A stretch of DNA of 64,000 nt, taken from positions 88,306 to 152,305 of the forward strand of contig JBBSVQ010000007.1 of NCBI GenBank assembly GCA_038046725.1, written 5' to 3'. Made by a program: the position numbers and the translations under genes. How positions within the stretch are numbered: position 1 is the first letter of the stretch; every line of letters starts with the position of its first letter. Source of the stretch: Thermoplasmatota archaeon. GTDB lineage: Archaea; Thermoplasmatota; E2; JACPAO01; JAHFTW01. Below the pieces are notes generated by a model. It saw only the letters and a list, made by a program, of their open reading frames with translations. It was not told the origin of the DNA and made no database searches. Shown here piece by piece: positions 1-64,000 of the stretch.

Positions 1-75
1 TCGTTCCAGGTCCGCCACATCGACTCGAACACCGTCGTGTACGAAGGCAGCCTGAACACGATCCAGGCCTGCTAA
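1..75 (+). CDS. 3' end of a CDS truncated by the window edge, probably an archaeal pilin-like protein
   Basis: Frame 1 reads SFQVRHIDSNTVVYEGSLNTIQAC*, which resembles the C-terminus (EITLRHATTQTLVFQQTMSVQAC) of the pilin-like CDS at 10912-11391. Confidence 0.55.
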   Translation, partial: SFQVRHIDSNTVVYEGSLNTIQAC

Positions 76-136
76 GTCTCTGACCCGGTAGGATAGGTTG
101 TTTCCACCTTCTTTTCCCCCATTTCTTAGGTGAATC

Positions 137-2059
137 ATGCAGGTTGGGCGAGCCATCTGGCTACTTGTGGCTGTGCACCTACTGGCCGGAACCTACGGCT
201 TTGCCCTTAACGATGAAGCCGATCAGATTGCCGCTTTTTACAATCTGGCCCATGGGTCCCTTCTGGTCAAGGAAGTCCCTCCAAGCGCCTATCAGCTCCA
301 GGACAATATCAGCTGGCTGCGTCGCTGGGACGACCGCCCCATCGCAAGCACCCCACTCAATCTCCTTGCGCTCCCGGTGTTTGCCGCAATTCGGCTCGCA
401 TCGGCCATCGCGCCTCTGTCAGTGTGGTTCTCTGGGATTGCAACAATCGGCCTCTGGCGCGCAGCCGGTCGCCCGGCACCTTGGCGTTCGCCCCCAGGAG
501 TCTGGGGTGCGGCCGTATTGTTTGGCAGCTGGGCGTTCCTCGCACAAGGCATGCGGGCGTTGGGCCCCGACTTGGACTACTACGGCGCGACCGTAGCCCT
601 CAACGTCACCAGCATTCTCCTGGGGATTCTAGGCTCGGTGCTTGCATGGCATGCATTGGGGAGGCACGCGAAACCCAGCTGGCGGCCACTGCTGCTCGCC
701 GCGCTGCTCCTGGGCCCTTGGTTGTACTGGGCGCGTTTGGCCAAGTACCACATGTTGGGCGCCGTCACCATGCTCGGCATCATCATGCTCTTGCAGCGGC
801 CAGCCACATGGAAACGCGATTTCGCCGTAGGGGTCTTGGCCGGGTTCGCACTTTGGGTTAATTTCGGAATTGGCGTCGTTGCCATCCTTGGTTTGGCGAG
901 CCTGAAGCTTGTCACTCTCCTGCGGGCGCAAGGGCAACGGCGTCAGGCCATGCGGACCTGGGTGCCCCTAATCGTCGGAGGCCTCATCGGCCTCGCGCCG
1001 GTCATGGCCGAGAACACTTACCTGTTCGGGAATCCATTCATCAATTTCTATTTCGCAAGCCCGGAGACTTCAACGGGCATCGGCCACACGACCCTTTCAG
1101 AGAACGAGACCGGCGCGGCCGGCGGCAACCCGGTATGGGCAAGCCTGAAGGCGATTCCCGCCATCTTCGCGCATTTGATGCATTGGAACGGGCCGCTGGA
1201 CTTCCTCAAGAATCTCGCAAGCACCTTCACGTTGGGCACGCGCGTCGAAGGCCTGGTCTTCGGAATCTTCCTGATTTCCCCCATCCTAGCATTGGCCCTG
1301 GTAGGCATGTGGCGGTTGGCCCGGGGGCCTGAACGCCCGCCCGACGTCGCGTGGGCCGCAGCCGTGCTGGGTTGGCAGGCCGCCCTAGGGACGAACGCCG
1401 GCGTCATGCAAGGTGCAGGGTTCGATGCCAGGTTGTGGTTCCACCTGTTGCCCTTGTTGGCAATCCTTGCCGCATTTGGGGTCCGAAAGGCGACGCAAGA
1501 ACTGCGACCTTGGAGGGTCCTTGCAGGTGCGGGCGCGTTCGCAGCTACGGTCTTCATCGCCATCTGGGCCATCGGCCAATCCGGCCATCGTCTGGGGACG
1601 CCTAGCACCGTGCCGAGGTTCGTCATGTACGGAACCTTCATTCTCGGCACAATCCTTGTTGGGCTTTCGGTGGCCTGGTCCATTTTCAAGCGTTCAGGAC
1701 GCACGAAGGCGAGAGCAACGACAATGGCGATGGCCGCGGCGTTGGCGATGCCATTGGTCTGGGGCGGCCTCTTCATGCTGGTGGTTCACCCGCACCTTCC
1801 AGATTCCGGATCGCACCAAGGAGGTTCATTTTTCATACCGGTAATGGGCGACGTGTCCAGCATCATCCATGGCGCGGTGTTCCCGCCAGCTGGCCTTCCC
1901 ATGGTTTGGGACGGGAACGGCACCTTGGTTTTCCACCCTGACTATGGCAGCTGCCTCGTCAATCCGAATCCCTGCCCGGACGTTCCAATCCCGGAAGACC
2001 TGCGGCAGCGGATGGAGAATGCGACGGTTGAGCCGACAACAACGTCGACCGAAGCCTAG
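137..2059 (+). CDS. Polytopic membrane protein, possible GT-C-fold glycosyltransferase
   Basis: 640 aa with many hydrophobic segments; acidic NDE motif after the first TM helix; adjacent to sugar biosynthesis genes. Confidence 0.6.
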   Translation: MQVGRAIWLLVAVHLLAGTYGFALNDEADQIAAFYNLAHGSLLVKEVPPSAYQLQDNISWLRRWDDRPIASTPLNLLALPVFAAIRLASAIAPLSVWFSGIATIGLWRAAGRPAPWRSPPGVWGAAVLFGSWAFLAQGMRALGPDLDYYGATVALNVTSILLGILGSVLAWHALGRHAKPSWRPLLLAALLLGPWLYWARLAKYHMLGAVTMLGIIMLLQRPATWKRDFAVGVLAGFALWVNFGIGVVAILGLASLKLVTLLRAQGQRRQAMRTWVPLIVGGLIGLAPVMAENTYLFGNPFINFYFASPETSTGIGHTTLSENETGAAGGNPVWASLKAIPAIFAHLMHWNGPLDFLKNLASTFTLGTRVEGLVFGIFLISPILALALVGMWRLARGPERPPDVAWAAAVLGWQAALGTNAGVMQGAGFDARLWFHLLPLLAILAAFGVRKATQELRPWRVLAGAGAFAATVFIAIWAIGQSGHRLGTPSTVPRFVMYGTFILGTILVGLSVAWSIFKRSGRTKARATTMAMAAALAMPLVWGGLFMLVVHPHLPDSGSHQGGSFFIPVMGDVSSIIHGAVFPPAGLPMVWDGNGTLVFHPDYGSCLVNPNPCPDVPIPEDLRQRMENATVEPTTTSTEA

Positions 2060-2231
2060 GCCAAGCCCAGCAACTCAAGACGAGTTGACTCAGTTAAAAC
2101 TGGGAATCAATTGCCAACGGCTTGACGTTCTTGGCCGGCACTCAGTGCCCTGTCGGGGAGGGCCAGACTTTACGCCGTCGCGGCGAACCCCTCCAATCAT
2201 GCAATGCCAGCGTGGCGCCGTTTTCGGCGCG

Positions 2232-2672
2232 TCACGCCGGCGACGCAACATTGAAATCGCCTTCATCAGGCGGAGTTGGCCCCGGGATGACGGACGTCTC
2301 ACCGACCATGCATACGTCGCCCTGCTCGTCCTCGATCCGGATGCCGATGACCATCCGGTTCTTCGCTTCATCCCACGACAAGACCTCAAGGCGAATGCGG
2401 ATCGCGCTGCCCACGTGCACCGGTCGGCGAAATCGCACGGTCTGGGCCACGATGATTGTGCCCCGGCCGGGAAACCGCATGCCAAGAATGCCGCTCACCA
2501 ATGAAATGAGTAAGGCGCCATGTGCAATCGGTCGACCAAACTTTGTTCCCTTGGCAAACTCGGCATCGAGATGGATGGGATTGCGGTCGTTGGTCACGTC
2601 AGCGAAGCGAATCACCTGGTCGGCCGAGACCAGGAATCGTTCCTCGTGAACGGCCGCGACGGACAGACTCAT
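2232..2672 (-). CDS. MaoC-family (R)-specific enoyl-CoA hydratase/dehydratase
   Basis: Hydratase-2 motif FADVTNDRNPIHLDAEFAKGTKFGRPIAHG; FPGRGTI...FRRPVHVG. Confidence 0.9.
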   Translation of the reverse strand: MSLSVAAVHEERFLVSADQVIRFADVTNDRNPIHLDAEFAKGTKFGRPIAHGALLISLVSGILGMRFPGRGTIIVAQTVRFRRPVHVGSAIRIRLEVLSWDEAKNRMVIGIRIEDEQGDVCMVGETSVIPGPTPPDEGDFNVASPA

Positions 2673-2748
2673 GGAGTTGCCTGCCGAGGGCCTAACGCCT
2701 TGATGAACCTGTCATTCTCGCTAGCACGAGAACGGCTTTTACTTCGGG

Positions 2749-3375
2749 GTGCGGTCGTCTGACGTGGGCAAGCCTGGGCTCCCGTATGCTGCCATGGGTG
2801 ACGACGTCACGATCCATCCGCAGGCAAAAATTGTCTATCCCGAGTGCCTTCACCTGGGAAACGCCATCATCATTGATGATTTTTGTCTCATCCTGGCTCG
2901 TGAACGGACGGAAATCCAGGATTTCGTCCACATTGGCGGCGGTTCGACGATAACTGGGGGAGGCACGTTCCTTATGGAGCGTTTCGCAGGGCTTTCTGGC
3001 GGCGTTTTCGTGTATACGGGGAACGAGGATTATTCAGGAGCTTCGCTGACGAATCCCACGATTCCGCTTCGATGGCGCAACGTGACGCGATCACGCGTAA
3101 TCCTGCGCCGACACGCCATCGTCGGTGCGAACTCCGTCATCCTTCCTGGGGTCGAGATTGGCGAAGGCGCCGTGGTCGGTGCAAATTCGCTCGTTCGGGC
3201 AGACGTTGAGCCGTGGAGCATAAACGTCGGAAGCCCGGCGCGAAAAGTCGGTACCCGTCCGTCCGGGACAATCAGGAGAATGGAGCGCGAGCTCGAAGCC
3301 CATTGCTACCGACTCGATGGCTCATACGTGGCCAGGCGGTTCCGGGACGACGGACCGGGGGCCGGGCCGACCTAG
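2749..3375 (+). CDS. Hexapeptide-repeat (left-handed beta-helix) sugar acyltransferase
   Basis: VGANSVILPGVEIGEGAVVGANSLV...VGSPARKV repeats; start uncertain. Confidence 0.85.
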   Translation: MRSSDVGKPGLPYAAMGDDVTIHPQAKIVYPECLHLGNAIIIDDFCLILARERTEIQDFVHIGGGSTITGGGTFLMERFAGLSGGVFVYTGNEDYSGASLTNPTIPLRWRNVTRSRVILRRHAIVGANSVILPGVEIGEGAVVGANSLVRADVEPWSINVGSPARKVGTRPSGTIRRMERELEAHCYRLDGSYVARRFRDDGPGAGPT

Positions 3376-3377
3376 CC

Positions 3378-4517
3378 TCAATTGTTGCGCCCGTCCAGAA
3401 TGGACACGAACGTCCGGCAAACGCGGCGGACCTCAGCTGGCCCCATGGACATGCCGTTCGGCAACGCGAGGAGCCGCGTGGCCAAACGGTCCGTCGCCGG
3501 CAAGGGGGCATGGCGGCGCCGCGCATATGGCTGCATGCGGTGGACCCCCGGCGCAAAGTAGCGCCGGGCAAGGATGCCTTGCCGCCACAGCGCCTCGACG
3601 AGGGAATCCCGGTCAACGTTCGCCTTCTTTGGATCAATGTCGCAAACGACGTACTGAAAATTCCCTTGCTCGGCGGGGTCGTACCGGACGACTTCGAGGC
3701 CGGGCAGATTGGCCAGCAACTTGCAGTAGAGTGCATGGTTTGCGCGGTTGCGCTTGACAAACGATGCGACGGACTTCAGATTCGTCAACCCGAGAGCCGC
3801 CGTCAATTCGTTCATTTTGGCATTTGTCCCCAGGCTCTGCACGTTGTCATAGCCGGCGAAGCCAAAGTTTCGAAGCAACCGCAAGCGTTCCGCGACCTCG
3901 TCATCGTTCGTGGTCACGGCGCCTCCTTCGGCGGTGTTCAGGAATTTCGTGGCATGGAAGCTGAAGACCTCGGCCGCTCCGAAAGACCCAATGGGGCGAC
4001 CTCCGTACCTCGAGCCAAAGGCGTGCGCCGCATCGAATGCCAAGGGGACTCCGGCGTCGTCGGCGACGCGCTGCAATCCTCGGATGTCGCAGGGCCGGCC
4101 CCACAGATGGACGCCAAGGATGCCGCCCGTGCGCTTCGTGATGCGGGACTCGGCGGCCGCGGGGTCCAGGTTGTGCGTTTCGGCATTGACATCACACAGG
4201 ACGGGGCGAAGGCCAATCCACTCCAAGGCATGTGCGGTCGCGACGAACGTGAATGCCGGAACGAGGACATCGCCCTTCATGCCGGTAGCCTTGGCCGCCA
4301 GTTCGATGCCAATTGTTGCGTTCGACACCGCGATCGCATGCTTGACCTTCAACCGGCGCTGGAGTTCCGTCTCGAAGCGTTGGACCAGGGGTCCGTTGTT
4401 GGTCAGCCACTTGGACTCCCAGATGCCTTTGGCAAGGCGGGAAAACGTGGCAAACGATCCAAGGTTCGGCCTCCCCACGTGCAAGGGTTGGGGGGTTGCC
4501 TTGGGGGACGTCGCCAC
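3378..4517 (-). CDS. DegT/DnrJ/EryC1/StrS nucleotide-sugar aminotransferase (VioA-like)
   Basis: WLTNNGP, FTFVATAHA, DAAHAFG, FSFHATKFLNTAEGG (PLP Lys), GTNAKMNE; GTG start chosen ~25 nt after a CTTATA box. Confidence 0.92.
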   Translation of the reverse strand: MATSPKATPQPLHVGRPNLGSFATFSRLAKGIWESKWLTNNGPLVQRFETELQRRLKVKHAIAVSNATIGIELAAKATGMKGDVLVPAFTFVATAHALEWIGLRPVLCDVNAETHNLDPAAAESRITKRTGGILGVHLWGRPCDIRGLQRVADDAGVPLAFDAAHAFGSRYGGRPIGSFGAAEVFSFHATKFLNTAEGGAVTTNDDEVAERLRLLRNFGFAGYDNVQSLGTNAKMNELTAALGLTNLKSVASFVKRNRANHALYCKLLANLPGLEVVRYDPAEQGNFQYVVCDIDPKKANVDRDSLVEALWRQGILARRYFAPGVHRMQPYARRRHAPLPATDRLATRLLALPNGMSMGPAEVRRVCRTFVSILDGRNN

Positions 4518-4539
4518 GAAAGCGCCGACTGAACGAGGT

Positions 4540-5625
4540 CTATAAGAGGTCAAGGTCGCGCAAGAGGGAGGTCAGCCGATCTTTGAACGGCTGCGATTGG
4601 TAGTGGCGTGCACAAACTTCGAACTGGGCTTCCTGCACACTCGCGTATTGCGCCTCGTTCGCCCAGGCACGCAGTTCCTTCACGATGTTCTCCCCCAAGT
4701 CCGCCATATCGGCATGGATGCCAGGGACTTCCCGGAAGTCCGGCGTGAAAAACCGATCATTGTAGGCTGCGAAGCCGACTCCACCGGAGAACACGGTCTC
4801 GACGAGGTAACCATCTAGTCCTTCACCGAACGTGAGGGCCCACTTGGCTTCCCGAATGACCCGAAGATACTCCTGGTAGGGCAACCGCCGGATGACGCGC
4901 AGGTCGATGTCGGGGAGTTCCCTCGCAATCCGTCCAAGGACATCCTGGCGGAGCGGATGCGCGTCCGGGGAGACGATCATGACATTGCGTCGTTGCGCGA
5001 AGGGAGCTGGACGGTAGTTCTCGGGCCCGACCCTCACGCCCAGGTGGCGAACGGGGACGCCAAGGTCGGCTTCGAGCTTCGCGTTGGCATACCGTTCGTG
5101 GGCTGTGGACACCGTGAGCCGGTATTGTGAGGCAAGTCTTCGGATGCTGGCTTGGTCCAAGAGGTCGATGTTCTGCAGGAGCACGTGAACACGGACCGAT
5201 CGGCCAAGGAGGCCCTTGCGCCTAGCCCAGTCCAAGTCCTCAACCAGCTGCGCACAGGCGACTTCGGCCACGAAGATGACGAGGCGATCGGGAGCGCCGT
5301 TGTAGGCGAGCACGTCGTCGATGCGTTGGACAGTGCGTTCGGAAGGGAATTTTGTAAAGCGTTCCACGCGAGGGTCGCTGCGCGGGGTCACCAGGTGCAT
5401 CTTCCAATCTTGATTGGCCCGCAATCGTGATTCCTCGAGGATTGCCTGAATCGAGATGAGGCCGCCATTGACGAGGTCGAACCCCGGAACGACGAACAGA
5501 GAGAGGGCCGGGCTGCGTGGCAACGTCGCCCGGGCCACCGCTTGGCGCCGAGAGATCAAGCGGTCGCGGACCGGGTTCCGCAAGGCAATGCGGGCCAATG
5601 CAATCTTTGCGGCGTTCCTAGGCAT
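4540..5625 (-). CDS. Hypothetical protein, probable GT-B glycosyltransferase-like
   Basis: N-terminal NGGLISI; C-terminal TFGEGLDGYLVE resembles the GT-B EX7E region; located in the glycan cluster. Confidence 0.55.
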   Translation of the reverse strand: MPRNAAKIALARIALRNPVRDRLISRRQAVARATLPRSPALSLFVVPGFDLVNGGLISIQAILEESRLRANQDWKMHLVTPRSDPRVERFTKFPSERTVQRIDDVLAYNGAPDRLVIFVAEVACAQLVEDLDWARRKGLLGRSVRVHVLLQNIDLLDQASIRRLASQYRLTVSTAHERYANAKLEADLGVPVRHLGVRVGPENYRPAPFAQRRNVMIVSPDAHPLRQDVLGRIARELPDIDLRVIRRLPYQEYLRVIREAKWALTFGEGLDGYLVETVFSGGVGFAAYNDRFFTPDFREVPGIHADMADLGENIVKELRAWANEAQYASVQEAQFEVCARHYQSQPFKDRLTSLLRDLDLL

Positions 5626-6859
5626 TCGTAGACCTCTGAAAATTCCGTCCGACGGCCATCCGATAGATGACAAGGGTATCAATGAGTGCGCGCACGGCCG
5701 CGACGACGGCAAGGGCGACCGGCCCTCCTTTGGACGCTGCCAGGATTACGGCGAGCGAGAATGGCACCGCCGTTACCAAGTAGTATTTTGGAAGCATGTC
5801 GGGACGTCCCTTGGCCTGCAGCCATGCACTGGCCGCTGGCGCCCCGCTTGAGAGCAGAGCACCAAGGGAAAGGATTCGAAGGACCTCCTCGGCATCAGCG
5901 TCGCAAACGGGTCCTGCATAGAGGCCGCACGCGAACCTGGGCAGGAAAGCCAGGAGCAAGAGAGGAGCCGCCAGCAGCACGTGCAGCCCTAGGATGGATT
6001 TCGCCAACAAGGTCCGATCGTTGCTTGCATGGGCCGCTGCGAACGTGGGAAACAAGGTTGCAATCGCGGCAGACGCCGCAATCTGGCTACCGGCCACCAG
6101 GTCAATCATCGCCGCGTACGAAGCCACGCGCGTAGGACCCGCGAACGCAGCAAGGGCGAATCGGTCGAAATACAGGAGCCCGGCCCCGAGCAACGCCGCC
6201 AAGATCATCCACGAGGTCTGCCGTCGGATGCCCGACATGGACGCCCCAAAGACCAGTGCGGGCTTCCCAACCATCGCCCAAAGAGCCAGCAGCGACGTCG
6301 TTCGCAAGAGGATGGCGGAAGCTGCAACGGCAGAAACAGGGAAGCCGAAATATGCCGCCGCCAGGCCAACGACGATGACGCCCCCAGAAGCGAAAGCCGC
6401 CGCGCCTTGCGAGGCCTGAAAGCGATGCTCGGCGTCCAAGGCGCCGCGGAACACGCCATTGGCCAGCATCAGCAAGGAAAGAGGCGCGAAGCTTGCAAAT
6501 GACAAGATTGCGTCCGTTGTCTGCAAGAGCGGAATGGTCCAAGCCGCAATCAGCACGAGCCCCAAACCGCCGATGGACACCGCGGTCCCAAGACGGATAT
6601 GTTGGAGAAGAATCGCCTGCAAAGTGCCGGGGGCAATCCGGCTTGCAAGTCGCTGGACCGTCGTCCGGACTGCGGCCGTTTCGAGGATGACCAGGAGGAG
6701 GAATGTCGAGACCCAGAGGGCCCACAAGGCAGCCTCCGACGGGGTCCGCCAGCGGTAGATGAAGGGCGTGGCAATGAAGGCCAGGCCATACGGCAGGACC
6801 TGACCTGAAAGGTTCGTCAGGAAATGACTCAGCCTTGGCTTGCGGGCGTCCTGAGGCAC
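5618..6859 (-). CDS. Oligosaccharide flippase (Wzx/MATE-like)
   Basis: About 12 TM segments; NLSGQVLP N-terminus; YFDRFALAAFAG..VASYA motif; start uncertain (ORF extends to 6892). Confidence 0.8.
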   Translation of the reverse strand: MPQDARKPRLSHFLTNLSGQVLPYGLAFIATPFIYRWRTPSEAALWALWVSTFLLLVILETAAVRTTVQRLASRIAPGTLQAILLQHIRLGTAVSIGGLGLVLIAAWTIPLLQTTDAILSFASFAPLSLLMLANGVFRGALDAEHRFQASQGAAAFASGGVIVVGLAAAYFGFPVSAVAASAILLRTTSLLALWAMVGKPALVFGASMSGIRRQTSWMILAALLGAGLLYFDRFALAAFAGPTRVASYAAMIDLVAGSQIAASAAIATLFPTFAAAHASNDRTLLAKSILGLHVLLAAPLLLLAFLPRFACGLYAGPVCDADAEEVLRILSLGALLSSGAPAASAWLQAKGRPDMLPKYYLVTAVPFSLAVILAASKGGPVALAVVAAVRALIDTLVIYRMAVGRNFQRSTNA

Positions 6860-6954
6860 GGCGACGACGCACGAGGCGGGTGGTCCTGCCAAAAGCCCTC
6901 CGGCTGCCTGGCGAGGCCCGCTTGCTTCTTCAACCAGAAGGGGTCTTGTTGTCC

Positions 6955-8583
6955 ATGCGCGGACTCAGCGTCCTCTTGGCTCTCGTCATCCTCGTGCCCG
7001 GCGTCAACGCCGCATGGGGTTCGTTCCACAGTGATGAACGCAACACGGGCTTCCAGTCGGGCACGGCGTACAAGGTGTACGAAGACCTTTGGTGGAACCT
7101 CAAAGTCGACCCCGCCACGCAGATGGAAGCAAGCCCGGTCCACGCCAACGGCATCGTCGTCGTCGGAGGCTGGGACAAAGTCATCCGGGCGCTCGACGCC
7201 ACTTCTGGAACGGAACGCTGGAAAGCCACCATGGGTGCAACCATTGTCGGTACCCCCGCAATCTTTGGCGGCAGGCTCTTCGTGGTGGACAGCGCCGGCG
7301 CCCTGAAGGCCTTCGACCTGCACAAAGGCACGATCCTCGGAACCGCCGCCGTCGGCGCAACACGCGCTGACCTCAAGATCCACGAAGGCAAGATCTTCAT
7401 CGGCAACGAAGCCGGCGAGATGAAGGCGTACGACACCGAGACCTTGACCCTGCTGTGGAAATTCAGCGTCAACTCCGTCGCGGCCACCAATGGCACCTGC
7501 GGCACGAAGATTCCGGTCGGCCAGATCCGTGGCTCGCCCGCCATCTACGGGGGCCTCGTCATCTTCGGCTCGATGAACCACTGGGTGTACGCAATCAACG
7601 AGCAGGGCGAGCCCGGCCAGACCACCCTTCCGCAGTGGATCTTCAAGACCAACGACATCGTCGTCGGTTCGCCCATGGTCGACGACGACAACGAACGCGT
7701 CATCATCGGCTCCTACGACGAACACGTGTATTCGCTGCCGGTCGCGCCGGGGGGCATGGGGCCCATCTACGCCGCGGACGGCATCGCAGTGTGCTCCGCC
7801 GCAGCCAACAGCCCGTCGTGGACCTACGAGGTGCCGTCCGCCATCGGCCAAAGCAAGGTCCACTCCAGCCCGGCCACCGATGGCATCAATGTGTACTTCG
7901 GCGCCAACAATGGCCGCGTGTACGCCATCACCCTCTCCGGTGGCACGCTGGTGTGGGAGTACACGACCGGCGGCGCCGTCATCTCCAGCCCCGCGGTCTC
8001 GAACAGCATCGTCGTCGTCGGTTCGGATGACGGCAAGGTGTACTGGTTGCGCTCCAACAACGGAACGCTGCACAAGTCGTACATCGCGGATTCCCCCATC
8101 AAGTCCAGTCCCGCCATCGACGGCAACCGCACCTTCGTCACCTCCTTCGAGGGCTCCGTGTACATGTTCGGCCCCAAGATTCCCCTGCGCCCCGACTTGC
8201 AAGTCGGCATCGTGACGTACGACGACGGCGTGCTCAGCATCGTCGTCGACAACCGGGGAAGCGGTGACGCCGGCGCCTCGACGTTGCGCCTCACCATCGA
8301 TGGCGTCGTCGCTGGCGACATCGCCGTGCCCGCCATCCAGGCCGGCCAGAGCGCCACCGTGACCCATGAGGTCAGCCTCTCCAAGGGTGGGCACGTCATC
8401 ATCGGTGAAGCCGACCAGGCCAAGGCCGTCGTCGAATCCGAGGAGGCCAACAACGAGGGCAGCAGCACGGTGACCGTGACGGGCTCGTCCAAAGGCAAGG
8501 GCGGCAGCGGCATCCCGGGCCCGGGTTTCGCGTTGCTCGCGTTGGCCCTGGTCGGACTCGCCATGCTGCGGCGCCGCCGATAG
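6955..8583 (+). CDS. Secreted PQQ-like beta-propeller protein with CARDB domain and PGF-CTERM-like anchor
   Basis: Signal peptide; repeated SSPA..G.V..GS.DG.VY blades; PDLQV...VDNRGSGDA...ESEEANN (CARDB); C-terminal PGPGF-TM-RRRR. Confidence 0.85.
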   Translation: MRGLSVLLALVILVPGVNAAWGSFHSDERNTGFQSGTAYKVYEDLWWNLKVDPATQMEASPVHANGIVVVGGWDKVIRALDATSGTERWKATMGATIVGTPAIFGGRLFVVDSAGALKAFDLHKGTILGTAAVGATRADLKIHEGKIFIGNEAGEMKAYDTETLTLLWKFSVNSVAATNGTCGTKIPVGQIRGSPAIYGGLVIFGSMNHWVYAINEQGEPGQTTLPQWIFKTNDIVVGSPMVDDDNERVIIGSYDEHVYSLPVAPGGMGPIYAADGIAVCSAAANSPSWTYEVPSAIGQSKVHSSPATDGINVYFGANNGRVYAITLSGGTLVWEYTTGGAVISSPAVSNSIVVVGSDDGKVYWLRSNNGTLHKSYIADSPIKSSPAIDGNRTFVTSFEGSVYMFGPKIPLRPDLQVGIVTYDDGVLSIVVDNRGSGDAGASTLRLTIDGVVAGDIAVPAIQAGQSATVTHEVSLSKGGHVIIGEADQAKAVVESEEANNEGSSTVTVTGSSKGKGGSGIPGPGFALLALALVGLAMLRRRR

Positions 8584-8629
8584 GGAACTGGCGCAGACAC
8601 CGGAGTCCAGGCACGCATCGCACAGGCGC

Positions 8630-8917
8630 TTGGTCTGTGCGAGTGGGTCCAAGGTCGGGCGCGGGCGTGACGTGGGCGCTGCCAAGGCCGTGGAGTTCGT
8701 GCGACGAGTGCTGGCGTCACCCCGCGTGAAACTCGTCCCCGTCGACCCGGAAGACTTCTCCCAGGCCCTGGCAACGTACTCCCGCATCGGGGGGGACCTG
8801 AGCTTCACGGACGTGGTCTCGGTCACCGTGATGCAAGGCCAGGGTTGCGCCGTCATCGCCTCGCACGATTCAGGGTTCGACCGCGTCAAGGGCATCGAGC
8901 GCCGGCAGTCCGTCTGA
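8630..8917 (+). pseudogene. Truncated PIN-domain (VapC-like) gene remnant
   Basis: C-terminal PIN signature LSFTDVVSVTVM...IASHDSGFDRVKGIER; the N-terminal DT motif is not in frame; no antitoxin upstream. Confidence 0.6.
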
Positions 8918-8969
8918 CCAATTCGGCCGCCACGCGGCAGCCTTTCAAACCAGGGACCAAAGCAGGGCC

Positions 8970-9989
8970 GTGGCCGCCGCCGTGTCCGTGCTCATCGTCA
9001 CGCACAACAGCGCGGCGTGGATTGCGGCATGCCTGGCCTCCATTCCGGCAGGCCTCGACGGTCGTCGCCACGAGGTCGTCGTGTGCGACAACGCTTCCAC
9101 GGACGGAACGTCTGAGCTCGTCGCCCGCCTGGCCCCCCGTGCGCGCGTGGTGCGCCAAGCCAACCTCGGCTACGGCGCCGGCGTGAACCGGGCAGCACGG
9201 GAAGCCACTGGTGAGCTCCTCGTCGTCCTCAACCCCGACACCGTGGCCGAGTCGGGATCGCTTGCACGCCTCGCCGACGCCGCCGTCGCGAAGACCATTG
9301 CGATTCCGACCATCACCCTGCTGGCCGACCCCGAGAGGGTCAACACCTGCGGCCTCGACCTGCACTTCACCGGCCTGGCCACCGTGCGTGGCCTCGGCGA
9401 CCCGGCCGACGACTGGGCGAGGCAGGACTCCCCTGGCGGGTTTTCGGGCGCGGCGTTCGCAATGCGCCGCCACGATTTCCAAGCCTTGGGTGGCTTCGAC
9501 GACGCCTTCTTCCTGTACCTGGAGGACGTCGACCTTGCGTGGCGCGCGCGCCGCAACGGCTTCGCCTTCGTGCACGTCGGCGACGCCCGCGTGCGCCACG
9601 ACTACCGCTTCCAACCGGGCGCCCGCAAGCTCGGCCTCGCCGAGGAAGGCCGCCTCATCCTGCTGCGGCGCCACTTCGCGTGGTGGCACTGGCTCGCCTA
9701 CGCCCCGAGCCTGCTCGCCGTCGAGGTCCTCGCGTGGGGCCAGGCGGTGCGCTTCGGGCCAAAGGGGCTGGCCGCGAAGGGTCGCGCCGTGCGCCGCGGC
9801 TGGCGCCGGCTGCCGCCCCGCCCAGCAACGGGCCGCCTCGCCATGTCCGCGTGGGCGACGCGGCGCGTGCGCTTCGCCAACCTCGGAGCCGGCCCGGTCT
9901 TGCGCGCATTGCTTGCGCCGTTGAACGCCCTCTTCTGGCTCAACACCTTGGCCTGGCGCCGCCGCCCTAAGGCCGCAGGGCGCGCTTGA
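8970..9989 (+). CDS. Glycosyltransferase family 2
   Basis: VSVLIVTHNS, VCDNASTDGT, NLGYGAGVN, LNPD, GGFDDAFFLYLEDVDL. Confidence 0.92.
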   Translation: MAAAVSVLIVTHNSAAWIAACLASIPAGLDGRRHEVVVCDNASTDGTSELVARLAPRARVVRQANLGYGAGVNRAAREATGELLVVLNPDTVAESGSLARLADAAVAKTIAIPTITLLADPERVNTCGLDLHFTGLATVRGLGDPADDWARQDSPGGFSGAAFAMRRHDFQALGGFDDAFFLYLEDVDLAWRARRNGFAFVHVGDARVRHDYRFQPGARKLGLAEEGRLILLRRHFAWWHWLAYAPSLLAVEVLAWGQAVRFGPKGLAAKGRAVRRGWRRLPPRPATGRLAMSAWATRRVRFANLGAGPVLRALLAPLNALFWLNTLAWRRRPKAAGRA

Positions 9990-10860
9990 CGGCGCGGGGA
10001 AGGACGTTGAAGATCAACCCGGCGAAGAGCCCGAGGACGCCGACGAGGACGAGCGTCATCGCCAACAGGACCCAGCCGGGCGCGAAGATGCCCGTCGCCT
10101 GGTAGATGTACACGGAGTAGGCGCCGAAGGCGGTGCCCAAGCCGAGCAGCACGAAGCCGGGGCCTGCAAGGTAGAGCAGGGGATGCAGAAGGCCGATCTG
10201 CACGAGGAGTTCGTTCAGGACGCCGCCTGCGTGCTGCACCGGGCCCTGCGTTGAGCCGTCCACGTCGTAGCGGCAATGGATGGGCGTCTCGGCGATGCGC
10301 AGGCCGGCCTGGTGGGCGTCCATGAGGAGTTGCGATTCCACGGAGAAGCCTGCCTGGCGCGGGGCGATGGCGTCGAGTGCCTTGCGGCTGTAGGCGCGGA
10401 AGCCGCTTTGCGAATCGGTGACCTTTGGGAGCCCCGACTTCGATGCGCTGCCGGCGGCGGTCGCGTAGTCGAGGACGCGTTTGCCGGCGCGGCGCCACAG
10501 GGGCATCTGCGTGCGCTCGCCCCAACGGGAGCCGATGACGAAGTCGGCGCCGTCGCGCAGGCGGGCCAAGAGAAGCGGGATTTCTCCGGCGTCATGCTGG
10601 CCGTCGCCGTCCAGGACGACGAGGGCGTCGAAGCCGCCGGCGCGGGCGTGCGCCCACAGCGTCTCGTAGGCCTTGCCCTTGCCGCCGTTGCTTGCGTGCT
10701 GGAGGACCGTTGCGCCTGCGAGTCGCGCAACCTCCGCGGTGTGGTCCGTGGACCCGTCGTCGACGACGACCACCTCGTCCCCATGCGGGCGGGCGCGCAG
10801 GACGACGGAGCCGAGGGCGACGTCCTCGTTGAGGCAGGGGATGGCAATCAGGACGCGCAA
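9967..10860 (-). CDS. GT2 polyprenol-phosphate glycosyltransferase (DPM1-like) with two C-terminal TM helices
   Basis: IPCLNE, VVDDGSTD, NGGKGKA, LDGDGQHD, TDSQSGFRAYS. Confidence 0.9.
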   Translation of the reverse strand: MRVLIAIPCLNEDVALGSVVLRARPHGDEVVVVDDGSTDHTAEVARLAGATVLQHASNGGKGKAYETLWAHARAGGFDALVVLDGDGQHDAGEIPLLLARLRDGADFVIGSRWGERTQMPLWRRAGKRVLDYATAAGSASKSGLPKVTDSQSGFRAYSRKALDAIAPRQAGFSVESQLLMDAHQAGLRIAETPIHCRYDVDGSTQGPVQHAGGVLNELLVQIGLLHPLLYLAGPGFVLLGLGTAFGAYSVYIYQATGIFAPGWVLLAMTLVLVGVLGLFAGLIFNVLPRAVKRALRP

Positions 10861-10911
10861 CGCCGAGGGGACTCGACCGCGAAATATGAGGGCATGGGAA
10901 GCGTCCCGTGG

Positions 10912-11391
10912 TCACGCTGCAAGGGCGCACGCTTGCACGGACATGGTCTGCTGGAACACGAGCGTCTGGGTGGTCGCGTGGCGGAGGGTGATCTCGACCG
11001 CGCCCGGAGCGCCCAGGGCGCACACGGAGAGGGCATCGCCTCCAACGACCTGCTGCCCCGTGGTGGCCAGGGGGACGAAAGCTGTGCCGGGGGAAAGGGT
11101 TCCGTGCAGGGCATCGGCGTGACCGTCGAGGCGCACGCGGGCGGGGACATCGGTGCGGACCTCGACGTCCTGCCAGTCGGCGTCCGGGTCGCCCAGGACA
11201 ACGAGGAGGCGGTCGCTGCCGTCGTCGCTCCAGATGCCGATGTTGGGGGCGGCGTCGGGGTTGTTGTTGGCGATTTCGCGTGCAAAATAGAAGCCACCCG
11301 CCAGGACAACGGCGGATCCGATGAGGAACAGGGTCGTGATGAGGGGGCTCGTGGAGCTTGAGGACCTGCGCCACGACGCCATCGCATCCAT
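10912..11391 (-). CDS. Archaeal type IV pilin-like protein
   Basis: Class III-like signal RRSSSSTSPLITTLFLIGSAVVLAGGFY; AGGAGG ribosome-binding site just upstream of the ATG at 11391. Confidence 0.7.
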   Translation of the reverse strand: MDAMASWRRSSSSTSPLITTLFLIGSAVVLAGGFYFAREIANNNPDAAPNIGIWSDDGSDRLLVVLGDPDADWQDVEVRTDVPARVRLDGHADALHGTLSPGTAFVPLATTGQQVVGGDALSVCALGAPGAVEITLRHATTQTLVFQQTMSVQACALAA

Positions 11392-11503
11392 TGGCCTCCT
11401 GCGGGTATAAGAGGCGCCGTCCGAGGGGTTATCAAGACCCCTTGGGACCGCTGCGCGGCGTCGGGCCACAACCATCTTCAGCGGGTGCCGGACTCGCGCG
11501 CCC

Positions 11504-12838
11504 GTGCGCTTGCTCCTGCTCGCCCTCGTTGCCCTTCCCGTCCTGGCCGGCTGCGTTGCCGAGGATGACACGCCGGGGTCCGGTGGCGTCCTGCCCGACG
11601 TCGTGCCGCCCTTCACGCTCGCATTCCTGCCTCCCGTCGACCTCGTGTGCCCATCGGACGGCGTGCAGTACACGGTCCTGGACATCCTGGGCGACTGCGG
11701 GGCTTTCGGGGAGCCCGTCATCGAGGTCGCGGGCGACGGGACCATTTGGGCGTCGGCGACGTGTTGCGTCGGCCGCAGCCCCCCGATTTGGGTGTCGCGC
11801 GACGGCGGCCAGAACTTTGACCTCCTGCCCTTCGGAGACCGCACGGGCCTCGTGCGCGACGCGTTCGGCATCGAGGGCGACTTCGCCATCGACGACGCGG
11901 GCAACGTCTTCTTCTTCGACATCTCCGCCGCGACGACGTGGTTCACGAAGTACCTCGCTGACGGGACGCACGTCATGACGAAGGCCGACGTCTTCCCCCC
12001 GCTCGTGGACCGCCCCTGGGTTCGCGCCGGCGTCGCGGACGAGGCGTGGGTCTTCTACAACACGGGTACGGCCACGAACCTGTTCCACTCCACCGATGGC
12101 GGGCTGACCTGGAGCCTGCTTGCCGTCGGCTTCGACTGCGGCCTGATGACCTTCGGCCAGGGCCCCGTGCGCGACCGCCTCTTCGTGGCCGGCTGCGCAG
12201 GCGACCCCGCCCTGTGGATCTCCGAGGATGGGGGCACCACCTTCGGCGAACGCATCGACCTGCCCGTGCCCGACCTCGGCGTCCCCGTCTCCGAGTTGCC
12301 CAACGGCACCGGCACGGACGCCTTCATGCCGCCCGTCGCCGATGAGGCCGGCAACATCTACGTCCCGTTCATTTACGCAAATGACCGCGACGCCAAACAG
12401 TTGGGGTTGTACGTCGACGTCGTCCACCCCGACGGCGCCATCGTGGGCCCCATCCTCGTCTCCGGCGACCTGCCGTGGAATGCCATGCCGTGGGGCGCCG
12501 CCGGCCTTGAGGGTCGCTTCGCCGTGTCGTGGTACGCCGCCGATGAGCCGCCGGAGAACGCCAGCAAGGCGACCTGGACCCTGCAGGTGGCCGCGACGCT
12601 CAACGGCAGCGCGGACCAGCCGGTCTTTGTGCGCCAGCAGGCCGACCCCGAGCCCGTCCTCGAGGACCAAGCCCTTGGCCGCAGCCTCGGCGACTTCCTC
12701 GAGGCGGACGTGGGACCGGACGGGCGCTACTACACGATCTACGCCCGCCGCGTCGACGGATTCCTCGTCAACCGCGTGGTCATCACGGACGGCCTGGACC
12801 TCGGACCGGGCGTGCCGCACAACGGGCCGCTGGCGTAG
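11504..12838 (+). CDS. Lipoprotein with BNR/Asp-box (sialidase-like propeller) repeats
   Basis: Lipobox LAGC; SRDGGQNF, STDGGLTW, SEDGGTTF Asp-boxes. Confidence 0.8.
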   Translation: MRLLLLALVALPVLAGCVAEDDTPGSGGVLPDVVPPFTLAFLPPVDLVCPSDGVQYTVLDILGDCGAFGEPVIEVAGDGTIWASATCCVGRSPPIWVSRDGGQNFDLLPFGDRTGLVRDAFGIEGDFAIDDAGNVFFFDISAATTWFTKYLADGTHVMTKADVFPPLVDRPWVRAGVADEAWVFYNTGTATNLFHSTDGGLTWSLLAVGFDCGLMTFGQGPVRDRLFVAGCAGDPALWISEDGGTTFGERIDLPVPDLGVPVSELPNGTGTDAFMPPVADEAGNIYVPFIYANDRDAKQLGLYVDVVHPDGAIVGPILVSGDLPWNAMPWGAAGLEGRFAVSWYAADEPPENASKATWTLQVAATLNGSADQPVFVRQQADPEPVLEDQALGRSLGDFLEADVGPDGRYYTIYARRVDGFLVNRVVITDGLDLGPGVPHNGPLA

Positions 12839-12878
12839 AACCCGGCATCCTCAAGTCCAGGCCACGGGTCGCTTCGTC

Positions 12879-13265
12879 GTGCGCCTGCGCAGCGATTCGC
12901 AAGCGGCCTCGCCGCTCGTGGTCATCGCGACCTTCGTCCTGGGCGCAATCGTGCTCACGGCCATCGCGTACGCCTTCCTCCTCGACCGCCCCGAGCCCCG
13001 CCTGCAACTCGTTGCCGTCGATGACGCGGGCGGCGTGTCCTTCGAAGTCACACACGAGGGCGGGTCCCTGGACTGGGACGGCATCACGCTGCGCTTCCTG
13101 GACCGCGCCGGAACCGATCAGGCGGGCAATTTCCTGCAGCCACCCACGGGCGACGTGGACAAGGGGGACCGCATCGGCGTGTCGCCGCTGCCTCCCGCCG
13201 GAACCTACCTGCTGCTCGTCATGAGCGACGGCGACGAGCTCTCCCGCTTGGTCGTGGAATTCTAG
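12879..13265 (+). CDS. Archaeal type IV pilin-like protein
   Basis: GTG start; RLRSDSQAASPLVVIATFVLGAIVLTAIAY class III-like signal followed by a small beta domain. Confidence 0.7.
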   Translation: MRLRSDSQAASPLVVIATFVLGAIVLTAIAYAFLLDRPEPRLQLVAVDDAGGVSFEVTHEGGSLDWDGITLRFLDRAGTDQAGNFLQPPTGDVDKGDRIGVSPLPPAGTYLLLVMSDGDELSRLVVEF

Positions 13266-13278
13266 GCCTCGTTCCAGT

Positions 13279-13701
13279 GTGCCCGGCCACACCGGGCCCC
13301 GGGTTCCCACACAGAACCTCTTTCATCCCCCGGGGGGATTCCTGCGGGCTTTGGGCGAGTACGAGTTCCTGCATTATCCCCCAGACGCGGTTCAGGTGGA
13401 CGCCGACCGCTACGGGCGTCTGCCCGAGTCCGCACGTCGGGTTTTCGCTGCCGTTCGCGACGATGGTCCCCTGACGCACGCGGACCTGCGCCGTCGCACC
13501 GGCTTGCCGCCGCGCACCGTGCGCTTCGCCGTCAAGCGCCTCAAGGACGAGGGGCTCGTCGATACGCGCAGCAGCTTGCGCGACTGCCGCAACACCTACT
13601 TCTTCGTGTCCAGGGCCTGCCTCGACGACGGGGCCATTGCGGAGCAGCGCCGGCGCGCCGAGGAGGCCGGCCGCCAGGGCCGCCTCATCGAGCACGTGTA
13701 G
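13279..13701 (+). CDS. Winged-helix transcriptional regulator
   Basis: LPESARRVF...GPLTHADLRRRTGLPPRTVRFAVKRLKDEGLV...SLRDCRNTYF. Confidence 0.8.
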   Translation: MPGHTGPRVPTQNLFHPPGGFLRALGEYEFLHYPPDAVQVDADRYGRLPESARRVFAAVRDDGPLTHADLRRRTGLPPRTVRFAVKRLKDEGLVDTRSSLRDCRNTYFFVSRACLDDGAIAEQRRRAEEAGRQGRLIEHV

Positions 13702-13747
13702 GCGCGGGACCCGGCAAATCCAAGTGCGACGGCCGAATCAGAAGCCG

Positions 13748-14113
13748 ATGGTGCGCGTTGCCTGGCTTTCGATTGCCTTGCTTGTCGTCCTCGGCATGCT
13801 CGGGTCCCTGACCTACGTCACGTGGGGTGCCAGCGACGAGCGCGACGCGGCCCAGGACTTCGAGACGGTGTACGTCATCGTGGGCTGGCTGGCCATCGCC
13901 GGCTCCCTCCTCGTCGGCGCCCTCGGCTTGTGGGCGCGCGCACCCGCCACGCTTGCGACGGCCCTCGGCGTCGTCGGTGCGGGAGCGTTCGCCGGTGCGT
14001 GGCTGACACAGTTCGTGGAGGATGGCGACGCATCCGGCCTGCACTTGGGCATGGTCATCGCCTTCACGGGCGTGCTGGTCGCCTTCGCGGCCTCGGCTCG
14101 CCGCCCGGCTTGA
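13748..14113 (+). CDS. Small 4-TM membrane protein
   Basis: Four hydrophobic segments; GC-rich third codon positions. Confidence 0.65.
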   Translation: MVRVAWLSIALLVVLGMLGSLTYVTWGASDERDAAQDFETVYVIVGWLAIAGSLLVGALGLWARAPATLATALGVVGAGAFAGAWLTQFVEDGDASGLHLGMVIAFTGVLVAFAASARRPA

Positions 14114-14116
14114 CGC

Positions 14117-15655
14117 CTAGGCAGGCGGGATTCCGGCTGGGACGCGGGCGGCCGTGGCGGGCGGCACGTACACGCCGAGGTCCGTGAGGACGGCGTGGTA
14201 GAACGGGAACAACATCACGGTCTCCCAGGAGTCCGCGAGGGCCTGCCGGCCGAGTTCGAAGTCCTCGATGGACGAGAAGTCGGCGTCGAAGTCGGTGTCG
14301 GTGCCGTACACAGAGTACTTCGTGAGGTTGGCCAGCGTGTCCTTCTCGTTGTGGATGCCCACGCCGCCTTGGCCGAGGGCGTCGCCGTTGAAGATGAAGT
14401 ACGCCGGGATGCCGGCGGCCATGAAGGGCGTGTGGTCGCTCTGGGCGTTGACCGCGGCGTAGCCGGAGGCCTGGCCGCTGGCGATGCCCTCGTAGTAGAA
14501 CACGTCCGTCCCGTTGACCTCCTCAGGGAAGCCGAACCAGTCCTGCTGCAGGGTCTGCGCCCAGCCCAGGAGGTCCTGGCTGATCGGGTCGCCGGTCGCG
14601 CCGCCCATGCCGGACGGCACATCGGGGCCCGCCGAGATGACGATGGGGTCGATCTGCGGGGACAAGGGCGCGGGCCAGCTCATGCCGACGACGTCGAGGT
14701 TCCAGTAGCTCAGGATGCGGGCACGCATCTCGGGGTTGCTTTGCACCCAGAACTGCGAGCCGAGGATGCCGTCCTCCTCGCCGCCCCACAGGCCGAAGGC
14801 GATGGTGTAGCGGAAGTCGTACGGGGCAAGCGCACGGGCCAGCTCCATCGTGGTGACGACGCCGGAGGTGTCGTCGAAGGCGGCATGCGTCGTGCCCGGC
14901 ACCATGTCGTAGTGGCCGCCGGCGACGAAGATGACCTTGGACGGGTCCTCGGTTCCGGGCTTCATGGCGACGATGTTGGCCATCGACTCGGGGCATAGCT
15001 GGCCCTCAAGGCCGACGGGCACGCAGCCGATGACGTCGGTCTGGCCCTGCAGGTTGTAGGGATCGACGTCGACGTCGTAGCCGAGGTCGCGGAAGTACTG
15101 GGCGAAGTAGGTGATGCTCAGGCCGTAGTTCGGCATGCCCGGCGTGCGGTGCGGGAAGTTCGCCTCCTGGTACTCCTCGAGAACGTAGGCGTTCTCGCCG
15201 GAGACGATCTGCGTCTCGGATTCCTGGTAGGCGGCGATGCCGGCTGGGCTCAGCGTGAACGATTCCCCGGCCACGGAGACGGTGACGTCTTGCGCCGAGG
15301 GGGGCGCGAGGAAGAACTGCTTGACACCGGGCTGCAGCTCGAACGACGCGGGGGCGACGCTGAAGGAGCCCGACGTGCCGTTGTCGCCGCTGATGAGGAG
15401 GAACTTGTCCGGCAAGCCGACGGACAGCGGGCCGTCGCCCTTGTTCCAGGCCTTTCCGATGGCTCCTGGCGCGAAGTCGAAGTGGAAGAGTCCGCCTTGG
15501 ACACCAAACTCGAAGTGATACAGGTCGTTGGCCGGCTCATAGCGGGGATATCCCGCGGTGAACCTGTCCGGTTCGTCGCCCGAGCCGGAGTTGAGGCAGC
15601 CGGAGGCGCTGGCAGCCACGAGGAGGGCGAGCGCCACGGGGGCGAGGATGCGCAT
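14117..15655 (-). CDS. M28-family metallopeptidase lipoprotein
   Basis: Lipobox ASGC; GGHYD, AFDDTSG, GGEEDGILGS, NLDVVG, SDHTPF, IHNEKDT. Confidence 0.88.
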   Translation of the reverse strand: MRILAPVALALLVAASASGCLNSGSGDEPDRFTAGYPRYEPANDLYHFEFGVQGGLFHFDFAPGAIGKAWNKGDGPLSVGLPDKFLLISGDNGTSGSFSVAPASFELQPGVKQFFLAPPSAQDVTVSVAGESFTLSPAGIAAYQESETQIVSGENAYVLEEYQEANFPHRTPGMPNYGLSITYFAQYFRDLGYDVDVDPYNLQGQTDVIGCVPVGLEGQLCPESMANIVAMKPGTEDPSKVIFVAGGHYDMVPGTTHAAFDDTSGVVTTMELARALAPYDFRYTIAFGLWGGEEDGILGSQFWVQSNPEMRARILSYWNLDVVGMSWPAPLSPQIDPIVISAGPDVPSGMGGATGDPISQDLLGWAQTLQQDWFGFPEEVNGTDVFYYEGIASGQASGYAAVNAQSDHTPFMAAGIPAYFIFNGDALGQGGVGIHNEKDTLANLTKYSVYGTDTDFDADFSSIEDFELGRQALADSWETVMLFPFYHAVLTDLGVYVPPATAARVPAGIPPA

Positions 15656-15774
15656 GGCCGTGGCGTGGGGCCGGCCCTTGATGACCTTTATCTCCCCCGG
15701 GGCCGCGGGCAGTGCCCTTCCCTGGCGCCCGGGGGGAAACCTTGATGGGGGCTGAAGGCTGACATGCCTAGGCT

Positions 15775-16215
15775 ATGCTGGTCGTCGAGCCCGTGCGAAA
15801 CACCGATGTCGACCCCGTCGCCAGGCTTGCCGTGCAGACGCTGCACGAGCGCTATTCTCCCGAGTGGCTGGCGGAGCACGCCAACCTCGACAATGGCACG
15901 TTCCTCGTCGCGCGCGACGTCCCCACCAACCAGGTGGTCGGCTTCGCCCTCGCGCAGTCGGGGGACGCCGAGGGCCACCTGCTTGCCCTGGCCGTTGATT
16001 CGCAGCGGCGCGGCCAAGGAATCGGTCGTGCCCTCCTGTCCGATGTGCGTGAGCAGATGCGCCGGAAGGGCGCCATGCGCCTGACGCTGGACGTTCGCTG
16101 GGACGACTCGGGCGCGCGCTTGTTCTACGCTCGGCAGGGCTTCGCCCCCGCAGGCATCAAAGAGGGAGTCTACTCGGACGGCACGGATGCCCTCGAGATG
16201 GCCAAGCCTCTGTAG
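15775..16215 (+). CDS. GNAT acetyltransferase (RimI/Ard1-like)
   Basis: LAVDSQRRGQGIGRALL acetyl-CoA motif; ARLFYARQGF; YSDGTDALEM. Confidence 0.85.
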   Translation: MLVVEPVRNTDVDPVARLAVQTLHERYSPEWLAEHANLDNGTFLVARDVPTNQVVGFALAQSGDAEGHLLALAVDSQRRGQGIGRALLSDVREQMRRKGAMRLTLDVRWDDSGARLFYARQGFAPAGIKEGVYSDGTDALEMAKPL

Positions 16216-16242
16216 GCCTGGCTTGAGGGTAGGAAAAGGGGG

Positions 16243-16599
16243 CTAGCGGCCCAGCGCGGCAAGCGCGAAGGCAGGGAGGTTCTGGTTGCGTGGGTCGGCC
16301 CCGCGCACCAAGTCCTCCTCGTCCTCTTCTGCCAGAGCGGCCGTGGCGAGGCGCAGGAAGCGCTCGCGCAGCCGGAGCTGGTGGTCCGGGTTGCCTTGCA
16401 TGATCACTTCAGCGAGCCCCTTGCCTAGGAAGAAGACGGCCCGCTTGTGGTCCGTCTTCGACTTGTGGATGTGCTGAGGAGAGCAGCTGAGACCGTCGTA
16501 TTCCCCGAACTCCCCACGAAGGGGCAATCCGGAGTCCTCGAGGTACCGCTTCACCTGGCACAACAGGCTATGGAGCTGCAGCAGCTCGTCCTTGTGCAT
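16243..16599 (-). CDS. UPF0058 family archaeal protein
   Basis: MHKDELLQLHSLL...PQHIHKSKTDHKRAVFFLG. Confidence 0.88.
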   Translation of the reverse strand: MHKDELLQLHSLLCQVKRYLEDSGLPLRGEFGEYDGLSCSPQHIHKSKTDHKRAVFFLGKGLAEVIMQGNPDHQLRLRERFLRLATAALAEEDEEDLVRGADPRNQNLPAFALAALGR

Positions 16600-17343
16600 C
16601 CCATTGTGGACAACGCAAAGCGCAGGATATATGTCTTGGGCCAGAAAGTGCCAGGAAAGAACCCATCCACGGGTTCCAACGCGTTTTCGTGATAACAGAC
16701 CTGGTCACGAGCCGGCCTTTTCGCCAGGGCCCTCCGAGGGCACCTAAAAGGCCTCCCGGAGCCCTCTCCGAAGCCCTCCGGTCAGGCCCGTTTTCCAGTG
16801 GAAATGGGGGTCATGCGATGCCATCCTGCCAAGCGAGGCCCAGAAAATCATCGGGCCAACAGGAAGAAACCAGGAGAGCCCAGCGAGGAAACTCCGTCGC
16901 AACAGAGGAAACTGCGACCGCCGCCTTCCGTTGCTCTCCTGGCACTGGCAAGCGCCGGCCCCCGGGAGAACCCGGTTCGGCGCCGGCGCTGCGCTTGCCG
17001 GCGGCCAGCACGCCATGCGACCGCGCCCGTTCGGTGGTCATGGCCGTCAACCTCCTTGCGCCTCCGACTCCGGCCACGACCAGACTCTGATGATGGCATG
17101 GCTTGGCGCGGGGCGCCGCATGGGCGCGCTTCGTGGGTCGTTTTGTTGGCAAGCCACCGGCGTCGGCGTCACAAGTCGTTGCTCGGTTCCGAGGAGGAAC
17201 GCAAGCCAGCGCTCACCGTGCCATAGACATGGTAGCCAAGCGCCGTCGTGGGCCTGCCCAAACTGTGGGCTGAGGCGTGGGACACGCCGAAGCCCACGCA
17301 TGGGGGTCCAGGGGGCCCGCAGGGCCCCCTAGCCCAGGTGAAC

Positions 17344-17385
17344 AACGAAACGCGTGAGGCCTCGAAGAGGCCGACGCGTTTCGTT
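17344..17385 (-). terminator. Stem-loop at the dnaG stop codon
   Basis: AACGAAACGCGT...ACGCGTTTCGTT 12-bp inverted repeat with inner GGCCTC/GAGGCC stem. Confidence 0.55.
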
Positions 17386-18829
17386 ACTGGAGATCGTCGC
17401 GAGTGAGAATCTCGACGGTGTCCGGCACCTTGGTGACGTTCCCCATCTTGACGCCCACGACGGTGGCGATCTTCTTCTCGGCCGCGATGTCGAGCAGGCG
17501 CTGCGTGATGACGCCATCGAAGACGACGGCGTGGACGCTCTCGCGCGAGCCCTTCAGGGTGTCCGCAAGCTCGCGAACGGCCAAGTCGCCTTGCAGGGAC
17601 TTGCCGGTGTCGTCGAGCAGGACGGCCTTCAGGGTTCCCGACAGGCCGCTGAGCTGCTCGCGGAACGCGGCGCGCACGTCGGCGGCGCCACGGGGGGCGC
17701 CTTCAACGGGTGCGGCGCGGGCCGGGGCGTCGCCCTCGGCGCGAGCCTCGCGCGGGGCTTCGCTGCGCTCGCCGCGCGGCTCGTCGCCGCCGCGGCGTTC
17801 GTCGCGTCCGCCGCCGCGGCGGTCGTCGCGGCGCTCGCCACGGCCACCGCGGCGGTCATCGCCGCCACGGCGGTCGTCGCGGCGCTCCTCGCGCATCGGG
17901 CGCTCGGGACGCGCCGGGCTGGCGTCCTCGGAGCCGAATTCGTCGGAGCCGTCCTTGACGGCCGGCTTCATGCCGGAGCCCTCGGGGCGCTTGATGGACA
18001 GGCCCATCTGCGAGATGAACTGGTCCGCGGTGAGCTTGTTCTTGAGGCACTTCATCACGAGCTTGTGCGGCAGTTCCTCGACCTCGCGGGTCGCGGGGGC
18101 GCGGGCGACGAAGTCAACCTCGCACGTCTGCAGCAGTTCCTTGGCGATGAGTTCGCCGCCGCGGTCACCGTCGACGAAGAGGATGGTGGTCTTCTCCTTG
18201 GACAGCTCCTTGACCTCGTCGGGGACGCTGGTGCCCTCGACGGCGATGGCGTTCTTGATGCCGCACTTGAGGAGGTTGACGACGTCGTTGCGCCCCTCGA
18301 CGATGATGACGGAGTCGCTGGAGTCGACGTTCGGGCCGGCGGGCAGCTTCGTGTTGCGGAACTTCGTGATCTCGGCGATCTGGACCGCGGAGCGGACCTC
18401 GTCGGCGATCTTGTCGGAGTTCTGGCCGGGGGCCTCGTTGATGGTGGCCAGGAGTTCCTTGGCGCGGTCGACGACTTGCTTGCGGCGCGAGTCGCGGGTG
18501 TCGGAGATCTCGAGGACCTTGATGACGGCCTTGGCGGGGCCGATGCGGTCGATGGTCTCCAGGCCGGCGGCCAGGATGGCGGACTCGACCTTGTCGAGGG
18601 CCGAGGGGAGCAGGATGGTGCCCGTGGTCTTGCCGCCGCGGGTCTCGATGTCAACCTCGACGCGGCCGATGCGGGCGGACTTCTGCAAGTCGCGCATGTC
18701 CAACTCGTTTCCGAGGAGGCCTTCGGTCTGGCCGAAGACGGCGCCGATGATGTCGGGCTTCTCGACGACGCCGTCGGCTTGGACGGACGCCTTGATCAGG
18801 TATTTCGTGGTGCTTGGATCGACAGCCAT
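17384..18829 (-). CDS. dnaG: Archaeal DnaG (TOPRIM primase-like, exosome-associated)
   Basis: GVVEKPDIIGAVFGQTEGLLG, LQKSARIGR, IIVEGRNDVVNLL, DGDRGG, VFDGVITQRLLD. Confidence 0.95.
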   Translation of the reverse strand: MAVDPSTTKYLIKASVQADGVVEKPDIIGAVFGQTEGLLGNELDMRDLQKSARIGRVEVDIETRGGKTTGTILLPSALDKVESAILAAGLETIDRIGPAKAVIKVLEISDTRDSRRKQVVDRAKELLATINEAPGQNSDKIADEVRSAVQIAEITKFRNTKLPAGPNVDSSDSVIIVEGRNDVVNLLKCGIKNAIAVEGTSVPDEVKELSKEKTTILFVDGDRGGELIAKELLQTCEVDFVARAPATREVEELPHKLVMKCLKNKLTADQFISQMGLSIKRPEGSGMKPAVKDGSDEFGSEDASPARPERPMREERRDDRRGGDDRRGGRGERRDDRRGGGRDERRGGDEPRGERSEAPREARAEGDAPARAAPVEGAPRGAADVRAAFREQLSGLSGTLKAVLLDDTGKSLQGDLAVRELADTLKGSRESVHAVVFDGVITQRLLDIAAEKKIATVVGVKMGNVTKVPDTVEILTRDDLQ

Positions 18830-19040
18830 TGTGGGTGTTTCCTGGGACGGACCCCGGGTGTCACGAGTGGCCGCCGTTGGGCGGTCGGTGGGCGAAAGCG
18901 GCACTTTAGTGCGGCTTTTTGGCCCAGGGAGTCGGCATGGAGCCGACGGTGAACGTGAGGGGGTTGGGCGCGGGGCGCCAATGGGCACCCGGGGCCGTCT
19001 CCAATCCAGGACGTGGGCCCGCCGTATTTAAAGGCTCTGC

Positions 19041-20381
19041 CTAAGGTTGCGGCGGCGTCTCGGCTGGCGCCAACGGGGCGGTGGGCCCGGCGTCCTGCCC
19101 AGGCACTGGTGACGCGCGCCGCACCTCGGGCTCCGCCTCCGTCACGGCGGCGTGCGCGGCGGCAACGTGGTGGGCGGCCGTGCCGGACGTCGCGCCCATC
19201 TCGGGGGCGTCAACCTTGAGGATGCGCTCAACCTTCTCCTCGATGGCGCGGGCCTGGGCTTCCGAGAGGCCGAGTTGCGTGCGCAGGTTGCGCAGGAACG
19301 CCATCTCGCGCTCCGACACTTGGGCGTCGCGCAAGACGTAGGTGCATTGGGCGTGGTAGACTTCGGCGGCGCGGGCGAGCGCGGCGTCGCCTTCGGCCGG
19401 CCGCGGCAACAGCTTGTCCGAGACCTTGCCGGACATCCGCTCGATGGGCTTGAACAGCACGATGCTGGTCGTTCCGGAGAGCAGGAAGGAGCCGTACTCG
19501 CCGGCGAAGGCGAAGAGTTGGCCCTGCAGGACGATGTTCTCGATGGCCTGCGTCACGAGGAAGACCACGACGAAGACGAAGCCGACGACGGCGGACTTGA
19601 CGCCGACGCGGAACTTCGGGTCCACGCCGAGGATGTTGTACTTCAGAATGGCAAAGCCGACGAGGCCGGCTGCGACCATCTCGAAGATGGGGGACAGGAA
19701 GCGCAGGACGAACCCGGTCTGCTGCTGGGCCTGGTCCGCAGGAAGCCATCCCCCTTCGGCGCCGAAGATGTAGAACGTGATGACCCAGGTCGCCATGAAG
19801 GAGGGCAGGAACCCGAGGGCAACGTAGGTCGCCTGCTTGCGCTCGATGTGGTCAGGCGAGCGCCGGTGCGTCCGCACAAGGAGCCAAAGGGCCGCCGCCG
19901 TCATCGTGGTGGCCACGACATTGAACCCCAGGACGATGTCGTTGAACCAGGGACTGTCCTGCGCCAGGAAGACGACCCAGCCGACGACGAGACTGGGCAC
20001 GAACACGAGAACGCCGCGCCAGCGGTGCTGCACCATCCACGGCTGCGGGCGCGGGAACGTCGCGCAGAACAGGAACAGCAACGGCAACATCGCCAAGGCG
20101 CACACGATGGTGACGTACAGCCAGGTCAGGGCATCGGGGAACAGCGGCGAGGAGGCATGCAGTTCGTTCGCGACGAAGCCCATCGTCCCGTCGGCCCGCT
20201 TGAAGGGCGCCGTCAACCCGTCCCCGAGCGACTTGACGCCCGACAGGAGGAACAGGACCCCGAACAAGCGGGTGTGCAGATGGGCCCCGCCCTTGCGCAA
20301 CACCAACGTGGCAAGCGCCAGCAGGGCGATGCCCACGAGCAGCGGCAATGCGACCGCGAGAATCTCCGTGGCCGTGGGCAC
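19041..20381 (-). CDS. Multi-TM sensor-like membrane protein with a C-terminal TerB-like helical domain
   Basis: About 9 TM segments; FAILKYNIL; C-terminal LRDAQVSEREMAFLRNLRTQLGLS; paralog at 50223-51557. Confidence 0.7.
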   Translation of the reverse strand: MPTATEILAVALPLLVGIALLALATLVLRKGGAHLHTRLFGVLFLLSGVKSLGDGLTAPFKRADGTMGFVANELHASSPLFPDALTWLYVTIVCALAMLPLLFLFCATFPRPQPWMVQHRWRGVLVFVPSLVVGWVVFLAQDSPWFNDIVLGFNVVATTMTAAALWLLVRTHRRSPDHIERKQATYVALGFLPSFMATWVITFYIFGAEGGWLPADQAQQQTGFVLRFLSPIFEMVAAGLVGFAILKYNILGVDPKFRVGVKSAVVGFVFVVVFLVTQAIENIVLQGQLFAFAGEYGSFLLSGTTSIVLFKPIERMSGKVSDKLLPRPAEGDAALARAAEVYHAQCTYVLRDAQVSEREMAFLRNLRTQLGLSEAQARAIEEKVERILKVDAPEMGATSGTAAHHVAAAHAAVTEAEPEVRRASPVPGQDAGPTAPLAPAETPPQP

Positions 20382-20512
20382 GATGGCTCAGTCCCCTGGC
20401 AGCATTAGAGGGTTTCCAGCGCCAGGTCTGGTGCACCTGTGCAGGGGCGTCATCCGCGCCATACAGGTCCGTCCCGGGCAAGGTTGAAGGGGTGTTTGGG
20501 CTCGTTTGCTCG

Positions 20513-22168
20513 GTGCCCATCGCGACGCGGCTGCGTCCTGCATGGCTTGTCTTGGTCCTTTGGCTTGCCACGGTCAACGCTGCGGGGCAACTCGCAATCG
20601 GGGTGCAAACGCAGGGAAGCCTGCTGGTTGGACAGGACAAGCTGGCTGGCGAAGCGCGCATCGAGGCCTTCGATTCCTACGGCGTGACAATCGCAGATCT
20701 TGACGGTGACGGCCGCCCCGAGCTGATCGCCATGAATGACAACTCGCGCGTGTACGTCATCGACACCGCCACCCATCGCGTGCGGGCAGAAATCACGACG
20801 GCGCATCCAGGGGGCAAGACCGCTTGGCACACACAGTCCCTGAACGGCGTGGCCGTGGCTGACATGGACGGCGATGGCCTCCAGGAACTGCTGATTCTCA
20901 ACTCGGGTGGCATGCTGACTCGGCTGGAGCGTGACCCAGACCTTGACACACCCGCCGTGCTCGGGCTTCGCAAGGAATGGGCGGTCTTGGCCCATGCGCC
21001 GGCGTTCCAGCCTCGCTTCTGGGACGAGCGGCCTTGGTTCACCCCGACGAAGGCCGCCGACACCCCACAACTGGCCCACAGCGCAGCCGTGGTGGCGGCC
21101 CCCGCGCCCGAGGCGGCGCAGAGCTGGGTCTACGTGCAAAGCGACGGGCTCTCCGGCCAGTTCGCCTTCGACCATGAAGGCCGCCTGCAATGGCTCGAGG
21201 CCTGGCAGGACGGCCACGCCGGGCCCTGGGTGGGTGCGATGGGGGGGCGTCAGACCGTTCTGTTCGCATCCGACGCGGGAGAGCTCACCGCCCGCAACGC
21301 GCAGACCGGTCAACTGGTCTGGCAACGACAGGTTGGTCCCAAGGTGAGTCCGGGCAGCCATTCGGTGGGCCCCGTCGTCGCCGACCTTGACGGTGACGGC
21401 CGGCAAGAGATCTTCGTTGCAGCCCGCAACGTGGCATCCGGCGTTGATTGGATGCAGCGCTCGCACGCTCAGCTTGAATTGCTGGACGACCAGGGTGCCC
21501 TGCTTTGGTCCGTGCAGCACCCGGAGGGGAACCCCATGGTCCACTCCCGCGCCATCCCGCACGATGTGAACCGGGACGGGGTGTTGGACCTCGTCGTGCT
21601 GGACTGGAACACCATCGGGCGCAAACCGGGCAACTGGGAGCGCCTAGGCCCCGGCAATCTCTTCGGCTTGGACGGTCGCAACGGTTCCGTGTTGTGGAGC
21701 ATCGCCATCGAGGCGCCAGCCACGGACTTCGATCTTGCCCTGGCCGATACCGACGAGGGACGGGTAGCGCTCGTCCCGCATGCCGTGGCAGGCCGCCATG
21801 GCCTGGCCACCATCCAACTGGACGATGGCCGTTTGCTCGCTTGGCAAGAACTGCCGGACGGCTGGAACACGACGCGGGGCGCGACGCTTGTACCGACCTC
21901 GAAGGGAGGCTGGGAGGCATGGGTCGCCATGGACCGTCCTGGGCTCGATTGCGCCCCGAAGGAGGATGTTGCTTGCCGCGATGGTGCCTTTGCCGTCTTG
22001 CCTCTACGAACGAGTGGGCCGACACCCCAGGGCTTGGCGCCAGCCGCGCTGCCGTCTGAGGCCCTCGAGGCGGTCACGGGCGATGCCGACCCGCTGGCGG
22101 CCGGCGGGGTGCTTCCGCTGGCCTTCGTAGCTTCGGTTGTGTGGGCGCTGCGCACTCGCCGCGACTGA
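20513..22168 (+). CDS. Secreted FG-GAP repeat protein with a C-terminal membrane anchor
   Basis: ADLDGDGRPEL, ADMDGDGLQEL, ADLDGDGRQEI, DVNRDGVLDLV; TM followed by RTRRD; start uncertain. Confidence 0.75.
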   Translation: MPIATRLRPAWLVLVLWLATVNAAGQLAIGVQTQGSLLVGQDKLAGEARIEAFDSYGVTIADLDGDGRPELIAMNDNSRVYVIDTATHRVRAEITTAHPGGKTAWHTQSLNGVAVADMDGDGLQELLILNSGGMLTRLERDPDLDTPAVLGLRKEWAVLAHAPAFQPRFWDERPWFTPTKAADTPQLAHSAAVVAAPAPEAAQSWVYVQSDGLSGQFAFDHEGRLQWLEAWQDGHAGPWVGAMGGRQTVLFASDAGELTARNAQTGQLVWQRQVGPKVSPGSHSVGPVVADLDGDGRQEIFVAARNVASGVDWMQRSHAQLELLDDQGALLWSVQHPEGNPMVHSRAIPHDVNRDGVLDLVVLDWNTIGRKPGNWERLGPGNLFGLDGRNGSVLWSIAIEAPATDFDLALADTDEGRVALVPHAVAGRHGLATIQLDDGRLLAWQELPDGWNTTRGATLVPTSKGGWEAWVAMDRPGLDCAPKEDVACRDGAFAVLPLRTSGPTPQGLAPAALPSEALEAVTGDADPLAAGGVLPLAFVASVVWALRTRRD

Positions 22169-22188
22169 ACCCCTGCGCTCGCCTTCAT

Positions 22189-22468
22189 GATGCCACCGGG
22201 GACATCAACGCCGGAAGCTTCAGTGAGGGCCCTCTGCGCTTCGCTCGGTTAGTAACCCAGCTGAATCTTCCCGCCCGTCCGGCGGCATTGCGAGCAATGC
22301 CGCCATCAAGGCGGAAACATCGGTTGATGCTACGAACGGCGCTGCGCGCGTTCAGTAGCCCAACTGGATTTTTCCGCCCTGCCTCGCCCTTCGGGCATTG
22401 GCAAAGCGGGAAGCTTCCGACTCAGATTCTTTCGCTGCGCTCAGAATCCGAGCTGAATCTTCCCGCCC
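22189..22468 (-). repeat. Three-unit array of recoded gene-3'-end copies with antisense arms and spacer hairpins
   Basis: 28-nt copies at 22441-22468, 22352-22379 and 22249-22276 encode GGKIQLG(F/Y)*; each is followed by a GCGCAGCG/GCGAAGCG loop, an imperfect antisense arm and a short hairpin. Confidence 0.85.
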
Positions 22469-23388
22469 TTCTTCAGCTGGTCCAGCGCGGACTCCTGGGC
22501 GCGTTCGATGGCGCGGGGGTCGCTGACGCTGCGGCGCGCCGTCTGGTTGACCTCGCGGATCTCCGTGCGCTGGGCGTCGAAGGCGGCCTTGCGGTCGTTG
22601 CGGATGGACATGACCTTCTCGCGCAGTTCCATCGCCTTGTTGTGGTTCTCGTCGGCCTTCGTCTTGCAGGCCACGAACTCGGCGTGCTTGGCGTTGGCCT
22701 CGTTGACGAGGACGCGGGTCTCCTTGACGGCCGCGATGAACTTCTCGTGGTTCTCCTGCGCGACCTTCTGGTGCTTCAGGACTTCCTCGTGCTCGGCGTC
22801 GGCCTTGGCGAAGAGGGCGTCGATATCGCCATCCGCACCGCTGAGCTCGACGGCGACGACCTGCTGCTTCTTCAGCTCGGCTTCCTTCTCCTTGAGGTCC
22901 TTCCAGATGGCGCTGATCTCTTCGACGAGAACGCGCTCCTTGGCGACGGTGAGGGTCGTGGTCTGCTGCAGCTCAATCTTGGCCTGCAGGTCGTTGCGCA
23001 GCTTGCGCACCATCAGGGGCAGGGAGCGCTCGAGGCCGCCCGCCTTGCCCTTCTTCTGCGCGATGAGGGCCTTGGCCTGGTCCTGGTAGGCGTTGCGCAG
23101 CTCCTTGTGCTTGCGCATCTCCTCGTTGGCGGCGTCGCGGGCCGTCTTGTGGCCGTCGATGCCGGCCGCCATCTCGCGGCGGTGGTCGTTGAGTTGGTTG
23201 CGCTCCTCGGCCGCCTTGCGGGCGAGGTCGTTGAAGGAGTTGCGCTGGTCGAGCAGGTGGTTGAATTTGTCCTGCAGGTTGCGCACGTCGGACTCCGTCT
23301 TGGGGGCGGCGTCGACGGCGGGCGCGGCGGCGCTCTCGGTCGCGGGGGCGGTCGGGGGCGGGCTGGCGGCTGGCGCGTCGGCGGTCAT
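22441..23388 (-). CDS. Conserved archaeal coiled-coil protein (COG1340-like)
   Basis: Long heptad-rich helix with LQQTTTLTVAKERVLVEEI; C-terminal LKKGGKIQL. Confidence 0.8.
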   Translation of the reverse strand: MTADAPAASPPPTAPATESAAAPAVDAAPKTESDVRNLQDKFNHLLDQRNSFNDLARKAAEERNQLNDHRREMAAGIDGHKTARDAANEEMRKHKELRNAYQDQAKALIAQKKGKAGGLERSLPLMVRKLRNDLQAKIELQQTTTLTVAKERVLVEEISAIWKDLKEKEAELKKQQVVAVELSGADGDIDALFAKADAEHEEVLKHQKVAQENHEKFIAAVKETRVLVNEANAKHAEFVACKTKADENHNKAMELREKVMSIRNDRKAAFDAQRTEIREVNQTARRSVSDPRAIERAQESALDQLKKGGKIQLGF

Positions 23389-23477
23389 CGTGCGGCGATC
23401 CTGGCCCGAGTCGCCCCGGGCGTAGGTCGCGCCACTCCCTCTTCCAGATAAGGACTTCGTCTGGGGTCCTCGAGGCC

Positions 23478-25034
23478 CTACGCTGGCAACACGCGGACTC
23501 GGACGCGGTTCTCGCCGGGGCCGGCGGTCCACGACAGGCGCACCGTCTTCGTCGCGCGCGCCGCAAGGGTGAGCGCCGCCTCGTCGCGGTCGAGGTCGTC
23601 GGCGGCAAGCACGACGCGCACCTGCCGCGACGGGCCCGGGTTGCGCAGGACGACCTCCGTCGTGACCTCCTCGCCCTCCTCGGGGGCCTCGGGTTCGTGC
23701 GTCACGGACTCAATCTTGAGGGCGCCGCCGACGGTGGCCGCAGGCGGCGTCGGCCCACCGTCGCCTTCCTCGTCCTCGGGTTCGTCGTCATCTGCATCTG
23801 CCTTCTTGGCCGGGGCGACGAGGGGCAGCAGTCCGGCGGGGGCCTGGTCACCGCCCTTCATCGGCGGGGCCTCCGGTGCCGCAGAGCCCGCGAGGGTGCT
23901 GGGCGCGAGCGCGACGAGGAGGAAGATGGCCAGGATGACGAGCAGGACGATGAGGGCAAGCAGCACGAGTTCGGCGTACTTTCCGAAGGCACCGTCGAGG
24001 CCGAGGGATTCGGCTGCGGGCGTCATGAAGTCGAGGCCGGCGGGGACGACTTCGCGTTCGCTTGCCGGCGGGGCGAAGGAGAAGACGGCGACGGCAGTGT
24101 CGGTGGCTCCCCGCGTCGTCGTGACGGTGAACGTGACCCGGATTGTCCCGGGGTCCATGCCGGCCAGCGAGATGGGAACCGTGGCTTGCGCATCGCCGGC
24201 AAGCGGAATCGCGACCGTCGAAAGGACCGGGGGTTGCTTCAGGGGCGGGTCGGAGGAAACGGCAAGCGTGTACGCGTCGGCGTCCGTTCCGAGGTTGCTG
24301 ATGCGCAGGCGGACATCGTAGGTTCCGCGTTCCTGCGTGGTGAGGGCGTTGCCGGTCTTGTTGCCCACTTGGGCGACGCCGACATCGACGCCGGCCGTGG
24401 GTGTCGGCCGGGCCATGGTGTAGTTCGCGCCCGGCCCTGCTGCGTCGGTGCCGGTCTGGTCATCCTGCGTGACGGTGGGGTCGGTGACGGCGCCCAAGTC
24501 GGTGCGCGTGGTCGTGAGGTTGAGCCCGGTGAGCAGGTCGCCGCCCACGGCACCGACGCGCCCGATCCCGACCTGGATGCGCAGGCCATCGGGGCCGACG
24601 GCCGCCGTCGCGTTGGGAAGGCCAGTGACCGTGGTGCCGGTCACCGTCAACGTCACCGTCTGTCCTGTGGCCGTCGAAGCCGCGTAACTGGTCGGGCCGC
24701 GCTCGACGCGGAAGGTCGCTGTCAGCGTCCCCGTCGTCCAGGAGGCCGTCGTCGCCACAAGGAGGGCGAGGTCGGGGCAGTCGAGGGCGTTCTCCCCGAC
24801 GCAATCCACCGTGCGTGGCTGCTCGAACCAGGCGGCGACGAGGTCGATGTCGTCGAAGGACTCGTCGTTGACGCCGGGGATGAGGGGCGGAAGATCGGGC
24901 CCTCCGGGACGAGTCACGGCTTGGTCGCCGGCGGCGTCCTCAAGTTCGGGGTCCGCGGCGGTGCCGGCGTGCGCCACTGGAGCCCAAGCTGCGGCGACGA
25001 GCAGAAGCACGGCGGCGGCGCGCAGGCGAAGCAT
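23478..25034 (-). CDS. Secreted/membrane-anchored Ig-like protein with a C-terminal CARDB-like domain
   Basis: Signal peptide MLRLRAAAVLLLVAAAWAPVAHA; Thr-rich beta strands; central TM; C-terminal EVVLRNPG domain. Confidence 0.7.
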   Translation of the reverse strand: MLRLRAAAVLLLVAAAWAPVAHAGTAADPELEDAAGDQAVTRPGGPDLPPLIPGVNDESFDDIDLVAAWFEQPRTVDCVGENALDCPDLALLVATTASWTTGTLTATFRVERGPTSYAASTATGQTVTLTVTGTTVTGLPNATAAVGPDGLRIQVGIGRVGAVGGDLLTGLNLTTTRTDLGAVTDPTVTQDDQTGTDAAGPGANYTMARPTPTAGVDVGVAQVGNKTGNALTTQERGTYDVRLRISNLGTDADAYTLAVSSDPPLKQPPVLSTVAIPLAGDAQATVPISLAGMDPGTIRVTFTVTTTRGATDTAVAVFSFAPPASEREVVPAGLDFMTPAAESLGLDGAFGKYAELVLLALIVLLVILAIFLLVALAPSTLAGSAAPEAPPMKGGDQAPAGLLPLVAPAKKADADDDEPEDEEGDGGPTPPAATVGGALKIESVTHEPEAPEEGEEVTTEVVLRNPGPSRQVRVVLAADDLDRDEAALTLAARATKTVRLSWTAGPGENRVRVRVLPA

Positions 25035-25087
25035 GCATCCCCCGACTGGAGGCGCACCTCCAGGCGTTCCCTTGCTCTCGTCCAGCC

Positions 25088-25102
25088 ATATAAATATTAA
25101 AA
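25088..25102. promoter_or_regulatory. AT-rich TATA region between divergent genes
   Basis: ATATAAATATTAAAA in a GC-rich background, ~25 nt before the ATG at 25127. Confidence 0.55.
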
Positions 25103-25126
25103 GGCCGCCGCATTGGCTCACCCAGC

Positions 25127-25402
25127 ATGGCCGACGCGGACCTTTCCAAGCGCCTGGTGAAGATCCTCAACGAGCTCGAGGAACGCTTCCAAGCGGGCAC
25201 AATCAGCCTGCGCGAGATGACCGCCTTCGTCGAGAAAGAGAAGATTGCGCACCTGGACGGCTACCTGCGCCGCGCGGGCGCCCTTGACTACCAGTCGCCC
25301 AAGCGCTTCTTCCAGGCCGGCCCCGACCTCAAGTCCGTGCGCGAGGCCCTGAAGAAGAACAAGGTGCCCCGCGGCCTCGAAGGCCTGCTCGGCACGCCGT
25401 AG
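25127..25402 (+). CDS. Small hypothetical protein
   Basis: 91 aa; host-like codon usage; TATA box upstream. Confidence 0.7.
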   Translation: MADADLSKRLVKILNELEERFQAGTISLREMTAFVEKEKIAHLDGYLRRAGALDYQSPKRFFQAGPDLKSVREALKKNKVPRGLEGLLGTP

Positions 25403-25415
25403 ACGCTGCTTCGGG

Positions 25416-26402
25416 CTACCGTTTCACGGCCTTCGTGGACTTGGCCGCGACCTCGCGAACCGCTGGCGCCGGATTCCCCGCATCGGCTACGCCGCCCGGC
25501 ACCTTCTGCTTCGTCGTCAGCACCGGCTCCATCAGGTCCCCGTGCTCCTCGTACCGCGCTAGGACCTGGTCGGGACTGAAGCGAAGGTCGGCGGCGTCTT
25601 TCGCATCCGCCCCGTCCTCGACCTCTTGCCACGTCAAGGGCGCCGCCACCGTCGGCGTCGGCTGCGCACGCAGCGAGTAGACGCAGACCGTCGTTTTGTG
25701 CTCGTTGTTCTGCGACCAGTCGATGAACACCTTGCCGCCGCGCAGGTCCTTGCGCATCACGGACGTCACCTGCTTGGGGTGGTCGCGTTCCAGAACTTGT
25801 GCGAGGGCACGCGCGATGGCGCCGGTGTGCTCGTACGTGACTCCCGGCGTGTTGAACGGCACATGCATCTGCAACCCCTTGCCGCCGGAGACCTTGGGCC
25901 ACGCCTTGAGGCCGAGCGATTTGAGGTCGTCGCGCAGCCAGAGGGCGACGCGGGCGCAGTCGAGGACGTTGGCGGGCGCGCCGGGGTCGAGGTCGAAGAC
26001 CATCATCGTGGGCCGCTCCAGCTTCGGGGCCTTGTGCATGAACGTGTGCAATTCCAGGTCGGCGGCGTTGGCGAGCCACACGAGGCTCGGCAAGTCATTG
26101 CACAGCAGGTAGTTGATGGGCGCGCCGCGCGCCTCGCTCGGCACAGGGTGCGTCTTCATCCAGGCGGGCTTGTTGGCCGGCGCTTCCTTCTGGTAGAAGT
26201 ACGGCTCCTCGACGCCGTTCGGGTACCGCTTCATGCTCACGGGCCGGTCGCGCATGTGCGGCAGGAGCGCGGGCGCGATGCCGATGTAGAACTGGATGAC
26301 CTGCGCCTTGGTGAACCCCGACTTGGGGTAGAGGACCTTGTCCGGGTTCGTGATGTCGACGATGCGGCCCTCGACTTTGAGGGGGTGCTTCTCGGTCGCC
26401 AT
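25416..26402 (-). CDS. LigD polymerase (AEP primase-polymerase) domain protein, NHEJ
   Basis: ITNPDKVLYP, KRYPNGV, FYQKE, FDLDPG, KVSGGKGLQMH, VFIDWSQN, YSLRA. Confidence 0.93.
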   Translation of the reverse strand: MATEKHPLKVEGRIVDITNPDKVLYPKSGFTKAQVIQFYIGIAPALLPHMRDRPVSMKRYPNGVEEPYFYQKEAPANKPAWMKTHPVPSEARGAPINYLLCNDLPSLVWLANAADLELHTFMHKAPKLERPTMMVFDLDPGAPANVLDCARVALWLRDDLKSLGLKAWPKVSGGKGLQMHVPFNTPGVTYEHTGAIARALAQVLERDHPKQVTSVMRKDLRGGKVFIDWSQNNEHKTTVCVYSLRAQPTPTVAAPLTWQEVEDGADAKDAADLRFSPDQVLARYEEHGDLMEPVLTTKQKVPGGVADAGNPAPAVREVAAKSTKAVKR

Positions 26403-26438
26403 TCACGACCCTCGGCGGGTGCGGCGGGCGTGCGATGG

Positions 26439-26506
26439 AACCACGAATTGCACGAAGCCCACGAAACGAATCGGGGCGGTTCGTGCCTTTCGTGCAATTC
26501 GTGGTT
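26439..26506. repeat. 9-nt-periodic palindrome (CACGAA type)
   Basis: Perfect 18-bp arms AACCACGAATTGCACGAA/TTCGTGCAATTCGTGGTT; the same left arm occurs at 35655. Confidence 0.85.
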
Positions 26507-26524
26507 GGGTCTGGGCGCCGGCCA

Positions 26525-27325
26525 TCACTTGCCCTTCTTCTGCGCCTTCTTCGCCTTGGCCAGGCTGGCTTCAAGGGCGACGAGCAGGTCGGCCGTGCGG
26601 CCGGCGGGGGCGGAGGCCGTCTCGACGGTGATTTTCTTTCCCGCCGCCTTCTTCCCGATGATGTCCTGCACGCGTTCGCGGTGGTGGTCTTTGTACTTCT
26701 TGGGCTCGAACTCGGCGCTCAAGGATTCGATGAGTTGCTGGGCGAGGGCGACTTGTCGCTTGTCGGCCGGCGCGATGTCGGCTTCCAGGTCCTCCTGCAG
26801 CGACGACACCGGCACCAGTTCGTCGTGGAAGTACATCGTCTCCATCACGAGGGCCCCGTCGCGGGCTCGGATGGCCACCAAGTGCTCCTTGTCGTGCATG
26901 ACCATGCGCGCGAGCCCCACCTTGTCGGTCTCGACGAGGGCCTCGAGCAGGAGGCGGTAGGCCTTGTGGGCGTTCTTGTCGGGGACGAGGAAGTACGGCT
27001 TGTCGTAGTACATGGGGTCAATCTGCACCTGGTCCACGAAGTCCTCGATCTCCACGGTGCGCGTGCGCTTGGGGTCCGCGGCCTCCAACTCGTCGTCGGT
27101 CAAGGTGACGTACTGCCCCGGCGTGACCTCGTAGCCCTTGACGATCTCGTCGTTGGGCACCTCGTCGCCGTCCTTGGCGCAGACTTTCTTGTACTTGATG
27201 CGGGAGCCGTCCTTGGCATGCAACTGGTTGAACTTCAGGTCCTTCTCGCGGATGGCCGTCACCAGTTTGATCGGGATGTTGACCAGCCCGAAGTTGATCG
27301 ATCCGCTCCAGATTGCGCGTGCCAT
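26525..27325 (-). CDS. ku: Ku protein (NHEJ)
   Basis: MARAIWSGSINFGLVNIPIKL, IVKGYE, IDPMYYDKPYFL, FEPKKYKDHHRE, DLLVALEASL. Confidence 0.96.
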   Translation of the reverse strand: MARAIWSGSINFGLVNIPIKLVTAIREKDLKFNQLHAKDGSRIKYKKVCAKDGDEVPNDEIVKGYEVTPGQYVTLTDDELEAADPKRTRTVEIEDFVDQVQIDPMYYDKPYFLVPDKNAHKAYRLLLEALVETDKVGLARMVMHDKEHLVAIRARDGALVMETMYFHDELVPVSSLQEDLEADIAPADKRQVALAQQLIESLSAEFEPKKYKDHHRERVQDIIGKKAAGKKITVETASAPAGRTADLLVALEASLAKAKKAQKKGK

Positions 27326-27326
27326 G

Positions 27327-28328
27327 TCAGGTCCCGTCCGTTGTCCGCTTGGCCGTCTGTTCCCAGACGACGTCGCGCGCCGGCTTGTCCGTGCGCAAGC
27401 CCTTGAACGACGCCTGACGCAAATGCCCTTGCGTTGTGAGCCCGGAGAATTCAGCCTCCCCCACGAGTTCGGGGGTCACCCAGTGGACGACGCCTCCAGC
27501 CTCGTCGCCCTGGATGGAGGTGTCGAAGGGGCAGCGCTTGGCGGGCCGCCGGTCAAGGGCCGCCCGCAAGGCGACGAGGTCCTCGTCGTCGAAGCCGGTC
27601 CCGACGCGGCCGGCAAACGTCAACGACTTGGCCCCGGGCTTGTGGAAGCCCAGCAGGAGGGCCCCGAAGGTCCCACGCCGGCCGCCCGCTCCTTCGCTCC
27701 ATCCGCCGATGACGAATTCCTGGCGATCGCGGTTGCGCACCTTGACCCAGGCGGGTGACCGTTCGCCGGGTCGGTACTTGCTGTCCAGCCGTTTGGCGAC
27801 CAGGCCCTCCAAGCCAAGGCTGCGGCTCGCCTCCAGCATCACGCTGGCGTCCGGCTGCCACGGGGGAGTCGACCAGTGGTCCCCCTGCAGGGCCAGGCCC
27901 TCGAGGGCGGCGCGCCGCTGCACGTAGGGCTTGCCCGTGAGGTCGCGGCCGTCCAAGGCCAGGACGTCGAAGGCGAGGAAATCGACGGGCGTGGCGGCGC
28001 GTGCGGCGCGGATGGCTGCGGCATCGTCGAGGAGGAAGCGCTTCTGCAGCGTGCCGAAGTCCGGGTGGCCGCGCGCGTCGAGGCACACGACCTCGCCGTC
28101 CAGGATGGCGGATGTTCCGACCGCCTGCGCCAGGCCCGCAAGCTCCGGGAAGCGGTGCGTGACGTCGTTGCCGTTGCGGCTCACCAGAAGCAGGCCTGCG
28201 TCGGCGGCGACGTGCGCCAGGATGCGCATGCCGTCCCACTTGAACTCGAAGCCGTAGCCTGGGCCGCGCGGCAACTCGCCCGGCGAGGCCAGCATCGGCC
28301 GCAGATCGAGGGCAGCGTGGCCGGGCAC
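27327..28328 (-). CDS. ATP-dependent DNA ligase (LigD ligase domain), NHEJ
   Basis: PMLA, EFKWDGMR (motif I), LDGEVV, FDVL, EGLVAKRLDSKYRPGERS, GRVGTGF, LRTDK. Confidence 0.93.
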   Translation of the reverse strand: MPGHAALDLRPMLASPGELPRGPGYGFEFKWDGMRILAHVAADAGLLLVSRNGNDVTHRFPELAGLAQAVGTSAILDGEVVCLDARGHPDFGTLQKRFLLDDAAAIRAARAATPVDFLAFDVLALDGRDLTGKPYVQRRAALEGLALQGDHWSTPPWQPDASVMLEASRSLGLEGLVAKRLDSKYRPGERSPAWVKVRNRDRQEFVIGGWSEGAGGRRGTFGALLLGFHKPGAKSLTFAGRVGTGFDDEDLVALRAALDRRPAKRCPFDTSIQGDEAGGVVHWVTPELVGEAEFSGLTTQGHLRQASFKGLRTDKPARDVVWEQTAKRTTDGT

Positions 28329-28615
28329 GGGCGGCCATCATGGCCGTCGCGCACAATTGAAGCCTTGCACCGCAGCCCTGAAGTGCGCGGCCGCGGTGCC
28401 AGGGTCGCCGGGATGAACTCCGGCCCGGACGGCTCCTCGTTTTCCCGGACCGTTCGCAGGGCCCCAGACCTTCGGGCGCGGGGCCCTTCAATCCCTTTCT
28501 TTCCTCGCAGTGACGATTCAAGGCCCGATTCTCCAGGTTGAGGTCCGGTGAATCAAGGGTCCTTTCCACTCTCTAGCGAGAAGGCCTATCTCCCCTTCGG
28601 TTGCCATGGGGTCCG

Positions 28616-28855
28616 ATGACAGACGAACCCGTGGTCAACCTCTACCCCGACGACCCCGACAAACCCACGCTGTGGATCAGCGACGACGCCGGCGCGCCGA
28701 CCGTGGTGCTGCGCAAGGCCTCCGACGGCATCTGGACCGCCCACTTCGACCGCAAGGCCATCGCGGCCGGCCCGACCGCCGAAGACCTCACCGCCCAACT
28801 GTTTGCGGACCATGGCCTGCTCGCTGTCCTCAACGAACACGGCGTGCACGCGTAG
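28616..28855 (+). CDS. Small hypothetical protein
   Basis: 79 aa; strongly GC-rich third codon positions. Confidence 0.6.
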   Translation: MTDEPVVNLYPDDPDKPTLWISDDAGAPTVVLRKASDGIWTAHFDRKAIAAGPTAEDLTAQLFADHGLLAVLNEHGVHA

Positions 28856-29020
28856 AGCTGCACTCCAACTCACCAGCAGCGAGACCTCCATCCTTAAGTC
28901 CCGTTTCGGGGTGGATGGCTCAAGGAGCAGATCCCGCGCAGGCGGGATGGCGGTCCCAGGTTCTCCTGGGGCGGCGTCGTCTCCTCTCTTTGCGTAGCCA
29001 GTCCTCTGGCCTAGGAACCG

Positions 29021-29027
29021 TTTATAT
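29021..29027 (+). promoter_or_regulatory. TATA box of the rpoK-rps2 operon
   Basis: TTTATAT about 55 nt upstream of the rpoK start. Confidence 0.6.
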
Positions 29028-29080
29028 CCCAGTCCTCGTCCGCGGCAGTACCGCAAGCGACCTTCGGTTGCTTTCGGACG

Positions 29081-29281
29081 GTGATCCGCCTGGACTACAC
29101 GCGTTTCGAGAAGGCCCGCATCGTCGGCGCGCGCGCCCTGCAACTGAGCATGGGAGCCCCGCCCTTGATCGAGCTCCCCCCCGAAGTCCGCAACCCGGTT
29201 CAGGTCGCCATGGCGGAGTACGCGGTCGACGCGATTCCCCTCACCGTCCAGCGCAGCCACGCCCACCAGGTGAAGCAATGA
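29081..29281 (+). CDS. rpoK: DNA-directed RNA polymerase subunit K (Rpo6)
   Basis: YTRFEKARIVGARALQLSMGAP. Confidence 0.95.
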   Translation: MIRLDYTRFEKARIVGARALQLSMGAPPLIELPPEVRNPVQVAMAEYAVDAIPLTVQRSHAHQVKQ

Positions 29282-29925
29282 GCGACGAAACCGTTGAGAC
29301 CATCCAATCCGCCTCGAGCGCCGCCCCCGGCACCGAGCTCCTGACCTCCGAGGACGAGTACCTGACCTCGGGCGTGCACATCGGCACGCAGCACAAGACG
29401 GCCGACATGAAGCCGTACATCTTCCGCGTCCGCAACGACGGCCTGTTCGTGTTGGACATCGCCAAGACCGACCTGCAGGTCCGCGCCGCCGCCAAGCTCC
29501 TCGCGAAGTACGACCCCTCGAAGGTCCTCTTCGTGTCGCAGCGCCAGTACGGCCAGAAGCCCGTCAAGGAATGCGCCAAGGCCGTCGGGGCCAACGCCAT
29601 CGCCGGCCGCTTCATGCCCGGCACCTGCACCAACCCCATCGTCTCCGGCTTCATGGAGCCCGACGTGCTGGTCCTCACCGACCCCCTTGGCGACGCCCAG
29701 GCCATGCGCGAGGCGATGAACATCAAGGTCCCCATCCTGGGCCTTGTCGACTCCAACAACGAGACGAAGAACCTCGACGTCGTCATCCCCGCCAACAACA
29801 AGGGCCGCCGCAGCCTCGCCCTCGTCTACTGGCTCCTGGCCCGCGAGATCCTCATGGAGCGCGGCACCATCAAGGACCGCGCCGAGTTCACGTCCACCGT
29901 GGACGACTTCGAAGCCTCCCTCTGA
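29278..29925 (+). CDS. rps2: 30S ribosomal protein S2 (archaeal uS2)
   Basis: YLTSGVHIGTQ, GRFMPGTCTNP, IPANNKGRRSLALVYWLLAREIL; ATGA overlap with rpoK. Confidence 0.96.
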   Translation: MSDETVETIQSASSAAPGTELLTSEDEYLTSGVHIGTQHKTADMKPYIFRVRNDGLFVLDIAKTDLQVRAAAKLLAKYDPSKVLFVSQRQYGQKPVKECAKAVGANAIAGRFMPGTCTNPIVSGFMEPDVLVLTDPLGDAQAMREAMNIKVPILGLVDSNNETKNLDVVIPANNKGRRSLALVYWLLAREILMERGTIKDRAEFTSTVDDFEASL

Positions 29926-30018
29926 TTGGACGGATTGCCCGCTGATTCGCCGGATTCGGTCCGGCAAATCACCTTGCGCATCCGGCGAATCAACTTCGCC
30001 CTCCTTTTCCATCCAATC
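29924..30018. repeat. Periodic palindrome after the rps2 stop (GATTC type)
   Basis: TGATTCGCCGGAT (29943-29955)/ATCCGGCGAATCA (29980-29992), plus outer GATTGGA/TCCAATC. Confidence 0.7.
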
Positions 30019-30053
30019 CTTCTCCCCGCATTTAGCCCCCGGAGGACCACCCC

Positions 30054-32183
30054 TTGGCCATCCCCCTGATCGTCGCCCCGCTCGCCGGACTGCTCGCTCT
30101 CGCCGCCGCAGGCATCCTCGCCCGCGGCATCCTCAAGGCCCCCACTGGGGACGCCAAGATGGTCGAAATCTCCGACGCCATCCGCGAGGGTGCCATGGCG
30201 TACATGAACCGCCAGTACCGCGTCATCTTCATCGTCGCCGCCATCCTCATGGCCGTCTTCCTCGGCGTCGCCCTGACGCGCGACGTGGCCGCGGACAAGG
30301 TTGAGTGGCTGTGGACCACGGCGGGCTTCGTCGTGGGCGCCGCCTTCAGCGCCATCGCCGGCTACATCGGCATGAACATCAGCGTGCGCGCCAACGTGCG
30401 CACCGCCAACGCCGCGCGCTCCGGCCTGGCCCCCGCCCTCAAGATCGCCTTCAACGGCGGCGCCGTCAGCGGCCTTGCCGTCGCCGGCCTCGCCCTGCTG
30501 GGCGTCTCGGGCTTCTACTACCTCTTCGACAACCAGTTCGGCATGGAGGACCCGGTCACGCCGCTCATCGGCTTCGCCTTCGGCGCCTCCCTCATCAGCC
30601 TGTTCGCCCGTGTCGGCGGCGGCATCTACACGAAGGCCGCCGACGTCGGCGCGGACCTCGTCGGCAAGGTCGAGGCCGGCATCCCCGAGGACGACCCCCG
30701 CAACCCGGCCGTCATCGCGGACAACGTCGGCGACAACGTCGGCGACTGCGCCGGAATGGGCGCCGACCTCTTCGAGACGTACGCGGTCACCGCCATCGCG
30801 GCGCTGTTCCTCGGCTTCCTGCTCGCCGGCAGCGTCGTGACGAGCCTGGTGGTCTACCCCTTGCTCCTCGGCGCCGTCGCCATCTTCGCCAGCATCCTGG
30901 CCATCCCCTTCGTCCGCCTCGGCAAGCCGAACAAGGACGGCAGCCCGAACATCATGGGCGCCCTGTACAGGGGCGTCTTCGTCTCGGCCGGCATCGCCGC
31001 CCTCGGATTCTACTTCGTCACGCAGCAGGTCCTCGACGACGAGGCCCTCGCCATCCTGTCGGGCGTGACGGGCCATGACGTCAGCCTCATGGACGTCTTC
31101 TTCACGACCCTCGTCGGCATGGCCGTCATGGTCCTGATGATGTTCGTCACCGAGTACTACACGGCCACGCAGTACCCGCCCGTGCAGCGCGTCGCCAAGG
31201 CCTCCGAGACCGGCGCCGCGACCAACATCATCTCCGGCCTCGCCGTCGGCATGCAGTCCGTCGCCCTGCCGGTCCTCGTCATCGCAGTCGCGATGTTCGC
31301 CGCCTACAACATGGCCGGCCTGTACGGCATCGCCATCGCCGCAGTCGCCATGCTCTCGGTCACGGGCATGGTCGTCGCCATGGACACGTACGGCCCCATC
31401 ACCGACAACGCCGGTGGCATCGCCGAAATGGCGGGCCTGCCGCACGAGGTCCGCGTCCACACCGACGCCCTCGACGCCGTCGGCAACACGACGAAGGCCG
31501 TCACGAAGGGGTACGCCATCGGCTCCGCCGCCTTGGCCGCCCTTGCCTTGTTCGCGGATTACACGCACCGCATCGACAACTTCCTCTTCGAGCAGGGCGA
31601 GGCGCCGCTGCGCTTCCTCATCGACGAGCCCCTGGTCCTCATCGGCCTCATCATCGGTGCCATGCTGCCCTTCCTGTTCTCGGCCTTCCTCATGGAGGCC
31701 GTCGGCAAGGCCGCGGGCAGCATCATCGAGGAAGTCCGCCGCCAGTTCCGCGAGATCCCCGGCATCATGGAAGGCACCGCCAAGCCGCAGTACGGCAAGT
31801 GCGTCGACATCGTCACGAAGGCCGCCCTGCGTGAGATGGCCATCCCTGGCGCCATCGCCGTCCTGGCCCCGCTCGTCGTCGGCTTCCTGTGGGGCCCCCT
31901 GGCCCTCGGCGGACTGCTCATCGGCGTCCTCGCGTCCGGCCTCATGATGGCCCTCGCCATGTCCAACGGCGGCGGCGCCTGGGACAACGCCAAGAAGCTC
32001 ATCGAGAAGCAGGGCCGCAAGGGCTCCGAGCCGCACAAGGCCGCCGTCGTCGGCGACACCGTCGGCGACCCGTACAAGGACACGGCCGGCCCGTCCATCA
32101 ATGCGCTCATCAAGGTCATCAACACGGTGTCCCTGATCTTCGCGGGCCTCATCGTGTCCTACGGCGGATTCCTGCTGAACTAG
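30054..32183 (+). CDS. hppA: Membrane-bound pyrophosphatase, probably the K+-independent H+-translocating type
   Basis: [35 protein letters not shown] (Lys at the K+-dependence site), [14 protein letters not shown]. Confidence 0.96.
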
Positions 32184-32299
32184 GGCCCCGGTCGCACCCG
32201 CGGGAGCGCCATTTGTGGGGCGCAAGCCCGTGCCTGTCGTGCATTGCCTCGGGGCCAACCCTCTTTAGCGCGATGCGCTGATGGGTTGCGGGTTTCCTC

Positions 32300-32704
32300 A
32301 TGCCCGTCAACCAAACCCCGACGCTGAAGACGCAGAACTCCCGCATCATGGCCCGCGCCACGGAGTTGTGCCAGACCTTGTACAACACGTCAGGTCAGTC
32401 GATGTACCTGTATCTCGACGACCACAGCAAGACCTGCAACGGTCGCTTCGCCAAGCTGCTTGGCTACTCCAGCCCAGACGCGTGGGCTGCCGTGACGACG
32501 TCGTTCCCGCAGGCCTTCGTGGCCCCGGCGAGCCAGGAGCTCCTCGTGGACACGTACCAGGCCGCGATCAACGAAGGCGTTGCCGGCAAGATTCCGGTGA
32601 CGTGGCGGCGCAAGGACGGCAAGACGGTGGACACGAACGTCATCCTCGTGCCCGTGGACATCGAGGGCCACCGCGTGGCCCTGCACTTCATCGAAGACGC
32701 CTAG
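32300..32704 (+). CDS. Stand-alone PAS-domain protein
   Basis: CNGRFAKLLGYSS...WRRKDGKTV. Confidence 0.75.
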   Translation: MPVNQTPTLKTQNSRIMARATELCQTLYNTSGQSMYLYLDDHSKTCNGRFAKLLGYSSPDAWAAVTTSFPQAFVAPASQELLVDTYQAAINEGVAGKIPVTWRRKDGKTVDTNVILVPVDIEGHRVALHFIEDA

Positions 32705-32740
32705 GCGCGGCTTCTTGAGCGGGCCCCGCCTGGGCTCGTC

Positions 32741-33916
32741 GTGCCCGGCTTTTCGCCCCGCATGCAGCGCATCACGGCGTCGGCGACCGTTGCCATCAGC
32801 AACCTCGTGGCCCAGAAGCGGCGCGAAGGCGCGGACGTGGTCTCCTTCTCCGTGGGCGAGCCCGATTTCGACACGCCGCAGCACATCAAGGACGCCGCCA
32901 TCAGGGCCCTGCAGGAGGGCAAGACGAAGTACGTGCCCGGCCCCGGCATCCCCGAGTTGCGCGAGGCCGTGGCCGCGTACCACGCCAAAGACAACGCCAT
33001 CCCGTGCAAGGCGGAGAACGTGCTCATCGCGCCGTCGAAGCAGAGCGTCCTGTACTCCATCTTGGCCGTTGCCGACCAAGGCGACGAGGTCATCCTCCCG
33101 GACCCGGCGTGGGTGAGCTACGAACCCATGGTGCAGTGGGCGCACGCCAAGCCCGTGGGAGTCAAGCTGACGGGGGAGACCGGTTTCCGCATGACGGCCG
33201 ACGCGGTGGCCGAACGCATCACCAAGAAGACGCGCGCCATCGTGCTCAACAGCCCCTCCAATCCGACGGGCGGAGTGAACACCGACGCGGACGTCAAAGG
33301 CATCGCGGACCTCGCCAAGGACCACGACCTGTGGGTCATTTCCGACGAGATGTACCAGAAGATCCGCTACGACGGGGCGCCGCACCTGAGCCCAGCCAGC
33401 CTGCCCGGCATGTTCGAGCGCACCATCACCCTCGACGGCTGCTCCAAGACGTACGCCATGACCGGCTGGCGCATTGGCTGGGCCGTCGCCCCCAAGCCCG
33501 CCTGGGTCCAACTCGACAAGCTGCAGTCCCAATCGTTGACGCACTGCACCTCCTTCGCGCAGTACGGCGCCGTCGCCGCCGTGGCAGGCCCCAAGGACTC
33601 CGTCGAAACGATGCGCAAGGAATTCCAGGCACGCCGCGACCTCATCGTGGCCGGATTGCGCAAGCTCCCAGGCGTCACCTGCCCGAACCCCGGCGGCGCG
33701 TTCTACGTCTTTCCCCGCTTCGAAGCCAAATCGTGGGGGGGCCTCGACGACAGCCGCCTCGCGGAGGAGCTCCTCGCAAAGGCCAACGTCGCAACCACGC
33801 CGGGGTCAAGCTTCGGCGCCAACGGAGCCGGCCACCTGCGATTGAGCTACGCCACGAGCCGCGACCGCATCCAGGACGGCCTGAAGCGCATGGCGGATTT
33901 CCAGAAGGGTCTCTGA
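32741..33916 (+). CDS. Class I/II PLP-dependent aminotransferase (aspartate aminotransferase-like)
   Basis: VGEPDFDTP, NSPSNPTG, SDEMY, SKTYAMTGWRIG, GAFY, LRLSYA. Confidence 0.93.
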   Translation: MPGFSPRMQRITASATVAISNLVAQKRREGADVVSFSVGEPDFDTPQHIKDAAIRALQEGKTKYVPGPGIPELREAVAAYHAKDNAIPCKAENVLIAPSKQSVLYSILAVADQGDEVILPDPAWVSYEPMVQWAHAKPVGVKLTGETGFRMTADAVAERITKKTRAIVLNSPSNPTGGVNTDADVKGIADLAKDHDLWVISDEMYQKIRYDGAPHLSPASLPGMFERTITLDGCSKTYAMTGWRIGWAVAPKPAWVQLDKLQSQSLTHCTSFAQYGAVAAVAGPKDSVETMRKEFQARRDLIVAGLRKLPGVTCPNPGGAFYVFPRFEAKSWGGLDDSRLAEELLAKANVATTPGSSFGANGAGHLRLSYATSRDRIQDGLKRMADFQKGL

Positions 33917-33943
33917 CGTGGGCGCATTTCCAGGAGGGGCCAG

Positions 33944-34006
33944 CGCAGAGCGCACAGAGACCACAGAGGGTTACCATCCTCTGCGCCCCTCTGTGGGCTC
34001 TGTGCG
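33944..34006. repeat. 9-nt-periodic palindrome (CACAGAG type)
   Basis: CGCAGAG-CG-CACAGAG-AC-CACAGAG, loop GGTTACCA, then CTCTGCG..CTCTGTG..CTCTGTGCG. Confidence 0.8.
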
Positions 34007-34032
34007 AACCCCTGGGAGACTGAGGGGCTAGC

Positions 34033-34554
34033 ATGTTGCCGGTCTTTCGCTACGCGAAGGTCTTCCTGCGCCTCGGCCGACGCGGCAAGGTCGGCCTGCG
34101 CGAGGACAGCACCATCACGTTCCGCGTGTGGCCCAACGACCTCGACCTCAACGGCCACCTCACCAACAGCCGCTACTTCGCCCTCATGGACGCGGCGCGC
34201 TACGACATGGTCATCCGCAGCGGAACGTGGGCGGCGTGGAAGCGCAACGGCTGGTTCCCCGTCGTCGCGTCGCAGCGCATCCGCTTCCGCAAGTCGCTCG
34301 CACCGTGGGTGACGTACACGATCCGCACCCGGACCTTGGGTTGGGACGAGCGCAACCTGTACATCGGCCAGGTCTTCGAGCGCAACGGCCAGGTGCACGC
34401 CGAGGCCACCATCCGGGCGGCCATCCTGCAAAAGGGCGGCGGGCGCGTGTCGATGGACGACTTGATGAAGGCGTCCGGCTGGGAAGGTCCGATTCCCGAG
34501 CTTCCCGAACGCGTCAAGTTGTGGGTGCGCTCGGAACTGATGGACGGCGCCTGA
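34033..34554 (+). CDS. Thioesterase family (4HBT-like hotdog fold) protein
   Basis: RVWPNDLDLNGHLTNSRYFALMDAAR, IRFRKSL, LGWDER. Confidence 0.88.
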   Translation: MLPVFRYAKVFLRLGRRGKVGLREDSTITFRVWPNDLDLNGHLTNSRYFALMDAARYDMVIRSGTWAAWKRNGWFPVVASQRIRFRKSLAPWVTYTIRTRTLGWDERNLYIGQVFERNGQVHAEATIRAAILQKGGGRVSMDDLMKASGWEGPIPELPERVKLWVRSELMDGA

Positions 34555-35605
34555 CGACGAGGCCTGCCACGACGGCGCCCAAGGACAGGTCGACGTAGTA
34601 CGTGAGTCCGCGCCAAACCACGAGGAACGCCGGGGTCAACCCGGGGGCGAGAGGCGTGAGAAGGGTCAAGGCCGCGACCTCGGCCAGTCCCGTTCCGCCG
34701 GGCAAGGCGGGGACGCTGGCGATCATGACGACGAGGACGCCGGCGAGGTACACGGCGTCGTACGGTGCAGCAAACCCGAAGCCCTTGAGGACGACCCAGA
34801 GGATGCTGAGCTCGCAAGTCCACAAGGCGACGGACAGGACTGCTGCAGCGGCAAGCGAGGCCGGGCGCTGGCGCACGAGTTGCCGCAGGCCTCCCGTGAC
34901 TTCGCGGAAGAACGCGGCGATGGCGGGGGCGTGGTCGCGCACGGGGCGGCCCCGCATGCGGGCGGGGATGTTGGCGAGGGCGGAGCATGCGCGCGAGACG
35001 GGTTGCGGCCGCACGAGAATCAGAACCACGAGGGCGACCATGGCGGCGAGGCCGACGACGGCGAGCAGGCCAAGCGCCTGCACGTTTCCCGTGTCGCCGA
35101 AGAGCAGCGGAAGCACGAGGACCGCGATGGTGCCGAGGCTGAGGAAGAACAGCATGTCCACGGCGCGGTCGGCGAGGATCGTCTGGCTTGCCGCTGCTCC
35201 CGATGCCCCGCCGCGCACGAGCATCGCGATTCGCCACGGCTCGCCCCCGACGCGGCCCGGCGTGACGGCCGCCGCGAATAGGCCCGAGGTGACCAGGGTC
35301 ACGGCGCGGCCGTAGCGGACGGGGGCCCCGAGGGCGTCACCGAGGACTTTGATGCGCAAACCCCAGCACGCCTGCATCAGAAGGTGGAGGCCGATGGCGG
35401 CGGGAATGGTCCACACCGACAATCGGCGCAACTCGGCCACGACGTCGGACCCGTGCCGGCTCTGGTAGTACACGGAGAGCGTCACCAGGGTGGCGATGCT
35501 GATGCCGACGGCCCACGGGACGAGGCGGCGGTACTTGCGGTAGGCGACGCCCGGTTCGTGCGCGTTGACGGACGGCGTGTCACCTGGCAGGACGTCGGCG
35601 GTCAA
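34514..35605 (-). CDS. Lysylphosphatidylglycerol synthase TM-domain / UPF0104 flippase-like protein
   Basis: AAVTPGRVGGEP, DRAVD, PALPGGTGLAE, WRGLTYY; TTG start inferred. Confidence 0.85.
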   Translation of the reverse strand: MTADVLPGDTPSVNAHEPGVAYRKYRRLVPWAVGISIATLVTLSVYYQSRHGSDVVAELRRLSVWTIPAAIGLHLLMQACWGLRIKVLGDALGAPVRYGRAVTLVTSGLFAAAVTPGRVGGEPWRIAMLVRGGASGAAASQTILADRAVDMLFFLSLGTIAVLVLPLLFGDTGNVQALGLLAVVGLAAMVALVVLILVRPQPVSRACSALANIPARMRGRPVRDHAPAIAAFFREVTGGLRQLVRQRPASLAAAAVLSVALWTCELSILWVVLKGFGFAAPYDAVYLAGVLVVMIASVPALPGGTGLAEVAALTLLTPLAPGLTPAFLVVWRGLTYYVDLSLGAVVAGLVVRRRPSVPSAPTT

Positions 35606-35654
35606 CGCGCGCCGAGCGGAGCGGGGGGTCTTCAAGTCGCGGGCGGTTCCAACC

Positions 35655-35717
35655 AACCACGAATTGCACGAAACCGCACGAAAGTGTCCGTTCGTGGTCT
35701 TCGTGAAATTCGTGGTT
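35655..35717. repeat. 9-nt-periodic palindrome (CACGAA type)
   Basis: AACCACGAATTGCACGAA...TTCGTGAAATTCGTGGTT; second copy of the 26439 element. Confidence 0.85.
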
Positions 35718-35726
35718 CGTTGCCGG

Positions 35727-37919
35727 CTACTTCGCCGGCACGCCGAACTTGCCCGCGAGCCGGGAGCCCACGGGCCAGCCAGCGGACGTCGCGGCGTCCT
35801 CGATGCCGGGCCGGATGGCGCCCGTCGGGCATGCGTCGAAGCAGGCGCCGTCGGCGATGCACAGGTCACGGTCGACGCGGGCGGTGTCCGTCACGATGGC
35901 GGCATTCGTCGGGCAAGCGGCTTCGCAGCCGTTGCACACGATGCAGTCCGCGGCGAGGACCCAGGCCTTCTTCGGCTCCGGGGTCGCGGCGGCTTGCTTC
36001 TTGATGGCGGCGACATCGATGGTCTTGGCGCCGGTCTTGGCGACGTCGTGGCTGGCGTCCGCCTTGGCGACGACCTTGACTTCGACGGCCTTGACGTTGA
36101 GCGTGACGCCCTCGGCTTGCACGGCGGCTCGCAGGGCATCGATGACCTTCTGGGCGGCGGCGTAGTCGGGGAACAGCTTGGCTTCCTCGGGGGTCGGGTC
36201 GGCGACGTCGAGGGCCGGCTTCAGGCTCCAGGGGTCGACGAGTTTGCCGGCGACGAAGGCCTTGGCGAGCACGAGTTTGCCGCGCACGGTCTGCGTCATG
36301 GACAAGTTGCCCGGGTTGGGCACGGCCTGGGCGCTGGCGAGGTCGATGCCCCAGACGTCCTGGGACAGCATGGCGAGGCGGTCGCCGCCGCGCGCGAGGT
36401 CGGCGGCCACATCGGCCGCTTGAACGCCCAGCGTCTTGTGGCGGCGGTACTTGATGGCGCCGCCGGTGCGCATGAGGAGTGGGTTTCCTGCCGCGAGCTG
36501 GAAGCCGAGGCTTGGGGCCGGGATGGGGCCCTTGACCGGCATCTTCCACACGAACTCCGGCACCGGCGCCGGGTACGGGAACACCATGCCGGGGTTCATC
36601 AGGACGCGGAAGTCGGACTGCGTCTTCATCGCCTTCAGCTTGCGGTAGCGCACTTCGCCGAAGACGGACTTCGATTCCCACTGCAGCCAGACGCCGGAGT
36701 GGTAGGACTTGCCGCCGACGCGCTTGGCCTCGGCGAGAATCCACGCCGACGTGCCCCAGCCGAGCGGGTAGTTCGTGCGGCGCTCGTCGTCGAGGGTGAA
36801 GATGAAGAAGTACACGCGGCCGTCGTCGGTGACGTGGCCCTCGACGGAGAGCTCCGACACGGCGACTTTGGCGCGCAGCGACTTGAGGTACTCGGCCAGG
36901 CGGGCGACGGGCACGAAGGTCTCACCCGCCACCAGGCTGGGACCGAGCTTCTTGGCGCGGATCGGGTAGAAGCGCGCGGCCCACTCGTCCGCGGCCAGCT
37001 TCTCATCCATGACCTCGCCGCCGACGCGGGCGGCCAGGCGTTCGAGGTCGGCCTTGGCGGCGTTCAGGTCGGCTTCCTTGAAGACGAGCAGGACCGCGTT
37101 CTTGCCGGCGAACGGGTTCTTCTTCTGTCCCGTCGCCTCGGCGCGCAGGGCGAAGAAGTCGGCGTTGTGGAACATGACGTGCTTCGGCTTGAAGCGCGAA
37201 GTGGCCTCGGCAACGACCTGCTGCAGGCCATCCTCGGTCTTGGTGGCGATGAGGATGGCTTTCTCCGGCGTCGCCTCGACGACGCGCAGCTTGACGGACG
37301 TGATGATTCCGGTGGAGCCGCCCAGGCCGGCGACGAAGCCAATCTGTTCCTGGTCGCGCAGGCTGAAGCGCTGGCCGTCGGGGCCGACGCCCTCGAGCTC
37401 CTGGATGTGCTTGCCAATGTTGCCGGCGCGCGTGGAGTGGATGCCGTGGCCGTCCATGGCCACGAAGCCGCCGATGGTGGCGGCGAGCGCCGACGTCGGG
37501 TAGCACGGCAGCTCCAGGCCGACGTCGTTGAGGCGCTTCTGCAGGTCCCAGATGACGACGCCGGCGTCGGCGCGCACGGTCATGGCCTTCTCGTCGACCT
37601 CGATGGTCTTGTTCATCGGCGTGACGTCGATGACGATGCCGGCGCGCTTGGGGACGGCGCCGCCGTACGCGTTCGTGGCCGCGGCCCGCGGCGTCATGGG
37701 GATGCGGCGCTTGAGGCAGAAGTTGACGACCGTCTCGACGTCCTCGAGCGTGCGGCAGCGGACGACGGCGTCGGCCTTGCGGTTGACGAGGAGGTCCACG
37801 ATTCCCGGCGGGGCGCCCATGTCGGTCGAGTACACGATGCGGTCGGCCTCGCCCCACAGGACGTTCTCACGGCCCATGCGGGCGGCCAGCTGCTCGAGGT
37901 CGCTCTTCTTGATCGACAT
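35727..37919 (-). CDS. FAD-binding oxidoreductase (GlcD/D-lactate dehydrogenase-like) with a C-terminal 2x[4Fe-4S] ferredoxin
   Basis: PRAAATNAYGGAVP, YPTSALAATIGG, GSTGIIT, LMNPG; CIVCNGCEAACP and CIADGACFDACP. Confidence 0.88.
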   Translation of the reverse strand: MSIKKSDLEQLAARMGRENVLWGEADRIVYSTDMGAPPGIVDLLVNRKADAVVRCRTLEDVETVVNFCLKRRIPMTPRAAATNAYGGAVPKRAGIVIDVTPMNKTIEVDEKAMTVRADAGVVIWDLQKRLNDVGLELPCYPTSALAATIGGFVAMDGHGIHSTRAGNIGKHIQELEGVGPDGQRFSLRDQEQIGFVAGLGGSTGIITSVKLRVVEATPEKAILIATKTEDGLQQVVAEATSRFKPKHVMFHNADFFALRAEATGQKKNPFAGKNAVLLVFKEADLNAAKADLERLAARVGGEVMDEKLAADEWAARFYPIRAKKLGPSLVAGETFVPVARLAEYLKSLRAKVAVSELSVEGHVTDDGRVYFFIFTLDDERRTNYPLGWGTSAWILAEAKRVGGKSYHSGVWLQWESKSVFGEVRYRKLKAMKTQSDFRVLMNPGMVFPYPAPVPEFVWKMPVKGPIPAPSLGFQLAAGNPLLMRTGGAIKYRRHKTLGVQAADVAADLARGGDRLAMLSQDVWGIDLASAQAVPNPGNLSMTQTVRGKLVLAKAFVAGKLVDPWSLKPALDVADPTPEEAKLFPDYAAAQKVIDALRAAVQAEGVTLNVKAVEVKVVAKADASHDVAKTGAKTIDVAAIKKQAAATPEPKKAWVLAADCIVCNGCEAACPTNAAIVTDTARVDRDLCIADGACFDACPTGAIRPGIEDAATSAGWPVGSRLAGKFGVPAK

Positions 37920-38009
37920 TCGACGGGACCTGGGTCGGCCACTCGGAGGGCTCTCTTCAGGGTTTCCTAGCGCCTCTCCTGGGGGGCTGGCTTCGAGGGC
38001 CGTGGCCTG

Positions 38010-38750
38010 CTAGGCCGCCACTTGGAACATTTGCGCCTTGGTGGCCCCATGGTACAGGGTCAGGACGGAGTCCATGGTGAAGTCCCGCGTGCTGGGCAGG
38101 ACCTGGTTGCCGAAGCTGACCTGCATGCGCAGTTCGGTGGCCTCGGGGTGGACGTCGTCGCCGGCGATGGACACCCGGAAGGGACTCACTAGGTTGTAGC
38201 CGTTGTACAGGGCGAAGCCGCGCCCGTCGGTGATGGTGATGTCCAGTTTGGTCGAGTTTGCCATGAGCGGCGCCGAAGCCCACATGGCTTCCACGGTGAC
38301 CTCCGCCGGCCGGTCGGCGGCGAGCGGGACGGCCCACTCGCATGACGAGCACATCGATCCACCCTCCGCCGCCTCGCCTGGGCTGGTGTACGCGTAGGCC
38401 CGGAAATACGGCGCCACCGTCGGCAGGGGCAGAAGTTGCAGGATGACGCGCGTAATCTTTCCCGCCTCGACGTCGACGACTTGCGTCGCCGCCTGGCCGG
38501 TGGGGAGGCTGGTCGTGAGCGTGTAGAAGCCGGGGGGGACCTCGCGGAACGTGAAGCCGCCAAACGCGCTCGTCTGGTCGACGAGGCCGAGTTGGACGAG
38601 GTGCACGCTCTGGTTGCCGAAGGGCTGCAGGAAATGGTCGAGGACGGCGCCGTCAATCTGACCCGTCGGCAGCGCGGCCTGCGGCGGCTCCCCCGCAAAG
38701 CATCCCGCAAGCACCGCGGGAAGGGCCAACAGGAGCAAGGCGCCCTTCAA
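38010..38750 (-). CDS. Lipoprotein with a carboxypeptidase-regulatory-like (CarboxypepD_reg) domain
   Basis: Lipobox LAGC; TGQIDGAVLD...TSAFGGFTFREVPPGFYTL; AGGAGG ribosome-binding site before the TTG. Confidence 0.75.
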   Translation of the reverse strand: MKGALLLLALPAVLAGCFAGEPPQAALPTGQIDGAVLDHFLQPFGNQSVHLVQLGLVDQTSAFGGFTFREVPPGFYTLTTSLPTGQAATQVVDVEAGKITRVILQLLPLPTVAPYFRAYAYTSPGEAAEGGSMCSSCEWAVPLAADRPAEVTVEAMWASAPLMANSTKLDITITDGRGFALYNGYNLVSPFRVSIAGDDVHPEATELRMQVSFGNQVLPSTRDFTMDSVLTLYHGATKAQMFQVAA

Positions 38751-38862
38751 CAGGTAGCGAGCCTCCTGGCCAGGGATAAGGCTTGTCGGCGCGTTGTCCA
38801 AGTGATTCGGGCCGGGGTGGGCTGCCGGCATCGCCCCGTCGCCGAGGCCGGGGTCCGCCACC

Positions 38863-39993
38863 CTAGCGGAACAGCCGATCCATGAAGCCGGACTTGCGAC
38901 CGCCCTTGGGCACCTGGCCGTCGAGCTCCTCGGAGAGCTCTTCGAGCAGTTTGCGCGCCTTCTCGCTCAACTTCGTCGGCGTCACGACGCGCAGGCGGAT
39001 GTGCAGGTCGCCGCGGCCGGAGCCGCGCAGGTACGGCATGCCCTTGCCGCGCAGGCGCAGCACCTGTCCGGTCTCGGCGCCCGCGGGGATGGTGACTTCG
39101 ACGGCGCCGTCCAAGGTGTCCAACGCCTGCGTCGTGCCCAGGACGGCTTGCGGGAACGAGAGGGGAACGTCGGCGATGAGGTCGGCGCCTTCGCGGTGGA
39201 AGCGCGCGTGCTCCTCGACGTGCACCTCGACGTAGAGGTCGCCGTGCTCGCCGCCGCGGCCGCCGACCTCGCCCTGGCCGGCGACGCGCAGGCTCTGGCC
39301 CGACTCGATGCCGGCGGGGACCTTCACGGTCACGGTGCGCTTGTGGCGGTCGTGGCCCGAGCCCTTGCACAACTTGCACGGGGTCTCGATGCGGCGCCCG
39401 CTGCCTTGGCAATCCGGGCACCCCGAGATCTGGTTCAGGGTCCCGAAGGGGGTCCGGGCTAGGCGCTGCACCTGGCCGCGGCCTTTGCAAGTGGCACAGG
39501 TGTCGACTTTGGTGCCGGGTTCCGCTCCGCCGCCTTTGCAGCGGTCGCAGGACTCCATGCGCCAGTACGTGATTTCGACCTCGGTGCCCTTGAAGGCGTC
39601 CTCGAGGCTGATGCTCTGGCTGACTTGGAGATCACGGCCTCGGTGGGAGCCGCCCTGGCGGCCCCCACCGAAGCCGAACATCTGGGAGAACAGGTCCTCG
39701 AAGCCCATGCCGCCGAAGAGGTCCTGGAAGTTGATGGTGCGGTACAGGTCCTCGGAGGAGTAGCGTTGGTCGATGCCGGCGTGGCCGAACTGGTCGTAGC
39801 GCTGCTTCTTCTCCCCATCCGACAGGACGGCATAGGCCTCGCTGAGCTCCTTGAAGCGCTCCTCGGCGTCGGCCTCCTTGTTGCGGTCCGGGTGGAGCTG
39901 GATGGCGAGTTTGCGGTACGCCTTCTTGATGGCGTCCGCCTCCGCGTCGCGCGCCACGCCGAGCACCTCGTAGTAGTCGCGCTTTCCGGCCAC
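38863..39993 (-). CDS. dnaJ: Chaperone DnaJ
   Basis: RDYYEVLGV, HPD, G/F-rich region, four CxxCxGxG repeats. Confidence 0.97.
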   Translation of the reverse strand: MAGKRDYYEVLGVARDAEADAIKKAYRKLAIQLHPDRNKEADAEERFKELSEAYAVLSDGEKKQRYDQFGHAGIDQRYSSEDLYRTINFQDLFGGMGFEDLFSQMFGFGGGRQGGSHRGRDLQVSQSISLEDAFKGTEVEITYWRMESCDRCKGGGAEPGTKVDTCATCKGRGQVQRLARTPFGTLNQISGCPDCQGSGRRIETPCKLCKGSGHDRHKRTVTVKVPAGIESGQSLRVAGQGEVGGRGGEHGDLYVEVHVEEHARFHREGADLIADVPLSFPQAVLGTTQALDTLDGAVEVTIPAGAETGQVLRLRGKGMPYLRGSGRGDLHIRLRVVTPTKLSEKARKLLEELSEELDGQVPKGGRKSGFMDRLFR

Positions 39994-40063
39994 GGGTTCT
40001 CGACGATGGGGCGTGGCTTAAGAGGATAGTGAGGGGGGCGGGGGGTCCCATGAGCCGCAGCGG

Positions 40064-40597
40064 CTAAGCCGCCGGCGCCGGCACCGCCAGGTCGCGGTAC
40101 GACCGCGTCAGCGGCCCTTCGGCGCCCAAGAGGCGCAGCAGCATGGAAACCTCGCTGCGGAAGACCCCCAACTTGTCCGGCCCGGGTACCTCGAGGAAAT
40201 CTCCGAGGTCGCGGATGCGTTCGACGGCGACCTTGCTTGACCCCTTGTGCAGCGGCACCCGTTGGGCCTGCAGCGTCAGGACCGGGTCCATGCCGAGGCG
40301 CTGCAGCCGGGCCCACATGCGCGGCCCGTCAACGGGCGTCCACAAGTGGTGGCGTTCCGCTTCGGGGCCGGTGGCAATTGTGGTCTCCCACGCCATGGTC
40401 CAGGCCCCATCGGGGATGACGTGGCGAAGGACGATGGAGCCAAGCATGGCTCCCTGAGGCCGCTCGAACCAGGTGTCCTCGTGCCGGACGGCCGGGTGCG
40501 AGGCGTAGCCCTGGGACTGGATGGCGGGGACCGCGTCGTGCCCCTGCGGCAGCCGGAACTTCACCGGCGGCCGCTCGTCATGCACGCGAGGGCGCAT
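40064..40597 (-). CDS. CYTH-like (class IV adenylate cyclase/triphosphatase fold) protein, divergent
   Basis: VKFRL, HEDTWF, VERIRDLGDFLEV, C-terminal RSYRDL. Confidence 0.6.
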   Translation of the reverse strand: MRPRVHDERPPVKFRLPQGHDAVPAIQSQGYASHPAVRHEDTWFERPQGAMLGSIVLRHVIPDGAWTMAWETTIATGPEAERHHLWTPVDGPRMWARLQRLGMDPVLTLQAQRVPLHKGSSKVAVERIRDLGDFLEVPGPDKLGVFRSEVSMLLRLLGAEGPLTRSYRDLAVPAPAA

Positions 40598-41078
40598 GAA
40601 CGCCTCTTTGGGGCCCTGCCAGGATATGAAGGGCTTGGCACAAGGCCAAAAGGGTCGCCTTTCGGCGTCCCGAAAGCCAACGTCAATTGCTCCCCCGCGC
40701 CAATGGAGTTGGGCCAAGCGGACTTGTCCGCGCGGCATCGGACATCCCCTCAGACGGGATGGCCCCTCACCAACCAGGAGACGGGCGCGGCATACTCGCC
40801 TGAAACAGAGACGGATGCTTCGGCTTCCGCCCTGAAGTGAACCGAAGGCTCCGGACCGCATGTCCGGAGTTCAGGGAAAAACCTGGAAGACCGGACCCAA
40901 GTCCGGGAGCCCAAAAGGCGTGAGGCCGTGGAACGACCTGCTGCCGCACGGATCACTCCACACGAACTTTCCTTGCGCGCTTCGGCGCGCTTCTTGCGCC
41001 CTTCAGCGGCGCCCAACCCACCCCAGATTCGAGGCTCTGGCCAACAAGGGCTTTGACCCCACGCGGGGTGGGTCCGCC

Positions 41079-42215
41079 ATGCGTGTGGTCCTTGCCGTCA
41101 CGTTGCTCACCCTGGCGGCCCTCCTGGCGGCCGTCCCGCCCGCCCAGGCCCAGCAACCCGGGCCCACCGCGAAGGTCCTTTGGGCGCACGGCGCTGCCCC
41201 CGCAGAGGGGGAGACGCTGTGGGCGAACTTCGACAAGGAAGACCCCGAGGCGACGGACACGGCGAACGGCCCGGGCTACAACTGCGTGGCTGGCAGCGTG
41301 CCGTTCTTCGGACCCGCCCTCTGCCCCTACGCGCCCATGGAGGGGGACCTGGAGCACACGTTCACCTTGCCGATGGACCCGGCCCTTGCCGTGCCCCTCG
41401 AGTTCACGGACACCACCCTCACGGCCAACCTGTTCTTCGGCGCAAACAGCGGCGCCGGCGAAGGCCAAGCCATCGTGCGCTTGAAGGCCGGCGAGAGCGT
41501 CGTGGCGGAGAGCGCGGCGATCCCGTTCAGCTATGACCAGGGCTATGCCCCCGCCAGCGGCCCCGTCGCCATCCAGCAGATGTCGGTGCCGGCGGGAGCC
41601 GAGCTGGTCTGGGAAATCGAAGTCACGGGGAGCGCGAGCGGATTCTTCATGGGCATCCACGACGACACCGGCAAGAGCCACCTCGTCCTCCCCCTGGGAT
41701 CCGGCTCACCTGCGGTGGAAGCGCTCTCGGGCGCCGCCGTCGATATCCAGCGGACCTTTAACGAGAGCACGAACCAGACCTTGCGGTTCACCTGGGTGGG
41801 CCCCGCCACCGCGCAGGCCATCGCATACACGACCAACGGCACCGGGTCCGCGACGTTCGTCGTGCTCGATGCCGGGAACAACACCCTGCTCAACGAGACC
41901 GCGCAGGGGAGCAAGACGGGCAGCAAGACCATCAACGGCACGGCGGGCAACTGGAGCATCAGCATCGCCTTGGCCGGCTTCAACGGCACGCTGCGCCTCA
42001 CCATCAACGACCCCTCCGTGACGCCGGGACCGCCCGGGGCCACGCCGGGGACATCCACCGGCGGAACCACGTCGAAGGGTGGCTCCGCCACCGGCGCTGC
42101 GGGCAATGGCACCGACGACGAAGGGGATGGCAAGAAGGACACGCCCGTGCCCGCGCTGCCTGCGCTCCTGGGAGCCGTCATCGCGGCCCTGGCCGTCGCC
42201 CGCCGACGCCGCTAG
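41079..42215 (+). CDS. Secreted cell-surface protein with a Gly/Thr linker and C-terminal sorting-like tail
   Basis: Signal peptide; many N-x-T sequons; tail KDTPVPALPALL-TM-RRRR. Confidence 0.8.
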   Translation: MRVVLAVTLLTLAALLAAVPPAQAQQPGPTAKVLWAHGAAPAEGETLWANFDKEDPEATDTANGPGYNCVAGSVPFFGPALCPYAPMEGDLEHTFTLPMDPALAVPLEFTDTTLTANLFFGANSGAGEGQAIVRLKAGESVVAESAAIPFSYDQGYAPASGPVAIQQMSVPAGAELVWEIEVTGSASGFFMGIHDDTGKSHLVLPLGSGSPAVEALSGAAVDIQRTFNESTNQTLRFTWVGPATAQAIAYTTNGTGSATFVVLDAGNNTLLNETAQGSKTGSKTINGTAGNWSISIALAGFNGTLRLTINDPSVTPGPPGATPGTSTGGTTSKGGSATGAAGNGTDDEGDGKKDTPVPALPALLGAVIAALAVARRRR

Positions 42216-42272
42216 GAACGCTTCGAGGCATCGACGGCAATGCCTTTGACGCGGGCCCCCGTCGTCCTTGTC

Positions 42273-43433
42273 GTGCACGTCACCTCGCGGGCCGTTGCCA
42301 TGCTTGCCGCCCTGAGCTTGCTTGTCGCCCCCGTCCTCGCCGCCCCCACCACGGGAACGCAGCTGTCGTCCGCGGCGAACACCGTCTGGATCCACCGCAA
42401 CTCGGACGACGCGGTCTACTGGCTCAGTAACGTCAAGGAGGAACCGGCCCACAACGACCCCGACCCCGGCTACAACGTGGCGGGCGCCGTCCTGAGCAAC
42501 CCCGACGGCGTCGGGTACTACTGGAGCATCCCCCTTGACCCGGCCCCCACGGGCATCGTACAACTGGCGCCGGGCGGCACCATCGAAGCCACGGTGTACC
42601 TGAAGGCCATCACGTCGCTGCCCGCGGTCGGCGGCGTCCCGCAAGGCGCGGGCGTGGGCGAGATCGAGATGACCCTGACCTCCGGCGGCGCAGCGCTCGC
42701 CACAGGCGAGTCCGAGCAGGTCGTCCTCGAGCCCGACACCTGGGCCGAGGTGCACTGGAGCCTGACGCCCACCGCGGCCGCGTTCTCGGGCGACCTCAGC
42801 TGGGACATCACCTTCACCGGCGCCTCCGGCGGCGCGGTCCTCGGCGCCTCGGACGACTTCGGCTGGTCGAACGTCGTGCTGCCCGTCCTCGGCGGCGACG
42901 TCGCCACCGGCCCCAAGGTCGCGCATGCCAACCTCACGGGCCCCACCGTCGAGGTCCGCCACGTCATCGACAACGCGACCAACGCCACCTACCACTACAA
43001 CTGGACGAGCGCCATCAGCGACCCGCGCCTGACGCTCATCGGCAACGTGACCGCGGGCAGCGCCGAGGTCGTCCTGGACGACGGCGCAGGGCACGACCTC
43101 ACCCTCGACGTGGCCAACGGCACCATGTCGGACGACCTGGTCGGGTTCGGGCAAGGCAATTGGACGATCACGCTCAACCTGACCGGGTTCCAGGGAAGCG
43201 TCGCCATCCTGGTGGACGCCGCCGCCACATCGCCGGGGACCACGCCGGCGGGGACGTCGACCAAGTCCGGCAACGCGTCCGGGACGGCGACGACCGGCAC
43301 GGCGGCCTCCGGGAACACCACCGGCAATGGCACCAAGAACGGGAACGGCAAGGACACGCCCGCCCCGGCGTTCCCGCTCCTCGTCGGCGCGGTCGCCGTG
43401 GCGCTCGCCATTGCGCGCCGCCGCCTGCGCTAG
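42273..43433 (+). CDS. Secreted cell-surface protein, tandem paralog of 41079-42215
   Basis: Shared motifs PGYN, IPLDPA, LSWDI, GNWTITLNLTGFQG; tail KDTPAPAF-TM-RRRLR. Confidence 0.8.
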   Translation: MHVTSRAVAMLAALSLLVAPVLAAPTTGTQLSSAANTVWIHRNSDDAVYWLSNVKEEPAHNDPDPGYNVAGAVLSNPDGVGYYWSIPLDPAPTGIVQLAPGGTIEATVYLKAITSLPAVGGVPQGAGVGEIEMTLTSGGAALATGESEQVVLEPDTWAEVHWSLTPTAAAFSGDLSWDITFTGASGGAVLGASDDFGWSNVVLPVLGGDVATGPKVAHANLTGPTVEVRHVIDNATNATYHYNWTSAISDPRLTLIGNVTAGSAEVVLDDGAGHDLTLDVANGTMSDDLVGFGQGNWTITLNLTGFQGSVAILVDAAATSPGTTPAGTSTKSGNASGTATTGTAASGNTTGNGTKNGNGKDTPAPAFPLLVGAVAVALAIARRRLR

Positions 43434-43506
43434 CACCCACGATGCGATGACCGCCGCCTCTAGGCTGCCCGACGCCTTTTCAAGCCCGGCCGGGGTGGCC
43501 GCGGCA

Positions 43507-43878
43507 ATGGTGACCATCGGCCGGGGCGTCCTGGACCCCGCGGTGCACGACTTCTTCGAGGGCCTGCGCAGCTACGACGTGGGGCGCGCCCTCAAGCCGC
43601 TGGCCGCTGACGTGGACTTCGAGTCCCCTTGGACTGCGAAGCTGACGGGCAAGGTCGCCGTGGAGCAATTCCTCAACGGCTGGCTCAAGGACGCGCAGAA
43701 GCGCCCGAGCCTGAGCATCATGGACGTCGAGGGCGATGGCGCAGTCACGCGCCTGAAGTTGTCCATCTCCGGGCGCTTCGGCAAGGCGCCCGAGCACGTC
43801 ACGCTGCATGCCTTGGTGCTGCAGCACGTGATCCACCACGTCAAGTTCGTGGCGGACAACAAAGCCGGCGGCCACTGA
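43507..43878 (+). CDS. SnoaL/NTF2-like protein
   Basis: VHDFFEGL...LAADVDFESP..LTGKVAVEQFL. Confidence 0.7.
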   Translation: MVTIGRGVLDPAVHDFFEGLRSYDVGRALKPLAADVDFESPWTAKLTGKVAVEQFLNGWLKDAQKRPSLSIMDVEGDGAVTRLKLSISGRFGKAPEHVTLHALVLQHVIHHVKFVADNKAGGH

Positions 43879-43892
43879 GCGACCCTCAGCCG

Positions 43893-43976
43893 CATCGGCG
43901 CGTTCGGCGTCATCGGCGGATGGGTCCGTCGCTAGCCGAGGGCAATCATCCGCCGATGACGCCGATGGCGCCGAAC
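43893..43976. repeat. 9-nt-periodic palindrome (CGCCGAT type, units pointing outward)
   Basis: Perfect 19-bp arms TCGGCGTCATCGGCGGATG (43904-43922)/CATCCGCCGATGACGCCGA (43947-43965) between convergent genes. Confidence 0.8.
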
Positions 43977-43985
43977 CCCGGCGGC

Positions 43986-44219
43986 CTAGGCGTTCCAGGC
44001 GTCCTTCGCCGTCGTTGCCACATCGTGCGCCGCCTGCGACACGTGCTTGCCGAGGGCCTTGCGGTCCTTGCGCGTGGCCTTCGCGACGCGTTTGGCCTTC
44101 GCCTTCGTCGCCTTGACGGCGGACTTCGTGGCCTTCACGGTGGCCTTCTTGACTTTCTTCGCCGTGCGCTTGGCGGTCTTGCTTGCCTTCTTGACTTGGC
44201 GCTTGGAGACGAGGGCCAT
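43986..44219 (-). CDS. Small Lys/Ala-rich basic protein
   Basis: MALVSKRQVKKASKTAKRTAKKVKK...KATRKDRKALGKHV; 77 aa. Confidence 0.75.
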   Translation of the reverse strand: MALVSKRQVKKASKTAKRTAKKVKKATVKATKSAVKATKAKAKRVAKATRKDRKALGKHVSQAAHDVATTAKDAWNA

Positions 44220-44268
44220 GGCGGGCAATCGCCCGTTCCTGCCTTGATGCTTTCGCAGGCGTTTGGAT

Positions 44269-44481
44269 CTAGGCGCGCAGGGCGTCGGCGACGGCGTCAA
44301 CGGCGTGGTGGGCGAGTTTCTGCACGTCCTTCCCCATCTTCTTGCGGTCCTTGCGCGTGGCCTTGCCGGCTCGCTTGGCCTTCGCCTTCGCGGCCTTGGC
44401 AGTGGCCTTGGCCAGCTTGGCGCCGGCCTTCTTGGTCTTCTTCACGGTGCGACGCAGGGCGCGCTTCGTGCTGCGCTTCAT
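44269..44481 (-). CDS. Small Lys/Ala-rich basic protein (tandem paralog)
   Basis: MKRSTKRALRRTVKKTKK...KAKAKRAGKATRKDRKKMGKDV; 70 aa. Confidence 0.75.
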   Translation of the reverse strand: MKRSTKRALRRTVKKTKKAGAKLAKATAKAAKAKAKRAGKATRKDRKKMGKDVQKLAHHAVDAVADALRA

Positions 44482-44549
44482 GGCCGAGGCAGCCCGCACT
44501 TGGGCCTTGACCGTTTCGAACCAAACGCCATCCCCAAACGCTGACGACG

Positions 44550-44618
44550 ATCCACCGATACACACCGATGGCACCGATGTGGTAACCCATCGGTGGGCAT
44601 CGGTGCGCATCGGTGGAT
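44550..44618. repeat. 9/10-nt-periodic palindrome (CACCGAT type) after the dnaK stop
   Basis: ATCCACCGAT-ACACACCGAT-GGCACCGAT, loop TGGTAACC, then three ATCGGTG units. Confidence 0.8.
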
Positions 44619-44638
44619 AGGCTTGGGCGAAGGAAGCC

Positions 44639-46528
44639 CTACTTCTTGTCGCCCTTCTCCGTGAAGTCGGCGTCGATGGGCCCGTCCTTGCCCTCGGGGC
44701 CGTCGGGCTTGCCGGACCAGGCGCCGCCCTCGTTGCTCTTCTCGTCAGGCGCTGCCGCGCCTGCCGCGTCCGCCTGCGCCTTGTACATCTCCATGACGGC
44801 GGGCTCGATGGCCTTCATCAGCTTCTCGCCGGCGTCCTTGTAGTGCGCGGCGTCGCCGTCCGTCTTCTCGAGGGCGGCCTTGGCTTCCTTGACGGCCTCC
44901 TCGACGGCGGCCTTGTGGGTGCCGAGTTTGTCGCCGTTGTCGCGCAGCAGGGCCTCGGCTTGGAAGACGGCCTGGTCGCATTGGTTGCGGGCGTCGACGG
45001 TCTCGCGCAGCTTGGCGTCGTCGGCGGCGTGCTCTTCGGCTTCGCGGCGCATGCGTTCGACTTCCTTGGAGTCGAGCTTCGTGGAGCCGGAGACGGTGAT
45101 CTTCTGTTTCTTGCCGGTGCCCTTGTCGTGCGCCTCGACGTGCAGGATGCCGTTGGCGTCGATGTCGAAGGTGACCTCGATCTGCGGGATGCCGCGCGGG
45201 GCCGGCGGGATGCCGTCGAGAACGAACTTGCCGAGGGACTTGTTGTCCTTGGCCATGGCGCGCTCGCCTTGCAGGACGTGGATCTCGACTTGCGGTTGGC
45301 GGTCGCTGGCCGTGGAGAACACCTGGCTCTTCTTCGTCGGCACGGTGGTGTTGCGCGCGATGAGTTCGGTGCGCACGCCGCCGAGGGTCTCGATGCCGAG
45401 GGTAAGCGGGGTGACGTCGAGCAGGACGATGTCCTTCTCGACTTCGCCGGACAGGATGCCGGCCTGCACGGCGGCGCCGAGAGCGACGCATTGCATGGGG
45501 TCCACGCCGCGCACGGGCTTCTTGCCGAAGAGCTCCTCGACGAAGGCGAGCACGATGGGCATGCGCGTCGGGCCGCCGACGAGGACGACCTTGTCGATCT
45601 TCTCCTTCGTGAGTTTGGCGTCCTTGAGGGCGTTGACGCAGGGGCCGCGCGTCTTCTCCACGATGGGGCGCACGATGTCCTCGAGCTTGGCGCGGTTGAG
45701 CTGGAGTTCGAGGTGCTGCGGGCCGTTCTTGGGGTCCACGGCGAGGAAGGGCAGCGAGATGGTGCTGGATGTCATGCCGGACAGTTCCATCTTGGCGCGT
45801 TCAGCGGCGTCGCGCAGGCGCTGCACAGCGGCGCGGTCGTTCTTGACGTCGAGGCCGGACTTCTTCTGGAACTCGGCGGCGAGGTAGGTGACGATGGCGT
45901 CGTCCATGTCGGTGCCGCCCAGGTTGGTGTCGCCGTTGGTGGACTTGACGTGGAAGACGCCGCCGCCCAGCTCCATGATGGTGATGTCGAAGGTTCCGCC
46001 GCCGAGGTCGTACACGGCGATGGTCTCGTCCGTGTCCTTGTCGAGGCCGTAGGCGAGGGCGGCCGCGGTGGGCTCGTTGACGATGCGCTTGACGTCGAGA
46101 CCGGCGATGCGGCCCGCGTCCTTGGTGGCCTGGCGCTGGTCGTCGTCGAAGTAGGCGGGGACGGTGACGACGGCGCCTTCGACGGGTTCGCCGAGGAAGG
46201 CTTCGGCGTCGGTCTTGACCTTGCGCAGGATCATGGCGGAGATCTCCTGCGGCGAGTACGACTTGTCGTCGATGGTGACCTTGTAGTTGGTTCCCATCTT
46301 GCGCTTGATGCGCTGAATCGTGCGCTCCGGGTTCAGGACGGCCTGGCGCTTGGCGGCGTCGCCGACGAGGACTTCTCCGGTGTCCTTGGCGAAGCCGACG
46401 ACGGAGGGGAAGTTCTTGCCGCCGTACACGTTGCCTTCGGCGGACGGGATGATGCGCGGCTGGCCCGCCTCCATGACCGCTGCTTCGGAGTTCGTCGTGC
46501 CCAGGTCGATGCCGATGATTCGTCCCAT
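44639..46528 (-). CDS. dnaK: Chaperone DnaK (Hsp70)
   Basis: [35 protein letters not shown]-type motif (DLGGGTFD), [25 protein letters not shown]. Confidence 0.98.
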
Positions 46529-46577
46529 GAAAGTCACCGAGTTGCTTCGCGGTGAGTCAGGACTTCTATAAGAATGT

Positions 46578-46844
46578 TTACGCGCACGGCAGACATTGTC
46601 CATGCCACTGCGCTTTAGGCAAGCCGCGCCGCTTAGCGGAGCCATGGAAGATGACGTCGACGATGGTCTTACCCCGGGCTGCGCGCAGATCTGCTTCTGT
46701 CCCATCGTCATCACTGATCCACGCCAAGATGTTGCCCTCGCCGAAGTAGATGCGGGCGGCATTACCCCAGTCAAGAACGTGAATGCCGACTTCGTAGGAT
46801 TGGATGGAAAGTCCGATGCCGAAGTCGATGCGACGGTTGCTCAT
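46578..46844 (-). CDS. Small hypothetical protein (possibly truncated)
   Basis: GAGG ribosome-binding site upstream; lower-GC codon usage; follows the toxin gene. Confidence 0.4.
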
Positions 46845-46862
46845 GTTTGGTTCCTCAGTTTT

Positions 46863-47669
46863 TCAGGGGCGGAGGGAAAGAGGACCGATGACTGCGTCGA
46901 AGTCGGCCTTTGCCAAATCGAGGTGTTCCAGTGCTTTGCTTAGGTGGGGACTGCCAAGGGCAAAACGAACGCGCTCAGCAACGTCGGGAAGCGCGAAGTG
47001 GATGAGGCGGCGAATCTCGAGGGAAGTGGAGCCGCCGTAGGCGACGAGGGCGTACAGGTCGCAGAGGTCTTTGACGGCCTTGTCGTCCTTCGTGCGAGTC
47101 GTCAGGCTGTGCAGCTTGGTGGCCACCAGGTAAGGTGGCAACGGAAGGTACACGTTGTCGCCGAACTCCGGAAGAAGGCGTCTGGCGTTCTCGTTCTGAA
47201 ACACCTCCGTCAGGAGGGGCTCGTCGATGATGGTCTCCGTGCCCCAGACCTTGCTTAGTTCCGGGTGCGGGTGCGTGACCATGGGGTCGATGTAGAGGTG
47301 GTAGACGCTGACGTCCTCGATGCCGAACGTGGGTTCCTTGTCGAGAATCCGCCCGTTCTCGTCCAGAATCTGGACGTAACGGAAACTGATGGGCTTGTAC
47401 CCCAAGGCCATGATGCGCTTGGGCGCCAAGGCCGCGGCGCTGCGTCGCACTTGCTCGTCAGTCCACTTGGGGTCGACGTGGTAGATTACGTCGATGTCGC
47501 GGCTGCCGAAGTAGTCCTGGCCGAAGCGTGCGCGCCAGCGTTCCTGGACAGTGTGTAGGACGGCGTGCCCTCCCGCGAGAGCCACTGGGTGGGGGAGGCC
47601 CGCGACGAGCGCATGCAGACGTTCCGCGCTGGCGCGCGTCAAGACAGAATCGTAGACGGGGTTAGGCAT
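46863..47669 (-). CDS. Nucleotidyltransferase, AbiEii/MenT-like toxin of a type IV TA system
   Basis: LAGGHAV...FGSRDIDV (GG/GS-DxD), ATKL, KAVKDLCDLY; overlaps the upstream gene. Confidence 0.75.
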   Translation of the reverse strand: MPNPVYDSVLTRASAERLHALVAGLPHPVALAGGHAVLHTVQERWRARFGQDYFGSRDIDVIYHVDPKWTDEQVRRSAAALAPKRIMALGYKPISFRYVQILDENGRILDKEPTFGIEDVSVYHLYIDPMVTHPHPELSKVWGTETIIDEPLLTEVFQNENARRLLPEFGDNVYLPLPPYLVATKLHSLTTRTKDDKAVKDLCDLYALVAYGGSTSLEIRRLIHFALPDVAERVRFALGSPHLSKALEHLDLAKADFDAVIGPLSLRP

Positions 47670-48309
47670 ACGACTTCTCCACAAGCATGTCGGCGGCTTC
47701 GGCGGCGCTCGCTCCCTCGAGGTAGAGGTCGAGGATGACTTGGGCCACTGGTGCGTAGGAGAGTGCAGCCTTTCCTGTGCCGATAGTGAAGGATTCGCCG
47801 GGCAGGTGTTCGTCGCGGATCCAGAGTCGGAAGTTTGTGCCGCCCAGCTGCGCGCCGCTGGCCAGCAGCGCTACGCGCATGGATTTGAGGTCCTGGGGTC
47901 GGATGTAGACGTCGAGGCGGCGCGGGAAGAGGTGCGCCTGGAACCGGTTCTCCGCGTAGTACGTCGTGATGGCGTAGGCCGCCTTGGCCTTGGAAGCGAT
48001 GCTGGCGAGCTCGGCGATGGGGTCTGGGACGTGGAAGCTCTTGATCTCTGGTTTGACGCTGTTCTTGCGCCACCACGCAAACAGGCCCGCGGCATCCTTG
48101 ACGCGCAGCTCGGGTTGGAGTTCTACGAAGCCATCGGCGGCCAGGCCGTGCATGATCTCGTGGACCCACGGGAACGAGGCACCGCTAAGCTGAGCTAAAC
48201 TGTAGAGACTCGTGACCTTGGGCCTGCCCGCCTGGCGCGGCATGTTCTTGGCCGCCGCCGTCAGCAGGGTTCGCAGGACCCTGTCGCGTGCGGGGCTCGG
48301 TCTAACCAT
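47662..48309 (-). CDS. AbiEi-like antitoxin / HTH regulator of a type IV TA system
   Basis: N-terminal HTH (LYSLAQLSGASFPWVHEIMHGLAADGFV); YAITTYYAEN; APVAQVILDLYLEG..AAEAAD. Confidence 0.72.
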   Translation of the reverse strand: MVRPSPARDRVLRTLLTAAAKNMPRQAGRPKVTSLYSLAQLSGASFPWVHEIMHGLAADGFVELQPELRVKDAAGLFAWWRKNSVKPEIKSFHVPDPIAELASIASKAKAAYAITTYYAENRFQAHLFPRRLDVYIRPQDLKSMRVALLASGAQLGGTNFRLWIRDEHLPGESFTIGTGKAALSYAPVAQVILDLYLEGASAAEAADMLVEKSYA

Positions 48310-48317
48310 ATCGTTCT

Positions 48318-48374
48318 CAGCATGTAGTGATATACTGAACCGATATATCGGTCTGTTGGCCGGTTAATATGCTG
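48318..48374. promoter_or_regulatory. Palindromic operator/promoter of the TA operon
   Basis: Perfect palindrome ACCGATATATCGGT (48339-48352), flanked near-symmetrically by CAGCAT/ATGCTG; AT-rich. Confidence 0.55.
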
Positions 48375-48501
48375 TACGGATAGCACAACTTGTGCGTGGC
48401 CAGTCGGCAAAAGGGGCTACCCGATGTCTGGCACGGACCTGGAGTTCGTCGCATGGTTTTCTGAAGGGTTGCCGCCTTCGCTCACCCCGAGGGCGCCGAA
48501 C

Positions 48502-49156
48502 GTGTCGATTCCGGACCTGTTGGCCCACGGCACCTTTGGACTGGTCCTCGCGTGCCTGGTCATCTTCCTCGCCATGCTGTTGGAGGCCTTGCCGGCCATC
48601 GGCCTGTTGGTCCCCGGGCAGACGGCCGTCCTTGGCGCGGCCTTCGTGGCTGGCGGTGGCGGGGTTCCCATCTGGTGGCTCATCGGTGCCGCGGCAACGG
48701 GGGGAGCCGCAGGGGATTTTCTTGCCTACTGGCTGGGGCGCCGCTACGGTCCGGCGGTCCAACACTCCTTGGGACCGGGCCGCCAAGGCTGCCGCCGTCA
48801 TCAGCGTCACGGTTCTTCTTGGCATCAGCATCGGATTCGTTGCGGTGGCGACCCAACCAACGGCGGTGGCCGCAAGCCAGGCCCTTGGAGGCGTCGTGCA
48901 GGAGAACGACACGGTCGCCTTCGTCGGAATCACGGACGTGTACCGCTTCTATTTCGACGCGACAGCCAATGGAACCCGCGCACTCAATGTCGGTCTCTTG
49001 GCAGAATCCGATGTCAAGCCCGGCGTCGCGGACTGGATTCTGGCGCAATCCGACGCCGACTTCTCCGGGGACGGCTACACGAGAGCCGCGGTCTCGGAGC
49101 GCGACTCCAGAATTGGCTCCAAACCCATCATCCTGTGGCAGGCTCGGGTGAATTAA
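48502..49156 (+). pseudogene. Truncated DedA-family gene joined out of frame to the C-terminal remnant of another membrane protein
   Basis: LEALPAIGLLVPGQ...AAGDFLAYWLGRRYG (DedA N-half) breaks off near 48770; another frame continues with a TM helix and VQENDTVAFVG...WQARVN*. Confidence 0.6.
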
Positions 49157-49229
49157 CCGTTCGGCGGTGGAGAAGAGAATAAGCCTGGCGGTCGCGCGGT
49201 TATCAAGGGTCGAGGGCAATTAGGGGACG

Positions 49230-49370
49230 ATGACTCCGAACGACCAAGCAAAAGCCCAGCATGAGCACCGCGACCCCCGACCGAAGGGGACGCAGAAGCC
49301 TGACGCATCACCGCGCCAGGCTTGGGCCGCCTTGCGCGCTCACAGCATGCCGCACGGCCGGGGGCGCTGA
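49230..49370 (+). CDS. Possible 46-aa small ORF
   Basis: ATG about 28 nt after TTATCAAG; stop is 1 nt before the next ATG; no recognisable motif. Confidence 0.3.
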   Translation: MTPNDQAKAQHEHRDPRPKGTQKPDASPRQAWAALRAHSMPHGRGR

Positions 49371-49371
49371 C

Positions 49372-49611
49372 ATGGACAAGCACGCCCGCCTCGATCACTT
49401 GCTCGCCCTCCTGGGAGCGCAGCAATCCCATCTCGAACACCTCAACGAGCATGAGAAGAAGATGGCCTCGCACCACGCCTCGAAGGAGCGCGACCGCGCC
49501 CTGCTGCAGGCCAAAAAGGCCATCCGGCGGGCCGACCGCGTCGTGCGCCAGCTCGAGCGCGCCGTGCGCAACGAGCGCAAGCAGCGCTCCGCGCCCGCAA
49601 TTCCCGCCTGA
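49372..49611 (+). CDS. Small helical/coiled-coil protein
   Basis: MDKHARLDHLLALL...; host-like codon usage. Confidence 0.6.
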   Translation: MDKHARLDHLLALLGAQQSHLEHLNEHEKKMASHHASKERDRALLQAKKAIRRADRVVRQLERAVRNERKQRSAPAIPA

Positions 49612-50127
49612 TCAGACGACGGTCGCCGGCGCCACGGCCACCTTGGCGTAGCGCAGCACCTTGTCGCCCATGCGGTAGCCAACCTGGATGACGCGCGACA
49701 CCGCACCCGGCTCCACGCCGTCCGCAGCCTCCGTCGCAACGGCCTCGTGCTGCGCGGGATTGAACGCCTCCCCGATGGTGCCGATGGGCGTCAGACCCTC
49801 GCGCTCGAGCAGGCGTGCGAACTCGCGCGCCATCAGCTTGACGCCATCCGACAACGGGCCGGGGTGCGCCTCCGCCTGGTGAGCCGCCATCTGGGCAAGC
49901 TCGTTGAGCGGAATGAAGTGCTCCAGCACGCGTGCCTTGGCACGGTCGCGCTCCAGGGCGGCATCGCGCGCAACGCGGCGGGACAGGTTGTCGTAGTCCG
50001 CCCGCGAACGCATGGCCTTGTCCTTCCAAGCCGCGAGTTCGGTGGCGAGAGCCTGGTCCTGCGCGGCCGGCCCGTCGGCAACGGGGGAGGACGGCTCCTG
50101 CGGCGGCGTTTCCTGGGGTTCGGCCAT
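49612..50127 (-). CDS. grpE: Nucleotide exchange factor GrpE
   Basis: RSRADYDNLSRR, GEAFNPAQHEAV, VIQVGYRMGDKVLRYAKVAV. Confidence 0.93.
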   Translation of the reverse strand: MAEPQETPPQEPSSPVADGPAAQDQALATELAAWKDKAMRSRADYDNLSRRVARDAALERDRAKARVLEHFIPLNELAQMAAHQAEAHPGPLSDGVKLMAREFARLLEREGLTPIGTIGEAFNPAQHEAVATEAADGVEPGAVSRVIQVGYRMGDKVLRYAKVAVAPATVV

Positions 50128-50222
50128 GGGGGTGTTCGCGCCAGATGGGCCGGCGGGAAAACCTTGGCGGCCGGGGGGCGCTGTTCGGCAAGCCTCATCT
50201 GACCCAGGGGGGCTGATGGTCC

Positions 50223-51557
50223 GTGGTCAGCGACGCGTTCTTGCTCACGAGCCAGTTCGTCGCCGCGGCCATCTTCCTCGCGCTTGCAGGCTTGATTCTC
50301 GCCGTCCGGTTCAACGGCCGCGTGAACCGCGCCTTTGCGCTCTACTTGTTCCTTCAAGGGACGGCGTTGCTCCTGCTCGCCGTGGTGCGCGCCTGGCAGG
50401 GGCAAACGAGGGCCGCCACGATGGAGGAGTTGTTTCCGTACGTCGCATTGCCGCTCCCCCTGGTCCTGGCGTACTTCGTCGCCGTGCACCGTGCACCACA
50501 GGGTGGTCTTGCGGCCCGTGCAACTGGCGTGGCGGTCCTGTTGCTCGTTCTCGTCGCCGAAACGATGTATCTCGTGAATCACGCAACCGTGTATTCCGTT
50601 CAGGGCGGTCGCCCCACGGCGGGGCCCCTGTTCCCCCTGTTCCACGCGCTGCCGCTTGCCCAAGCGCTCACCGGCCTGGTGCTTGCGCGGGGCGCCTTGC
50701 GCGGGGACGAGGCCAAACGGCCCGCGACTGCGCTCACCGCGCTTGGGTTCACCGTTTTGGCCCTTGTCGAGGGCAGCCTCGTCGCAGCGGCCTTCCTCAC
50801 CGACGGGGCTGGCGCCTTCACCGTCGGCTTCGAGGCCAACGCCTGGATCCGCCTGGAACGCACGGTCCGGCTCCTGGCCCTGCTCGTTAGCTTGCTGTCG
50901 CTGGTGGTCCTTGGGTCCTTGGTGTGGCGCGTCCAAAGGGCGGGCGCCCGCGTGACCAGTCTCGTCCTGCTTGGGACCCTTGCCCTCGCCACCGCCGCTT
51001 TCGTGACGACTGGCGAACTCGTCTCCCAGGCAGGCGTAACCAGCAGCACGACGTTCGTCGTCGGGCTGTGGCGCGTCCTTGGCGCCGGCCTCGTGACCTA
51101 CGCGCTCGTCCGGCACCGCTTCCTCGACCTCGACGTCCGCATCAACTGGACCGTCAGCCGCGGAGCCGTGGTGGCCTGCTTCGTCGTCACCTTCGTCGTC
51201 GTCTCCAAGATTGCCGAGAATTTCCTCAACCAGCGCTTCGACTGGGCCTGGGGCGGCGTGGCCACCGGCCTACTGGTCTTGGTGCTCAAGCCCTTGGAGC
51301 GCCTGGGCGACCGCGTGGCCGACGGCCTTGTGCCGCGCGGCCGGGCTCCGCACGAGCTCGGGAAAGCCGAGAAGCTCGCGCTGTTCCGCGAGCAGGCCTT
51401 CATGGTCTGGGCCGACGGGATGATGGGCCGGAAAGAGCGCCTCCTCTTGGACAACCTGCGGGAGCGGCTTAGCATCCCAGCCCAAATCGCCGTCAGCATC
51501 GAGCACGAGGCAGCCCGCGGCAACGACGGGATGAAACCTGCTGGATTAAGTACATAG
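50223..51557 (+). CDS. Multi-TM sensor-like membrane protein with a C-terminal TerB-like helical domain
   Basis: NGRVNRAFALYL, YALVRHRFLDLD, KPLERLGDRVAD, WADGMMGRKERLLLDNLRERLSI; paralog of 19041-20381. Confidence 0.72.
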   Translation: MVSDAFLLTSQFVAAAIFLALAGLILAVRFNGRVNRAFALYLFLQGTALLLLAVVRAWQGQTRAATMEELFPYVALPLPLVLAYFVAVHRAPQGGLAARATGVAVLLLVLVAETMYLVNHATVYSVQGGRPTAGPLFPLFHALPLAQALTGLVLARGALRGDEAKRPATALTALGFTVLALVEGSLVAAAFLTDGAGAFTVGFEANAWIRLERTVRLLALLVSLLSLVVLGSLVWRVQRAGARVTSLVLLGTLALATAAFVTTGELVSQAGVTSSTTFVVGLWRVLGAGLVTYALVRHRFLDLDVRINWTVSRGAVVACFVVTFVVVSKIAENFLNQRFDWAWGGVATGLLVLVLKPLERLGDRVADGLVPRGRAPHELGKAEKLALFREQAFMVWADGMMGRKERLLLDNLRERLSIPAQIAVSIEHEAARGNDGMKPAGLST

Positions 51558-51575
51558 AAAGGCCGTTTGGCGCTT

Positions 51576-52433
51576 ATGGTGGTCGGCGCTCGCGTTGTCG
51601 CGTTTTTGTTCTTCATGTCGCTGGTCGGGTTCTCCATGGCGCCATCGGCCACGGCCGATTGCCATACGACCACTCTCGGCTGCGAGGACTGCGAGATGAC
51701 CCCCAGCGGCGACGGACGCAGTGAAGACGACTGCACGATTGGCCGCGTGAAGGATGTCCTCGTCGGCGGCGACGCAGTCAAAGCGCCCCGCGAGACGGCC
51801 GGCGCCTCCTCCTCGGACGAGGGCCGTGTTCTCTTCGAATTCACCTGGGATACCGCCGACGGCCACGCGCCGCCCAACCATGCCCCCGTTTCCCTGACCA
51901 TCGTCCTCGAAGACCCGGTCGGCATCGACTGGGACGCGTCCAGCAGCTCCGTCATTACCATGGACGACGGCACGACGGCAACCCAGCGGGAGGCCTTCCC
52001 CTTCACCGTCCAAGACGACGACTGGCCGACGGCATCCCCGACTGCATCCCTGTCCTCGTCGGCGTCGTCCTCGGCCACGAGTTCCCCCGCGACCGGTACG
52101 AACAACTCCAATTCGACGAGCGCGACGGCGTCCACGTCCTCCAGCGTGTCGGCCTCCGGTTCGGTCTCCATCGGCCCCCTGGCCATGGGCGGCGAGAGGG
52201 ACATCAAGATCCCGTTCACCATCATCGCCGACGAGGGGACTGCCGGCGAGCAACGCGTGTCGGGCGTCTTCACGTACCACACGGAGGGGGACGACCGCAT
52301 CGGCATCGACGACTGGCTCGAACGCTACTGGCCGGCCTTGGCCCTGGGCGCCCTCATCTTGCTTGCCGTCGCCCTCGTGCTACGCGCCTTGCGCCCGAAG
52401 ACCGCGGGCATCGCCCTGCCCCCCGTGTCCTGA
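51576..52433 (+). CDS. Secreted protein with a Ser/Thr-rich loop and C-terminal TM anchor
   Basis: Signal peptide; poly-Ser/Thr tract; C-terminal TM helix. Confidence 0.7.
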   Translation: MVVGARVVAFLFFMSLVGFSMAPSATADCHTTTLGCEDCEMTPSGDGRSEDDCTIGRVKDVLVGGDAVKAPRETAGASSSDEGRVLFEFTWDTADGHAPPNHAPVSLTIVLEDPVGIDWDASSSSVITMDDGTTATQREAFPFTVQDDDWPTASPTASLSSSASSSATSSPATGTNNSNSTSATASTSSSVSASGSVSIGPLAMGGERDIKIPFTIIADEGTAGEQRVSGVFTYHTEGDDRIGIDDWLERYWPALALGALILLAVALVLRALRPKTAGIALPPVS

Positions 52434-52470
52434 GCCCAATCGCCTTTTCCCACCCCGATGATGCCCGGGC

Positions 52471-52959
52471 ATGGCGGGCATCCTGCAGGAGTTCCGCGAG
52501 TTCGCTCTGCGCGGCAGCGTCGTGGACCTCGCCGTCGGCATCATCATCGGCACCGCCTTCGGCGCCGTCGTCAAAGGACTCGTGGACGAGCTCATCATGC
52601 CCATGGTCGGCGTCCTCCTCGGCGGCGTTGACTTCTCCGACCGCTTCTTCATCCTTCGCCGCGGCGACGCCGCCATCAACGGCACAACCACGCTCCAGGA
52701 AGCCCGCTCGGGAGGTGCCGCCGTCATCGGCTACGGCCAATTCCTCAACCTGTTGCTGACGTTCCTCATCGTGGCCTGGGCCGTGTTCCTCATCGTCAAG
52801 GGCGTCAACCGCATGCGGCGCAAGCAACAGAAAGCCCCGGACCCGGAGGCCCAAACGCGGTCGTGCCCCGAGTGCCTCACGCAAGTCCCCAAGGCGGCCC
52901 GCCGCTGCTCGGCCTGCACGGCGCCGATTGCGCCACAGCCGGCCCCACCCGCGTCGTGA
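52471..52959 (+). CDS. mscL: Large-conductance mechanosensitive channel with a C-terminal zinc ribbon
   Basis: LQEFREFALRGSVVDLAVGIIIGTAFGAVV, YGQFL; CPEC...CSAC tail. Confidence 0.93.
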   Translation: MAGILQEFREFALRGSVVDLAVGIIIGTAFGAVVKGLVDELIMPMVGVLLGGVDFSDRFFILRRGDAAINGTTTLQEARSGGAAVIGYGQFLNLLLTFLIVAWAVFLIVKGVNRMRRKQQKAPDPEAQTRSCPECLTQVPKAARRCSACTAPIAPQPAPPAS

Positions 52960-53002
52960 ACCGACAGCAACGGTTTAGGGGCCCCCGGGGTCATGGCTTG
53001 TC

Positions 53003-53980
53003 ATGCGCACCTGGATCGCCCTGGGATTGCTGACTGCCATGGCCTTCGCCGGCTGCTCCTCGGGGGGCGGCGAAGGCGGCCAACGCCTGCAAGTGGACGA
53101 GGACACCGGCGGCATCCGCGGCCTCGTCGTCGACCAGTCCATCGTCCCCGTTGGCGGCGCAACGGCCAGCCTCACGGGCGGACCTGACGCAGGCAAGAGC
53201 GTTGTCACGGGCCCGGATGGCCTGTTCAACTTCACGGGCCTGCAGCCGGGGGACTACATCGTCTCGGTCGGCAAGGCCGGCTTCAAGGCCAGCCAGTCTT
53301 CGACCACCGTCGTGGCCGGGGACGCGCAGCCGCCCATCATCAAGCTCCAGCTCGAGCGCATCGCGACCGCCGAGCCCTACCTCGACCACTTCAAGCTCGA
53401 CGGCTACTACTCGTGCACGTTCGCGCTCTTCTTCATTACGGACAGCTGCGAGTTCGTGTACCGGACCGCGTGGGACGGGGTGAACGCGACGGGCATCGAG
53501 CCGCCGACGCCGCGCACCATCCAGAACGCCCGCAACACACAGTACATCGACATCCCGCAGGACACCTTCACCATCGTCCAGGAAGGCTTCTGGGACGAGC
53601 AGGCGGTTCCGGTGTTCTGGATCATGATCGACGAGACGCCCATCGACAACAGCTGCGACTGCAGCGACACGTACGGCAACCGCATCGGCAGCATGCCGTT
53701 GCTCAGCCGCCTCGAGCGCTACGATGCCCTTGGCGCGGACAACAAGAACTTCACGGCGGACTACTCGGACCCGATCGGCACCTTCCCCGTCGGCAAGACG
53801 GTGGCCTCGCGCGGCTTCATCCCCTTCCAGGAGGCGCCGCTGCTCGACGGGACGGACCCCAACCGCTGGCAGGCGACGGCCGTGAACTTCCAGTTCGTCG
53901 TCATGACGAGCCTGTTCCACAACTACGTCCCCGACCCGGCCTGGACGTTCGAGACGCGCGAGAACTTCCCCCTCGGCTGA
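53003..53980 (+). CDS. Lipoprotein with a carboxypeptidase-regulatory-like domain
   Basis: Lipobox FAGC; TGGIRGLVVD...TGPDGLFNFTGLQPGDY. Confidence 0.8.
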   Translation: MRTWIALGLLTAMAFAGCSSGGGEGGQRLQVDEDTGGIRGLVVDQSIVPVGGATASLTGGPDAGKSVVTGPDGLFNFTGLQPGDYIVSVGKAGFKASQSSTTVVAGDAQPPIIKLQLERIATAEPYLDHFKLDGYYSCTFALFFITDSCEFVYRTAWDGVNATGIEPPTPRTIQNARNTQYIDIPQDTFTIVQEGFWDEQAVPVFWIMIDETPIDNSCDCSDTYGNRIGSMPLLSRLERYDALGADNKNFTADYSDPIGTFPVGKTVASRGFIPFQEAPLLDGTDPNRWQATAVNFQFVVMTSLFHNYVPDPAWTFETRENFPLG

Positions 53981-54048
53981 CCCAGCCCTTCGCCCCCGTC
54001 TGGGTCGAGCAACAAAGGTCATGAACCCCTGCGGCCGCTTCCGGGGTC

Positions 54049-54987
54049 ATGAAGGCGAATCTTTCCCTGTTCGTTGCCATAGGGATTGTCCTGTCCGGCT
54101 GCAGTGGCGGCGGCGAGGCACCGACGCAGTCCTTCGACGACCTCAAAGGCACGGCTTCGGCCACGACCGGTGTCCTGCGCGGCCTCGTCGTGGACGACCG
54201 CATCATGCCGGTCGTCGGGGCCATCGTCGACCTGCGGGGGGCAAGCGAGCGCCCGAACGGTACCACGGATGACCAGGGGCGCTTCGTCTTCTCCGACTTG
54301 GAGCCCGGCACGTACTTCCTCGTCGTCTCGAGCCCGCTGCACAAGAGCATCCAGTCGAGCGCTGAGGTCATGGCCGGCGAAGACGAACCCGAGATCGTGC
54401 GCGTGCAGCTCGAGCGTCTGTTCACCCAGGACCCGTTCCCCGTCCAAGTCGTGCGCGAAGGCCATTTCCAGTGCAGCCAGGAGGGCCTGTCGGTCTGGTA
54501 TTCCTCCAGCACCTGCATTGACGGCATCACGGGCCCCTACGTCCGTGAACTGTACCCGGAAAGCTCCAACCTCACGACGCAGAACCGTGAATGGCATGCC
54601 GACGTGGGCCCCGGCTGGCAGGCCATCGTCTTCGAGATGCAATGGGATCCCACCTCCGACGGGACCTCGCAGCGCATGGGCATGGTCGTGAGCACCTACA
54701 AACCCGAACGCGACGCCACGCACACCTTCGCCGAGTTCGAGGGCGAGACTCCGGTCCGCGGCCAGATTGACGTCGGCGTCGAGCACGAGACCGCAAGCGG
54801 CGTCGAGCCCACGATGATTCCGCCTGAAGGCATGACGAACATGTCCTTCTTCGTCGGCGTGCGTTCCGACGGCTTCATTCCAGGCCTGGCCCTCAATCAG
54901 CAGTTCAAGGTCTACATCACGATGTTCCACTACGGCCGCCCGCCGGCGGACTGGTCGTTCGTCGCGGGCGACCCACTACCATTCTGA
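54049..54987 (+). CDS. Lipoprotein with a carboxypeptidase-regulatory-like domain (tandem paralog)
   Basis: Lipobox LSGC; TGVLRGLVVD...TDDQGRFVFSDLEPGTY; shared C-terminal (Q)QF.V...FH...P..W.F. Confidence 0.8.
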   Translation: MKANLSLFVAIGIVLSGCSGGGEAPTQSFDDLKGTASATTGVLRGLVVDDRIMPVVGAIVDLRGASERPNGTTDDQGRFVFSDLEPGTYFLVVSSPLHKSIQSSAEVMAGEDEPEIVRVQLERLFTQDPFPVQVVREGHFQCSQEGLSVWYSSSTCIDGITGPYVRELYPESSNLTTQNREWHADVGPGWQAIVFEMQWDPTSDGTSQRMGMVVSTYKPERDATHTFAEFEGETPVRGQIDVGVEHETASGVEPTMIPPEGMTNMSFFVGVRSDGFIPGLALNQQFKVYITMFHYGRPPADWSFVAGDPLPF

Positions 54988-55110
54988 TTCGCCAGAGGAA
55001 TTCGGCAGATTCACCAGACCAAGGCCAACGTCTCTCCGGGTCCAGTCTGCCACATTCGTCAAGCCGCAGGCATCGCGGCCTGGTGAATCTGCCACGGAAT
55101 CTGGTCAATC
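54986..55110. repeat. Periodic palindrome (GCAGATTC type) between convergent stop codons
   Basis: GGCAGATTCACCAG (55004-55017)/CTGGTGAATCTGCC (55080-55093), plus outer GATTC/GAATC units. Confidence 0.7.
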
Positions 55111-56466
55111 CAAGCCAGGCATCCGCCACTTGAACTTGCTCGGGTCCCCCGCCTGCTCCGTCCAAGGCACGGGCGGCGCCTCGTCGAGCGGGCCGAGCAC
55201 GAGGCCGCTGCGCAGCTTCGGCACGAAGTACGTCGCCTTCTGCGGCATCACGTGGCCTTGCTGGGCGACCTCGAGGACCGCGGACACCGGCTCGGGGGCT
55301 GGTAGGACGGCAAATTGGCAGGCCCCGGATGCCACGGCTTGCACGGCCTCCAGTGTGCTGCGCGTGAACCGCAGGTGCTCCTCGGGGTGCTCGAGGTCGA
55401 GACCCCAGCACGCGGCTAGCAGGCGTTCGTGCAGCAACGTGACGGCCAGGGTGTCGAGGCGACCCCTGGGTCCGGCCGGCACGGGGCCGCCGCGCGGGCG
55501 CAGGACGTGCGCCTCGAGGCGCCCCGTCGGCGACTGGCCGAGGAGGATGCATTGCTGCGTGCCGGGCGCGCCGAGCGCGGCGGCCAACGTGCGCGCCTGG
55601 GTCTCCGCCGGTCCGGCTGCAAGCGCAAGCGGCGTCGCGTCCCAAGCCGATTGGGCGAGCCGCAGCGCCTCCGGGAACGCGAAGGAGAGGCCGTGCACGA
55701 GGCGGTGGGTGGCCTCGATGCGCACGCCGGGGTCGTTGTCGCGCACGAGGCAGGCCAGGATGGAGCCGTGCTCGGGGCGCCCCGTGGCGGCGTGGTGGTC
55801 GAGCGCCGTCTGGTAGCGGTGGTGGCCGTCCGCGATGACGAGGCCGCGGTCGTCGAACTGCGCCGTCACTTCGGCGACGGCTTCGGGGCGGTCGATGCGC
55901 CACACGCGGTGCTCGTGGCCCTCCTCGTCCGTGAGGCGCGCCACTTCGTCGAAGGCATTCGAGCGCAGGATCTCCTCGACCCAGCCGCGCTCGTCGCGGT
56001 ACAGGAGCCAGATGGGCTCCGTGTCCGTGTTCGTGGCGCCGCGAAGGTGCAGGCGCTCCTGCTTCTTGCGCTTCAGCGTTTTCTCGTGCCGACGGATCTC
56101 GGTGTAGGTCGGGTCGAGGCGGACGCGGGCGAAGAGGGCGTGCATCGTGTGCCGAGCCTCCGGCGGTCCCGACGTGATGGCGTACAGGAAGAAGGCCGGC
56201 CGCGCATCCCGCGCAAGGGACTCGTCCTTCTGCCAGGAGTCAAGCAGGGCCGCGGCGCGTTGGAATTTGTTCGGCGTCGCGGGGGCCTCGGCGTCGCCGG
56301 GGGCATCCGGGGGAAGGACGACGCCGGCGATGTTGTGCGCGTCGGCGGCGATGAATGCGTCGCGCTGGGCCGTCGAGATGCAGTCGTGCGGCGGGCAGGT
56401 GGCGGTGGCCAGGTCGATGCGGCCCGCGTCGAAGCGCAGGGCCCTGAACGGCGCGATGGCGACCAA
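55105..56466 (-). CDS. DUF1015 family protein (ParB/SbnI-like fold)
   Basis: IAPFRALRFD, CPPHDCIS, IRRHEKT, IADGHHRYQTA, THRL, MPQKATYFVPKLRSGL. Confidence 0.88.
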   Translation of the reverse strand: MVAIAPFRALRFDAGRIDLATATCPPHDCISTAQRDAFIAADAHNIAGVVLPPDAPGDAEAPATPNKFQRAAALLDSWQKDESLARDARPAFFLYAITSGPPEARHTMHALFARVRLDPTYTEIRRHEKTLKRKKQERLHLRGATNTDTEPIWLLYRDERGWVEEILRSNAFDEVARLTDEEGHEHRVWRIDRPEAVAEVTAQFDDRGLVIADGHHRYQTALDHHAATGRPEHGSILACLVRDNDPGVRIEATHRLVHGLSFAFPEALRLAQSAWDATPLALAAGPAETQARTLAAALGAPGTQQCILLGQSPTGRLEAHVLRPRGGPVPAGPRGRLDTLAVTLLHERLLAACWGLDLEHPEEHLRFTRSTLEAVQAVASGACQFAVLPAPEPVSAVLEVAQQGHVMPQKATYFVPKLRSGLVLGPLDEAPPVPWTEQAGDPSKFKWRMPGLD

Positions 56467-56534
56467 CGCACTCGGACCTGGGCGGTGGCCTTCAGGGTTC
56501 CGACCGGTTCGTGGGCCCCCTGGTCGCCAACCGC

Positions 56535-57104
56535 CTACCGCTTCCCGAACGAGCCTTGGTCGTTGAGCGGCCCGGTCACCGTCTTCCACAGGCCCGCCAG
56601 GTGTTCGAGGCGGTAGCGGTGGTAGCGTTCCGTGTTCATGTGCGCCATTTCGGCGATGCCGGGGTCGCCCTGCTTCTTCAGCACGCACGGCGAGCCGACC
56701 GCAAGCGTAGACGGCGGCACGACGAAATTCCCCGGCACAAGGGTGAGGGCCCCCACGACGGCGCGTTCGCCCACGACGGCGCCATTCAGGACGACGGCGT
56801 TCATGCCGACGAGGGCGCGCTCCTTGATGGTGGCCCCGTGCACGACGGCGCCGTGGCCGATGGAGGCGTTCGGGCCGATGGTGACCGGGCTGCCCTTCTC
56901 GGTGTGCACCGTGCAATTGTCCTGCACGTTCGAGCCGTGCCGGATGAGGATGGGTTCGATGTCGCCGCGCAGGACGGCGTTCGGGCCGATGAAGCACTCG
57001 GCCTCGATGGTGACCTGGCCGATGACGACGGCTCCGGGAGCGAGCACGGCGGTCGGGTGGATGTTCGGGCCGATGGCGGGGTGCGTGCGTGGCGGCTGGT
57101 CCAT
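56535..57104 (-). CDS. Gamma carbonic anhydrase family protein (YrdA/PaaY-like)
   Basis: AVLRGD, SNVQDNCTVH, IGHGAVVHGATI, LVGMNAVVLNGA. Confidence 0.9.
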   Translation of the reverse strand: MDQPPRTHPAIGPNIHPTAVLAPGAVVIGQVTIEAECFIGPNAVLRGDIEPILIRHGSNVQDNCTVHTEKGSPVTIGPNASIGHGAVVHGATIKERALVGMNAVVLNGAVVGERAVVGALTLVPGNFVVPPSTLAVGSPCVLKKQGDPGIAEMAHMNTERYHRYRLEHLAGLWKTVTGPLNDQGSFGKR

Positions 57105-57232
57105 GCAAAAGGTACGGTACTGCCTCACTTAGGTTTGGGGGACCTGGGACGCTTTGAGCTCGGCCTCGATGAAACGCCTTCATTTGGATCTGCTTAATCC
57201 GAGGTCCCCCAACAGAAGGCAGCAGAACCCTC

Positions 57233-58180
57233 TCAGGCCGCGATGGCTTTGGTCCGGTCGCGGCGGACGTCGAAGCGGTGGCCCTGCGTGCACACAATCT
57301 CGCCGTGGTGCCGGGGCATGACCTTGTGGCTGCACTGCGGGCAACTGGCGGTGCGGAAGAAGCGGTCGAGCCAGGCCTGGAAGATCTGCGGCTCGTCGTG
57401 GTTCGACTTCATCTGCGCCAACGCGGAGGCCGTGCCGGAGTCGCGCGCGAACGGCGACAAGGCTTCGAGGTCGACGGCGACGGGGCTGCGGTGAGCCGGC
57501 GCCTTGCCTTTGACGAGCGTCCATCCGAGCAGGATGCCGCCGGCGAGGCCGCCGAGGTGGGCGAAGTAGGCCGTGTTGCCGTAGTTGCTGAGGAAGGCCA
57601 TCGTGAGGAGTTGGATGGTGCCCATGACGATGGCGCCGATCCAGACCTTCATGCGCACGAAGAAGGTGAGGATGATGGCCGTCACGGGAACTGGGACGAC
57701 GGTGTTGGGGTAGGAGGCCGCGAAGGCGCCGATGATGCCGAAGATGGCGCCCGAGGCCCCCATGAGGAGGATCTCGCCCGGCCAGATGACGGCGACCTGG
57801 GCCAGTGTTCCCGCGAGGCCAGCGAGCAGGTACACGACGAGGAAGCGGCGGCCGCCGATGCGCTCCTCGAACGGCAGGCCGAAGACGAGCAGGACGAGCA
57901 TGTTTCCGAAGATGTGGCCGAAGTCGGCGTGCACGAACATGCTCGACACGATCTGGATGGCGGCTAGGCCCGGGTCGGAGGTCACGTTGGGCGAGTAGAG
58001 CGCAAGTTCGGCGTGGATGACCGGGATGCTGCCGTACTTCGGGCCGAAGGCCGTGGCAATGAAAATGACAATGTTGGCGATGGCCAGGGCGCCTGCGGCC
58101 AGGAAACGGCGCGACCAGGCGACCGCCAATGCGGCCAGGATGACGGCGATGGCGAACAGGGAGACTGGGTGGAAGCTCAT
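57233..58180 (-). CDS. Rhomboid intramembrane serine protease with a C-terminal zinc-ribbon-like domain
   Basis: SMFVHADFGHIFGNM, GASGAIFG, AHLGG; CPQC...CTQGH. Confidence 0.92.
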   Translation of the reverse strand: MSFHPVSLFAIAVILAALAVAWSRRFLAAGALAIANIVIFIATAFGPKYGSIPVIHAELALYSPNVTSDPGLAAIQIVSSMFVHADFGHIFGNMLVLLVFGLPFEERIGGRRFLVVYLLAGLAGTLAQVAVIWPGEILLMGASGAIFGIIGAFAASYPNTVVPVPVTAIILTFFVRMKVWIGAIVMGTIQLLTMAFLSNYGNTAYFAHLGGLAGGILLGWTLVKGKAPAHRSPVAVDLEALSPFARDSGTASALAQMKSNHDEPQIFQAWLDRFFRTASCPQCSHKVMPRHHGEIVCTQGHRFDVRRDRTKAIAA

Positions 58181-59910
58181 CTGTGCCGCGCAAAGCGCGC
58201 GACCCCCAAGAGAGCCAAAAGGGTTGGCCACGGGGCGAGGGGCAGGGCGCGCAGGTCGTCCCCTGGCACCCCCCAGTCGCGGGGCTGGGCCGGCGGGTCC
58301 CAATCCGAGTCGAACAAGGCCTCGGCCCACGCCGCGGCCGCCGGTGAGTCGATGATGAGGGACACCTCGCGGTTGGCACTGCGGCTGTGGTGGTTGCCGT
58401 TCGTCGAGCCGAGCACGACCGTGGCCGCGTCGAGGACGAAGGCCTTGTTGTGCAGCGTTCCGAGGCCCGGCCGGTCGAGGACGGCGGCTTGCGCGCCGCG
58501 AGCGGCGAGCCAATCGAGCTCCGGCTGGTTGCCGGCGTCCGTGCTGGCGAAGGGCGCCGCCGCCTGCACGCGGACGTCGACGCCTCGGCGCGCAGCGGCG
58601 GCGAGAGCAGCCGTCCACGGGTCGTCCGAGGACCATCCGAGACTGTTGCGGGCCGCGAGCGCCAAGTCGAGCTGCTGCGCCACGATGCGTTCGTCGGCGC
58701 CATCGATGAGCGCGGCCACGGGGTCGGTGCGCGGGTCCTGCGTGTGGTCCGGCGACACGAGCGGACGGACCGCGATCGGCCCGGCGATGTGCAGCGGCGC
58801 GATTTGGGGAGCGTAATCGCCGACGCGGGGCGCACGGCGGGGCGGCTCCTCGAACGTCGGGTCGAAGTCCGCGAGCGCGAACGGCCGCGCGTCCCAGGCA
58901 TCGCGGTCGTCGGCCATCCACGCCACGAACCACGCTGCCGCATCGGCATCATGCACGATGGCGCCCCAGCCGCGGTTCCCCCACGACGGGTCCTCGGGGA
59001 CGCCGCTGGGAACCCAGTTCTCGGACTGGATGGCGACGGCGCCGTCGGCGACCAGGACCTTGAGGTGGTGGTCGTCGTAGCGTCCGTTGCCGGCGAGCAC
59101 GGCCCGGCCGCCGACGGCCTGGATGCGGCGCAGGGCGTCCGCCGTCGCGTGGCGGTCGCGGTCGTCGGCGCCGACGGGGTCCGCATCGACGAGCACCTGC
59201 AGGTCGAGGCCCGGGGTCCGCGTCTTGGCTGCAACGAGGGCATCGGCCAGTTCGGCGGAACGCAGCTCGTAGACGTGCAGGTGCAGTCGCTCGCGGGCCC
59301 CAGCCACCAGGTCCGTGAGCATGGAGAAGGAGGAATCCGGCGAGGAGTACAGGGTGAGGGCGTCCGCGAGGAACGTCGGCTGGTCCAGCGCGGATTCGCC
59401 GATGCGGTGCATGCGGGGCGTGACCCAGTCGCCTGGCTGGTCGGTGTCGGTCCAGGAGTTGCCGTCGTGGCCCCGCATGAGCACGAGGCCTGGCGAGGCC
59501 GAGCGCAACGTGGCCGTCTCGTCCTTGGAGCCGTACGTCACGGCATCGAGTGGCGCGCCCGCGGGGTCGAGGAGGGTCACGTCGTCGCCGCCGTCGCCGA
59601 GTCGAAGCGGCGGCTCCATCGCGAGGAAGGGGGAGGGGCCGCCGTGCGCCTGCCACAGCGTCGCGTTGCCCACGACCCACAGGACCTCGCCGGGGGCGAG
59701 AAGGCGCGGCGGCAGTTCCCATGCGTCTTCTCCATCCGTGAGCCAATGGCCGGCGAGGTCGACGGGCTGATTGGTCGAGAGTGCGATGGCGTCGCCCCCG
59801 GCGCCGCTGCCCGGCATGTCCGGCACGAGGCCAACGAGCAGGGGCTGCGCGGCGGCAAGAGGGAGCAGGAGGACGACCCCCAGCCAAGGCAGCGCACGTC
59901 GCGGACGCAC
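58177..59910 (-). CDS. Secreted phospholipase D-family protein with an N-terminal lamin-tail-like domain
   Basis: Two HKD motifs (HLKVLVAD..QSENW; HNKAFVLD..GSTN..NRE); signal peptide; C-terminal anchor. Confidence 0.88.
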   Translation of the reverse strand: MRPRRALPWLGVVLLLPLAAAQPLLVGLVPDMPGSGAGGDAIALSTNQPVDLAGHWLTDGEDAWELPPRLLAPGEVLWVVGNATLWQAHGGPSPFLAMEPPLRLGDGGDDVTLLDPAGAPLDAVTYGSKDETATLRSASPGLVLMRGHDGNSWTDTDQPGDWVTPRMHRIGESALDQPTFLADALTLYSSPDSSFSMLTDLVAGARERLHLHVYELRSAELADALVAAKTRTPGLDLQVLVDADPVGADDRDRHATADALRRIQAVGGRAVLAGNGRYDDHHLKVLVADGAVAIQSENWVPSGVPEDPSWGNRGWGAIVHDADAAAWFVAWMADDRDAWDARPFALADFDPTFEEPPRRAPRVGDYAPQIAPLHIAGPIAVRPLVSPDHTQDPRTDPVAALIDGADERIVAQQLDLALAARNSLGWSSDDPWTAALAAAARRGVDVRVQAAAPFASTDAGNQPELDWLAARGAQAAVLDRPGLGTLHNKAFVLDAATVVLGSTNGNHHSRSANREVSLIIDSPAAAAWAEALFDSDWDPPAQPRDWGVPGDDLRALPLAPWPTLLALLGVARFARHR

Positions 59911-59934
59911 TCATCGCGCGAGTTGGTTCGACGG

Positions 59935-59940
59935 TTTAAG
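59935..59940 (+). promoter_or_regulatory. TATA box upstream of tRNA-Arg
   Basis: TTTAAG about 40 nt upstream of the tRNA; may also serve the divergent PLD gene. Confidence 0.5.
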
Positions 59941-59977
59941 CCCAAACGCTCAAGGTCCGGCCCTTTGTGGCTCGAAC

Positions 59978-60052
59978 GCACCCGTACTCTAGCTCGGATA
60001 AGGGGCGGCCCTCCTAAGGCCGATGTCGTGGGTTCGAATCCCACCGGGTGCG
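59978..60052 (+). tRNA. tRNA-Arg (anticodon CCT), no intron, CCA not encoded
   Basis: Acceptor stem GCACCCG/CGGGTGC; anticodon arm CGGCC-CTCCTAA-GGCCG; T arm GTGGG-TTCGAAT-CCCAC; 75 nt. Confidence 0.95.
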
Positions 60053-60200
60053 CTTCAGTCTTCAGTCAGAGAATCGGCATCTAGGCTTGGATGCGGCTGA
60101 TTCTTGGATACGGTAGAGCCGAACCTTCAAGACCCACATTTTCAATGTTAGTCAACTTGACCCCATTTTCCAGATGGGCCATTGATGGAAGGACCGCGCA

Positions 60201-60923
60201 ATGATGCAACCTGCATCCATCACCGTCGCCATTGCTCTTACGCTTGCGGGGTGCACCCAGTTCGGAAATGATGGCGGGTGCAGCGGAGACATTTACTTTG
60301 GCGGTGAGTCCGCGGATGGGACCTTCCGCCCTCAAGGGGCCAACGTCACAAAACTCTCATTCACCGCGCATGGCGATTGCGATTTTGCGTGGGATCTTCT
60401 TGAATGGGGTCAGCCGGCCCGTCAAGTCTCAACCGACGACGAGTACGCATTCACGGCCCCGGGGGTGGGCACCTGGAAAATCATCTTGAAAGACGAGCAA
60501 ACGGGCGACCGTAAGCGGGGCATCTTGGTTGAATATGGATACCGAGTCGACGACCTCGTTTATGACGCGTCGACCGAAGACATCGTCCTATCATTTCCCG
60601 TAAAGTGCTGTCCCCGGGTGCTGGGCATTGGGGCCGTACCTTGGGGTGGGGGCCCGCCGATTCCAAGCGAACTTTCGAACGACGCTTCAGTTCGTGCGTT
60701 CGACGCTTCAGGCAAGGAAATTGCCTCCGGCAAGACACAATTCACTGTTGAAACAGGAGAGAACGTTGGCCCCGGTTGGTTCGAACAATACACCATGGGG
60801 ACCTGGACGTTCGTGGTCGACCGGTCATCCTTGCAGAGCATCTACTATGGGCAATCTGTCGAGGTCGTGGCCTACGCCTATGCGGACTCAGAATATGCGG
60901 CCCCTTGGCCCGAATTTCCCTAG
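60201..60923 (+). CDS. Hypothetical lipoprotein with atypical (lower-GC) codon usage
   Basis: Lipobox LAGC; many A/T-ending codons; directly downstream of the tRNA. Confidence 0.65.
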   Translation: MMQPASITVAIALTLAGCTQFGNDGGCSGDIYFGGESADGTFRPQGANVTKLSFTAHGDCDFAWDLLEWGQPARQVSTDDEYAFTAPGVGTWKIILKDEQTGDRKRGILVEYGYRVDDLVYDASTEDIVLSFPVKCCPRVLGIGAVPWGGGPPIPSELSNDASVRAFDASGKEIASGKTQFTVETGENVGPGWFEQYTMGTWTFVVDRSSLQSIYYGQSVEVVAYAYADSEYAAPWPEFP

Positions 60924-60980
60924 AGGCCCCGTCTCCTTCGATGCTTGGAATGACGGGCTTCGAAGCGAATTCGCCCGGCC

Positions 60981-61160
60981 TCAAGCGGGGGCCGACGGCG
61001 CCAACGCCAACACGGCGAAAGCGACCACGGGTGCCGCGCCGGCAAGCGTGAGCAAGGCAGTCGACTGCGAGAAGGGACCCCCGGAGGCGGACAGGTCCAA
61101 GGCAGCCAACACGAGCAGGCCCAGGGTCACGACCATTGCCTTCTGGATTGCGCCAGCCAT
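60981..61160 (-). CDS. Small 2-TM membrane protein (59 aa, not in the ORF track)
   Basis: MAGAIQKAMVVTLGLLVLAALDLSASGGPFSQSTALLTLAGAAPVVAFAVLALAPSAPA*. Confidence 0.45.
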   Translation of the reverse strand: MAGAIQKAMVVTLGLLVLAALDLSASGGPFSQSTALLTLAGAAPVVAFAVLALAPSAPA

Positions 61161-61263
61161 GCCCTACCATTGCGGCTGCCCGGCCTTGGATGTCACGCCA
61201 TGAGCCTCTAGAGTCTCGGGAGCCGAGCGCCCACTCTAAGAACGGGAAGGCAAGTGGCGCAGC

Positions 61264-62016
61264 GTGCACTGGGCGCGCCTTGGGGTCCTTGCGGTGGCCG
61301 TCCTCTCGGCGGGCTGCCTGACTGAGATCCTGCCCGGCCCCCCCGTGTCCACGCTGGCCTTCGCCTGCGCCGCCATCGACCCCGTCGCAGTCGGCCGGCT
61401 GCGCATCGTTAGCTACACCGACGACCGCGTCGACCTGGCCACGACGGGCCTCATGGATGCCTTGACCGCACGCATCGCCGAGGTGTCGGGTCGCAACGTG
61501 TCCGCAATCAGTCGTCTCGAGCGGCCCGCCCCGCCGGAACCCGAGCATGGCTGGAACGAAAACCGGCTCGCGGAATGGGTGCGCAACGAACCCTTCCTCG
61601 GCCGCGGCCAGGTGACCCTGCGCGTCCTCTGGCTCACCACCTTCGGGGATGGCACGCAGACCGCCATGGTCCCCGCACCGGGGGCCGTCGTGTTGTCGCA
61701 GGAGGCCATCATCACGGGGGCGGCGCGGCTGGACCGCGCACCCGAGGACGTTGCCCTGGCCGTCCTTCTGCACGTCACCGGCCACGCCTTGGGGGTCACC
61801 AATCGTGGGATGCCCGTGCAGGACCCTGAGCTTCAAGAGCGGGAAGGCCCTCCCGGGCATGACGCTGACCCCGCCTCGGTGCTGGCGGTCGGCTGGGACG
61901 ACGCCCGGACGATGGCGTGGGCCGCGAATGCGACCTACGACCACCATCCGGCCGCTGCCCTGGCTGACTGGCAGGCCGCGCGCGAGCCCGGCGGCGTATG
62001 CGAGGTCCGACGATGA
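61264..62016 (+). CDS. Lipoprotein with a zincin-like fold and degenerate HExxH motif
   Basis: Lipobox SAGC; AVLLHVTGHALGVTN...GHD.DP.SVL. Confidence 0.65.
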   Translation: MHWARLGVLAVAVLSAGCLTEILPGPPVSTLAFACAAIDPVAVGRLRIVSYTDDRVDLATTGLMDALTARIAEVSGRNVSAISRLERPAPPEPEHGWNENRLAEWVRNEPFLGRGQVTLRVLWLTTFGDGTQTAMVPAPGAVVLSQEAIITGAARLDRAPEDVALAVLLHVTGHALGVTNRGMPVQDPELQEREGPPGHDADPASVLAVGWDDARTMAWAANATYDHHPAAALADWQAAREPGGVCEVRR

Positions 62017-62222
62017 GCAGCAAACTGTACGAGGACTCGCTCAAGCTCACCATCAACAAGAACCTGCAGGACATCCGCATCCTGCTGCAGTGGGCGGAAG
62101 AAGCCTACGAGACGCGGGAGAAGATCCAGCACGCCGACCAGGCGTTGCATTTCCTCACCGAAGTCGTCGAGACGCTGCGCGAACTGCACAACAACCCGCG
62201 GCCGAACGTTCGCGAAGACTAG
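62013..62222 (+). CDS. Small helical hypothetical protein
   Basis: 69 aa; ATGA overlap with the upstream gene; host-like codon usage. Confidence 0.65.
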   Translation: MSSKLYEDSLKLTINKNLQDIRILLQWAEEAYETREKIQHADQALHFLTEVVETLRELHNNPRPNVRED

Positions 62223-62695
62223 GGCGCAGATTGCGCAGAGCCCGGGTCGGGCATCCCACCCGGCCCTAGCCGTTGCGGATGCCCACCGTCCCAGGATTGC
62301 CATTTCGCAGATTGTGGAGTGTTGCCGTGGGTGAACACGTATCGGCGGTGTTCGAGCGACCCGAGTCCGAAGTTCAGCAAGAGCCCGGTGGAAAGTCCGG
62401 ATGCGCGCAAGTAGCTGACGACCTGCATGGTATCGGGCAGTGCGAAGCCGACTTTTGCTTTCAGCTCGACGAGCACTTCACCGAAGCAGACGAAGTCCGC
62501 CCGGTGATTCGTGCGAAGTCGGACCCCGTCGTAGGTGATGCCAAACGGCACTTCCCGCGCGAACGGCACCCCTTGCTTGGCGAACTCAAGAGCAAGTCCT
62601 TCCTGGTACGCGGATTCCTTGAATCCAGGTCCCAATTTTCGATGCGTCGCCATGGCACAACCGATGATGGCGTAGGTCCGCGGATCGCGCAGCAC
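62219..62695 (-). CDS. GxxExxY family protein (PD-(D/E)xK nuclease-like)
   Basis: YAIIGCAMATHRKLGPGFKESAYQ, RADFVC..EVLVELKA, QVVSYLRAS..GLLLNFG. Confidence 0.92.
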   Translation of the reverse strand: MLRDPRTYAIIGCAMATHRKLGPGFKESAYQEGLALEFAKQGVPFAREVPFGITYDGVRLRTNHRADFVCFGEVLVELKAKVGFALPDTMQVVSYLRASGLSTGLLLNFGLGSLEHRRYVFTHGNTPQSAKWQSWDGGHPQRLGPGGMPDPGSAQSAP

Positions 62696-62820
62696 GAGGA
62701 TACACCAAGCGCCGGGGGCTTCGCCTTGTGGCCCAGCAAAGCGAAATCGGACGGTCGTTGGCCTGGCCTCATCTGCGAAATGGCGAATGCCCCTGGAAGG
62801 GGGATCTGCGATGTCCGTGA
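62224..62820. mobile_element. Putative GxxExxY cassette bounded by periodic inverted repeats
   Basis: GCCATTTCGCAGAT (62299-62312)/ATCTGCGAAATGGC (62771-62784) perfect IR, plus outer CGCAGATTGCGCAGAGCCC / GGGATCTGCG; fills the gap between two convergent stop codons. Confidence 0.55.
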
Positions 62821-63960
62821 TTACTTGGCGACGGCGTCGAATTCCATCGTCGGCTGGCAGGCCAAGGCGTGCAGCACGGCGGTGGCCACGTCGACGGAGG
62901 ACTGGAAGCCGGCCACGAGGTTGTCTTGGCCGCCTGCCATCGCGGTCATGGTTTCGACCGTGTCCTGCAAGTGCCAGAACGGGTACGCGCCCATGGGCGT
63001 GTGCGCCTCTTCCGGGATCTCGCCCGTCGTGTTGGGGACGCCGAGCTCCTCGAAGTCGGAGATGAAGAAGATGGTCGGGATGGGGCCGCCCTGTTCCTCC
63101 GTGACTTCCCAGAAGCGCGCGTAGTCGCTGGAGCCGAGCAGGAGCCCGTCCTTGCGCGCCCACTGCGCGTCAGGCCAACCCATGGCGCGGCGGGCGTTGT
63201 CCGCGGCGGCGTAGGTGGCGTTCGAGTTGTCGATGACGTTGATGGGGGCCATGACGCCGGGCCAGTTCAGGCCGATCATGTCGAGGTCGACGGCGCCGCG
63301 CACGGTGATGCGGCCGTACGGCGTCGTGAAGTTGTCGCCCTCTTCGCCGCCGGTGACGAAGGCGTTGACGAAGGCCGCGGCGCCCTGCGTTCCGCGTTCC
63401 TCGCCGTCGTAGCCGACGAAGGCCATGGTGTAGTACGGCGTGACGTTGGCGAAGGCCTTGCCGAGGTGGACGGTCATCATGGTGCCGGAGCCGTCATCGT
63501 AGGCGCCCTGGCTGAGGGCGCGCAGCGGGCAGGGGTTGGGCTGGTCGACAACCGGGATGGTGCTGACGAGGCAGTCGTCGGTCGTCGTGTCGTAGTGGCC
63601 GCCAACGACGACCCACTCGTCGCGCACGAGGCCCCACTTGATGCCGATGATGTTGGCCTGCGGGATGCCGGCCGTGAAGTTCTGGCGGTAGACCTCGAGG
63701 CCGTAGGAGGCAAAGCGCTCCATGAGGGCGACGCGGGCCGACTCGTGCGTGGGCTTGTTGGCGGCGCGCTCGTTGTGTTCGGTCACGAAGGCGGCGTGGT
63801 CGGCCAGGAGTTCAACGGCGTCCACATGCGGGACGTCGGGCACGACGTAGTCGGCCGGGGCGATGAGGGTGTTGTCGTCTTGGTCGCCGGACGAGTCGTC
63901 GGCGACGCAGCCTGCCAGGGTGGCCATGGCCAGGAGGGCCAGGACCGCGAGCTTGCGCAT
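62821..63960 (-). CDS. M28-family metallopeptidase lipoprotein (paralog of 14117-15655)
   Basis: Lipobox LAGC; GGHYD, GAYDDGSG, DGEERGTQGA, DLDMIG, SSDY, FWHLQDT. Confidence 0.88.
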   Translation of the reverse strand: MRKLAVLALLAMATLAGCVADDSSGDQDDNTLIAPADYVVPDVPHVDAVELLADHAAFVTEHNERAANKPTHESARVALMERFASYGLEVYRQNFTAGIPQANIIGIKWGLVRDEWVVVGGHYDTTTDDCLVSTIPVVDQPNPCPLRALSQGAYDDGSGTMMTVHLGKAFANVTPYYTMAFVGYDGEERGTQGAAAFVNAFVTGGEEGDNFTTPYGRITVRGAVDLDMIGLNWPGVMAPINVIDNSNATYAAADNARRAMGWPDAQWARKDGLLLGSSDYARFWEVTEEQGGPIPTIFFISDFEELGVPNTTGEIPEEAHTPMGAYPFWHLQDTVETMTAMAGGQDNLVAGFQSSVDVATAVLHALACQPTMEFDAVAK

Positions 63961-64000
63961 GGGTTGACCCGTCCCGGGGCCGCACTTGAGGGTTGTGGAC

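What the first reader, a model, noticed from the sequence alone, without database searches (positions are those of the whole stretch)
22189..22468. Array of synonymously recoded spare gene 3' ends, each locked in its own hairpin
Seen in sequence, read on the minus strand: the coiled-coil gene ends GGC GGG AAG ATT CAG CTC GGA TTC TGA (GGKIQLGF*, 22441-22468). The same 9 codons recur downstream as GGC GGA AAA ATC CAG TTG GGC TAC TGA (22352-22379) and GGC GGG AAG ATT CAG CTG GGT TAC TAA (22249-22276), both GGKIQLGY*. Of 7 and 4 differences from the gene, all but the F->Y change are synonymous and the stop is kept, so these copies look shaped by coding selection although they now lie outside any gene. 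Each copy is followed by a GCGCAGCG/GCGAAGCG loop and an imperfect antisense arm that tracks that copy's own codon variant (22403-22430, 22308-22336, about 22207-22231). A distinct spacer hairpin follows (22381-22402; perfect GGCGGCATTGC/GCAATGCCGCC at 22281-22304; 22189-22206). Unit lengths are 89 and 103 nt. Inference: this is a ~90-100 nt site-specific element that targets a conserved protein-coding 3' end and carries a replacement end from another lineage, and serial insertions built the array. The antisense arm could act as target-recognition or guide sequence for an enzyme acting in trans. I do not recognise this as a described element class.
Basis: partly seen in the sequence, partly recalled or inferred. 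Interest (0 to 1): 0.9.

Follow-up and report, generated by a model that had tools for sequence, protein, structure and literature searches.

The report
Recoded spare gene ends in hairpins
Downstream of an archaeal coiled-coil gene lie two extra, synonymously recoded copies of its last nine codons, each in its own RNA hairpin, and the same arrangement recurs at three essential-type genes across a whole family of uncultured archaea, which suggests that spare gene ends are kept usable by selection.

Summary
The DUF7121 gene (22441-23532, minus strand) ends GGKIQLGF*. Its last 27 nt recur 89 and 192 nt downstream as GGKIQLGY*. Each copy is paired with its own imperfect antisense arm under a GCG(A/C)AGC loop.

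It is not a one-off. Orthologues in 13 related genomes or contigs carry their own recoded spares. So do the GMP synthase gene (14 of 30 genomes) and the ribonucleotide reductase gene (2 genomes).

- Across 21 spares, 57 codon changes are synonymous and 10 are stop-to-stop. Only 21 are damaging, against about 70 expected.
- Spares share lineage-specific residues with their own gene.
- Two recoded types alternate (a-b-a), and which type is the working end flips between congeners whose modules are otherwise homologous.
- Stems show sense-strand G·U bias (20 G·U against 4 A·C) and covariation at third codon positions.
- No copy lies elsewhere in any of 32 genomes. No HUH transposase was found in the 32, and no TnpB in the window's genome (the only one searched).

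Best reading (about 0.45): a vertically inherited, structured 3'-UTR module array. It is built by template switching and tandem duplication. It expands and contracts in register, so spares repeatedly become the real gene end.

I found no described counterpart.

The parts
22441..23532 (-). DUF7121 coiled-coil gene (363 aa by the longest ORF) ending GGKIQLGF*
   Evidence: ORF list. Pfam PF23435, E 1.2e-10. Orthologues found in 39 of 41 related genomes.
22441..22467 (-). S0: the working gene end. It is the last 8 codons plus TGA, and forms the 5' arm of hairpin 0.
22431..22440 (-). Loop 0, which holds the GCGCAGC mini-hairpin motif
   Evidence: The same loop motif follows the stop in relatives and at other gene ends of this genome.
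22406..22430 (-). A0: imperfect antisense arm of S0 (21 Watson-Crick pairs, 1 G·U, 2 mismatches, 1 bulge)
   Evidence: -34.3 kcal/mol, z -4.6. S0:A0 duplex is -35.5 kcal/mol, against -12.6 for A0 with S1.
22379..22405 (-). Spacer hairpin 0
   Evidence: -12.8 kcal/mol, z -3.1
22352..22378 (-). S1: spare end GGKIQLGY*. It has 7 differences from S0 (6 synonymous) and lies in frame +2 relative to S0.
   Evidence: It is 24/27 identical to the working end of G011.
22336..22351 (-). Loop 1, with GCGCAGC
22310..22335 (-). A1: antisense arm that tracks the codon variants of S1
   Evidence: -36.4 kcal/mol, z -6.0
22276..22309 (-). Spacer hairpin 1 ('Y' hairpin, perfect 11-bp stem). Related hairpins sit before spare ends in G011, G002 and G016 and at other genes.
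   Evidence: pair I1; z -4.3. Compensatory changes between species were seen by eye. The motif gives 13 hits against 2 control hits in 32 genomes.
22249..22275 (-). S2: spare end GGKIQLGY* with TAA stop. It has 4 differences from S0 and is the same 'type' as S0 (a-b-a pattern).
22231..22248 (-). Loop 2, with GCGAAGC
22210..22230 (-). A2: degraded antisense arm of S2
   Evidence: score 21.5. One search shows a weak fold (z -1.3).
22100..22209 (-). Tail of the array. It holds a weak 4-bp hairpin (about 22189-22206) and possible remnants of a fourth unit (an arm-like stretch at 22103-22121). From 22168 downwards it overlaps the 3' end of the convergent FG-GAP gene (20348-22168, plus strand).
   Evidence: (pairs I2, I6). 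The remnant reading is my inference by eye only.

Best explanation
The array is a vertically inherited, structured 3'-UTR built from repeats of one module.

Each module has four parts:
- a gene-end 27-mer including the stop codon;
- a very stable GCG(A/C)AGC-type loop;
- an imperfect antisense arm;
- a second GC-rich hairpin.

The antisense arm was made from the gene's own end, and is kept in step with it, by replication template switching. This is a known way of creating and repairing hairpin stems. Modules multiply by tandem duplication.

Two synonymously recoded module types (a and b) alternate. As a result, each arm pairs only with its own copy.

The array expands and contracts in register. 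When the upstream module is lost by slippage or microhomology-mediated joining at the conserved start of the 27-mer, the next spare becomes the working gene end. Lineages whose nearest spare is broken lose an essential or conserved C-terminus when this happens. Spares therefore stay coding-competent while drifting at synonymous sites.

Shown: structure, recurrence, coding-type constraint, RNA-type pairing bias, vertical modules, and flips of the working type.

Inferred: the template-switch origin, the way modules are lost, the strength of selection, and what the hairpins are for. I take their use to be protection or formation of the mRNA 3' end, but I did not test this.
For: 1. Recurrence.
- DUF7121 arrays occur in 13 genomes or contigs.
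- By exact pattern, GMP synthase arrays occur in 10 of the 30 genomes that have a match. Four more carry damaged spares.
- Ribonucleotide reductase arrays occur in 2 genomes.

2. Coding-type constraint.
- 21 spares were found by nucleotide identity alone, in 17 of the 55 loci examined.
- They show 57 synonymous codon changes, 10 stop-to-stop, 18 nonsynonymous and 3 stop losses.
- Damaging changes number 21, against a simulated mean of 70.2 (minimum 57 in 2000 runs).
- Serine switches between TCN and AGY in 5 arrays.

3. Evolution in place.
- Spares share codon 5 (Q, K or T) with their own gene, and share the shortened GGKISL* end in G024.
- The spare in G016 is identical to the working end over 39 nt although the arms differ.

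4. RNA structure.
- Across arms scoring 20 or more there are 437 Watson-Crick pairs, 20 G·U and 4 A·C.
- Covariation falls at third codon positions.
- The same bulges and A·G mismatch recur in paralogous and orthologous arms.

5. Recoding insulates the hairpins. An arm's duplex with its own copy is -25 to -42 kcal/mol. With the next copy it is -12 to -28. The two are equal only in the young G016 array.

6. Role swapping.
- In genus g11, G022 reads b-a, G045 reads a-b and G046 reads a-b-a-a, with homologous modules.
- g6 (G041 a-b; G042 and G017 b-a) and g4 (G043 b-a; G044 a-b) behave likewise.
- Six three-copy arrays read a-b-a.

7. Decay gradient. The first spare is intact in 11 of 13 DUF7121 arrays. 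The second is intact in 2 of 7.

8. Hairpin and spare go together. Of 27 DUF7121 loci, 12 have an arm on the working end. 9 of those 12 have a spare, against 1 of the 15 without an arm.

9. Template switching is documented as a maker and keeper of RNA stems (PMC8794818; abstract and outline read).
Against: - No in-register loss or gain was seen directly. The contigs of four runs show no joint across a unit, but contigs cannot show rare variants.
- Selection through occasional promotion is second-order. I did not show that it is strong enough.
- In the G001 GMP synthase array the spare shares only about 5 contiguous bases with the working end. Homology-driven promotion there would need microhomology joining.
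- The identical change of codon 5 in all copies of one genome, flanked by differing bases, is not easily produced by either conversion or independent mutation.
- The two types keep their synonymous states across genera. That could instead reflect horizontal spread.
- Many relatives lack hairpin and spare altogether (15 of 27 DUF7121 loci), so the module is dispensable and its benefit is unproven.
- Five spares carry a nonsynonymous change or a lost stop.
Confidence: 0.45

Rival explanations
1. Each unit is a small, non-autonomous, site-specific element that homes to the conserved 3' end of a gene. It carries a recoded replacement end from another lineage. The array was stacked by serial insertions, perhaps by two competing types (a and b). 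The antisense arm serves in recognition.
For: - The targets are conserved ends of GMP synthase, ribonucleotide reductase and DUF7121. From recall, and from a search listing only, islands are known to integrate at guaA.
- Strict a-b alternation, with the most 3' copies the most decayed.
- Spares often resemble another species' working end more than their own. Examples: 26/27 against 22/27 in G007, 25/27 against 18/27 in the G001 GMP synthase array, and 26/27 against 21/27 in G017.
- Distribution among species is patchy.
Against: - Units have no second locus in the genome.
- All copies in 32 genomes lie in tandem at their own gene, with no copy flanking a larger insert.
- Y1/HUH transposase was found in 0 of 32 genomes. 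No TnpB was found in G000, which is 86% complete.
- The non-coding parts of modules follow the host genus.
- Spares share the host's own lineage-specific residues and stop position.
- The best-other-species match is not unusual, because the mean identity between species' working ends is already 21/27 and the maximum is 26/27.
- The G·U bias points to selection on the transcript.
Confidence: 0.2
2. Pure structural constraint. The spares are never used as gene ends. They are conserved because each is a stem strand of a functional RNA, or binds a factor. Its permitted variation mirrors that of the working end, which can only vary at synonymous sites.
For: - Conserved imperfect stem shape, G·U bias and covariation.
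- The purine-purine variation of the stop codon would be neutral for pairing opposite U-U (my inference).
Against: - In recoded arrays the arm pairs poorly with the neighbouring copy. The coding constraint on the working end therefore cannot be passed down the chain.
- Terminal spares with little or no arm are still intact: G011, G012 and G017.
- Stem constraint alone would allow compensated changes at any codon position, yet damaging changes are 21 against about 70 expected.
- Stops never became TGG in intact spares.
- The three genes have unrelated sequences, so one sequence-specific factor is unlikely.
Confidence: 0.12
3. The spares are read by ribosomes on the same mRNA. This could happen by hopping from the first copy to a later one, as in the T4 gene 60 bypass, or after frameshift or readthrough. 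They would then be under direct translational selection.
For: - The stop codon sits in the 5' arm of a very stable hairpin, as in gene 60 (recalled; abstract start seen).
- The first codon of the DUF7121 27-mer is GGC in all copies listed but one, which has GGT. That would fit a matched take-off and landing codon.
- Unit lengths ignore the reading frame.
Against: - GMP synthase spares share no constant identical codon with their working end.
- In-frame stops lie between copies in G000 (S2) and G011, and no start codon precedes S1 or S2 in the window.
- Frames of first spares are spread over 0, 1 and 2.
- There are no expression data.
Confidence: 0.08
4. The copies are scars (attL/attR-like remnants) left by large integrative elements that once sat at these gene ends.
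For: Integrative elements commonly carry a replacement 3' end for their target gene (recalled). G000 has three tyrosine recombinase genes.
Against: - In none of 32 genomes are two copies separated by more than 183 nt.
- Spacers are structured and are conserved within genera.
- Scars would decay at the neutral rate.
Confidence: 0.05
5. Assembly artefact from collapsed strains.
For: All genomes are metagenome-assembled.
Against: - Independent contigs from four runs of four studies agree.
- The same architecture appears in many assemblies.
- Each arm is complementary to its own copy.
Confidence: 0.01

Closest known systems
Hairpin stems created and maintained by replication template switching (Monttinen and Loytynoja 2022, PMC8794818; abstract and outline read)
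   Same: One event can write the reverse complement of a neighbouring stretch, and can repair a stem in one step. This explains an arm made from the gene's own end and arms that track codon variants.
   Different: That work concerns stems of RNA genes. It does not describe direct spare copies of a coding end, two alternating recoded types, or coding-type constraint outside a gene.
REP/BIME elements with RAYT, and IS200/IS605-derived palindromic elements (recalled)
   Same: Short imperfect hairpins just after gene ends, sometimes in arrays. They act at the single-strand level.
   Different: Those are dispersed families with a shared sequence, and depend on a Y1/HUH transposase. Here the stems are gene-specific, units are confined to one locus, and no such enzyme was found in 32 genomes.
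Integrative elements that insert in the 3' end of a conserved gene and bring a replacement end, for example islands at guaA (recalled; search listing only)
   Same: A direct repeat of a gene's 3' end, diverged in sequence but preserving the reading frame. GMP synthase is a target.
   Different: Those repeats flank kilobases of element that carry an integrase. Here 50-160 nt of structured spacer separate the copies, there is no cargo, and the spares stay under constraint.
Integron cassettes with attC sites (recalled)
   Same: Arrays of units, each ending in an imperfect hairpin of variable sequence with conserved bulged bases. The order of units can change.
   Different: attC sites share conserved core sequences at the stem base and need IntI. 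Here the stem bases differ between genes and the units carry no ORF.
Phage T4 gene 60 bypass cassette (abstract starts seen; details recalled)
   Same: A stop codon and the preceding codons lie in the 5' arm of a very stable hairpin. It is a short non-coding insert tied to a conserved essential gene.
   Different: In gene 60 the insert interrupts the gene and must be bypassed. Here the first copy already completes the protein.
Diversity-generating retroelements (VR at a gene's 3' end, TR copy nearby; recalled)
   Same: A non-coding copy of a gene's 3' end lies next to the gene, with a hairpin after the variable repeat.
   Different: DGR copies differ at adenines and change the protein. Here the changes are synonymous. 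I did not search for a reverse transcriptase.

Membership tests
IS200/IS605-type or REP/RAYT elements | A Y1 (HUH) transposase or RAYT gene in the genome | tested here: not met
   PF01797 was found in 0 of 32 family genomes. The control rang in 6 of 14 reference genomes. The genomes are 65-94% complete.
IS200/IS605-type or REP/RAYT elements | Many dispersed copies sharing one sequence | tested here: not met
   blastn-short of the array against the genome gives only self matches beyond 18 nt. All gene-end copies in 32 genomes are at their own locus.
TnpB/omega-RNA guided elements | A TnpB gene | tested here: not met
   PF07282 gave no match in G000. It was not searched in the relatives.
Integrative element att sites | Repeats flank an inserted element that carries an integrase | tested here: not met
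   Copies are 68-183 nt apart in all arrays. The three tyrosine recombinase genes of G000 lie on other contigs.
Integron cassette array | Conserved core sequences at the base of every hairpin, and an IntI integrase with attI | tested here: not met
   Stem bases are the gene's own codons and differ between the three genes. IntI was not searched for specifically.
Diversity-generating retroelement | Adenine-specific differences between template and variable repeat, and an adjacent reverse transcriptase | tested here: not met
   Differences are mostly at third codon positions and involve all bases. No ORF lies within the array. No reverse transcriptase search was run.
Programmed translational bypass (gene 60 type) | Matched take-off and landing codons, with the gene continuing after the gap | tested here: inconclusive
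   GGC is constant at the start of DUF7121 copies, but GMP synthase copies have no constant matched codon. The protein is already complete at the first stop.
Rfam RNA families | A match at the curated score | tested here: not met
   The best hit in 21500-23000 scores 17.8 bits against a threshold of 39, E 0.87.
Template-switch generated hairpin | A stem arm that is the reverse complement of adjacent sequence, with multi-base compensatory change | tested here: met
   Arms are 75-90% complementary to their own 27-mer. Double-sided changes occur at several pairs. The event itself is inferred.
Simple tandem repeat | Units alike enough for Tandem Repeats Finder | tested here: not met
   0 rows at minimum score 30. 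Only the 27-mers stay alike.

The most novel reading that the evidence does not exclude
These arrays are a previously undescribed kind of genetic redundancy. A gene whose final codons are locked into a fragile but useful hairpin keeps one or more recoded 'spare tyres' of its own 3' end. The two-type recoding prevents mispairing and premature recombination. Breakage or slippage at the hairpin is healed by promoting the next spare. Selection therefore acts on DNA that lies outside any gene. A bolder variant holds that the modules are two rival homing cassettes that displace each other at the gene-body junction, with recoding as immunity.
Probability: 0.25. Interest if true: 0.9.

Novelty: categorically new. 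Interest (0 to 1): 0.8.

Why it matters
Coding-type purifying selection is normally taken as proof that a stretch is translated. Here 27-nt stretches outside any gene keep codons, lineage-specific residues and a stop codon across a family of archaea.

If spares are kept because they are periodically promoted, this would be a natural case of selected backup for a gene part. It would also be a visible record of how structured 3' ends are built by template switching and duplication.

It offers a concrete system for testing three things: whether hairpins at stop codons are fragile in archaea, how microhomology repair shapes gene ends, and how far second-order selection can reach.

There is a practical consequence. 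Annotation pipelines and dN/dS screens would miss or misread such loci. Synonymous 'haplotypes' of conserved gene ends may flip by rearrangement rather than by point mutation, which affects phylogenetic use of those sites.

Tried and rejected
**Small ORFs ending in the spare.** Rejected. No ATG, GTG or TTG lies in frame before S1 or S2 in the window. S2 and the G011 spare are preceded by a stop 10 codons upstream.

**Readthrough or frameshift rescue.** Frames of the spares are spread over 0, 1 and 2, and in-frame stops intervene in some arrays.

**Antisense ORF as the source of the 3-base periodicity.** The long plus-strand ORF 22141-23451 is in the codon-aligned phase. Its third positions face first positions of the copies (my reading).

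**Relay of alternative pairings (arm i with copy i+1).** Energies are weak in recoded arrays.

**Gene conversion alone.** It cannot give many synonymous differences with almost no damaging ones (argument only, no computation). Conversion does seem to occur, since in G016 the copies are identical over 39 nt while the arms differ.

**Genome-wide hairpin scan around GCG(A/C)AGC.** The scan covered 2587 sites and was uninformative, because almost anything folds at 68% GC.

**Motif position scan.** It showed only a modest excess just after stops: 16 sense sites in the first 20 nt, against 0-4 per 10-nt bin inside genes.
- From I picked out by eye about eight further gene ends with a stop, this loop and an antisense arm.
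- I did not verify them in relatives or name the genes.

**Metagenome scan.** It gave only 6 loci.

**Contigs laid on the window.**
- They show no unit-number variant.
- Parts of the stretch are not covered in runs X2-X4.

**Rfam.** Nothing near threshold.

**Tandem Repeats Finder.** Nothing.

**Earlier-findings tool.** It was closed, so no earlier notes were used.

**Literature.** Four searches ran and none returned a description of recoded spare gene ends. This is a narrow search of open-access text and is not proof of absence. Supplementary files were not opened.

**Not run.** Protein database searches, structure prediction and complex prediction were not used, because the question is about DNA and RNA. 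I did not search for reverse transcriptase, IntI or Cas1.
Full report
**What is in the window**

On the minus strand, the ORF 22441-23532 is a DUF7121 archaeal coiled-coil protein. It ends GGKIQLGF*.

- Its last 27 nt (S0, 22441-22467) recur at 22352-22378 (S1) and 22249-22275 (S2). Both encode GGKIQLGY*.
- S1 differs from S0 at 7 bases and S2 at 4. Apart from F->Y, every change is synonymous or stop-to-stop.
- Each copy is followed by a loop holding GCGCAGC or GCGAAGC, then by an imperfect antisense arm (A0 22406-22430, A1 22310-22335, A2 22210-22230), then by a further hairpin.
- Hairpins 0 and 1 and the spacer hairpin 22276-22309 fold far better than shuffles (z -4.6, -6.0, -4.3). Hairpin 2 does not (z -1.3).
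- The whole 331-nt stretch has z -5.2.
- Rfam has nothing near threshold, and Tandem Repeats Finder sees no repeat.

The window is G000:C7:88306-152305 of a 2.07-Mb, 46-contig, 86%-complete assembly with 67.7% G+C.

An independent contig of the probable source run spans the array without a difference. Contigs from three other studies are identical over parts that bridge neighbouring units.

**It is not a one-off**

I searched the protein in 41 related genomes, one metagenome collection and the 32 genomes of the family.

Orthologues carry their own downstream copies in:
- G011, G007, G012, G008, G017, G016, G022, G042, G045 and G024;
- one metagenome contig (L035);
- G002, where the copy is decayed.

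Fifteen of 27 orthologous loci have neither an arm nor a spare, with one exception.

An unbiased scan of 1532 predicted gene ends of G000 found only five with a downstream 27-mer at 22/27 or better, against 0 in the control:
- this gene;
- GMP synthase on contig C3;
- the known shared tail of ribosomal stalk proteins P0 and P1, a true paralogue pair;
- one unexamined case;
- one duplication across a run of N.

GMP synthase orthologues have recoded spare ends in 10 of the 30 genomes with a pattern match. Four more carry damaged spares.

A hairpin motif shared by several arrays led to a third gene, ribonucleotide reductase (Pfam PF02867). It has arrays in two genomes.

No array was seen in the order- and class-level relatives sampled: 9 DUF7121 loci and 7 GMP synthase loci.

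**The spares behave like coding sequence**

To avoid the bias of finding copies by their translation, I collected every downstream 27-mer with at least 18/27 identity to its own gene end. This gave 21 copies in 17 of 55 loci.

- They differ from the working ends at 106 bases.
- That makes 57 synonymous codon changes, 10 stop-to-stop changes, 18 nonsynonymous changes and 3 lost stops.
- Random placement of the same numbers of changes gives a mean of 70.2 damaging codons and never fewer than 57 in 2000 runs, against 21 observed.
- Nine of the 21 damaging changes sit in two clearly decayed third copies.
- Serine is encoded by TCN in one copy and AGY in the other in five arrays.

Spares also share the host's own peculiarities:
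- Q at codon 5 in all three copies here, K in both copies of G011, and T in G007 and G012.
- In G024 the protein ends two residues early, and so does its spare.

The first spare is intact in 11 of 13 DUF7121 arrays. The second is intact in 2 of 7.

**The stems look like RNA**

For every copy I aligned the ideal antisense sequence to what follows it.

- In arms scoring 20 or more there are 437 Watson-Crick pairs, 20 G·U, 4 A·C, 62 other mismatches and 33 gaps.
- A DNA-level process should give G·T and A·C equally. The 5:1 excess on the sense strand points to selection on the transcript.
- The same one-base bulges and an A·G mismatch recur in paralogous and orthologous arms, so the imperfection is a conserved shape and not decay.
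- In an alignment of 13 hairpins, the pairs opposite the third positions of codons 2 and 4 change on both sides in 5 and 6 sequences. This confirms that each arm tracks its own copy.
- Each arm's duplex with its own copy is much more stable than with the next copy (for example -35.5 against -12.6 kcal/mol here). The two are equal only in the G016 array, whose copies are identical.

Recoding therefore keeps the hairpins from cross-pairing.

**Two types that alternate and swap roles**

In GMP synthase, the copies fall into two synonymous haplotypes. I call them a (ACG GTC GAG) and b (ACC GTG GAA). Within an array, neighbours are of opposite type.

Six three-copy arrays, across all three genes, read a-b-a, including the window.

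The type attached to the gene differs between species of one genus, while the modules, non-coding parts included, are plainly homologous:
- g11: G022 reads b-a, G045 a-b, G046 a-b-a-a.
- g6: G041 reads a-b, G042 and G017 b-a.
- g4: G043 reads b-a, G044 a-b.

Point mutation cannot exchange several linked synonymous sites in both copies at once, together with their flanks. Loss or gain of whole modules can.

This is the strongest evidence that a spare does become the working end on the time scale of speciation.

**What it is not**

- The unit sequences have no other copy in the genome.
- In 32 genomes, every sequence able to encode these ends lies in tandem at its own gene, 68-183 nt from its neighbour, with 0 control hits for two of the patterns.
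- No Y1/HUH transposase was found in 32 genomes, and no TnpB in G000.
- G000 has three tyrosine recombinase genes, on other contigs.
- Module spacers follow the host genus.

These results argue against a dispersed mobile element, IS200/IS605 or REP-type mechanics, and scars of large integrated elements.

They do not exclude a locus-specific cassette moved by an unknown enzyme. That would fit the strict alternation, the choice of conserved essential-type genes and the patchy distribution. I give it 0.2.

**Most likely mechanism**

The arm is the reverse complement of the gene's own end. A documented mutational route for that is replication template switching, which can also repair stems in one step (PMC8794818, abstract read).

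The very stable GCG(A/C)AGC mini-hairpin may nucleate the switching. Its stability is recalled from the literature, and a title on it appeared in the listing.

Because the 5' flank is coding, only events that overwrite the 3' flank survive.

Tandem duplication then yields gene end, arm, hairpin, gene end. Recoded pairs are favoured because they fold unambiguously.

The array breathes. Blocks duplicate, which explains a-b-a with the first and third units nearly alike, as in G016 and G008. Upstream modules are lost in register at the conserved first bases of the 27-mer.

Each loss tests the next spare. This would explain four things:
- why the nearest spare is intact and farther ones decay;
- why spares keep the stop codon;
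- why they keep the host's own residues;
- why arm and spare occur together.

All of this paragraph is inference except the facts cited. I put it at 0.45.

**Weak points**

- No loss event was observed.
- The identical codon 5 in all copies of a genome is awkward for every model.
- Some spares share almost no contiguous identity with the working end.
- The module is dispensable in many relatives.
- The purpose of the hairpins is unknown.

**Novelty**

I tested and failed membership in IS200/IS605/REP, integrative att sites, integron cassettes, diversity-generating retroelements, simple tandem repeats and Rfam families. Bypass of the gene 60 kind is inconclusive.

Four literature searches returned no description of recoded spare gene ends. 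These covered open-access text only, and supplements were not opened.

The building processes are known. The arrangement, with its coding-type constraint on DNA outside a gene, appears not to be.

Noticed in passing
G000 contig C7, about 47,400-47,750 (outside the window): Two adjacent genes end with the same AGLGALFG* tail, with 5 synonymous differences. They look like the ribosomal stalk proteins P0 and P1 (naming recalled). This pair served as a natural positive control for a truly translated repeated end.
   Followed up: partly
G000 contigs C10, C16, C4, C11 (positions listed): About eight further gene ends have a stop codon followed by GAGCG(A/C)AGCGA(A/G) and an imperfect antisense arm, but no clear spare copy. 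One of them (ending ...VVFEQML*) may have a decayed copy about 130 nt downstream.
   Followed up: partly
G000 contigs C40 (about 63,030), C11 (about 190,780), C8 (about 8,650), C38 (about 20,020): Long, near-perfect hairpins rich in CACGAA/GCGAA repeats appear at several intergenic sites. They may form a separate repeat family.
   Followed up: no
window 20348-22168 (+): The convergent FG-GAP/beta-propeller gene ends inside what may be a decayed fourth unit of the array. Its last codons include a stretch that resembles an antisense arm (22103-22121).
   Followed up: partly
window 25416-26402 (-): A LigD primase-polymerase domain gene (Pfam E 5.5e-83) lies 3 kb away. It is an end-joining polymerase, which might bear on repair at hairpins, but no link was tested.
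   Followed up: no
G000 contig C16, two places: Exact duplications of gene ends on either side of runs of N. These are scaffolding artefacts, not arrays.
   Followed up: yes
L087 (G016:C14), between two tRNA genes: A hairpin of the same 'Y' form as the array spacer lies between two tRNA genes. The hairpin type may therefore be a general processing or termination signal in this family.
   Followed up: no
run X3, contig laid at window 22259-22311: A related strain carries, after the Y hairpin, a copy whose synonymous states match S0 rather than S2. It has a TAG stop and a different downstream sequence, so array structure differs between close strains.
   Followed up: partly

Follow-up and report, generated by a model that had tools for sequence, protein, structure and literature searches.

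The window, meaning the whole 64-kb stretch of DNA analysed here, contains a 595-bp cassette (62225-62819) that is one copy of a widespread design, found in bacteria and archaea, in which a GxxExxY gene is enclosed by inverted arms of short repeated units. The unit structure, its generality, the conservation of the core, the turnover of sites and the genus-level co-occurrence of gene and palindromes are directly supported, and on balance the locus probably represents a partnership of the REPIN/RAYT kind in which the enzyme is a Cas4/RecB-like nuclease, with movement and cleavage inferred. Literature searches did not find a published description of GxxExxY cassettes armed with repeats in this way.

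The cassette occupies the whole gap between two convergent stop codons, with the minus-strand gene boxed by a perfect 14-bp inverted repeat and outer CGCAGAT-type units (Table 1), as the initial annotation had described. The 14-nt repeat (GCCATTTCGCAGAT at 62299-62312 and ATCTGCGAAATGGC at 62771-62784) is present in the window only as these two exact copies, and the chance expectation of such a pair in 600 nt is ∼1e-3 (∼1.8e5 position pairs × 4^-14). The outer repeat is genuine yet imperfect, reading CGCAGAT-TG-CGCAGAG downstream (62225-62240) and, on the gene strand, CACGGAC-AT-CGCAGAT upstream (62819-62804); the window has 15 CGCAGAT sites where 9.9 would be expected, four of them within 62225-62810. 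The stop codons of the GxxExxY ORF and the convergent 74-aa gene overlap in a CTAG at 62219-62222, and that of the M28 peptidase gene is at 62821-62823. The downstream outer units begin 2 nt past the stop of the 74-aa gene, and at the other end a single nucleotide separates the upstream arm from the M28 stop codon. The bounds first given for the element, 62219..62820, need correcting to those given above, with 62219 being the end of the open frame only.

Both arms are split by inserts. The 56-nt insert in the downstream arm is self-complementary (for example, GGGCATCC at 62249-62256 with GGATGCCC at 62277-62284), and although its sequence is unconserved, its presence is kept in the closest relatives, with the same split-arm design in L082, L100, L088, and L086. 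In the cassette of the closest relative, the outer units on this side (62225..62242) have (T)TCTGCGTAATCTGCG as their aligned counterpart. A CCAAY-N3-NGKMC motif, which is kept in L082 and is likely a promoter or regulator site, lies between the gene and the upstream arm; it is genus-specific, lying at -72 to -115 in 16/30 cassettes of the genus and in 0/40 bacterial ones. The full motif occurs 175 times across this genome and has no link to the repeat arrays, as 18 of the 175 are near arrays, compared with 9% of the genome.

Table 1. Features of the cassette, its neighbours, and the gene-less palindromes of the window
Feature	Coordinates	Strand	Basis or remarks
Gene-less CACGAA-type periodic palindrome	26439..26506		Between Ku and LigD polymerase-domain gene
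Gene-less CACAGAG-type periodic palindrome	33951..34006		Downstream of aminotransferase gene
Gene-less CACGAA-type periodic palindrome	35650..35722		Inverted-repeat scan
CGCCGA-type periodic palindrome, tail-to-tail (abutted ends)	43895..43974		C7:132200-132279, R type
Gene-less CACCGA-type periodic palindrome	44539..44629		Just downstream of dnaK
Gene-less CAGAT-like element	54985..55110		Three CAGA-type units, GGCCAAC, ∼45 nt, inverted units
74-aa neighbour gene (p74)	61998..62222	+	No family match; converges on cassette; beside M28 gene in relatives too
GxxExxY ORF, 158 aa, from GTG 62695	62219..62695	-	Family match over 62336-62677
Outer units, gene-distal (downstream) arm	62225..62242		CGCAGAT-TG-CGCAGAG-CC; two units, 9-nt period
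Insert splitting downstream arm, 56 nt	62243..62298		Local hairpins in MFE and centroid folds
Inner unit, downstream arm	62299..62312		Left half of 14-bp repeat (GCCATTTCGCAGAT); within ORF tail
Cis motif CCAACGACCGTCCGA (CCAAY-N3-NGKMC)	62747..62761	-	Between upstream arm and gene
Inner unit, upstream arm	62771..62784		Right half of perfect 14-bp repeat; inverted-repeat search
Insert splitting upstream arm, 19 nt	62785..62803		Small hairpin CCCC-TGGAA-GGGG at 62790-62802
Outer units, upstream arm	62804..62819		Gene strand CACGGAC-AT-CGCAGAT; outermost unit degenerate
M28 peptidase neighbour gene	62821..63960	-	PF04389, E 5.5e-16; member of tandem paralog set

The ORF likely starts at the GTG listed in Table 1, which is kept in the closest relative, and its product matches TIGR04256 (E 7.5e-34; 116.6 bits against a cut-off of 35; residues 7-120 of the 158 aligned to positions 3-116 of the 116-position profile) and PF13366 (PDDEXK_3; E 1.5e-30; 106.4 bits against a cut-off of 22). 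Compared with the usual length of ∼120 to 130 aa, the domain is complete and a 38-aa tail is added (62219-62335), which is outside the family profile and encoded by the downstream arm (...PQSAKWQ...SAQSAP*), bearing out the earlier reading that the ORF runs through its own repeat (PQSAK...SAQSAP). Relatives in lower-GC genomes stop 5 to 12 codons past the end of the profile. The GxxExxY motif here is GFKESAY, and among 55 sequences E27, Y30, K79, Q91, N108, and F109 are invariant and D67 and E77 nearly so; the numbering is that of this protein, which therefore has all of them, and the D...ExK catalytic triad of the PD-(D/E)xK fold is conserved.

The predicted structure is an alpha/beta nuclease fold (pLDDT 94.8), with best fold matches to Cas4 SSO0001 (4ic1; E 1.2e-4), RecB-family nuclease domains, lambda exonuclease, and Hjc. 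The Cas4/RecB family is the best match of the model and has the D...ExK core in common, but the TM score is just 0.49 to 0.58, identity is 13 to 19%, and the protein here is roughly half as large; in the flanks examined, no cas gene was seen next to the GxxExxY gene. Searches with the protein gave no PDB sequence at E ≤ 1, no PADLOC defence family at E ≤ 0.01, and no PHROGs match. The family is large, with 10,602 clusters at 50% identity (E ≤ 0.001), and is tabulated as being of unknown function in the one survey found to name it (PMC3424549). In the tree, this copy groups with that of G011 (SH-aLRT 98), and the pair falls among bacterial CAGAT-type proteins, off the main clade of the genus, at a placement with a weak support of 80. 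The closest relative of the protein is 67% identical and is encoded at a different site. The copy is intact and stably resident, and it belongs to the CAGAT subtype, whose closest kin are bacterial.

The arms are general to the family. Relatives' loci were gathered with a single protein as the query, and arms were scored as an inverted repeat enclosing the gene with an ungapped score of at least 14, which was reached in 28/43 bacterial and other loci, in 8/43 in a direct-repeat control, and in 0/43 for the best of 20 shuffles. In a wider set of 71 cassettes, 52 are armed (28/41 bacterial and 24/30 from the archaeal genus), so GxxExxY genes do not generally lack such flanks, and the unit period among the 52 is 9 nt in 43, 10 nt in six, 11 nt in two, and 8 nt in one. 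Proteins just 41 to 58% identical, from more than ten phyla, have the CGCAGAT/CACAGAT core in common in the arms around their genes. Between arms, 629/632 constant unit columns match, as do 469/572 (82%) variable columns, and this 82% matching does not bear out the idea that the 2-nt spacers are noncomplementary, which would make the arms mere arrays of binding sites. There is no sign of a plasmid or phage as a vehicle for the cassettes; 8 of 72,556 plasmid records carry the family, mostly on very large replicons, and none of the phages searched do.

The convergent p74/M28 gene pair is found in relatives without the cassette in 10/10 loci, and the gene is thus not syntenically fixed. That the repeats are operators for a host regulator or a bidirectional terminator, with the gene merely lying between them, would suit a cassette that occupies a convergent intergenic gap and has arm inserts folding into GC-rich local hairpins. 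We consider this very improbable, as the gene-plus-arms design recurs in both domains regardless of neighbours, and the p74/M28 spacers of relatives have no gene in any of the 10 loci and no units in 8 of them.

This genome (∼2 Mb, 86% complete) has eight PF13366 matches, at least ten unit types, and ∼150 hairpins. The six full-length copies tested are all armed, each with a different unit type, and the paralogs are 30 to 53% identical to this copy, with no near-identical second copy. There are 149 hairpins with a lag-9 self-identity of at least 0.6, compared with 5 to 42 at other lags, and the three-unit pattern has no matches in the triplet-shuffled genome. In a crude ORF census, 99/149 hairpins are in spacers, 46 are within called ORFs, and 4 are at contig ends; those in the window are all between genes. 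Three abundant hairpin types correspond to the arms of three paralogs (CACCGA, 35 hairpins, C1; CACAGAG, 16, C32; CACGAA, 16, C36). The matching of types is loose, however: of the 124 hairpins that could be typed, 55 are of types for which this assembly has no cognate gene (CGCCGA 19, CGCGAA 15, CACTGA 7, CGGGAA 5, and others). Paralogs C1, C32, and C36 are therefore each flanked by a type that is also dispersed without a gene, and the CAGAT type of the copy described here has only about two gene-less relatives genome-wide.

One of these is the element at 54985-55110, which resembles a CAGAT-type cassette that has lost its gene and, together with C16:57952-58097, retains a cassette-internal motif. 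It is the only CAGAT-like one of the six palindromes in the window; the other five are of different types (CACGAA twice, CACAGAG, CGCCGA, and CACCGA), and three of those types match other paralogs of the genome. The initial proposal that this particular protein serves the empty palindromes of the window is therefore not supported. CCAAC was considered as a general feature of gene-less hairpins and rejected: CAACC/GGTTG occurs in 10/90 orphan loops against ∼4.4 expected, the wider [CG]CAAC is at expectation (10 against 9.9), and the full motif is not associated with arrays, as noted above. A search of this genome, which is 86% complete, for the RAYT profile (PF01797) found no match, leaving no RAYT on hand to account for the palindromes.

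Across the genus, the family and the hairpins occur together. PF13366 is present in 12/12 genomes of the genus and in 1/18 other relatives, and the three-unit pattern has 4 to 400 matches in the 12 and 0 to 5 elsewhere, with 0 to 4 for a reversed-pattern control, so that the palindromes are not equally common where the family is lacking; this co-occurrence may reflect a single evolutionary event. Taken together, the empty relatives' loci, the prevalence of arms, and this distribution support the gene and its arms as a unit, as well as the connection of that unit to gene-less palindromes. Within the genus, gene and pattern counts show no obvious tracking (one gene and 266 matches in G001, four genes and 25 matches in G004), and the copies found in G008 and G009 have arms that differ from the dominant orphan type there. 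Ku is present in G011, G003, and G008, and the same query has no match in G007 and G005; NHEJ genes show no clear tie to hairpin load.

At orthologous sites, gene-less hairpins are gained and lost and change unit type. Between the Ku and LigD polymerase-domain genes, there is an orphan here and spacers of 3 to 8 nt in G011, G008, and G003, and the site 3' of the aminotransferase gene has CACAGAG units here, CGCAGAG in G003, CGCCGAT in G011, and none in G007. At one orthologous site the arms are CACCGAT in G000 and G012 and CGCCGAT in G006, in every unit of both arms. The label 'autonomous' given at first is not borne out for this cassette: besides the missing near-identical second copy, no target duplication is visible at its ends, the closest empty site (G011) being unalignable in the spacer, and no excised or empty form was seen in contigs compared from X2, X3, X4, and X6, with some runs lacking cover over parts of the cassette. 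Contigs from three other studies run across the two junctions without a difference or a joint, although contigs hide rare variants and so say nothing about excision.

It is unlikely, in our judgement, that the cassette is instead a device acting at the RNA level, in which the arms pair in the transcript into a long stem around the gene, as in rRNA processing stems or the intervening sequences of 23S rRNA, and control mRNA processing, stability, or translation. The host would then retain the gene-less hairpins as terminators or 3'-UTR stabilisers, and the nuclease would have a separate cellular role. The predicted fold of 62215-62825 (gene strand) does pair both 14-mers within an extended stem in the MFE and centroid structures, and the variable arm columns remain complementary to the extent given above. 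The spacer hairpins are mainly downstream of genes: tandem spacers contain 65 of them, convergent ones 29, and divergent ones 5, where the genome as a whole has 624, 194, and 177 such spacers (crude census). In addition, stops follow the arm in 14 cassettes, all of which enter the downstream arm in a single frame (Ser-Ala/Val), and ribosomes reading into it could melt the stem. However, the z-score of the fold is just -2.08 and 1 of 20 shuffles equalled it, Rfam searches gave no family match, and the 106 arm mismatches (25 G-T plus T-G, 18 A-C plus C-A) have no clear sense-strand wobble bias and do not decide between RNA and DNA. A bare stem would not require the core sequence itself to be conserved across phyla, and mobile DNA accounts better than a host-kept signal for the insertion polymorphism and the changes of unit type seen at orthologous sites. 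None of the public runs that contain the locus is on record as RNA.

A further alternative is that the palindromes spread by other means and the nuclease gene is a homing-endonuclease-like parasite, cutting gene-less palindromes of its own type and being copied into the loop by repair with the arms as homology. This fits the position of the genes, always at the 'loop' between arms built like gene-less hairpins, as well as the many orphan types without a gene and the intergenic site that may hold orphans of differing types or a cassette; the difference between CACCGAT and CGCCGAT in all units at one site fits conversion. We regard it as slightly less likely still than a role in RNA, as arms of ∼20 to 30 bp are short for recombinational repair, recent homing predicts near-identical gene copies within a genome and there are none, and the gene-less elements that retain CCAAC look like deletion products of cassettes and not naive targets.

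In the partnership that we favor, a gene for a PD-(D/E)xK nuclease of ∼120 aa lies between two oppositely oriented arrays whose 7-nt core is CGCAGAT in this copy and whose units are usually 9 nt apart. The protein would recognise these core units, both in its own arms and in gene-less hairpins with like units, and cut there, after which host repair or replication would copy or move the element. The cassette would be the 'master' and the ∼150 gene-less palindromes its non-autonomous derivatives, which might be moved in trans; the substrate could be a hairpin, cruciform, duplex, or RNA. We know of no strand-transfer chemistry for a 120-aa PD-(D/E)xK nuclease, which counts against this reading. 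A bolder version, which we put forward tentatively and hold to be possible more than probable, is that GxxExxY cassettes make up a hitherto undescribed class of selfish or mobile element present across bacteria and archaea, in which the sole protein, a minimal Cas4/RecB-like nuclease, reads arrays of a 7-nt word and spreads itself and hundreds of gene-less hairpins by cut and repair, with neither transposase nor recombinase. Specificity and units would then co-evolve, as the concerted switch from CACCGAT to CGCCGAT in all units at one orthologous site suggests, and the 9-nt period would correspond to one protein per unit on a hairpin or cruciform.

The analogy to RAYT/REP systems drawn at the outset is apt. 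In the published account (PMC3116915), REPIN/RAYT systems have a divergent single-copy enzyme gene flanked by palindromes that are also dispersed without a gene, with several flavours per genome, and RAYT genes are largely vertically inherited with old lateral transfers. The present system is alike in having mutually divergent enzyme genes, some of which (paralogs C1, C32, and C36) are flanked by a repeat type that is also dispersed gene-less, repeats that are extragenic palindromes, several repeat flavours per genome, with each armed gene beside its own, and an enzyme gene that is mostly vertical with old lateral transfers. The enzymes differ, being PD-(D/E)xK (PF13366) here and an HUH Y1 transposase (PF01797) there, the arms here consist of two to four short units at a fixed 9-nt period and not a single REP hairpin, and many orphan types here have no gene.

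Insertion sequences and their MITEs likewise have terminal inverted repeats around one gene whose ends enter the repeats, gene-less derivatives that keep the ends and some internal sequence, and insertion polymorphism between species. The cassette is unlike them in that its sole ORF is PF13366, with no transposase of a known family, and in having neither a target duplication that could be found nor multiple near-identical autonomous copies. Intervening sequences of 23S rRNA genes may carry a PF05635 ORF and are similar in that inverted repeats able to form a long stem enclose a small ORF whose family is patchy and rich in paralogs; the element here lies between protein genes and its ORF is of a different family, and there is no rRNA match in the window and PF05635 was not found in the genome.

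If the GxxExxY family is the enzyme partner of the periodic palindromes, it would explain a common class of intergenic repeat in many phyla and in archaea, provide an independent second example beside REPIN/RAYT for tests of enzyme-repeat co-evolution, and draw attention to small nucleases specific for short words in structured DNA; if spread is by cut and repair, the family would be a source of many natural nucleases that are word-specific. The genome described here is well suited to such tests, with its eight paralogs and diverse unit types at a density of ∼150 hairpins per 2 Mb, and its congeners differ in both types and counts.

The minus-strand GxxExxY gene and the inverted arrays of short units on either side of it form a compact cassette that, as the initial annotation proposed, fills the gap between two convergent stop codons, leaving 2 nt to that of a 74-aa protein gene (p74) and 1 nt to that of an M28 peptidase gene. 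The perfect inverted repeat and the outer CGCAGAT-type units noted at the outset both map in the sequence, and the 14-nt repeat has no further exact copy in the 64-kb window. Both arms are interrupted by unrelated self-complementary inserts, the downstream one 56 nt and the upstream one 19 nt long. The ORF matches PF13366 (E 1.5e-30, profile search) and the full TIGR04256 profile (E 7.5e-34, residues 7-120 of 158), and its C-terminal 38 residues lie beyond the family profile; it does read on into its own repeat, ending beyond both the inner and the outer downstream units.

Features of the window, with coordinates of the GxxExxY cassette and of other genes and elements
Feature	Coordinates	Strand	Details
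NHEJ gene set in an archaeon	25416-28328		Ku between LigD polymerase-domain and LigD ligase-domain genes
Ku gene	26525-27325		TIGR02772, E 5e-92
Site downstream of aminotransferase	33917-34032		CACAGAG units
Gene-less CAGAT-like element	54985-55110		three units, GGCCAAC motif, inverted units kept
tRNA gene	59978-60052		RF00005, 57 bits; sole Rfam match in the window
GxxExxY ORF, 158 aa	62219-62695	minus	likely GTG start at 62695
Cassette extent	62225-62819
Downstream outer units	62225-62240		CGCAGAT-TG-CGCAGAG
Perfect 14-nt inverted repeat	62299-62312 / 62771-62784		two inner arm units
CCAAY-N3-NGKMC motif	62747-62761		window cassette
Upstream outer units	62819-62804		CACGGAC-AT-CGCAGAT (gene-strand reading)
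M28 peptidase genes	62821-63960; C7:152355-153377 of the same genome		in the genus, tandem sets of two to three paralogs

Comparison with orthologous loci shows that the cassette is absent from its site in relatives: the convergent p74/M28 pair is present in 10 relatives' loci, and in all 10 the interval separating these genes lacks a GxxExxY match. The closest, congeneric genome G011 (p74 91% and M28 69% identity), has a unit-free spacer of ∼80 nt. In G003 the spacer contains a palindrome that lacks a gene and is of a different type, and in G004 it contains a CAGAT-like hairpin with TCATCTGCGAAAT in common with the upstream inner unit of the window cassette. Gene-less arrays vary similarly, with the spacer between the Ku and LigD polymerase-domain genes being ∼120 nt with a CACGAA palindrome here versus 3 to 8 nt in G011, G008, and G003. 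The site downstream of the aminotransferase (L106, L107, and L109 in relatives) has a CACAGAG palindrome here, a CGCAGAG one in G003, a CGCCGAT one in G011, and none in G007; three unit types at one site imply either that insertions recurred at a hot spot or that units were replaced in concert. At a cassette site whose orthology rests on a reading of the flanks (C1:143789-144124 here, L098 in G012, and L077 in G006), the arms are CACCGAT in the first two genomes and CGCCGAT in G006, a difference affecting every unit of both arms.

Enclosure by arms is general, as a survey of GxxExxY flanks across genomes bears out. The host genome has eight PF13366 matches, and all six full-length copies tested are enclosed by inverted arms of 9-nt-periodic units, each with its own core (CACCGAT, CACAGAG/CACGGAG, CACGAA, CCGATT type, CACAGAA, and the CGCAGAT of the window copy). 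Two further loci, C11:146210-146413 and C43:7137-7454, resemble decayed cassettes; one is a PF13366 fragment (profile positions 17-84) inside a 566-aa open frame, and the other is a divergent copy in which the catalytic Asp is gone (PVSF in place of RADF). Of 47 relatives' loci, taken from a single genome for each species, 43 included sufficient flanking sequence for scoring, and 28 of these are armed, that is, enclosed by an inverted repeat with an ungapped score of at least 14 (best of 20 shuffles, 0/43; direct-repeat control, 8/43). A wider set including 24 congeneric and the six own cassettes gives 52/71 armed, with periods of 9 nt in 43, 10 nt in six, 11 nt in two, and 8 nt in one; four of the six genus misses (L078, L093, L100, and L086) have arms by eye that the ungapped score lost. 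The arms match each other at 629/632 unit-constant columns and 469/572 variable columns, which argues that the core word is strongly constrained and that the arms are true inverted copies. The bacterial relatives closest to the window protein (41 to 58% identity) have CGCAGAT or CACAGAT cores in G+C-rich genomes, and Bacteroidota relatives have CAGAAT or AATCCTG cores. The host is an archaeon; the window encodes an archaeal-type DnaG primase (NF003108, E 6e-148). The unit consists of a gene flanked on both sides by arrays of one conserved word, apparently passed intact between domains and absent from orthologous sites.

The cassettes coexist with a large and rapidly changing set of similarly built gene-less hairpins. 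After filtering false palindromes arising from 100-N runs that represent either scaffold gaps or withheld sequence (C16:13653-13752, C16:57300-57399, and C36:10237-10336), the host genome has 378 hairpins with arms of at least 16 nt and at least 80% complementarity, of which 149 are periodic (lag-9 self-identity of at least 0.6) versus 5 to 42 at lags 6 to 8 and 10 to 12. The unit types are CACCGA (35), CGCCGA (19), CACAGAG (16), CACGAA (16), CGCGAA (15), CACTGA (7), CGGGAA (5), CACGGA (4), and minor types; 25 are unclassed, some of them probably coding-sequence hits. Orientation is cassette-like in 106 and tail-to-tail in 25, the latter looking like abutted neighboring elements, and copies of one type can share identical arms yet differ in their loops. 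A rough ORF-based census places 65 in tandem, 29 in convergent, and five in divergent spacers (genome-wide, 624, 194, and 177, respectively), with 46 in called ORFs and four at contig ends.

The gene and the palindromes co-occur by genus. PF13366 is present in 12/12 genus genomes (one to seven matches each), in 0/6 other genera of the family, 0/6 of the order, and 1/6 of the class, and the pattern CRCNGANNNCRCNGANNNCRCNGA has 149 matches here, 4 to 400 in the genus, and 0 to 5 elsewhere (reversed control, 0 to 4; triplet-shuffled own genome, 0). The expected correlation holds between the genus and other groups; within the genus, gene count does not obviously track pattern count. The most common type varies among species (CACGGAT in G008, CGCGGAT in G009, and CGCAGAG in G003). 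Because this is one genus, the co-occurrence is perhaps one event. We lean toward a putative nuclease-repeat partnership of cassette and hairpins, by analogy with REPIN/RAYT systems as outlined in PMC3116915, which are alike as enzyme-repeat partnerships but differ in both enzyme and repeat design. The analogy initially drawn with RAYT/REP pairs fits in this respect, but the orphan types match the genes only loosely. Other weak points are that there are no recent gene copies, that there is no target duplication, and that contigs from other runs span both junctions intact, showing no excised form. The host assembly (2.07 Mb, 86% complete, 67% G+C) yielded no RAYT.

Many cassette ORFs enter the downstream arm, with TCNGYG cores read as Ser-Ala/Val (e.g., 62219-62335, L089, L088, and L001). 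Of the 9-nt cassettes with these cores, 20/30 are in the Ser-Ala/Val frame, including 14/14 with a stop beyond the arm, and those with a stop before it divide 3/4/4 over three frames; in lower-G+C relatives the stop falls 5 to 12 codons past the family profile. This frame bias, the location of hairpins on the 3' side of genes, and the predicted long-range pairing of the arms (z −2.08) favor an RNA-stem role for the arms and hairpins, although we consider this unlikely.

The partnership reading involves a predicted nuclease: the structural model (pLDDT 94.8) has Cas4 SSO0001 (E 1.2e-4, TM 0.49 to 0.58), nuclease domains of the RecB family, lambda exonuclease, MGME1, and Hjc as its best structural neighbors, and a D...ExK core is conserved. 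That such a nuclease gene is a homing passenger seems quite improbable. GxxExxY is a large family, with 10,602 clusters at E ≤ 0.001; it is rare on plasmids (8/72,556 records), and a search of phage records found none. The window protein and cassette have no match in PADLOC, PHROGs, PDB (by sequence), or Rfam. Members of ∼250 to 295 aa (P0016, P0018, P0028, P0043, and others) match the query in two stretches, and tandem-duplicated or fused GxxExxY proteins therefore exist.

The closest relative of the window protein (67% identity) is at a different site in G011. These two cassettes can be aligned over their full length, sharing the outer double unit, insert position, inner unit, CCAAY-N3-NGKMC motif, GTG start, and downstream units, so the split-arm design is inherited and does not reflect decay; it is also seen in L100, L088, and L086, and the public record L029 holds a copy identical to the congeneric cassette L088. 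In a 70-protein tree the two copies pair (SH-aLRT 98) beside three bacterial CAGAT-type proteins, with weak support (80), and outside a clade of 20 (support 90) holding most other genus paralogs. Unit labels require 28 changes on this tree versus 40.2 for shuffles (0/200 as low), a figure inflated by kinship alone. The CCAAY-N3-NGKMC motif, often GGCCAAC...TGGAC or ...GTCCGA, is present in 16/30 genus and 0/40 bacterial cassettes, 72 to 115 nt before the domain start; whether it falls within the upstream arm or beyond it differs among cassettes. It is not associated with the gene-less hairpins and is a possible promoter or regulator site specific to the lineage. The gene-less CAGAT-like element in the window looks like a cassette of the window copy's subtype from which the gene has been deleted.
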